In this document: positions 1 to 40,995 of the stretch, piece after piece
Position numbering within the stretch: position 1 is the stretch's first letter
Layout of the letters: every line of letters begins with the position of its first letter
NCBI GenBank assembly: GCA_020024735.1
Contig: JAHHTI010000001.1
Location: forward strand, 1 to 40,995
Length of the DNA: 40,995 nucleotides
Direction: 5' to 3'
From: Mycoplasmataceae bacterium
GTDB lineage: Bacteria > Bacillota_I > Bacilli_A > Mycoplasmatales > Mycoplasmoidaceae
Notes under the pieces: model-generated
What the model was told of the DNA's origin: nothing
Databases searched by the model: none
The model's input: the letters and a program-made list of their open reading frames with translations, nothing else
Made by a program: the position numbers and the translations under genes

Positions 1-110
1 TTCTACCTTGAGTTTAACAAAAAAATATAAATTTTACACGCTATTAGTCAAAATGATGGTTTTTCAGCAATAAACTGGGGAAATCCATTAGCACAAAATT
101 TATATATAAG

Positions 111-219
111 GATAAAGCACTACCAAATTAACTAACAAGGCAAAAATTTCATAAATAGTAAATTTATGAGACTCTAGATTAAATAACTCAAACTGGTAAC
201 AACAATCAAGTGCTTTATC
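111..219. repeat. 11-bp perfect inverted repeat (GATAAAGCACT 111-121 / AGTGCTTTATC 209-219) enclosing an inner AU-rich hairpin (TCATAAAT 149-156 / ATTTATGA 162-169)
   Basis: Read directly from the sequence. The region has no ORF longer than about 20 codons on either strand, even with TGA read as Trp. Confidence 0.6.
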
Positions 220-303
220 ATTAATGCAACATTAAATCTTATTTTTTAAAGAAGTTAGTTTATCAATAATATTGTTTATACCTGACTCATCACTCCCAAT
301 TTT

Positions 304-364
304 TTGCTATTATATTAGCAATTTTTAAGCAATAAGTCTAATTCTTGCTACTATATTAGCAATT
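304..364. repeat. Two copies of a 20-nt imperfect palindrome, TTGCTAyTATATTAGCAATT (304-323 and 345-364, one mismatch, 41 nt start to start)
   Basis: Direct sequence comparison. Each copy has the half-sites TTGCTA / TAGCAA separated by 6 nt. Copy 1 is followed by T5 on the plus strand. Confidence 0.7.
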
Positions 365-397
365 AATATGAAGTTATTTATAAAAACTAGCTTATTT

Positions 398-1612
398 CTA
401 AACTAATCCATTAAGAACATCTGATTTTTTAAATTTAGCTAAAGCATCAAATAATTTATCAAAATCTTCATAAGAAGTATAAATTGCTGTAGAAATTCTA
501 ACTACACCAACATCTTGAATAATGTCTTTCATTAATTTTGCACATGATAATCCTGAACGCACAATAATATTATTGTTACCTAAGTAGTGAGCTAAGTCTT
601 GAGGAAATACTCCTTTGTACTTAATAATAAAAGTAGAAGTATTGTAATCTTTATTTATTCATATTAAATCTGGGTTGTTCAAAGCTTCAAATTTTTTCTT
701 GAAATATTCTCAATTTTCTCTTTCTTTTTGAGCAATGTTATCATAACCAATTGCTTGTAAATATTCAATGGCTTTTAAAAAACCGTAGATACCAGCAATA
801 TGAGGTGTTCCTCCTTCAAACTTTTGTACTCCATTAATGTAACAAAAATCTTGTTCAGTAATGGTGGAATTCATTCCTCCACCATAACGTAAAGGATTGA
901 TAATTGATTGCAATGATTTCTTTACATAACATATTCCACTTCCTGTAGGACCATACATTTTATTAGAAGAAAAAGAAATGAAGTCAGCATCTCATTTTTT
1001 AGCATCACTTGGAGCGTGGACAATTCTTTGTGCAATATCAACTGATAAAATAATATCTTTGTTGTATGACTTTACAATTTCTGCAATTTTATCAACATCC
1101 ACTATAATTCCCGATAAATTACTCCCTCCAGTAATAGATACAACTTTAGTTTTTTCATTTAATAATTTCTTAATACTTTCGGTATTTACTGCTAAACCAT
1201 CTTGTTCTAAAAATCTAATTTTAATCCCCAATTCATCACGAAGTTCATATCAAGGTAATAAATTAGATGCATGTTCAATTCTTGTAAGAATAACTTCATC
1301 ATCCTTTTTTAATAAATGTTTGATTGATTGAGCTGTAAGCATTAATGATTCAGTGGCTCCTGAAGTAAAAATAACTTCTTCAGGTTCACAATTAATTAAT
1401 TTAGCAGCTGCCACACGACATTCAGTCATCACATGGTGTGCTTGGTGGCTAAATAAAGAATCATCGTTGTGAGGATTAGTAGCTTGTACTAAATAATATT
1501 CATTAATCGCATCAATCACACATTGTGGTTTTAGACTACCAGCAGCTGAGTCTAAAAAAGTAATATTAGGGTTGTTTTCAAATCATTTAAAATCTTTTTT
1601 ATAATCTTTCAT
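398..1612 (-). CDS. sufS: Cysteine desulfurase, SufS/Csd-type PLP enzyme (404 aa)
   Basis: Track ORFs 710-958, 992-1231 and 1250-1519 share one minus frame and join through TGA. ATG at 1612, TAG at 398-400. It has FSSNKMYGPTG (PLP-lysine motif) and VRSGLSCAK (catalytic Cys loop). N-terminus MKDYKKDFKWFENNPNITFLDSAAGS. Confidence 0.9.
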
Positions 1613-1656
1613 TTTCTTCTCTTTTCATTAAGGACACTACCTTTTATTTTATCTTA

Positions 1657-2244
1657 TTATTCATTTCATTTATCTAAAATTAATTGGTAATACGATTGTT
1701 TTTCTTGTTCACTAATTCCATCTAAACTCATATTAAATTTAGATCATATAATCATTGTTTTCGCATCATTGATTTTAATCCCTTTAACTAGTAAATTAAA
1801 AAGTTGTTCTTCACTAAATGTTCCCATAGTAACTCCATGTGTTGCATTAATTAAATTAGTTGAAAAATCATACATTGGCACACAACTAATTTTTCCACCA
1901 GCTGATGATATAATTCCTGAAACTTGCATATCAATTGCACTATCACAAATTTTTTGTGGATTAGTTCCACAAAGTTCAATTGTTGTTTTAACATTACCAA
2001 TAGTTAAACTATTAATATTCAACTTCACATCAATATTACTCTTTAGCAAATTAATCCTTACTTTAATTTGTTTATCCACATCATATGTACAAGATGAAAA
2101 GTTAATAATACAATTGCTAGATACATCAAAAGTCAAATCTATATCTAAGACCGTATTATGTAAATCAATAATATTAAAAATAACATCATCATTAATCACA
2201 ATATTAGGATTAATATCTTCTATTTTATTATTGATGATTTTCAT
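1657..2244 (-). CDS. Truncated SufB/SufD-family Fe-S assembly protein (~195 aa; alternative GTG start at 2256)
   Basis: Track ORF 1744-2256 continues through TGA codons at 1744 and 1666 to TAA at 1657-1659. The C-terminal motif HGVTMGTFSEEQLFNLLVKGI resembles the conserved SufB/D motif (A/H)TVG..DEEQLFYL..RGI. The start overlaps the sufC stop. Confidence 0.7.
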
Positions 2245-3049
2245 GCTTAGCCCCACAATTCATTAGGAAGTTGTCAGGTTTATTATTGATTAAAGTAATA
2301 TTATGAGACTTAAAGAATTTTAAAAAACCTTTATCAAATATTTCATAAGCTAGTGAAATATCACCTTCCTTAACTAATTGACCATTGGCAACAACAATTA
2401 CTCGATGTGGATTTAATTTATCAATTAATGTTTTATTGTGAGTAATAAAAATAACTGTTTTTTTAAGAACAATTTGTTCTTTAATAATGTCAGCAATTAA
2501 ATTTAAAGTATCAATATCTAATCCTGAATCTATTTCATCTAAAAGTATGGTATCTGGATTTAACAATAGCATCTGCACAATTTCGTTTTTCTTTTTTTCT
2601 CCACCAGAAAAACCATCATTAACTGATCTTGTAAGAATTTCATCAGTAAAGTGTAATTTGTTTAATGCTCCATTGATTTTTTTATATATCTCAGCAATTT
2701 TTAATGGTTCATTACTATAAGCATTTAAAATAGATTTATACAAATCGATTTGTGACACACCTGGGATTTCAATTGGATTTTGAGTACAATAAAATACTTT
2801 GTGATGAGCAATTTCATCTGGTGATAAATGAGTAATATCAGTTTCATCTAATAAGATACTACCTGTTTTAACTAATGAATAATGATTAATAATTGATTTT
2901 AAAATAGTTGATTTCCCATGACCATTAGGTCCTAAAATTGCTACTACTTCGCCTTCTTTAATATCTAGGTTAAAATCTTGAATAATATTTTTTTCACCAA
3001 TGTTAACAAATAAATTTTTAATGCTGAATTTCATATTGAAATTATACAT
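2228..3049 (-). CDS. sufC: Fe-S cluster assembly ATPase SufC (273 aa; possible alternative ATG at 3034)
   Basis: Walker A GPNGHGKST, ABC signature FSGGEKKKNE, Walker B ILLDEIDSGLD, H-loop ITHN. True TAA stop at 2228-2230. Confidence 0.9.
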   Translation of the reverse strand: MYNFNMKFSIKNLFVNIGEKNIIQDFNLDIKEGEVVAILGPNGHGKSTILKSIINHYSLVKTGSILLDETDITHLSPDEIAHHKVFYCTQNPIEIPGVSQIDLYKSILNAYSNEPLKIAEIYKKINGALNKLHFTDEILTRSVNDGFSGGEKKKNEIVQMLLLNPDTILLDEIDSGLDIDTLNLIADIIKEQIVLKKTVIFITHNKTLIDKLNPHRVIVVANGQLVKEGDISLAYEIFDKGFLKFFKSHNITLINNKPDNFLMNCGAKHENHQ

Positions 3050-3107
3050 TATTGATTTTGGCTATTTAATAAAATCAATATGGTGCAATGAGCTTATTAT
3101 AAAAACA

Positions 3108-4604
3108 ATGAATTTTTCCAACATGAAAAAACGGAAAAGATTAAAATATATTATTATGTCGTATACATCTGTATTTAATCATCCATCAACCATTGCATTT
3201 GGAGTGACAACAATTATTGTGATATTATCAATAGTTGGTTTTTCAATAGCACAAATTTATTGTAAGAAATTGGCTATTATCAATAAAAGAAGACTGAATG
3301 GTATTTGCTTAATAACAGGAATGATTATTGGAATATGTATGGCAAGTACTAACCATTTTCAAATCTTCCACGAAAATAACAATGATGCAATATATCGGGA
3401 TGATGTTTACTATATAGCTGGATTAGCTAACTTATGTATTAGCATTTTGTTATTAGGTTTTTTAATTTTTATCCCAATAAAAACTGTCTTAAATGTTAAC
3501 CGTTTTAGTCATTATGAGAATTGAAAAAATAAACTTTTGAAATTTAGTTTTATCTATTTATTTTATGGTGCATTAGCCATTGGTGTTTCTATGTTAATGT
3601 ATCCTTTGTCTTTTACTTTTTTAAGTGAAAAAACTAGTTCAGATTTTAGTTTTGCATCAACTCCACTTTCAACAAAAATATGAAGTCAAGATCATACAAC
3701 TCTTATCACTAAACCTACTATTTATGTTATTGGCAGTTATCTTCTAATTAATCTTTTGCAAGTTAAAAATCCTTACTTTACATTGGCTTTTTTTATTTAT
3801 TTAATTGTGAATTTTATCATTGCAATAATTGTGACAAAATGTAAAAAAACTCATCAATGAAATCAAAGTTTTCATCATATGGAAAAGGCAAATGTTATTA
3901 TTGATAAAGTACTTTCGGTGATTAGTACCATCTTTACTTTCATCGCCATTATCGCTTGTATTATGGTGCAACCTTTAGGAACAGTCCTAAGATTCTGCTT
4001 GATTTTAATATTAGTTACAATTTTGTTTTTATGTATTTTTTCAAGTAATGTTTTTTGAGTTTGATGCCACCGTGGAATCAAGACCAAAGAGTTTTTTATT
4101 CAAAGCAAAGAAGCTTTTGTAATTGTCTTGAAAGAACCTCTACAAAAAGATTTTATTCAATGCTTAAAAAAGAACCATCGATTAAATTGTTACGAATCTA
4201 AACAGGAAGAACAAATGTTCTATACTATCTTCATTACTGCAATATATTCTATTATTATTGTTGCTTATTTAGGTTTCAGTGCTGGGCCTTTACATTCTGG
4301 ATATTTAAACTATGTGAATGCAGACAATGAAGTTATCCATAAACCATTTCATTTATGACAACACGTAATCTTTTGAATATCACTATATATAATTGGTTAT
4401 GGTTTATCTTTCCTTTACTCTTTCCAACACGATGATGGTGCTGATTTTAGAATGATGCTCTCGGGTGCTGCGCCTTTTATCCACTCTGGATATAATACTG
4501 GTATTTTGAATTACTTTAATACTTATATTGATAAATTAGCAATGTTTTCTAGTTACACTACCTTTATTTCCATAAAATCTAAGTCTAATAAGTTAAAATG
4601 TTAA
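3108..4604 (+). CDS. Polytopic integral membrane protein of unknown function (498 aa)
   Basis: Track ORFs 3000-3524 and 4128-4358 are in the same frame. A hand walk of 3525-4127 and 4359-4604 shows only TGA interruptions (3522, 3681, 3858, 4056, 4062, 4356, 4374), with TAA at 4602-4604. There are many long hydrophobic segments. Confidence 0.7.
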
Positions 4605-4614
4605 TTAATAATAT

Positions 4615-4688
4615 AGGAGTGTAGTTCAATGGTAGAACACTGGTCTCCAAAACCATTTATGAGGGTTCAATTCCTTTCACTCCTGCCA
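4615..4688 (+). tRNA. trnW: tRNA-Trp, anticodon CCA (74 nt, 3' CCA encoded)
   Basis: Cloverleaf read by hand. Acceptor AGGAGTG/CACTCCT, D arm GTTC-AATGGTA-GAAC, anticodon arm CTGGT-CTCCAAA-ACCAT, variable loop TTAT, T arm GAGGG-TTCAATT-CCTTT, discriminator G, then CCA. Confidence 0.9.
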
Positions 4689-4700
4689 TTTTAAACAAAG

Positions 4701-4722
4701 AAACCAACCTCAGGGTTGGTTT
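4701..4722. terminator. Bidirectional intrinsic terminator hairpin (AAACCAACC-TCAG-GGTTGGTTT)
   Basis: A 9-bp perfect stem, followed by TTCTTTT on the plus strand and by CTTTGTTT on the minus strand. It lies between the tRNA-Trp 3' end (4688) and the stop of the convergent glycosyltransferase (4728). Confidence 0.65.
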
Positions 4723-4727
4723 TTCTT

Positions 4728-5498
4728 TTAACTAATTAGCATTTTAAAGAACTGTTTTAATAAGAAGCGGTTATTGCGACTTTTTGATTTTTTCATTACT
4801 ACTTCGCCTTCGTGATGCTGACGTTGATATACATATGTTGGTACTTCAATAATTTTCATTTTGAATTTTTTCACCATATGAGCAATAGATGCTATTTCCA
4901 CTTCTAACTGTGGATGTTTAACATAGGCTTCCATTGCTGTTCAGTTATACATTCTTAAACTACAAGTAGGATCACTAATATGATTACGGGTTTTAATAAA
5001 AAATAGTGTATTCAAAACCTTTTGTAAAGGTTTTTTCTTATTGGTAACTTCATTTTCATTATCATTAGAAATAAAACGAGATGAAGTTACAATATCATAA
5101 CCCTTTAAGGCAAAGAAAAATAATTTACCAATATCAGCTGCGTTATATTGACTATCGCCATCAAATTCTAATACATACTTATAATTATTCCGAATAGCAT
5201 ATTCCACACCAATCCGAAAAGTTTTAGATAATCCTAAATTTTTATCGTTATGAATGACATTTCAACCCTTGTCTTGACAAATCTTTAAAGTATCGTCGGT
5301 TGAACAATCATCAATGATTAAATAATTAAAGTTCCCGTGTTTTAATAATTCGTTAATAGTATGTTCAATGTTTTGTGCTTCATTATAGCAAGGAACAATG
5401 ATAAGTAATTCTTCTAAATTAGGCAATGATTGTAAATCAATCGCTTTAGTCAAATTGCTGATAATATGAAAATTACTTGTTACTTTTTGGTTATTCAT
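4728..5498 (-). CDS. Family 2 glycosyltransferase (256 aa)
   Basis: Track ORFs 4728-4934, 4941-5207 and 5262-5498 share one frame and join by TGA. It has LIIVPCYNEAQNI, IIDDCSTDDT and EFDGDSQ (DxD-type) motifs typical of GT-A/GT2 enzymes. The start is 8 nt after the gyrA stop. Confidence 0.85.
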
Positions 5499-5506
5499 AA
5501 AGTTAT

Positions 5507-8035
5507 TTAGTTATTTTCTGTATTTGTTTCTGGAACATCACTAGTTTCACTATTTTCCATTGGTAAATCTTCTTCATTAGACTTGAAAATAGCAACAGAT
5601 TGGATTTTTTCTTTATCTTCTAGATTCATTAATTTAACTCCAGAAGTGTTTCTTGAAATTTGAGAAATTTGAGCAATTGGCATTCTAATAATTTTTCCTG
5701 TAGTAGTAATTAATAATAATTCTTCATCACCATTACATAATTTGATAGAAGCTAACTTTCCAGTTTTTTCATTGATTTTTAAAGTTGTGACACCTTTAGC
5801 TCCACGGTTAGTTAATCTATAGTCATTACGATCAGTTAATTTACCAACACCTTTTTCACCTACTGATAAAACAAAGTTTCCATCAGAAGACATTCCTGAA
5901 CCCACAACTTTTTCTTTATCAGTTAAATTAATAGCTCTTACCCCACTAGCAGTTCTTCCCATATCTCTCACAAGATTTTCATCAAATCTTACTAATTTAC
6001 CATTGCTTGCACCAACATATAGTTCACTCTTACCATCAGTAATGTGAACAGCAAATAATTTGTCTCCTTCTTTTAAAGTAATGGCAATCTTTCCATTGGT
6101 TCTAATACTTTCAAAGTTTTCTAAATTAGAACGTTTTGAAATTCCTTGTTCAGTAATGAACATCAAATATCCATCTTTATAATTATCAATTGGTAACATT
6201 GATAAAATTTGTTCGCCTTTTTCAATATTAATAATATTGATAGCCGGAATTCCTTTAGATTGTCTTGAACCAGGAGGAACTTGGTGAGCTCGAATACGAT
6301 ATACCTTTCCAGTTTCAGTGAAGAACAATAAGTCGGTATGAGTGGTAGTAACAATAATTTTTTCTACATCATCATCTTCATTAGTTTTTACACCTTGAAC
6401 TCCAACCCCACCTCTTCTTTGAGTACGGTAAGTATCAATTGGTAATCTTTTTAAATATCCTCTACGGCTCATTGTAATAACAATATCTTGAACAGGAATT
6501 AAATCTTCATCATCGATATCTGCAGATTCTCCGTAAAGAATTTCAGTCTTTCTTTCATCACCATATTTTTCTTTTAAGTAGTCTAATTGTTCACAAATAA
6601 TTGCAACTTGACGTGATTTATTAGCAAGGATATCTTTAATATCAGCAATTAAATTGTTTAAATCTTCTAATTCTTTTTCTAGTTTTTCTCTTTCAAGACC
6701 AGATAAAGATCTTAATTTCATATCTAGAATAGCTTTGGCTTGAATTTCAGTTAATGCAAAAGTACTCATTAATTTAGTTTGAGCTTCTTCATTATTAGCA
6801 GCATTTTTGATAATGGCAATTACTTCATCAATATTCTTGTTAGCAATTGTTAATCCTAAAACAATATGGGCTCTTTCTTCAGCTTTCTTTAAATCAAATG
6901 TATATCTTCTTTGTAACACTTCATATTGGTGTTTTAAGTAGACTTCTAACATTTCTTTCATATTTAGGATACGAGGAACACCATCCACTAATGCTAAGTT
7001 GTTAACTGAGAAATTAGTTTGTAGTTGAGTCATCTTAAATAGCTTATTTAAAAGTACTTCAGGTACAACATCTCGTTTGGTTTCAATAATCACTCTAATC
7101 CCATCTCTAGAAGATTCATCTCTTAAATCAGCAATTCCGTCAATTTGTTCATCCTTAACTAATTCCACAATCTTATTAATTAAGTTAGATTTATTTACCA
7201 TATATGGAATTTCAGTAATCACAATTGCTGATTTATTATTATCTAATTCTTCTATTTCATATTTAGATCTGATGGTAATAGAACCTTTCCCAGTATTGAA
7301 ATAATCATGAATTCCAAATTCACCAACAATTTCAGCTCCTGTAGGGAAATCAGGTCCTTTAATATATTCCATCAATTCTGAAATACTGATTTCTTCATTA
7401 TTAGCTAAAGCTTTAGCTGCATCACAAATTTCATTTAAAGCATGTGGTGGCATATTAGTAGCCATCCCAACAGCAATCCCACTTGAACCATTAGCTAATA
7501 AGTTAGGAAAGATTGAAGGTAATACATTAGGTTCTTGTTCACTACCATCATAGTTATCTACAAAATCTACAGTATCTTTATCAATATACTTTAATAGTTC
7601 AGAAGAAATCTTTGATAATCTAGCTTCTGTATACCGCATTGCAGCAGCATTATCACCATCAATTGACCCAAAGTTTCCATGTCCATCAATTAGAGTATAT
7701 CTCATTGAGAAGTCTTGTGCCATTCTAACCATTGTTTGGTAAGCAGCTGTATCACCATGAGGGTGGAACTTTCCAATTACTTCCCCAACTAGTCTAGCTG
7801 ACTTTTTATGTGGTTTATCGTAAGTCATTCCTAGAATATGTGCTGCATATAAAACTCTTCTATGCACAGGTTTAAACCCATCACGAGCATCTGGAAGGGC
7901 TCTAGCGACAATAACTGACATCGCATATTCCATAAATGAGTTTTCAAGTTCACTAGTAATTGGTTGTTCTTTAACAATTGTTTTCGCTAATTGCGCTTGT
8001 ATTTCTTCTGAAGATAGTCTTCCTTTTTTTGCCAT
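5507..8035 (-). CDS. gyrA: DNA gyrase subunit A (842 aa)
   Basis: Uninterrupted ORF. Motifs include [43 protein letters not shown] and [10 protein letters not shown] (active-site Tyr region). Confidence 0.97.
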
Positions 8036-8054
8036 AAATTATTGCTCCTCTCTC

Positions 8055-10022
8055 TTATGCATCAATATTCTTTACATATTTAGCATTCTTTTCAATGAAG
8101 TCTTTTCTTGGTGCAACATCATCACCCATCAATAAACTAAATTGTCTATCTGCTTTAATTGCATCATCAATAGAAACTTGTAGTAACACTCTATTTTCTG
8201 GATTCATAGTAGTTTCTCATAATTGTTCAGGATTCATTTCCCCTAAACCTTTATATCTTTGAATTGAATATCTAGCATTACCTAATTCATCTTTAATTTT
8301 CTTTAGTTCTTCATCACTATATGCATATTTCACAGTTTTACCAATAGTGAATTTATACAATGGAGGTTGTGCTATATAAACATTCCCATTTTGAATTAAT
8401 TGAATCATATATCGATAGAAGAAAGTTAACATTAAAATTCGAATATGTGCACCATCGACATCGGCATCGGTCATAATGATAATCTTGTTGTATCTTAATT
8501 TATTAATATCAAATTCAGGTCCAACTCCAGCACCAATGGCAGTAATCATATAGATAATTTCATCATTTTGGAAGATTTTGTCAGTCTTAGCTTTTTCTAC
8601 ATTTAAGATTTTACCTTTAAGTGGCAGAATAGCTTGGTATTCTCTTTCTCGACCTGTTTTAGCTGAACCACCCGCTGAATCCCCTTCGACTATATAGATT
8701 TCTGAAACAGAAGGATCTCTTGATGAACAATCAGCTAATTTACCAGGCAATGAATTAGATTCAAATGGAGATTTTCTTCGAGTAGCTTCTCTCGCTTCAT
8801 GAGATTTTTTTCTCGCTTCCATTGCTAATAAAACTTTTTGTACTAGCATTTTTCCTTCTTCAGGATTTTCTAGCATAAACTTTTCAAAAATTTCACTCAC
8901 AATTCCATTTACAAATTGTCTTACTTCAGTGTTTCCTAACTTACCTTTAGTTTGACCTTGATATTGTGGGTTTGGGTGCTTAATAGAAATAATAGCAGTT
9001 AAACCTTCAACAACATCGTCTCGAGTGATTTTGTCATCACCTTCTTTCATATATTTTCATTCTAATGCAAAACGGTTAAACACTTTTGTTAGAGCTAATC
9101 TAAAACCTTCTTCATGTGTTCCACCTTCATGGGTATTAATGTTATTACAGAAAGAGTGTAATGAGTTATTATAAGTTTTGTTATATTGGAAAGCCACTTC
9201 ACAACGAATACTATAAGATTCATCAGTTGGTGAATTAGGAATTTTAGCATTTCCTTCTAATTCTCCATAAACGATATCAGGAATTAAAGCTTCTTTATCA
9301 CGGTTAAGGTCCATTACATATTCCTTTAAACCACCTTCAAAGTTTCATTCAAATTTATCACCACTAACTTCTGAAATAAATTTAAAAGTAATGCCTTTGT
9401 TTAAATAAGCAAGTTCTTTTAATCTTTCAGTAATTCTACTTTCCACTCAATCATTTTTTTCCATAATGGTAAAGTCTGGTAAAAATTCAATAATGGTTCC
9501 GTGTTCCTTTTCACTAGTACCAATTTCTTTCAATTCTCCCATTGGTTTCCCACCATCTTTAAATTCCATAAAGTGTTCTTTGTGGTCAATTGAAACTCAA
9601 ACCTTTAAAGAAGAACTTAAAGCGTTTACAACTGAAGCCCCAACCCCATGTAATCCACCTGATACTTTATATGAACTATTATCAAACTTACCACCAGCAT
9701 GTAATACTGTTAAAACAGTTTCTACCCCTGATTTTCCAGTTTTCTTAATAATTCCTACCGGAATCCCTCTACCATCATCTTCAACCCTAATCGCACCATC
9801 TTTTTTTACAGTTAGTGTCACAGTAGTAGCAAAACCTGCCATTGCTTCATCCACAGAGTTGTCCACAATTTCTCAGATCATGTGGTGTAAACCTTTGTCA
9901 TCGGTTGAACCAATATACATCCCAGGTCTAACTCTAACGGGTTGTAATCCTTCCAAAACTTCAAGACTATCAGCATTATATTCGCTAGCAGCTTTATTTA
10001 CTTTATCTTGTTCGTTACTCAT
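8055..10022 (-). CDS. gyrB: DNA gyrase subunit B (655 aa)
   Basis: Track ORFs 8217-9050, 9057-9314 and 9597-9866 are in one frame. ATG at 10022 is preceded by GGAGG, and TAA is at 8055-8057. Motifs: [31 protein letters not shown] (W = TGA), [23 protein letters not shown]-terminus [14 protein letters not shown]. Confidence 0.95.
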
Positions 10023-10034
10023 AATTCCTCCAAA

Positions 10035-10259
10035 TTATTTTTTAATAGTGTAGATTACCCCTTGGATACTAATGGTATCTCCAGGATAAAGTTTTCTACC
10101 TCTACGAATGTCTTTTTGCCCATTCACAAGCACATCATTATTACTTAAGAAAATCTTTGCTTCATTCCCCATAGCAATAATGCCTTTATATTTCAGCATT
10201 TGCCCTAGAGTAATAAATTCAGTAGAAATTAATACCTCTTCGTTCTTACTTGCTGCCAT
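10035..10259 (-). CDS. yaaA: S4-domain RNA-binding protein, YaaA-like (74 aa)
   Basis: A small ORF between dnaN and gyrB, the position it holds in Firmicutes. The pattern ITLGQMLKYKGII....AKIFLSNNDVLVNGQKDIRRGRKLYPGD matches the S4 alpha-L motif. Confidence 0.8.
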   Translation of the reverse strand: MAASKNEEVLISTEFITLGQMLKYKGIIAMGNEAKIFLSNNDVLVNGQKDIRRGRKLYPGDTISIQGVIYTIKK

Positions 10260-10474
10260 AATATAAATTTATTTATATTATATAATAATTTATAAAATAT
10301 TAATTAATTAATATTTTGAATACTTTTGATAATCTCATTAAAATAGCATTTTTCTTAATGAGAGAAAAAAGCCGGTTAAATTTCATCTTTTTGTATTTTT
10401 TAATACATTAGTATATTTATGCTATTTCTACGCTTCTTAGATATATTTATGTTAATCACAGAGTATTTTTGTAA

Positions 10475-11608
10475 TTAAGCACTTCTTAATGGCAGCACAA
10501 GGTGCTTTAAGTCAGTGTTATCTTTTTGAGAAATGATCATTGGAGAATTTTCACTAAATTTAATTTCTAGTGTGTCTTCTGCATCGTAAACTCTCAAAAT
10601 AGGGATTAATAACTTGGTATTGACAAGACAATTTAAGTTAACACCATTAAATGTTTCTCACTTAGTAGATTCATAAGAAGAACCAAAATCTAGTGATTGG
10701 TATCTAATTTCAATTTTATTTTCATCCACAGTAATTTTAGCTGTAGGAACTTTTTCATTTTGTACTAAAGAAGCACCACTTTCAAGAATGTTTAATAAAT
10801 TTTTTGCTTTCACCGTAAACTTTGAATTTAATTCTTTTTCAAAATGGTTGTAAATGTTAGGATAATTACCTGCTAAAGATAATCTTACTAGAACAATGGT
10901 ATTGTCTCACTTGAAAAATAGTTTTTCATGTGACAAGAATACTTCAATATTTTCTGCTTTAATTGCATTATCAATCACATTTTTTAAACTTGAAGGTTCT
11001 ATAATAAATTCAAATTTTTGATTTAAAGTGTTTGGTAATAATAAATATGATGCACGAAAACTATCAGTGGAAAGAATAGCAATATTATTATCTCTAGTTT
11101 CGAAATGAATACCACCTAAAATAATTGATGGACTAGACATTTCAATATTGCTAGCAACAGTTACGTTGGTTTCATTATAAATAGCTGCTAACTGAGTAGG
11201 TTTTAAATCCATAATCTTATTAGCAATCTTGTATTCTTCAAATCTAAATTCTGGATATTGCATTGCTTCGCTTAGATTAATGTTGCAATCAAAAGATTCT
11301 TCATTGCTAATTCTTAAAGTCGAATCAATTTTTTCAAAGACTACTTGCTTAACATTTAATTTAGATAGCACACCAACAAAGATTTTAGCCCGAACACAAA
11401 AGGCAAAATCTTCATCAGCTGAAATGTTATCAATAGATTGAAAAAAAGCAATTCTTTCATTAGCATAGGTAAAATTTATCTTATTGTTATTGGCATCCAC
11501 TTGGACTAGAATACAAGCTAAAATAGGATTCAAACTTGCTTCATTAACAATTGCAGAGGAAGATTTAATAATATCTTGAATTTGCTTTTTTTCTAACCGA
11601 AATTTCAT
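10475..11608 (-). CDS. dnaN: DNA polymerase III beta sliding clamp (377 aa)
   Basis: Track ORF 10907-11608 continues through TGA at 10907 and 10658 to TAA at 10475-10477 (gap walked codon by codon). N-terminus MKFRLEKKQIQDIIKSSSAIVNEASLNPILACILV. Size and gene context are typical of DnaN. Confidence 0.88.
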
Positions 11609-11642
11609 AATTTATTATAATTATATAATAAGTAGATAAATA

Positions 11643-13262
11643 ATGATTAACAATCCGTCATCTATTAATTTTGCAGACAAAAAAATCAATATTATTAGAA
11701 AAAAGATTTCACAAGTTCTTTTTATTAAAAATATTCCTTGAAAGAGTAATAAGTATTGATATGTTTCTTTTATTTACAATATTTGCATTTTACTAATTAC
11801 TACTTTAGGGCTAATACCCATTATCCTTCATATAGCTGATCCCCACTTTGAAGAAAATAATCCTGAAGGATTAGGAATTTATTATGCTTTTGCACTTGTA
11901 GGAGCATGTATTTATTTAATTGATTATGGTTTGCGACTATTTACACTACCTATTTATTACGAAACCACTTCTTATAAAAAAGCTTTAAAGAAACAATTAC
12001 TTAGTTTTCATTCCAACTATCAATGTTTATCTGCATTATGTATCATTATTCTAACTGCTATCTTTTGTGACCATAAAGCATCATATTTAACTTTTAATAA
12101 CCGCATTTTTTCCAACAATGTCGCAATGGTAATTTTTTCTTTCTTATTCTTAATGAATATCCTTAGCATTTTTTCTAGAATTATTATTTGTCGGATTAAT
12201 GTCGAAAATTTCAAAACTGCCAAAAGAATTATTTTCTCTAAAAGAAAAACTATTTTAATTGTCTTTTTAATTATGATGGGAATGTGATTGCTTTTCTCTT
12301 ATGTGATTTTTATGTTTGAAAAGAATGCCCAAGATAGTAGTATTACAACCATTGGCCAAGCAATGTATTTTACTTTCACCACAATGACAACTCTAGGGTT
12401 AGGTGATTTCAAACCTGTAACCAATGGTGGAAGAGTAGTAACAGTAATTGATTCTATTTTTGGAGTTTGTTTCTATGCATATGTCGGTTCTATCTTTGTT
12501 AATATCTACATTGAATATATTAATAAGAAAAAACAAATTAGATATGAAGTTATTAATCAAAAAACTAAGGAAAATGAAAATAAGAAATTACTTTGTGATA
12601 TCAATGAATTAATTTTAAAAAATCTTTTTCTATCAGGAGTGATTACTGAAGAAAAATATAAAGAATTATTAGCACAGTCTTATTTAGAAGAAAAACAAAA
12701 AATTATCTATACGATCGAAGATTTTGAAATGAATGAGAAAGATAAAGAAATTTATCTTATTCGAAATGAACTTGAAGATAAGAAAATTCCTTTAGGAAAA
12801 AAAGTTTTTGATAACAGTCGATCGCGTGAAGCGCTTGAACATTACTGACTAATTTCAAAACACAAACCACATCCACAAGCTATTTCCTCTGTTCTTTATT
12901 GTTTACCTCATCATTTTATTGACAAAATGAAAGAACCACATCATATGCCTATTATTTTTTCATCCAATTTCATTGATGAAAATGTGGAAAAGATTATAGC
13001 TTTTAGAAAGAAAACTTTAAAATCTGCGATTTTAGAAATCAATTTATACGCAACAATAGCCTTTGAAAAAGAAAATGCTTGAAGACTATTTGGTCATTAC
13101 ACCAATATGTCTAAAAGCAAATTTGATATGATCTTTCGTAAAAAAGATAAAATTAATGTTTTGTTTGTAAAAGAATATGTTGTTTATAACCATTACAAAC
13201 CATTAGAATCTTTTGGTATTAATACCAATGCCAAAATAGAAGATATATATTATTTAAAATAA
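11643..13262 (+). CDS. Voltage-gated-type (6-TM) potassium channel homolog with a ~290-aa C-terminal extension of unknown fold (539 aa)
   Basis: ATG at 11643. The frame runs through TGA at 11739, 11757, 12285, 12846 and 13080 to TAA at 13260-13262 (walked by hand). Pore/selectivity filter FTFTTMTTLGLGDF is flanked by hydrophobic helices, with an Arg/Lys-rich S4-like segment SRIIICRINVENFKTAKRIIFSKRK. Confidence 0.8.
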
Positions 13263-13267
13263 ATCTC

Positions 13268-13696
13268 TTAATTAGCAGCTCTACCTATTTTTTTGAAGAA
13301 TCCAAAGAATGGAATTACTCCAAATAATACTCCACCCACAATCATTACAATAGATGCAATAAGTGCTCCTTGAGAAGTACCAATATTAGCTCAATTAATA
13401 GCCACTCAACCTTGACAATTTAGTAGTGCACAAACTCCAAAGACTAAGACGACAATTCCAAATAAACTCAATGCAAACTTCAAGATAGATAGGAAAACTC
13501 TTAGTCATGGAATAACACCAAAGATTAATCCAAGCACAATTGCAGCAATTCCTCAGAATTTATAAGCTTCCATAGTGTAATCAACAGAAGGGATTTTTTG
13601 AGTTAATAATAAAACACCAAATATCAATACTCCTAAGAAAATTAGCGAAGCTAGAATTTTTAATATTAATTTAAAACCTTTTTTGATAGCTGACAT
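13268..13696 (-). CDS. Small 4-TM membrane protein (142 aa)
   Basis: ATG at 13696 is preceded by AAAGG. The frame continues through TGA at 13553, 13505, 13406 and 13391 to TAA at 13268-13270. It has four long hydrophobic stretches. The start is 66 nt downstream of the giant surface-protein stop, and the stop is 5 nt from the convergent K-channel stop. Confidence 0.6.
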
Positions 13697-13762
13697 ATAA
13701 ACCTTTCTTAATACAATAAATATTGTACCAAAATAAATTAAGCAAAACTTCAAATATTGACA

Positions 13763-16700
13763 CTATAATAAGTGTTTTCCATGTTGACGATCATTGTGTT
13801 CATCATATGATCTCTTATCATGAATTAGTTTACCGATAACTAAAATAATGGCAAGTAATATTAGGATAAAGAAGATAATTCACATTGCAGTATAGCCACC
13901 AGAAGCATTTAAGTCAATTTGTGTTCCTTCTATAACTATATTTCCTGCAGTTCCAACAATACTACCAATAGTAATGATTCCATCACTATATGCAACAGCT
14001 GGTTCATCTCTTGAAAGTGCTCCTAAAATATCATCAATATAAGCATTTGGTAAATTGTTTCTATTAGCTTCTACTCAATCATGAATTTGACCATTGACAC
14101 CAATTGGGTTTCCAATAATTAGATCATGGACAATGATATTAGGGTCAACATCGGGATTTTTAGCAATGGCATCTTTAATTTGACTACCATTGATAATATC
14201 ATCAAATGAAATTTTTGGATTAGCTTTTAAATTAACTCAATATTCATGAGTTTCATTGTGGCCATAAAGTGCATATGGGAAAGATACAATATTACTATAA
14301 GTAACTACAATTCTAGCCTTATTGTTATTTGGGATAATATCTACATCCACTGAAATAGCTTGAGATGGAGAAGATGGAATTAGATTAGGATTGGTTACAA
14401 AAGTATTAATATTAGTATTGATATATTTTAATAATTCACTCTTAACAGATGGAATAGCATTTGCTCAATCACTAGTAAAGAATTTATTCACACTATTAGT
14501 TTTTCAAATAACTTCTTTTAAAACATCCAAATTAACATTATTAATTCATGAAGTATTCTTACCATTAGATAGAGAAGCGTCAAAACCTGATACAATTTGA
14601 TCATTTACGGGAATATCATCAACATGTGCATTACCCATAGCATCAACAGTTACATTAGGAAGAGCATTAATTAAAGCGTCTTTCATTGATTGTGGTAATT
14701 CGTGACTATTTGCATAATCCTTTAATTGTTGTTTAATAGCATTTTCCCCAGCAATCTCAGCAGCATTTTGAAGTGTTGTTGGATCTTTCTTATCAGCATC
14801 TGGTAACTTACTAATAACATTATTTACACTATCAACAAATTGTGGTTTATTTAAAGTGATATTAAGAGTAGGGTCTTTATCTAATGGTAAATAGTAAGTA
14901 GCAACTTCAGTTGTCGGTAAAGCAGAACCAGCTGGTCTATTTAAATAATCATAGGTTACTTCAAAAATAGCTTTCTTTGTAGTGTGGTCAATTGTCAAAG
15001 TAACATTAGAAGCAGCAGTTGATCATCCTGGTTTATCAATGAATGTCGTAATGTGAGAGTTAATATAATTTAATAAACCGTCTGATAATTCTTGATTAGT
15101 ATATATATTATTTCAATCACTATAGAAAATAGTTTTACCTGGTCAAATTTCAGTTCGATATGCTCTTAAATCCACATCTTTAATACTTGAAGCATCATTA
15201 CTATCAATAATAATAAAATCTCCACTAGCCACTGTACGATCTCCGGCAACAAATTCTCCTACAGTAACTGTTCCATCAGTATAAGTTACTTCAGGAATAA
15301 CAACACCTAAATCATTTTTCATATTATTTGGTAAAACATTCTTTTTTGCAAAATCTCGAATTTGTGCAACTACTGAATCTTTTGCAGCTTTATTAATTGC
15401 TTCATTTAATAAGACATCATTATGTTTGTCAGCTTCTGGTAATTTAGAAACAGCAGCAAAAATATCATCTTTTAATTTTTTATTGTTAACCATTTGTTGA
15501 ATAGTTAAAAGAGGACTAGGAACTAATCTTAATGAATATTTTTTCAACACAGATGTTTGTAAATTACCTGCATCATCCATAATTGCAAGACCATTATAAG
15601 TAACATCGATTGAAGCACTATTGTTAGGTCTATCAATACTAATAGCTACATTGGTAGCAGATGTAGAAGTTGATAATGGATTACTTACAAATTCAGCAAT
15701 GTGAGTATTAATATAATTAGCCAATGCTTCTTGTAACTGTGGATGAGAATAGAAATTTTCTCAGTCTGCTAAAAAGAAAGAATTATTTAATCAAATCTTT
15801 TCCTTAATTGGATTTAAATCAACATCTTTAATACGTGATATTAATCCATTAGTATTTAAAATGTTATCAAATACTTTTTGAGGAATAGTTTGTGAAAAAC
15901 CAGAATCTGAAATTGGTAATGCATTAATAGTTAAGCTACCATTATTGTAGTTTATGGTTGGAGTAGCTGTACTTAAAGCTTTATTCATTCATTTTGGAAG
16001 TGTTGCAGTAGCACCATATTTGTTAACTTGATCTTTAACTGATTTTGCCAGTGCATTAGAAATTACTCCATTAACAAAAGGAATATCAGTTATCTTATTG
16101 GCTGGAACTCCTTTAACTGCAGTTTCTACAGCTTTTTGTAATGTTGGCAAACTAACCATATCATCATATGTTAAGATTGGTGTTTCAACTAAAGTAACAG
16201 TATAGTGAGCAACACCAGTCACACCTGTAGTTGCTCCTGGAATCATAATTAAATCTCCATAAGTAACGTCTGCATTAGCCATTCCTTTATCTACATTAAT
16301 AGTCACTTCGTTAACAACTACATGGTGAGTATTAATCACAGGATTATTAATAAATTGAGTAATGTTATTGGTAATATATTGTTTTAAAGCATTTTGTAGT
16401 GGTTCTTTGTTAACTGTAAGACTTCAATCATCAACAAAAAAATGATTATTTTTTCAAATGTCATTCTTTCATGGATCTAAACTCTTAATTGGTTTAATAC
16501 TAGAAATTTCATTAGAATCAAAGATTTGAAAATTTAGTCCTTTGATAGTAGCACTAAATCTATTGTCAGTTGAACTTACTGGAATATCAGGAATATCAGC
16601 ATAACCACCACTATAAGAAACTAATGGATCAGCTGCTTTTAACGCTTCTTTTAGTCATTTAGGTAAAGCATGGGTATTAGCATAATCAACTATTTCTTTC

Positions 16701-19700
16701 TTTGCTTCTTGTTTTAAAGCAGCACTCACTTTAGAATCAACTAATGGAATATTACTTTGATCAGATTCAGGAATTTTAGCAATTTCATCAATAGCAACCT
16801 TTTTCAATACTGGCTTATTTAAAATGTCTCCTAAAGTAGGTAATACACTAGCAGTTGATCTTAAAGAGATAGTATATTCTCTAGTTACTTCGTTAGCAAC
16901 TTTATCACCATTTAAAATAGCAATACCTTGATATACTACATCAAAAATAGCTTTATTATCAACATCATTTATTCTTATTGTTACACTTTTAACTCTTGTA
17001 GAAAGTTTGTTGATTAAAAAGGTATCTAAGTTATTATTCATATAAGCTTGCAAAGTATCTGATAAACTTTTGTGTTGAGTTTCATCTAGTCAATCATCTG
17101 TAAAGAAATCATTACCAGTTCAAATATTATTTTTATATGCATTCAGTGAAGTATCTCTAATCTTAGTTACATATTTATTAGCAGGAGCAGCATCAGGTGG
17201 AGAAAATAAATCAAAACTATCCGCTGCAACAGTTTGTGGTCCTGCAGGGAAACTACCAACATTTAAAATACCATCAGCAAAATCCACAGAAGGATTAGCA
17301 TTATTAAGTCCATTTATCATTGATTGAGGAAGAGGAACTTTATTAGGATAATCCTTAAGTTGTTGTAAAACAGAATTTTTTAATCCAGCATTAATAGCAG
17401 CATTAACTTTATTAATATCATTTTTATCTTGTGGACTTATTCCATTATATGCATTGGCTAAAGCTTCAAGTAACTTACCTTTATCTAACATGTCACGTAG
17501 AGTTAATGTTGGCGACTTTTTTAAATTAAGAGTGTAAGTGTGAGAGTCTTCTTGGCCAACAACAGACCCAGGCGTTGTTACTAGTCCTTGGTAAGTGACA
17601 GTAATGCCAATAGGACTATCTTCACCATTGAATTGAAAACTAGCTTCTTTCATTGATGTGATAACACCATTTAAGTTAGGGTTTATTACAAATCTTGAAA
17701 TATTTTTATCAATATATGTCTTTAATTGACTAGATAAGGTATTTTCAGAATAAAAATGACTTTTTCAATCTTCGTAAAATAAACTATTATCTGGTCAAAT
17801 AGTTGTTCTTCATTGATTTAATGAAGTAATAGACTTATTAATACTAGAAATTTTATTTGAAAGAGCCACTAACCCTTCAACTACAATTTCACCAGAATTT
17901 ACAGGACCTAGAACCCCATCTGTTCAACCCTTGTCATGCATAAGAGTCACTTGAATAGTTTTTCTACCAAGAGTTCCTTCACCTGGTTTATCAACAAATT
18001 GAATCTCTAAATCATCAGGTGATACGCTAGATATAGGATGACCATAAGCTAAATCTACAATAGCATTATTTTCTGGTTTCAAAATAAAGTCTTTTAGCGC
18101 CTTTTGTCCTGCAGGTGAATCTAAATCAGTAGGCAACATTTTTGATAACACCGGATCTCGATTAACCACTAAATTTTTATTAAAAGAAGTATTAATATTA
18201 GTATTTTTAAAACCATTTAAAATAAAATCTGTGTTGAATTCTTTATCATCTCTTAACACTAAACTAGTATCGATATATTTATTAATAGTGATATGAACAG
18301 TTAATTGCCCATTTTTATTACTAATACTATTAGGGTAAGGGTCGTCAACAATTACATTTACTAGTTCCACCCCAGATGGAAGTCCAGTTGCAAACTTATC
18401 TAAATGATTATGCACATATTCTTGAATTTGTTCCTTAGTTGCTTGACCAGCATATAAATTAGACAAAGGAGCAGTTACAGTAACTACTTGAGGATTAACT
18501 CAAGCACTTGCCTTTTTTAGCCCTTGAAAATAGAATATTTTATTAAAATTCATATCATAGGCTTGTGACCCTTTAGCATTAATATAGTGATCTAAGGTAA
18601 CTTTACACTTAACAGTATCACCAGCAGTTTCATCCAATTTTTCAACATGAAAATTTTTTAATTTTACATCAGCCTTATTATAAGTCCCACCTTTTAAAAA
18701 TTGATCTTGATGATCAAAAACATATTTTTCAAATTCTGATGCTGGGGCTTCTAATGCTAGATTACCTACTACATCTACCCTATCAGTATCAACCCATTCA
18801 GTTGGTCTTGCTACATTAGGTGTAAAACCAGTAATAGTAAAAGGATATCAAGCTATTGTTGGTGTTTTAGCATAAGCAGTAGCTGAGGTAGGCGTTAATG
18901 CAAGAGCAAAAACAACAAATACACTGCTATTATCAGGATTAACTTCAAAGTGAGTAATAACAGCTCTTTCAACATCTGTAAAAGTAACAACTGATGGTGC
19001 ATCAGGTAAACCAGCTCATTTAGCCAAACTAGCAGCATAACCTCCAGTCAATTTATTGTGATACAACAAGTTCCCTGCTTTTACAATATTCTTAAATGCT
19101 TTTAAAACTGATTGATAATGAGGCGCCAATTCTATGGGATTTAACACTTTCCAATTATCAAGGATATATTTAGAATCTTTAAATGGTTGTCATTCACTAG
19201 GTTTAGGTGCGTCAAAGGGAGCTGTTGGGTCGTCAAGAACATCTTTGAAAGAAATAACATTGCTTTTCATATCCGATCAAATAGTTCCACCAGAAGCAGG
19301 GAAATTATAAGTAGAAAAACTAATTTTCGTTTTATCAGGTTCATAATAATCAATATTAAGAGGTGGATTTGCTGGAAGGCTGCTACCTGGTTTATTTAAT
19401 GCAGGATTATTTAAATACAAATGGTCTACAAGAAAAACATTTGGTCCAAATGCAGAAGCATCAAAACCACCAAAATTAGGAGCATCACGATTAAAATGTT
19501 CAAATGGATTAGGAAGATCAGCCGGAGATGGTGGTTTAGCATAACCATTTATATGATCTGGAGTAGCAGGAAAGGTGTCTAAATTTCTACCATTATGCAG
19601 AGGACCATTAGTTGGAGTATTAATCAATACATTACGTCATCATGAACTATAAGGCGGTTCACCATTAATTCTAGAATTATGAGAATTATCAATAGAAGAG

Positions 19701-19873
19701 ATATCATTAGTTAGCACAGAGCTATTAATATCATTTTGTTGATTAACAAGTTCTACTCCAGCATTTGCTATATTGTTATGTTGACCAATAACAATTGCAG
19801 AAGTTGTTAATGCAATCATGATACTAATAGGTGCTAAACTAATACACAATCTTCTTTTATTTTTTTTCGTCAT
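13763..19873 (-). CDS. Giant modular surface protein (2036 aa) with N-terminal signal-anchor, Pro-rich segment, ~450-aa unique domain, six to seven ~215-aa tandem modules and a C-terminal TM anchor
   Basis: Nine track ORFs (19640-19879 down to 14546-14998) are all in one frame. Every gap was walked codon by codon: 29 in-frame TGA and no TAA/TAG until TAG at 13763-13765. ATG at 19873 is preceded by GGAG. N-terminus MTKKNKRRLCISLAPISIMIALTTSAIVIG; C-terminus WIIFFILILLAIILVIGKLIHDKRSYDEHNDRQHGKHLL. Confidence 0.85.
13883..17797 (-). repeat. Six protein-level tandem modules (module starts at W codons 17795, 17120, 16454, 15791, 15143 and 14504; period 639-675 nt)
   Basis: Each module opens with I-W-x(4-7)-F-[FY]-x-x-D-W. 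The six openings are IWPDNSLFYEDW, IWTGNDFFTDDW, IWKNNHFFVDDW, IWLNNSFFLADW, IWPGKTIFYSDW and IWKTNSVNKFFTSDW. This is followed by L..Y[IM]N..[IL]..F, a VTY.GL beta-like stretch, a helical IP..DK....N.AI...K...Q..DYA....LP segment and an IKD.DL..Y tail. The repeats are diverged at the DNA level. A seventh, degenerate module lies at about 17798-18480. Confidence 0.75.
19860..19867 (-). repeat. Poly(A)8 homopolymer in codons 3-5 of the giant surface-protein gene
   Basis: The plus strand shows T8 at 19860-19867. The coding strand reads ATG ACG AAA AAA AAT AAA AGA. Confidence 0.95.
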
Positions 19874-19912
19874 AAACACTCCAATTACAAATAAAAATGT
19901 ATATAAGTATCC

Positions 19913-19940
19913 ATTATATTATATAAAAATATATTAGCAA
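19913..19940 (-). promoter_or_regulatory. Candidate sigma-70-type promoter of the giant surface-protein gene (TTGCTA-16 nt-TATAAT)
   Basis: Minus strand: -35 TTGCTA at 19940-19935 and -10 TATAAT at 19918-19913, about 40 nt upstream of the ATG. This rests on sequence motifs only, in AT-rich DNA. Confidence 0.4.
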
Positions 19941-19965
19941 AAAATTATTTTATTGAAAAAGTGCG

Positions 19966-21237
<1,272 letters not shown>

Positions 21238-21400
21238 ATCTAAATTATATCACTTCACGTTCATAAATATGATTTGTAATAAAATGTTTTTATAATCTTG
21301 CCGATATATCCATATAGTCTAATTAATCATTATTAGGAATGACAAATCTATGATAGATAAATAATAAAATGATAAAATATAAATAGGTTTTGAGGTTATT

Positions 21401-21676
21401 ATGGTTTATCAACACTCTAAAAGTATTAATAGAATTGTAACTAATGCCAAAAAAGAAAATGGTTCAGGTTGCTTACGTTTAAGATATAGAAGATGAGCTA
21501 AAAAACATGTTAGTCTATGCAAAATGTCTTTATCAAATAAATATTTTTTATCATTGTCTATTACTCATTATCAAGCTTTCTTTTTATTTGTATGAATCTA
21601 TTTTTTACTAGTATATCTAGTATGATTAGTAAGTATGATTTTTTATCCTTTTATTTGTCTTTTTTCTAAATCATTA
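21401..21676 (+). CDS. Speculative small tail-anchored membrane protein (91 aa)
   Basis: ATG at 21401 is preceded by GAGG. The frame is open with TGA read as Trp (21494, 21593, 21623), and TAA is at 21674-21676. It has a basic N-terminus (RLRYRRWAKKH) and a hydrophobic C-terminus. It is missing from the track because of the TGA codons, and I recognised no homology. Confidence 0.3.
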
Positions 21677-21761
21677 AGAAAAGATTCTTCAAACTCTTGA
21701 AGAAATTAAACTTCTCTTTTATTTTTAAAATAACTAATTTAAGAAAACTTAATTAAAATAA

Positions 21762-22406
21762 TTAATTAAATTTACCTGTGAATTTTAAGAATTTTTGTTC
21801 CAAAGATGTTAAAGGTTTATCAACCACTTCATGACAATGTCGACATCTTGCACAATATGATTCAGAATCGCCTATCATAATAGTGGAAGAATAATAATTA
21901 GCTGGTTCACCATTAATTAATCTTTGTGTAAGAGTGGCATCAGCCCCACACTTATCACAAATAGCAGTTAACTTAGTAATTTTATCCGCATTAGTTAAAA
22001 GATTAGGAATAGGTCCAAAAGGTTCACCTTTGAAATCACGATCAAGACCAGCAGCTATCACTAAATATCCATGTTTTGCTAATAGATTACAAACTGGTAC
22101 TAAGTCATTATTAAAGAATTGACATTCATCAATTGCAATAATGTCATATGATTCACGAGAATTCATTAGGAAATCTAAAACATCAAAAGCATTAGTAATT
22201 TCAATGGCTTCACGTGATAAATTATTACGTGATTGGATATTTTTTTGTCTTGTATCGATTTTAGGTTTAAAGACTACATATTTAACATCTGCGTATTCTC
22301 ATCTTCTTAGTCGTCTTATCAATTCATCAGTTTTACCTGCAAACATTGGTCCACAAATTACTTCTAATAATCCGGGTCTTTTAACAAAAGTATGTTGTTT
22401 AGCCAT
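21762..22406 (-). CDS. tdk: Thymidine kinase (214 aa)
   Basis: Track ORF 21762-22166 extends upstream through TGA at 22299 to ATG at 22406 (walked), with the RBS AGGAAAGGAAA. It has P-loop [21 protein letters not shown], and the zinc ribbon CDKCG...CARCRHC. Confidence 0.93.
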
Positions 22407-22421
22407 TTTATTTCCTTTCCT

Positions 22422-23522
22422 TTAAACATTAAATTTAAAATTACAAATATCACCATCTTGCATAATATAGGTTTTACCTTCTACTCGCAATTTCCCATTC
22501 TCACGCACTGCAGTTTCAGTTTTAAATTGCATTAAATCTTCGTACTTGATAATTTCTGCTTTAATGAAACCTCTTTCAAAGTCTGAGTGAATTACTCCAG
22601 CACATTCAGGAGCAGTTCAACCTTTTTTAAATATTCATGAACGAACTTCTATTTTTCCAAAGGTAAAAAAAGTACATAAATCTAAGATATTGAAAGCATG
22701 ACGGATAATTCTATTTAGACCTGTTTCTTGCAAACCAAGTACATCCATAAAATCTTTTTTAGAACTTTCATCCAATTGAGATAATTCAGATTCTATTTTA
22801 GCACTAATAGGAATTAATGTTTCGTTATGTGATAATACATATTCTTCTAAAGCACAGTAATGTTTATTTTTGTGAGGATCAGTAATATCTTCCTCACCAA
22901 TATTAGCAACATAAAAAGTGGGTTTAATAGTAATAAAATTAAATGAGCGAATTCTTTTTAATTCACTTTCTGTAAAGGATAAAGTAGATATTTTTTGATT
23001 ATTAAGTAAAGTCTCATTAATTCTATTCATTAACACAAATTCTTCTTGTGCATCTTTATCCCCTGATTTAGCCAATTTTTGAATTTTATTTAAACGATTA
23101 GTAACTATTTCTAAATCTGCATAAATCAATTCTAAATTAATAATTTCTACATCAGTTAAAGGATCTACCACACTATTGACATGTGTAATATCAGAATTTT
23201 CAAAACATCTTACTACATGACATATGGCATCAACATCACGGATATTTTGAAGAAATTTATTCCCTAATCCTTCTCCTTTACTAGCACCCTTTACTAAACC
23301 AGCAATATCAACAAATTTTACTAATGAATGAACTACTCTGTCAGGATTTATTAATGATGCTAAATTATCTAATCTAGTATCTTGTAAATTAACTACACCA
23401 ACATTAGGTTCAATGGTAGCAAAAGGATAATTAGCTGCTTCTACTTGTGAGTTAGTAATAGCATTAAATAATGTAGATTTTCCAACATTTGGGAGACCAA
23501 TAATTCCAGTAGATAAATTCAT
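22422..23522 (-). CDS. ychF: Ribosome-binding ATPase YchF (366 aa)
   Basis: Track ORF 22635-23522 plus the tail through TGA at 22635 and 22617 to TAA at 22422-22424 (walked). It has G1 [15 protein letters not shown], and C-terminus [15 protein letters not shown] matches the YchF TGS-like end. Confidence 0.93.
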
Positions 23523-23524
23523 AA

Positions 23525-24397
23525 TTATTTTCTTGCTGCTCCAAATGAACTAGTTAATAAGAATTTGTCGGTACATATTTTTTTAATCGCAGGTGAAGCA
23601 TATTGAAAAATTTGTCTAATATCATATCCTTTTTTGCGATAATCTAAATCTTTAGCAGTAGAAATATATTCTCTATTCTTTAGAGCAAATTTAAGATGTA
23701 AATCAGTTGCGATATTTAATTTATTAACACCTAAAGAAACTGCTTTTTTCATCGTAGCATCACTAAAACCATTTATTCCACGTAAGGTAAGTGGTTTTTT
23801 AATTTCATTATTAATTTCCACTAATAATTTGAAATCAAGTTCAGGGTTTTCAGGATAATCAGCAGAGTATGAACCACAATTAATAGCTAATGAATCAACT
23901 AATCCTAATAATTGCTTAGCTTTACTAATATTAACAATTGGTTCATCAGTATATTCACCTTCAAAATTTCCAATACAACCGATTTCTACTTCTAGAGCTG
24001 CATTGTGTTCTTCACACATCTTAGATAATTGTGAAGTTTGTGAAATATTAGTTTCATAATCTAATTTAATTCCATTGTACATTACAGATGTAAAACCTGC
24101 ATCTAAAGCCTTTTGACATCCTTCAAAAGTACCATTATCTAAATGTAATGCAACAGGAACAGTTAATTTTAAATCTTCTACTAAAGCATTTACCATACTA
24201 TAAACAGTCAAATAACCACCCATATGTCTTACACCAGCTTCAGAGACTGCTATAATTATTGGTGTATTAGTTTCTTGTGCACTTTCTAAAACTCATTTTG
24301 TTCATTCAAGATTACACACATTAATTTGAGCAATAGCATAGTTATATAAATTGGCTTTATCTAAAATTTCCTTTGCATTAACTAAATTTTTTGACAT
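23525..24397 (-). CDS. Class II fructose/tagatose-bisphosphate aldolase family protein with substituted metal-ligand histidines (290 aa)
   Basis: Track ORF 23525-24223 extends upstream through TGA at 24302 and 24293 to ATG at 24397 (walked). Family motifs are recognisable (AIAQINVCNLEW, PIIIAVSEAGVRHMGG, VPVALHLD, DAGFTSVM, KLNIATD). The canonical HLDH, G..HG and LHGGSG motifs read HLDN, GSYSADY and LRGING. Confidence 0.85.
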
Positions 24398-24400
24398 ATA

Positions 24401-24841
24401 TTATTCCTCATCGTCCAACATATCATCAATATCATCCATTAGAATTTCATCATCCTTTTCATCAGATAAATCTAACATTGAAGTCTTATCATTACGTGAT
24501 CCATTTTCAAGTTCAATGATTTCAGATTGACTCATATCATTTTGGTAATCTTTTTCTTTTACATCATCATCGGCATTAGCACGAAAAGCATCACTCATTT
24601 TTTGAAAGGTTTCAAATTTAATATTTTCTCTTAAACCTCATTCTGAAGTTTTTGAATCATAAAAGAATAAACTTGATTCCATTAAAGCTTGATAAAAATC
24701 AGCAGTTAAATCAATAGAATTTTTTGCATTAATTTTTCCTTCTTTACAAACTTCTTTTCACAAAGTATTAAAAGGCATTCCTTTCTTCTTATTCTTTAAA
24801 ATACCTTTAGCAATATTTAATAATTCATTATAGTTACTCAT
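24401..24841 (-). CDS. rpoE: RNA polymerase delta subunit (146 aa)
   Basis: Track ORF 24401-24598 extends upstream through TGA at 24758 and 24638 to ATG at 24841 (walked), with the RBS GAGGAGG. It has an N-terminal HARE-HTH-like domain (MPFNTLWKEVCKEG...DFYQALMESSLFFY) and a strongly acidic C-terminal tail (DDEILMDDIDDMLDDEE). This architecture is typical of Firmicutes/Mollicutes RpoE. Confidence 0.8.
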
Positions 24842-24950
24842 ATTTGCCTCCTCATATTGTTTATTATTATATAATAAAATTATTCGAAAAAAGTTAATTT
24901 TTTTCACTATTTTTTCGTTAATTTTTCTTTTTTTGTGCTATACATTTTAC

Positions 24951-26070
24951 TTAAATTTTAGTTGTTAATTTATAATAAATTTTTTGCGGAACACTTTGAA
25001 AGTGAATTAAAAAATCACTCACTTTATTAATTTCTATTTGTTCATTATTATCTCAAATAATAATTGGTTCTTTTTGTGAGTACAATTCCTTTTCACTTAA
25101 TACATAATCAGCTTCTTGCTCACTCATAACTGGCATTAATGAAACATTTTTTTGGTTAAAATAATAAGAAAACAATGTTTGCAACTCACTGTCATCTTCT
25201 TCAACAAGGGAAGCCAACACTAGATTATATGTGCTCTCATTTAAGGACATAAATCTTTCAATATCTCACTTTTGATCTAAAAGATAAGCATCAAATAAAT
25301 GATAAAGATGAAAAGAATCTTTAAAATGGAAATTTTGCTTACTTAATTCTTTTCAACGTTTAAAAATTTTTATCACAATGGTTTCATAAGTTAATACATG
25401 AATATTAGTGTATACTTGCTTAAACATTTGGTATCTTGCAAATAAAATACTTTCAATTAAGTTAACTACTTTCTTTTCATAAACAATTTCACCATTTACT
25501 AAAGCAATTTTTTTAAACAAAAAATTATAATCTACACTTTTCCCATAAACTGCACCTGAATGATAAGAATCACGAAGTAAATAATCTAAACGATCGGCAT
25601 CAATTTGACTAGACACAATTTGTATCATTCATTTTTTTGGATGTTGTTTTTTAATAATACTAATAACTTCATTGATATCAATCCCAGCATTTTGCAAAAT
25701 AGCATAAATTTTACCTTTGGTGTTAGAGATAATTTTAATAGACATTTCTTCATGACACATTCCCACATAAAGTTCAAAGGAATGTGATTTAGGACCATGA
25801 CCAATATCATGTAATAAGGCTGCAGCTAAAACTACATTTCTTTCTTGCTTATTGTTAATTCCAAGGGCGTTTAAATATTGTTTAGCTAAATAAAAAACAC
25901 CAATACTATGAGAAAATCTTGTATGGTTAGCAGAAGAGAAGACTCTCGGACATTCACCTAATTGGGTAATATTTGCTAATCTCATAAATTCAGGAGTATT
26001 AATAATTTCTAATGCTCATTCTTCATCTTGGGTAAATTCAATATTACCGTGAATAGAATCTCTAATAAAA

Positions 26071-26084
<14 letters not shown>
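24951..26084 (-). CDS. HD-domain phosphohydrolase (dNTP triphosphohydrolase-like, 377 aa)
   Basis: Track ORFs 25053-25250, 25353-25628 and 25629-25985 are in one frame, and the gaps were walked. ATG at 26084, TAA at 24951-24953. Motifs: RFSHSIGV, LLHDIGHGP, DADRLDYLLRDS. Confidence 0.85.
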
Positions 26085-27528
<1,444 letters not shown>

Positions 27529-27605
27529 CTAATTATAGTTTAATATCGTTGAAAATGAAAAAATATTAAAATTGTTATTATATTAAATATAATAATATAC
27601 ATACA

Positions 27606-28928
27606 ATGTTAGTGCTAAAAATATGTCTAATTATATTTACATTATTGACAATACTAGTTGTTTTTTTACTAAATAAACAAATTAGTAGTTTTTTTGCTAC
27701 TTATTGAAAATCTTGTATTTTTTCATGTGTTATTCTAGTGTATGTAATTGTTTTTATGTTAGTCCCCGGAATTGATGGATGAATAAAATACCAGCAAGAT
27801 AAACATGGTAACAATTGAGACCGTAGTTATGCAATATCATCAGCTTTCTTATTACAGTTACCTTGCTTAATGTCTTTAATACTACCTATTTTTCTAATTG
27901 TTGATAAATCTAGAACATTTGCTAAAAGTGTTTCTCCTTTCATTTTAGTTTATTCATTTATGAGTTTGTTAATTAGATTTGTCGGTTACCAATCAATCAA
28001 TCTAGAAAATACTAATTGATATATGTATATCTTTGTAGGAGAGAAAAATGACCGTTTCTTCTTTATGTCAAATTATCTATGTCTTTTAATTTCACTAATG
28101 GTTTTAATATCATCTAGAACTTTTACTAAATATTCTTTTCTAGGTAGTTTGTTTTTTTATATTAGTGTTTTTACTTACTATCTAATTGTTGTTAATTTAA
28201 AAAGTGTGGTTGCATGTGCTAGTGGTTTAGTAAAAGGCGATTGAGAAGAAATAGATAATAGTCTGGCAATGTTCTTACCTCTAACTGGATTATTTAAATT
28301 AAATGATTTTATTTGAATGTTCAATATTTGATTACTTATTTATTCAATTGTTACTTTTATTTTAATGTTCTTAAAAAACTTCTTAACTATCAATCCTGTT
28401 AAATTTACTTTTGTATATAAACCATGATATGAAAAATATACATTCCTTAGAGGATTTTTAGCGCCTTTTGATGCTGCTATTAACAACTTATTAGATCAAA
28501 TGTTACCTTATGGATACTTCTTTCCTGAACCATTAAAAAAACTTAAACTAAAAAACTTTAGAGCATATTACAACGGTTTTAGTGTAGCAGCTGATATGCA
28601 AGCTTATGAAGAACATATGGATCAATTAGAACATTTATTAACTAATGAAACTAATCATGAGGTAAAAACAATAAAAGGTGGTTCTTTAAAAGTAAGAAAA
28701 AATTCTAACCGCCATAAAAAAGAATCAGATCAAGAAAGAAGACTAAAAGAATTAGAAGCAGCTATTGAACAGCAATACAATGAAGTTGACTATGATGAAG
28801 CCATTAGAAAAAACAAAAAATTAGAAAAAGAACTACGAAAAAAAGCCAAAGAAAACAATGTTGATATTACTGAACTTGAAAATGATATTGAATTGAAAAA
28901 TGAAGAAAGTGAGATAACCAATGGATAA
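27606..28928 (+). CDS. Multi-pass membrane protein with a charged coiled-coil C-terminal tail (440 aa), translationally coupled to dnaX
   Basis: ATG at 27606. Track ORFs 28023-28244 and 28500-28928 are in the same frame, and both gaps were walked (nine TGA, no TAA/TAG). It has about 8 hydrophobic segments followed by a KE-rich tail (ERRLKELEAAIEQQY...KLEKELRKKAKENN). Its stop overlaps the dnaX ATG (ATGGATAA at 28921-28928). Confidence 0.7.
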
Positions 28929-30804
28929 AATAGCTCTGTATCGTAAATACCGTCCTAGTAATTTTTCTAATGTCTATGGTCAAGAAATTGTAGTCAAAAC
29001 ATTAAAAAGCGCTGTTGAAAATAACTGCATTAATCATGCATATATTTTCTCTGGACCTAGAGGTTCGGGAAAAACTTCGATTGCTAAGATTTTCTCACGT
29101 GTGATTAATTGCGAGCACCCTTTAGATAATGGAGATTGTTGTGGTACTTGTCATGGCTGCTTAAATTCAGGGAATGGTTGTCTAGATATTATTGAATTAG
29201 ATGCGGCTAGTAATAATGGTGTAGATGAAATTAGAGCCATTATTAGTTCCACTAATTTCTTATCTAGCACTTTAAAATACAAAGTTTATATTATTGATGA
29301 AGCACATATGCTAACCATCAATGCCTGAAATGCTTTCCTTAAAACTTTAGAAGAACCACCACAAAATGTTGTTTTTATTTTTGCCACTACTGAATATCAT
29401 AAAATTCCTGCCACTATTATTAGTAGATGTCAAAGATTTGATTTTAGTCGTTTAACACATACTACTTTGACTCATCTATTAAATGATATCTGTCAAAAAG
29501 AAAACCTTGAGATTGAAAAAGAAGCGCTTGATATAATAGCAGATTTAGCTGATGGGGCAGCGAGAGATGCTATTTCGATTTTAGACCAAATGACATCGTT
29601 CACTAATAAAATAACACTAAATGATATTAATCAAGTTTTTGGATTAATTAATCTAAATTTTAAGATTGATTTATTAAATTCTATTTTCTTGAAAGATGTA
29701 GAAAATGTAGTTCTTTTTATTAATGAACAATATGAAAAAGGTATGAATCTAAATTTGTTGATAAGTGATCTTATTAAAATCCTTTTTGACAAAATTGTTT
29801 TTATGCAAACTAACAATATTTTATTTACCAAAATTTTAGATGAAAAAAGTATTCACAATTTACAAAATTTAGAGCTAGATAAGATGTTAGCACTTTTGAA
29901 TCATTTCAATGAAAATTTAATGAAAATTAGTAAAAGCAATGATCAACTTTTTACTACTCAATTAATTTTAATGCAAGCTATTGCAATCATTAGTCAAGAA
30001 AACGCCAAAACTCCTTTACCACAAAGCATAAATAACATAAATCAAGTTTCAAATTCTCGTCTTGATACTACTCCAAAAACTAGCCCAATAAGTACACCAA
30101 AATCAGAAGAAAATATCAATGTTTCTAAAACAATGTTTACTACAAAAATCAGATCAATTCATACACCTGAAAAACCAGAAGAAACAATTAAAAATATAGA
30201 AGATTCTTCACCATCAAAAAGCTTTGTTCCACCTAAACCACAAGCTATTTCTAATGCTCAAAATATCCAAAAGAAACCAGTAACAGAAACACAAGAAAAT
30301 GTAGCCCCAAAAATAGAACAAAAAATAGAAGTAGTTGAAACACAATCAACCCCTGCTATCCCACAACAAAAACCGGCATTATCAATTGATGTTAAAGATT
30401 TCTTTTTTAGAATAGCTAACAATAATAATTCGCAAATAAAAGAAGAATTAAATAATAAATTTTTAGAACTACAAGCAAATCGTTTATTGGAATCTCCAAT
30501 TATTAATAGATTTTTAAATGCAAAGAAATTTTTAGTTTGTTCTCCTAATGGTGCTATTCTACTTTTTGATAACGCTAAGCAAGCAGAAAACTTAAATGAA
30601 GTTATTGAAAATGATGAAATGATAAAATGAGTTACAGATAATTTTAATAAGAGATTTTCTTTCATTGGAATTGATAAAAACCTTGCAAAAGAATTAACTG
30701 AAGAATTTAAACTTAGCCCTAAAAATGACTTCAAAGATGTTGAACCACCTCAAGATAAAAAAAGTAATACTAAATCATTATTATTAGATATATTGGCTGA
30801 TTAA
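28921..30804 (+). CDS. dnaX: DNA polymerase III tau/gamma subunit (627 aa)
   Basis: Track ORFs 28921-29328 and 29467-30630 are in one frame, joined through TGA at 29326, with TGA at 30628 and TAA at 30802-30804. Motifs: YRKYRPSNFSNVYGQE, Walker A GPRGSGKTS, zinc module CEHPLDNGDCCGTCHGC, Walker B YIIDEAHML, SRCQRF. The C-terminal half is Pro/Gln-rich and low complexity. Confidence 0.92.
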
Positions 30805-30847
30805 AATGTTAAAATATTGTTATCAATGTTTTTAAGGAGATAAAACT

Positions 30848-31144
30848 ATGGATTTAAAAAAACTATTAGATGATGCACAAAAAATTAAAAAAGATTTAGA
30901 AGATAAGTTAGCTGCTTATGATGCAAAAGAATTTGATTTTGACTACAAAGGTTTAGTGAAAATTAAAATTATGGGATCTTTGCGAATTAAAGAAGTTAGT
31001 ATTGTAGATACTTCTATTATTGATAAAAATGATAAAGAAACTCTTGAAGATATTATTACTAAAGCTTTAAATGATGCAATCAATGCTATTGCAATGGGTA
31101 GAGCTGATTTAAGTACTAAAATTGCTGGTAATTTAGGATTTTAA
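30848..31144 (+). CDS. ybaB: Nucleoid-associated protein YbaB/EbfC (98 aa)
   Basis: It occupies the conserved dnaX-ybaB-recR position, with the RBS AAGGAG. Size and pattern (KGLVKIKIMGSLRIKEVSI...ETLEDIITKALNDA) fit the YbaB family. Confidence 0.88.
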   Translation: MDLKKLLDDAQKIKKDLEDKLAAYDAKEFDFDYKGLVKIKIMGSLRIKEVSIVDTSIIDKNDKETLEDIITKALNDAINAIAMGRADLSTKIAGNLGF

Positions 31145-31146
31145 AA

Positions 31147-31752
31147 ATGTCCAGCAGGAAGCCTAAAGAATTTGAACTACTTGTAGATGCTTTTAAATCT
31201 CTTCCTGCTGTTGGTTCAAAAAATGCAAGTAAATATGCTTATCATATTATTAAATTAGATCAATATTATGTTGATGAATTTGCTCAACGAATTTTAAATG
31301 CAAAAAAAGCATTAAAATATTGTAAATATTGCCATAATTTAACTAACCATGAGTTTTGTCATATCTGTCTTGACCAAAATCGAGAAAATAGTTTATATAT
31401 AGTAGAAAATATTAGTGATTTAGATAAAATTGAAGAATTACATTCATATCATGGATATTATCATGTTTTACATGGAGAAATCAATCCCAAAAAAGGAATT
31501 ACAAAGGATCAACTCTTTTTAGAAGATATTGTTGACCATATTAAACAATTTAATATTCGTGATGTTTTGATTACTACATCACTTTCAGTGAGTGGCGAAC
31601 TAACTGCAGAATATATACGCAATCTTTTAAGTGATATGGAAGATATCAATGTATACCGTATTGGTTTTGGATTACCTAATAATGCTAGTATTGATTATAG
31701 TGATGAACAAACACTTAAATTTGCTTTAATGAATAAACGTAAAATCAACTAA
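31147..31752 (+). CDS. recR: Recombination protein RecR (201 aa)
   Basis: It has LVDAFKSLPAVGSKNASKYAYH (HhH), the Cys4 zinc finger CKYCHNLTNHEFCHIC, and a Toprim-like LYIVENISDLDKIE. Confidence 0.93.
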   Translation: MSSRKPKEFELLVDAFKSLPAVGSKNASKYAYHIIKLDQYYVDEFAQRILNAKKALKYCKYCHNLTNHEFCHICLDQNRENSLYIVENISDLDKIEELHSYHGYYHVLHGEINPKKGITKDQLFLEDIVDHIKQFNIRDVLITTSLSVSGELTAEYIRNLLSDMEDINVYRIGFGLPNNASIDYSDEQTLKFALMNKRKIN

Positions 31753-32639
31753 TTCTTCTTAGGAATGTTATTAGTATAAACACCCAAACCAATAGAATCT
31801 TTTAATGTATAAGTAGCAATTGGCAGAGGATTAGATCTTACAATTATTTTTTCTTTATCAATACCATAATATTTTTGCACTTCTTCAACAGCTTTAGCAA
31901 TGTTTTCCTTGCTAATTAATGTATGAATAACATATACTTTTTTAATTGTTTCAGCATTCAATTTTTTCTTGAATAAATCATCAACAGTAGTTAATAATTT
32001 AGGAATATCACTAGCATTCTTAGACTTGATAATCTTACATGCGGTATTCTTTTCTTCAGCTTTAATAATAGGAGTAACCCTTGCTAATTTCAGTAATTTC
32101 ACTAAACTATTAGGAATTCTTCCTGAAAATAATAGACCATCAATATTTTTAGGAATAAAAATAGTAGTACCTGTTGCATTGATATCTTTTACTATTTTAT
32201 CAATCACTTCTTGATTAATAGTATCGTGTTCCTTAAAATATTCAATTATACTTCACGCAATTTCTTCATTAATTGTACAAATAGAATTAGAATTAACAAT
32301 AAAAACTCTTTCTGGAAATTCATTTTGAAGATATTGTGTTGCTTTGTATTGTCCAGTATAAGAATTTGAAGAACAAATATAAATTACTTGTTCATATTCT
32401 TCTAAAGATTGTTTAATATGTTCCTCAATAATGGTTGGTTGTAACAAACCAGTTTTATATGGATGTTTATTAGCAATTTCTGTAGTAATTCTATCTACTA
32501 ATTCATCACTAAAATCATCTACAATCAATTTGCCATCATTATCACTAATTGAATATTGTAATTTTGTAATATCAAGTTTATTCGCAATATCTACTGGCAT
32601 AGAACATAGAGAATCTATGAATATTTTATACTTCTTCAC
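31749..32639 (-). CDS. DegV-family fatty-acid-binding protein (296 aa, GTG start)
   Basis: Track ORFs 31749-32207 and 32253-32639 are in one frame, joined through TGA at 32253. GTG at 32639 is preceded by GGAG. The N-terminus KIFIDSLCSMP resembles DegV I.TDS..DLP. The stop overlaps the recR stop by 4 nt (convergent). Confidence 0.8.
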
Positions 32640-32706
32640 TTTTTATCTCCACTTTCTATAATTATTATATAATTATAAAGAAATTATTTTATTTTTAGGA
32701 ATTTTT

Positions 32707-34437
32707 ATGCGTGTTAAGAAAGATATAAATTATTTATTAGCAATACTTACTGAAAGTGTTTTAAACAAGGAATATAGTGGTTATACGCCTGTTAACCACG
32801 GAGTGGATGAAGAAAGTTTTTTCATTGAATTTAAGGTTGATGAAAAAATTTCAAGTAATGATTTTAACAAAATTGAAAAATTAATTCACAAAGTAATTGG
32901 GGGAGCACACGAAGTTCAATGTAAACCAATTAAACATAGTGAAGCTATTGAAAAATTCAAAGACAATGAATTTTTAACTTATTTAATTAAAGAAGCAAAT
33001 CAAAGTGAATATTACTTAACAAGTGTTAATCATTATGAAACTATATTACTTGAACCTATTTCATTTAATAAAACTAATATCATCAAGGCATTGAAGTTAT
33101 TATCAATCGGTGGTGCTTATTGATTAGGTGATGCAGACCAACCAACACTAATTAGATTAATAGGAGTTGGTTTTGATAATAAAAATGACTTTGATAACTA
33201 TATGTTAGAATACCAAGAACGTCTTGACCGTGACCACCGAAAAATTGGAAAAGAATTAGATTTATTTACATTTGATTTATTAGCTGGTCAAGGTTTGCCA
33301 ATTTGATTAAATAAAGGTACTATTATTCGAAAACAAATTCGTAACTTTTTATCTGAATTAGAATTCAAATACAACTTTGAAGATGTTTATACTCCGATTT
33401 TAGGAAATATAGACCTATATAAAAAATCTGGCCATTGAGAACATTATCGTGAAAATATGTTTTCACCAATTAAAGTTGATAATGAAGAATTAGTCTTAAG
33501 ACCAATGACTTGTCCACACCATATTTTAGTGTATAAAAGAAAACCTTATTCATATAAACAATTACCAATTAGATTATGTGAAGAATCAATGTTGCATAGA
33601 TACGAATCTTCAGGTGGTTTAACAGGTTTAGAAAGAGTAAGAGAAATGATTCTTGAAGATACTCATATTTTTTGTACACCAGAACAAATTGAACAAGAAG
33701 TATTGACATGTTACAACATTATTAAAGATGCACACAAAGGTTTTGGAACTGAAATTTTCCAAGTAGATTTATCATTACATGATCCTGATAATAAAGAAAA
33801 ATTCCATAAAGACCCTAAAATGTGAGAAGTAGCAGAAAACTCTTTAAGACAAATGTTAAAGAAACATAATATTCCTTTTGTTGAAAAAGTTGGTGAAGCT
33901 GCTTTCTATGGACCTAAAATTGACTTCCAAGTAAAAACATCTTTAAATAGAATCATCACAATGTCTACTATTCAATTAGACTTTTTGTTACCAATGAAAT
34001 TCGAACTAGAATACAAGGATAAAGAAGGTGAATTTAATCGTCCAATTATGATTCACTTAGGTATTATTGGAACATATGAAAGATTAGTTTCCATCATCCT
34101 AGAACAAACCAAAGGTATTCTTCCTTTATGATTATCTCCAGATCAAGTAGTTATTATTCCAGTTAATAATGAATTACATTTAGATTATGCAAAAGAAATT
34201 CATCAAGTATTAAAAAATAAAATGATTAGAGCACAATTAGATGATCGTGATGAAAGAATGAATAAAAAAATTAGAGAATCACAAATGTCTAAAATACCTT
34301 ATCAAATTATTATTGGAGATAAAGAGTTGAATGATAAAACCATATCAGTTAGAGAATATGGTAGTGAAGAAACTAATACCTATAAGGTTGATGAGTTCTT
34401 AAATATTTTATTAGAAAAAATAGCCAAAAAACAATAA
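32707..34437 (+). CDS. thrS: Threonyl-tRNA synthetase lacking the TGS domain, with a degenerate editing site (576 aa)
   Basis: Four track ORFs are in one frame, joined by TGA (33121, 33304, 33436, 33823, 34129). It has the class II core [34 protein letters not shown] and the anticodon-binding end [12 protein letters not shown]. Confidence 0.93.
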
Positions 34438-34449
34438 TAGAACATTTTC

Positions 34450-35220
34450 TTAGTATTGTATATGAAATTTGTTAGTAAAATAATCCTTAATTTTATTTTT
34501 GATTTTATCATAAGCACTTCCGGTTTCGGTATCTTCTTCTCTAAATCTAAACAAATCATCGAGAGTTAAATGAAAACTAGGTATATCATATTGTTTAGTT
34601 AAACCATTAAATGAGCATGTAAGCATATCTACATGTATATCATTAAGTTCACATCTTTCTATCCTGTCTCCAGTGTACATAATAAAACGATCATGAATGT
34701 TATCTTCAATTATTGGATGACAAGTAACATTAGCACGACCATTTATAAAACTATTTTTACAATATTTAGAAATGAGATCAAGAACTAAGGATTGTTGACA
34801 TAAAAATCTATCTTTTAATATATGAGCAGTTATAAAATGAATATTAATATTCTTATTTAAGCATCTATTTATTCAATTTGATACTAGGTCATCTTCATAT
34901 TGATTAATTTCTATAAAACCTATTCAAGGATTTTTAGACTTATTTGGCTTGTTATAAACATTTTTGTGGCTGTAATCATATTCATATAAATATTTTCCGT
35001 TGCCATTTTCATATTTATTAACATTATTATGTCCATTATTATTAATAATATTATATCCATTAGGCCTATTAGAGTAAGCCTTACTAGGATTAAGAAAATA
35101 CTTATCAATTATATAAATATGACTACTTCCATAGTCTATAGCATTTTGATACAACTTATTAAGAAACGTATCTAATTCATTTTGATCTACAACTACAACA
35201 TTACCATTATGTATCTCCAT
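34450..35220 (-). CDS. Orphan hypothetical protein (256 aa) with an Asn-rich low-complexity insert
   Basis: Track ORFs 34450-34680 and 34924-35220 are in one frame. The gap 34681-34923 was walked (TGA at 34924 and 34873 only). ATG at 35220 is preceded by AGAGG, and TAA is at 34450-34452. I am not confident of any family assignment. Confidence 0.7.
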
Positions 35221-35238
35221 TTCTACCTCTTATGATTA

Positions 35239-35276
35239 TTGACATTAAAAGTATATATATATATATATATTGTCAA
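35239..35276 (-). promoter_or_regulatory. Candidate promoter of the orphan gene: -35 TTGACA (35276-35271), spacer made of the TA repeat, -10-like TACTTT (35253-35248); a mirror-image TTGACA sits on the plus strand at 35239-35244
   Basis: Minus strand reads aaccTTGACA(AT)9ACTTTTAATGTCAATAATCATAAGAGGTAGAAATG. A consensus -35 lies exactly 17 nt from a TA...T hexamer. It is located between the trxA terminator and the orphan ATG. Confidence 0.5.
35252..35270. repeat. (TA)9T dinucleotide microsatellite
   Basis: TATATATATATATATATAT read directly at 35252-35270. It is the longest simple-sequence repeat I saw in the window. Confidence 0.95.
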
Positions 35277-35312
35277 GGTTATTTGTATATATTGTTACTA
35301 GTAAAAAACAAA

Positions 35313-35334
35313 AGCAAGAGAGAACTCTCTTGCT
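35313..35334 (-). terminator. Intrinsic terminator of trxA
   Basis: AGCAAGAGAG-AA-CTCTCTTGCT, with 10-nt perfectly complementary arms, followed on the minus strand by TTTGTTTTTT. It lies 32 nt downstream of the trxA stop. Confidence 0.8.
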
Positions 35335-35365
35335 ATATGTTATTGATATATGTTGTTCCAAACAA

Positions 35366-35674
35366 TTATTTTCTATAATTTTCGATATTAGATAATAATT
35401 GGTTTTCAGGAATAAATCCATTACTACGACCAACTTCTTGACCGTTTTTAAAGTAAATTATAGTAGGAATAGATTGTACATTATGTTTTTCTGCTAAATC
35501 AGAAAAATCATCAATATTTAACTTGTAAAGATTATATTCAGGATGTGCTTCAGAGATTTTTTCAATAACTGGGCCTAACATTCTACATGGTCCACATCAT
35601 TCTGCAAAGAAATCAATCACAGCATAATCAGCTTGCATTAATTCATCATATTTTGATTTATTTTCAATTTTCAT
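35366..35674 (-). CDS. trxA: Thioredoxin (102 aa)
   Basis: Track ORF 35366-35581 extends upstream through TGA at 35597-35599 to ATG at 35674, with the RBS AAGGAG. The active site is FFAEWCGPC, with the invariant W encoded by TGA. Confidence 0.93.
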
Positions 35675-35756
35675 ATTTGTCTCCTTGAATTTTATTATTA
35701 TCAATATTCTAACATAAATAAAAATAAATATTTTTGCTTATTTATTTGTGGATAAT

Positions 35757-37958
35757 TTATTTTATATCTTCTCTATAATCACATCCATTTTTGTCTTTTT
35801 TAGAATATCCTTCACAGCCAATAAATCTAGTACTTTTCTTACCTTTACCTTTACAATAAACAAGATCTTTGCCACACTTAGGACACTTTCTACCTACTAA
35901 TTCTTTTCTAATATAACGACATGTAGGGTAACCACTACATCCAACAAATGTTCCATTTTTAGAATAACGTTCAGTTAGTTTTTTTCCACACATTGGACAA
36001 TCTTCATCCAAGATTTTAGATGGGGTAGGTTCTTTGGCTACTAATGATTCAGTAAAATTACAACCTTTATTTTTTGCTGCTCAACCTGAACAACCAATGA
36101 ATTTTCCATTACGTCCTTGCTTATAAACAAGATCCTTTCCACATAGCGGACATTTTCTTCCTTCAACTATTTCATCAGGTGTTTTTACTAAATTAGTCTT
36201 TGCATCGCTCATAACTTGTTTAAAATCATCATAGATGTTTTTTAATCATTCTTGATATTTTATATTACCATCAGCAATAACACTTAAACTTTCTTCCATT
36301 TGTGCTGTAAATACCTTAGAAATAAATTTAGAGAAGTGTTGACTTAAAGAATCAATTAATCTTACTCCTAATGGGGTTGGTCTTAATTCTTTTTTATGCC
36401 CTTCTGGTAATTCACTAGCAGGAATAATATAATCACGACCTTTAATTACTTTTAACATTGTTCCATAAGTAGAAGGTCTTCCAATTTTATCTTTATCTAA
36501 TTGTTGAATTAAACTAGCTTCAGTAAAGTATGGATCAGTTTTAGTTTCATGATAACCAACTTCTGGACCACTAATTGGTTTTAAAATATCCCCAATTTTA
36601 AGGTAACTTAAATCAATTTCTTCTTTTTTGTTAAATCAAGGAATGATTTTGTATCCTTGGAAAGTAGTAATTGAATTGCTTGTATAGAATTTGTATTCTT
36701 CTTTTCCTTTTGCTATCTTAAATCTAAATTCAGTAGATTTAGTGGTAGGTGGTTTCATTAAAGAAGCAATTGTTTGTGATCATATTAATGTATACAACTT
36801 ACAAATCTTATCAGCACTAGTTTTTTTAGATTCTTCCTTACTTAAATTAATATTATCCTTTAATCATTCAGGAGTAATGGTAATATCAACTGGACGAATC
36901 CCTTCATGGGCACCTTGAACCATTGGACCATTATTAAAACTTAGATTCTTTTCTCCAACATATTCTTGACCATATGTTTTAGCAATATAATCTTTAGTGT
37001 TTTTAATAAAACCTTCATTTAAACGATTAATATCAGTACGTGGATAAGTAGTTAATGAAACAGATTCATTATTAATAGTGACACCTTCATACATTACTTG
37101 TGCTAATTTAGTAACTTCATCATTACTTCAACCAAAAGTATTAATTGCTTTTGTTAATAATGTATCAGTTTTAAAAGGTTGAATAGTTTTTCCTATTTTT
37201 TCTTGTTTAGGTTCAATATTATAAAGTTCATATTCATTACCTAACTTGGCAATCATATCAATAGCTTTTTTAGCATCATCTTCACTATTAAATGTGTATT
37301 CATATGGATCCATATTCTTAGTTTTGATATTGTCAAAAGTAGCGTCATTTCTCAAATAGATAGGAAAATTACCTTTTAATTTAGTATCTATAGTTCATCA
37401 TGGTTCAGGAATAAAAGCTTCTACTTGTTTCGCTCTTTCAACAACAAATAACAATGCTACTGATTGAACACGACCAGCTGAATCAGCTTTTAATTTATTC
37501 TTTACCAATCTTGATAAATCATATCCAATAAAACGGTCTAAAATTCTTCTAGCTCATTGAGAATAAACTTCATCCATATTAATATCTCGAGGTTCTTTAA
37601 TTGCACTAGTAATGGCTTCCTTGGTAATTTCATTGAAAGTAATTCTTTTACATTTACTTTGATATTTTTTATCAATAATATCTCATAAATGTCATGCAAT
37701 AGCTTCTCCCTCACGGTCGGGGTCGGTTGCTAGTAAAATAGAATCAGCTTTAGCAGAAAGTTGATTGATTTGTTCAATTCTTTCCTCAGCTCCTGCTTTC
37801 ATTTCTCAACGTGGTTGAAAAGTTTTAGTGTCAAATCCTGGATTTGCCTTAGTAATATCACGAATATGTCCAACTGATGCCATAACCACATAATCTGATC
37901 CCAAATATTTTTCAATAGTTTTAACTTTTCCTGGTGATTCGACAATTAATAAAGTCAT
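35757..37958 (-). CDS. topA: DNA topoisomerase I (733 aa)
   Basis: Four track ORFs are in one frame, and the N-terminus was translated by hand from ATG at 37958. It has Toprim [20 protein letters not shown] and [16 protein letters not shown], the active-site region TTYPRTD, and C-terminal zinc ribbons CPKCG / CPMCGKKL / GCSGYPTC. Confidence 0.95.
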
Positions 37959-38108
37959 GGCAACTCCTAAAATTTACATAGTATATTATATAGGTATAGA
38001 ACTCTATCTATATGCTTTTTTCATATATCTATATTTATATAGATAAATTTTTATTGCTATCAATTTACCTTTTTCATATTTAATTGATTCTATGGTATAT
38101 AAAACCTT

Positions 38109-38792
38109 CTAATTACTGATTTTATATTTAGTAGCAAAGTTTAAGTAAGATGGATTACTGTCTCCAATTACTTGCATACTTCTTTTTTCAAAATTAGAAA
38201 TATTTTTATATAAAGTAAACTCAGTATCATTAGTGTTAAAGAATACAGATTTATTACTAATTCCCAATAGCATTCTTAATGCATTTTGTTGGAATGTATT
38301 ATCTCCATTTGTAGGAATTTCAGTAATATAAATAATATTTTTATTATCTTTGATTTTATCAACAATACTTTGATTGTACTTGGCAAAATCTACTAGGATG
38401 AACTTAATGTTCTTAGTTGCATACTTTAATGCAATATCAATGTTTTTATCATTAGCACTTAAAGCTAAAGTATTATTTAATAGAAAAATCTTCTTTAGAT
38501 TTTCTTCATCTATATCTCCTCATAGGGATGTAATTCTTACTGGTTGTAATATATTAATGTCTCCTGAATAATAAATTGTTAAAGGTGGCATATATATTGC
38601 TTTATAATTTTCTGGATATCTTACATCAATAATAGATAAATAATTAGTTTGTTCATCTATATCGTAGAATTTTTCTAAATCAACTACTTCGATTCTTTCC
38701 TTTCTTTGGATTGCTTCATAAATACTATCTCAATCTCCGTGGTATTTATAGGCAAAAAAATTAATAACTTTATTCATTTCAAATTTACTCAT
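38109..38792 (-). CDS. dprA: Divergent DprA/Smf-like DNA-processing protein (227 aa)
   Basis: It is not in the ORF track because TGA at 38730 and 38520 break it into short pieces. The whole frame was walked from ATG at 38792 (RBS AAGGAAAC) to TAG at 38109-38111. It has the DprA-type N-terminal motif YPENYKAIYMPPLTIYYSGD and the conserved position upstream of topA. The canonical SGxAxGID motif is not recognisable. Confidence 0.6.
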
Positions 38793-38901
38793 TTGGTTGT
38801 TTCCTTTCTTTTAGTTATTTTTTTGGATCTCTCCATATATGTAAGTGCTGTTTTTTTGTAAAATCACTAAAAAAAATAAAAATTTTTACCAAAATGATGA
38901 A

Positions 38902-39336
38902 TTATCAAAGGTTTTTTATCGATTTTTTATCATCTTTTTTCTTCATATCTTCACGTTTATCGTAAAGTTTCTTCCCTTTTGCAAGAGCAATTTCTACTTT
39001 TATTTTGCCTTTGTTTCAATAAACTTTTAAAGGAATAACTGTTAATCTATCCTTTTTATGCTGAAAATCAATTTTTAAAATCTCTCGCTTATTTAATAAA
39101 AGTTTCCGGTTACGATAAGGATCTTTATTTTGAATATTCCCTTGTTCATAGGGAGCAACATGCATATTTAAGATTCATGCTTCTCCTTTAATAAATGTTA
39201 TATATGCTTCATTAATAGAACAGTTAGCCTTAGAAATGGATTTAACTTCAGTACCAAAAAGCTCGATTCCAGCTTCATACTTATCTAAAATTTCATAATT
39301 ACGATTAGCATTTTTATTAGTACATAAAATTTTCAC
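38902..39336 (-). CDS. smpB: SsrA-binding protein SmpB (144 aa, GTG start)
   Basis: Translated by hand as [34 protein letters not shown]...[11 protein letters not shown]...[17 protein letters not shown]. There are two internal TGA codons, with TGA-TAA at the end (TAA at 38902-38904). The sequence is absent from the track on this strand. Confidence 0.9.
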
Positions 39337-39436
39337 AACTATATTATATACTACCTAAGTAGATACATCATCTAGTAGCTTTGTTTTTATACAAGTAACT
39401 CACTTTGGTTAGTTTTATATGCAAATATGAATATGA

Positions 39437-39519
39437 TGAGTATTCCTTTTAAAAAAGACAGGAAAATACTCAGGTATCTCGTCTTCCTTTAATGATATAA
39501 TTATAAATTATATAAAGGA
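39437..39519 (+). promoter_or_regulatory. Candidate structured 5' leader of metK with a hairpin that sequesters the Shine-Dalgarno sequence
   Basis: Hairpin 1: TGAGTATTCC (39437-39446) pairs with GGAAAATACTCA (39461-39472), with a 2-nt bulge. Hairpin 2: TCCTTTA (39484-39490) pairs with TAAAGGA (39513-39519), and an inner ATATAATT/AATTATAT stem extends it. The 3' arm covers the AAGGAG RBS 7 nt before the ATG. Confidence 0.3.
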
Positions 39520-39525
39520 GTTCTT

Positions 39526-40659
39526 ATGGCACATTACGTAAATTTAATCACTAGTGAATCAGTGGGAGCAGGACATCCTGACAAAATTTGTGACCAGATA
39601 TCTGATCATATTTTGGATGCTTGTTTAAAAAATGATCCATATTCTAGAGTTGCTTGTGAAGTTTTTGCTAGTAACCATCTAATAGTGATTGGTGGGGAAA
39701 TTACTACTAATTCCTATGTGGATGTAGTGAAATGTGCTTGAGATGTAGTTTTACCTCTTGGTTATAATGAAAATGAATTTACCATTATTTCTAATGTTAA
39801 TTCCCAATCACCTGATATTTCGCAAACTATTAATAAGAGTGATGGACAAATTGGTGCTGGTGACCAAGGGATTGTTTATGGTTATGCTACTAATGAAACT
39901 AAAACTTTAATGCCTTTATCTATTGTATTAGCTCATGAATTAGTGAAAAGAGCGGAACACTTAAGAAAAACAGGTAAATTTAAATGAGCTAAAAGTGATA
40001 TGAAATCACAAGTAACAATTGATTACAATAATCCAAAAAAACCTGTAGATACTGTACTAATGAGTATTCAACACGATGAAAACTACAAACCTAAAGAATT
40101 TGCTAAATTCATTAAAGATGAAATTATTATGAAAGTATTAAAGGAATATAAAGTTAATCTTGATCCGCATATCATTATTAATCCATCAGGGAAATTCGTG
40201 GTTGGAGGTCCTATCGGAGATACTGGTCTAACAGGAAGAAAAATTATTGTAGATACATATGGTGGTATCTCACGACATGGTGGTGGTGCTTTTAGTGGTA
40301 AGGACTGTACTAAAGTAGATCGTTCTGGTGCTTATATGGCTAGATACATTGCTAAGAACATTGTCGCAGCAGGATTAGCTGACAAGTGCGAAGTTCAATT
40401 AGCTTTTGGAATTGGTTTAACTGAACCAATTGCTATTTATGTAGACTGCTTTGGTACTAATAAAATAAGTGTTGAAGAAATCATTAAAATCATTCATCAA
40501 GTATTTGACTTATCAGTAGCTGGTTTTATTGAAAATCTAAATCTAAGAAAACCACAATTTAGAAAATTAGCAACTTATGGACACTTCGGTAGAGAAGAAC
40601 TAAACGTAGCATGAGAAGCATTAGATAAAGTTAATGCCATTAAAAAATTAATTAAATAA
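39526..40659 (+). CDS. metK: S-adenosylmethionine synthetase (377 aa)
   Basis: Track ORFs 39526-39741 and 40000-40614 are in one frame, and the gap was walked (TGA at 39739 and 39985). TGA at 40612, TAA at 40657-40659. Motifs: [38 protein letters not shown]. Confidence 0.95.
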
Positions 40660-40667
40660 ATAATAAA

Positions 40668-40702
40668 AGTACCACCTAGCTAAAGGTGATACTATTTATT
40701 TT
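40668..40702 (+). terminator. Intrinsic terminator of metK
   Basis: AGTACCACCT-AGCTAA-AGGTGATACT (10-bp stem with one mismatch), followed by ATTTATTTT. It lies between the convergent stops at 40659 and 40726. Confidence 0.6.
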
Positions 40703-40725
40703 CATTTAAATCCTATTAGATTCTA

Positions 40726-40995
40726 TTAATAACCTTCATAAGTATCAATGAAGTATGAAACTGCATTGTTTAGCACTTCAATAGGAACATCATTATTTCT
40801 TAAGATAATATCAAATAATGGAGCAGTGTTATTTCTAGTAGAAAGAGTATTAGCTCAATTCATAAAATCACTACCAGTATGACTCTTTTGATACTTATCA
40901 AGAGCTTTCATATACAATCCTTCCATTACTTGTAAACCATTGTAGTATGAAACAGCTTGACCTACATATTCAAGGTAACGTTTAGTTTCACGCTT
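40726..40995 (-). CDS. C-terminal 89 codons of an unidentified protein (continues beyond the window)
   Basis: The frame is open from the window edge to TAA at 40726-40728, with one TGA (40855). The sequence is ...YLEYVGQAVSYYNGLQVMEGLYMKALDKYQKSHTGSDFMNWANTLSTRNN...SYFIDTYEGY. I cannot assign a family from this fragment. Confidence 0.55.

Follow-up and report, generated by a model that had tools for sequence, protein, structure and literature searches.

A (TA)n tract of variable length in the core promoter region of an orphan gene from an uncultured Mycoplasmataceae lineage: a candidate simple-sequence contingency promoter

A pure (TA)9 microsatellite separates a perfect TTGACA hexamer from candidate -10 boxes upstream of a fast-evolving, lineage-specific orphan gene in the genome segment studied here, and in a near-identical genome the same tract carries eight units. 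Since the tract lies in the candidate promoter and its length differs between near-identical genomes, it probably adjusts expression of the orphan gene by slippage. We propose, with moderate confidence and from sequence comparisons, that the locus is a simple-sequence contingency promoter, in which slippage of (TA)n would shift the -35/-10 register and change orphan-gene expression.

The window, by which we mean the whole stretch of 40,995 nt that was analysed, has a G+C content of 28% and reads TGA as Trp. Direct evidence for genetic code 4 is provided by trxA, where the Trp codon of the thioredoxin WCGPC motif (35590-35604) is TGA. ORF calling under code 11 splits trxA, thrS, topA and the orphan gene at TGA, as it does most genes of the contig, and all gene coordinates given here are those of code 4. 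Among 185,579 species-representative genomes, the closest is that of an 'uncultured Mycoplasmataceae bacterium', with a ThrRS identity of 71%, and the next best matches reach ~40-46%, indicating that the source is a divergent, uncultured mycoplasma-like lineage. We note that the minus strand also carries, at 13763-19873, an ORF of 2,036 aa whose N-terminus resembles a signal peptide or membrane anchor (MTKKNKRRLCISLAPISIMIALTTSAIVIG...) and which may encode a large surface protein.

The elements of the locus are given below; n is the number of TA units, spacers are counted from the TTGACA of the same strand, and the five copies are those of the window and of the four other assemblies described further on.

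35366..35674, minus strand: trxA (thioredoxin; Pfam PF00085), with the Trp of WCGPC encoded by TGA
35303..35334, minus strand: intrinsic terminator of trxA (hairpin 35313-35334, T-tail 35303-35312)
35271..35276, minus strand: perfect TTGACA, candidate -35 of the sense (orphan-gene) promoter, kept in five of five copies
35266..35271, plus strand: TATATT, best plus-strand -10 candidate (5/6; spacer 2n+3), overlapping the sense -35 by one base
35252..35269, no strand assigned: (TA)9 microsatellite, common spacer of promoter-like elements on both strands
35250..35255, minus strand: TATACT, best sense -10 candidate (5/6 relative to TATAAT; spacer 2n-3)
35248..35253, minus strand: TACTTT, the -10 of the original prediction (3/6 relative to TATAAT; spacer 2n-1)
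35239..35244, plus strand: mirror TTGACA in the 5' leader region of the orphan gene, candidate -35 facing away from the gene
35225..35231, minus strand: Shine-Dalgarno-like AAGAGGT, 4 nt 5' of the ATG (AAGAGG kept in the L086 copy)
34450..35220, minus strand: orphan gene, 256 aa under code 4, with three TGA codons read as Trp
32707..34437, plus strand: thrS, convergent with the orphan gene

Read on the minus strand, the order of elements is TTGACA-A(TA)9-CTTTTAATGTCAA-TAATCATAAGAGGTAGAA-ATG or, in longer form, CCTTGACA-A(TA)9-CTTTTAATGTCAATAATCATAAGAGGTAGAA-ATG; positions 35271-35276 read TGTCAA on the plus strand. The bracketing of (TA)9 by inverted TTGACA hexamers is exactly as the original prediction gave it. 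The tract consists of 100% matches, is located 32 nt 5' of the ATG of the orphan gene, and is the sole (TA) run of at least five units in the 40,995 nt; the expectation for (TA)7, calculated from dinucleotide-preserving shuffles, is 0.01 per window. It is thus a real and non-random feature, far beyond chance. With slippage expected of pure tracts of about 6-7 or more dinucleotide units, (TA)9 has the length and purity of an SSR promoter-spacer contingency locus. TTGACA itself is found at 24 sites on both strands, close to the estimate from base composition and with no over-representation, and an inverted pair appeared somewhere in the window in 21 of 100 shuffles, so that the pair alone is not rare. 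What is unlikely by chance is its placement around the sole microsatellite. We also observed a 22-nt direct repeat, 82% identical, between 34785-34806 and 35229-35250 (CTAAGGATTGTTGACATAAAAA and CTTATGATTATTGACATTAAAA), which places one more TTGACA on the plus strand, within the coding sequence of the orphan gene, and is probably a chance match.

Exact-protein look-ups yielded four other copies of the locus, L001/L002, L003, L004 and L086. L001/L002 (Logan contig SRR14298101_27189) carries (TA)8 and, over 4,617 nt, shares 99.9% identity with the window; the two differ by 5 SNPs plus the loss of one TA unit, and by nothing else. The comparison of TA copy number that had been suggested originally was thus possible across assemblies, and gave nine versus eight, a whole-unit change in near-identical genomes; this length variation is that of two pure-tract assemblies only, where assembler choice or PCR stutter is possible. 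In L003 (SRR14298103) and L004 (SRR14298102) the tract is interrupted: it reads A(TA)4GC(TA)2 and continues with C and five T. Outside the tract, the intergenic region of both is identical to that of the window. In the ~1.9 kb upstream, L003 differs from the window by 2 SNPs, and all remaining differences there fall in the tract. L086 (NCBI GCA_003704445.1) is ~88% identical to the window and has the same interrupted tract, A(TA)4GC(TA)2. The change in length and the clustering of differences between near-identical genomes mark the tract as a mutational hotspot in the candidate core promoter, one that behaves like a slippage hotspot. Because the interrupted form is common to the diverged L086 and to the strains that carry the other allele of the gene, it is probably ancestral, and the pure (TA)8-9 would be derived in the window lineage. 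The TA length polymorphism and the apparent derivation from an interrupted precursor are what we consider to be new here. No further copies of the locus were found in JGI metagenomes (exact 31-mer scan and protein-profile scan), in the IMG/VR scan, or in exact look-ups with code-11 fragments of the orphan protein and thrS.

The same five copies were used to consider whether the inverted hexamers form a palindromic operator of a dimeric regulator. The distance between the two TTGACA is 26, 24, 23, 23 and 22 nt, and half-site spacings that range over 22-26 nt exclude an operator of fixed spacing. Separately, the last ~150 nt of the 1,048-nt L086 contig (RCNI01047211.1; L086:900-1048) diverge from the window and have a G+C content of 41%. 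They encode a coiled-coil-like peptide with a resemblance to ClpB that received no confirmation from Pfam, and represent either a chimeric contig or a different C-terminus.

The interval between the terminator and the ATG measures 112 nt and is the only stretch where the orphan gene's promoter can lie. Within this interval, TATACT is the sole good sense-strand -10; it ends 29-31 nt 5' of the ATG and is kept in five of five copies. Its spacer to TTGACA is 15 nt in the window, 13 nt in L001 and 11 nt in the three interrupted alleles, and would be 17 nt at n=10, where the two hexamers would form an 11/12 consensus promoter. The TACTTT selected by the original prediction does lie exactly 17 nt from the minus-strand TTGACA, but matches TATAAT at only three of six positions; its spacer is 17 nt in the window, 15 nt in L001 and 13 nt in the interrupted alleles, and in L086 the position reads TACTCT. 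A scan for consensus promoters, with spacers of 16-18 nt and at least 4/6 in each hexamer, returned no sense-strand promoter at the locus in any copy.

In the outward direction, the spacer between the mirror TTGACA and TATATT is 21 nt in the window, 19 nt in L001, 18 nt in L003/L004 and 17 nt in L086, and the same scan returned TTGACA-17-TATATT in L086 and TTGACA-18-TATATT in L003, both 11/12. The plus-strand TATATA that had been proposed at 17 nt from TTGACA is present, but is a trivial product of the repeat and has no T at position 6. An arrangement of divergent genes like that of the Haemophilus influenzae fimbrial locus, to which the element had been likened, was not recovered: downstream of the tract, the plus strand holds only the terminator hairpin and trxA antisense, with no ORF preceded by a ribosome-binding site and no Rfam family. 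A conserved block 5' of the -35, as could be expected of an UP element or sRNA, was also considered and rejected. The 33-nt run of identity between the window and L086 at this position is unexceptional, as the two share five identical runs longer than 33 nt and the longest is expected to reach ~42 nt.

The orphan gene is the only gene of the window with a perfect TTGACA upstream; the other genes have TATAAT-like -10 boxes and weak -35 regions, with 2-4/6 matches. With the only perfect -35 of the window in front of it and weak ones elsewhere, the orphan promoter looks unusually dependent on its -35. Sites matching TTGACA, 16-18 nt and TATAAT at 11/12 positions or better, counted on both strands, number zero in the window versus a mean of 4.2 (range 2-8) in 30 simulated first-order Markov sequences of the same composition. 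Strong consensus promoters seem to be depleted here, and the real promoters appear to pair weak -35 regions with -10 boxes that are perfect or nearly so.

The terminator of trxA combines a 9-bp stem, in which 4 pairs are GC, with a loop of 4 nt and the tail TTTGTTTTTT, and is positioned 36 nt upstream of the sense -35. It had been argued that, with this terminator in place, the orphan gene depends on the TA promoter; the terminator is indeed real, but the dependence is deduced from it, and read-through is possible. On the plus strand, the hairpin is followed by ATATGTTATT, a poor terminator tail. The stop codons of thrS and of the orphan gene (34437-34450) are 12 nt apart, and no terminator-like hairpin is found on the plus strand after thrS before position 35313. 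Transcription of thrS may thus cross the orphan gene in antisense and enter the TA tract.

The product of the gene is a true orphan, whose only relatives among 5.8 billion and 1.84 billion proteins are its own alleles. Searches of Pfam, NCBIfam, PADLOC and PHROGs, with the single sequence and with all three alleles, gave no meaningful match, nor did a profile search of the PDB, and a word-indexed search among 5.8 billion proteins found nothing but the query. A full HMMER scan of 1.84 billion representatives returned two entries only, P0004 and P0005. P0004 is the L086 allele, cut short where code-11 gene calling took a TGA codon as a stop (under code 11, the window ORF itself is reduced to a fragment of 98 aa). 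P0005, a repetitive protein of 2,270 aa, was rejected as a homologue: its score is the sum of 15 weak repeat matches and is spurious. A suspected resemblance of the 'HDRF' motif to PLD or MIT_C-like proteins received no support from the searches. Single-sequence AlphaFold modelling gave a mean pLDDT of 39.7.

The protein starts with MEIHNGNVVVVDQNELD and its first Cys is residue 120. Over 19 residues, Kyte-Doolittle hydropathy peaks at 0.77, versus about 1.6 for a transmembrane segment; we found no signal peptide, transmembrane segment, lipobox or repeats, and the product is predicted to be soluble. Residues ~45-97 form a low-complexity stretch rich in N, Y and K. The Cys and His residues that are invariant in the three alleles are C120, C154, C167-H168, H176-D-R-F, C190, H196 and C202, and the invariant motifs include NWI.RCL, NINIHF, TCH, HDRFI.YT and DIH.DMLTCS.NGL. 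In both allele comparisons dN/dS is ~0.9-1.0, yet the ORF is intact in all three alleles despite the AT-richness of the gene. Intact ORFs and invariant Cys/His motifs at a dN/dS of ~1 favour selection over decay, and suggest that the gene is under diversifying or balancing selection and is not a decaying pseudogene.

A block of ~930 nt comprising terminator, promoter and orphan gene (34438-35365) is absent from two related genomes (L005:806-851 and L006:6723-6790). In L005, whose trxA is ~93% identical, and in L006, a Mycoplasmataceae bin, thrS and trxA converge directly on one bidirectional hairpin. The block thus represents an insertion specific to this lineage, which took the place of the ancestral terminator. 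In L003, a mosaic boundary is located inside the orphan gene (window 34555-35095 versus L003:1900-2450): identity is ~100% across topA, trxA and the intergenic region and into the gene as far as ~125 nt (about codon 43), and drops to 54-80% per 100 nt past the boundary. The allele carried by L003 has 53% amino-acid identity to that of the window, with a dS of ~0.52 versus essentially zero in the flanks. This mosaic suggests an ancient allelic dimorphism or the replacement of an allele by recombination.

In the mechanism that we propose, replication slippage would add or remove TA units; mismatch repair is generally missing from mycoplasmas, and this would make slippage more frequent. Each unit would shift the distance between the -35 and the -10 by 2 bp, raising or lowering transcription of the orphan gene. 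If TATACT is the -10, as seems likeliest, (TA)8 and (TA)9 would give spacers of 13 and 15 nt, both low or off, and (TA)10 would place TTGACA 17 nt from TATACT in a near-consensus 11/12 on state. If the -10 were TACTTT instead, (TA)9 would be the on state. We consider an on register at n=10 with TATACT to be more likely than one at n=9 with TACTTT. Against a contingency promoter stands the absence of canonical 16-18 nt spacing to a good -10 in all five copies (0/5). In addition, the other promoters of the window appear to be -10-driven with weak -35 regions, so that the -35, and hence the length of the spacer, may matter little. The product, moreover, is not a surface protein, the usual cargo of mycoplasma switches.

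A possibility that is rather unlikely in our estimate is that the tract is a neutral hypermutable microsatellite, grown from a TATA-rich promoter segment after loss of the GC interruption, whose length and purity make it slip. The orphan gene would then be transcribed from a -10-driven TATACT promoter, and TA copy number would have little or no regulatory or adaptive effect. Such a promoter would resemble the others of the window, with their good -10 boxes and -35 matches of only 2-4/6. The three interrupted alleles, including L086 with its ~12% divergence, keep TTGACA 11 nt from TATACT, a spacing that cannot serve a -35/-10 pair, and yet the gene is intact in them; the dN/dS of ~0.9-1.0 is also as neutrality would have it. 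What neutrality explains less well is the retention of a perfect TTGACA at the edge of the tract in all copies. In the interrupted alleles, the position 17 nt from TATACT offers only ATAACC, a 3/6 match to a -35, and expansion brings the perfect hexamer stepwise toward the optimal register. It is also hard to envisage that insertions of 2-8 bp into a core promoter leave transcription unaffected. That the difference between nine and eight units is technical, arising from stutter in library PCR or from assembler choice around a tract whose length is really fixed, appears highly improbable. TA repeats are prone to stutter, and there are only two pure-tract assemblies, but the (TA)9 and (TA)8 assemblies also differ by 5 SNPs and thus represent different populations, and the interrupted form is exactly the same in the contigs of two separate runs. 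Logan assemblies use 31-mers, and the tract is shorter than these, which makes k-mer collapse unlikely.

A reciprocal, bidirectional switch, in which overlapping divergent promoters with a common TA spacer would use the inverted TTGACA hexamers as their -35 boxes, is a distinctly unlikely alternative to the one-sided contingency promoter. The outward TTGACA-N(2n+3)-TATATT would be best at ~7 units and the orphan TTGACA-N(2n-3)-TATACT at 10, and tract length would shift RNA polymerase between them, the outward RNA being either a short non-coding transcript that ends at the hairpin or an antisense transcript of trxA. The locus has no strong consensus promoters other than the 11/12 outward sites in L086 and L003, the outward spacers of the pure tracts are 21 nt (window) and 19 nt (L001), and the hairpin lies ~35 nt downstream of the expected outward TSS; the real window, besides, is without any site of at least 11/12 at 16-18 nt. 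Random sequence of matched composition nevertheless yields ~4 such sites per 41 kb, and spurious antisense promoters are common in AT-rich genomes. The outward strand has no gene or known RNA family, the tail that follows the hairpin is a poor one, and the 33-nt block identical between the window and L086 is no longer than expected. We finally consider it very unlikely that a reciprocal switch has been caught at its birth upstream of a conflict gene. In such a scenario, an ancestral, locked A(TA)4GC(TA)2 with an outward promoter close to consensus and a gene promoter independent of the -35 would have lost its GC interruption, giving a slipping (TA)n tract that would move RNA polymerase between the outward non-coding or antisense promoter (~7 units) and the orphan promoter (10 units). 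The orphan would be a cytoplasmic, Cys/His-rich protein with two ancient, highly diverged alleles in otherwise identical genomes, an allele pattern that would be expected of a conflict gene (defence, toxin or host interaction) and not of a surface antigen.

If the tract modulates expression of the orphan gene, as the contingency reading holds, promoter-spacer TA switching would reach beyond the Mycoplasma mycoides cluster to a distant uncultured mollicute, and would come to include a cytoplasmic orphan protein in addition to surface lipoproteins. The set of alleles, with the interrupted form in L086 and in the allele-B strains and (TA)8/(TA)9 in near-identical genomes, offers an unusually clear view of how an ordinary promoter can give rise to a contingency locus. 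In practice, it singles out the orphan gene, with its allelic dimorphism, its dN/dS near 1, its intact ORF and its lineage-specific insertion, as a gene under fluctuating selection that deserves study. Were the tract no more than a neutral microsatellite, the finding would be routine.

Among the closest known counterparts is the Vmm/Vmc system of the M. mycoides cluster, where (TA)n occupies the -35/-10 spacer of a single-gene mollicute promoter, as it would here by motif. The original prediction knew of no such design in a mycoplasma gene, but TA indels in the promoter spacer of Vmm had already been published: ON/OFF expression of Vmm in M. mycoides SC is attributed to dinucleotide indels within the spacer of the promoter (Persson et al. 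2002, as related in PMC10502178 and PMC2628566), and poly-TA tracts of 10-16 units are described as preceding lipoprotein genes across genomes of the M. mycoides cluster (PMC3053259). By comparison with the tracts so described, the one studied here has fewer units (8-9) and visibly stems from a precursor with an interruption. For Vmm, ON/OFF switching is reported in these accounts, whereas at the present locus it is a prediction. The host here belongs to a distant, uncultured Mycoplasmataceae-like lineage, and the orphan product has no signal peptide, lipobox or repeats and no homologue outside its own lineage. The orphan protein showed no homology to Vmm or Vmc proteins, its own alleles being the only significant homologues in the protein searches. 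As the orphan is not a lipoprotein and is not homologous to Vmm, the locus lacks what is specific to Vmm. In Mycoplasma hyorhinis, a poly(A) tract in the vlp promoter is stated to switch transcription (Citti and Wise 1995, as related in PMC10502178). The likeness would be that of a slippage tract inside the promoter of a single downstream gene; by that account, the present locus differs in being a single locus and not a gene family, in not driving a lipoprotein gene, and in its dinucleotide unit, which imposes changes in 2-bp steps. Dinucleotide repeats of variable length have also been found inside a metagenomic population of Ca. M. girerdii (PMC5476646).

In the hif locus of H. influenzae, (TA)9-11 lies between divergent genes, and strain R2866 carries an interrupted, non-variable (TA)4ATTA (PMC2651432). 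As in hifA/hifB, the TA tract here is the spacer of overlapping divergent promoter-like elements, and the (TA)4ATTA allele parallels A(TA)4GC(TA)2. The present locus differs from hif in having no gene on the divergent side, and thus lacks the feature specific to that system. Its cargo is not a fimbrial or other surface operon, and its two orientations cannot both be optimal at one repeat number (2n-3 versus 2n+3). Taken as a whole, the locus is a plausible further case of the known kind of contingency promoter.
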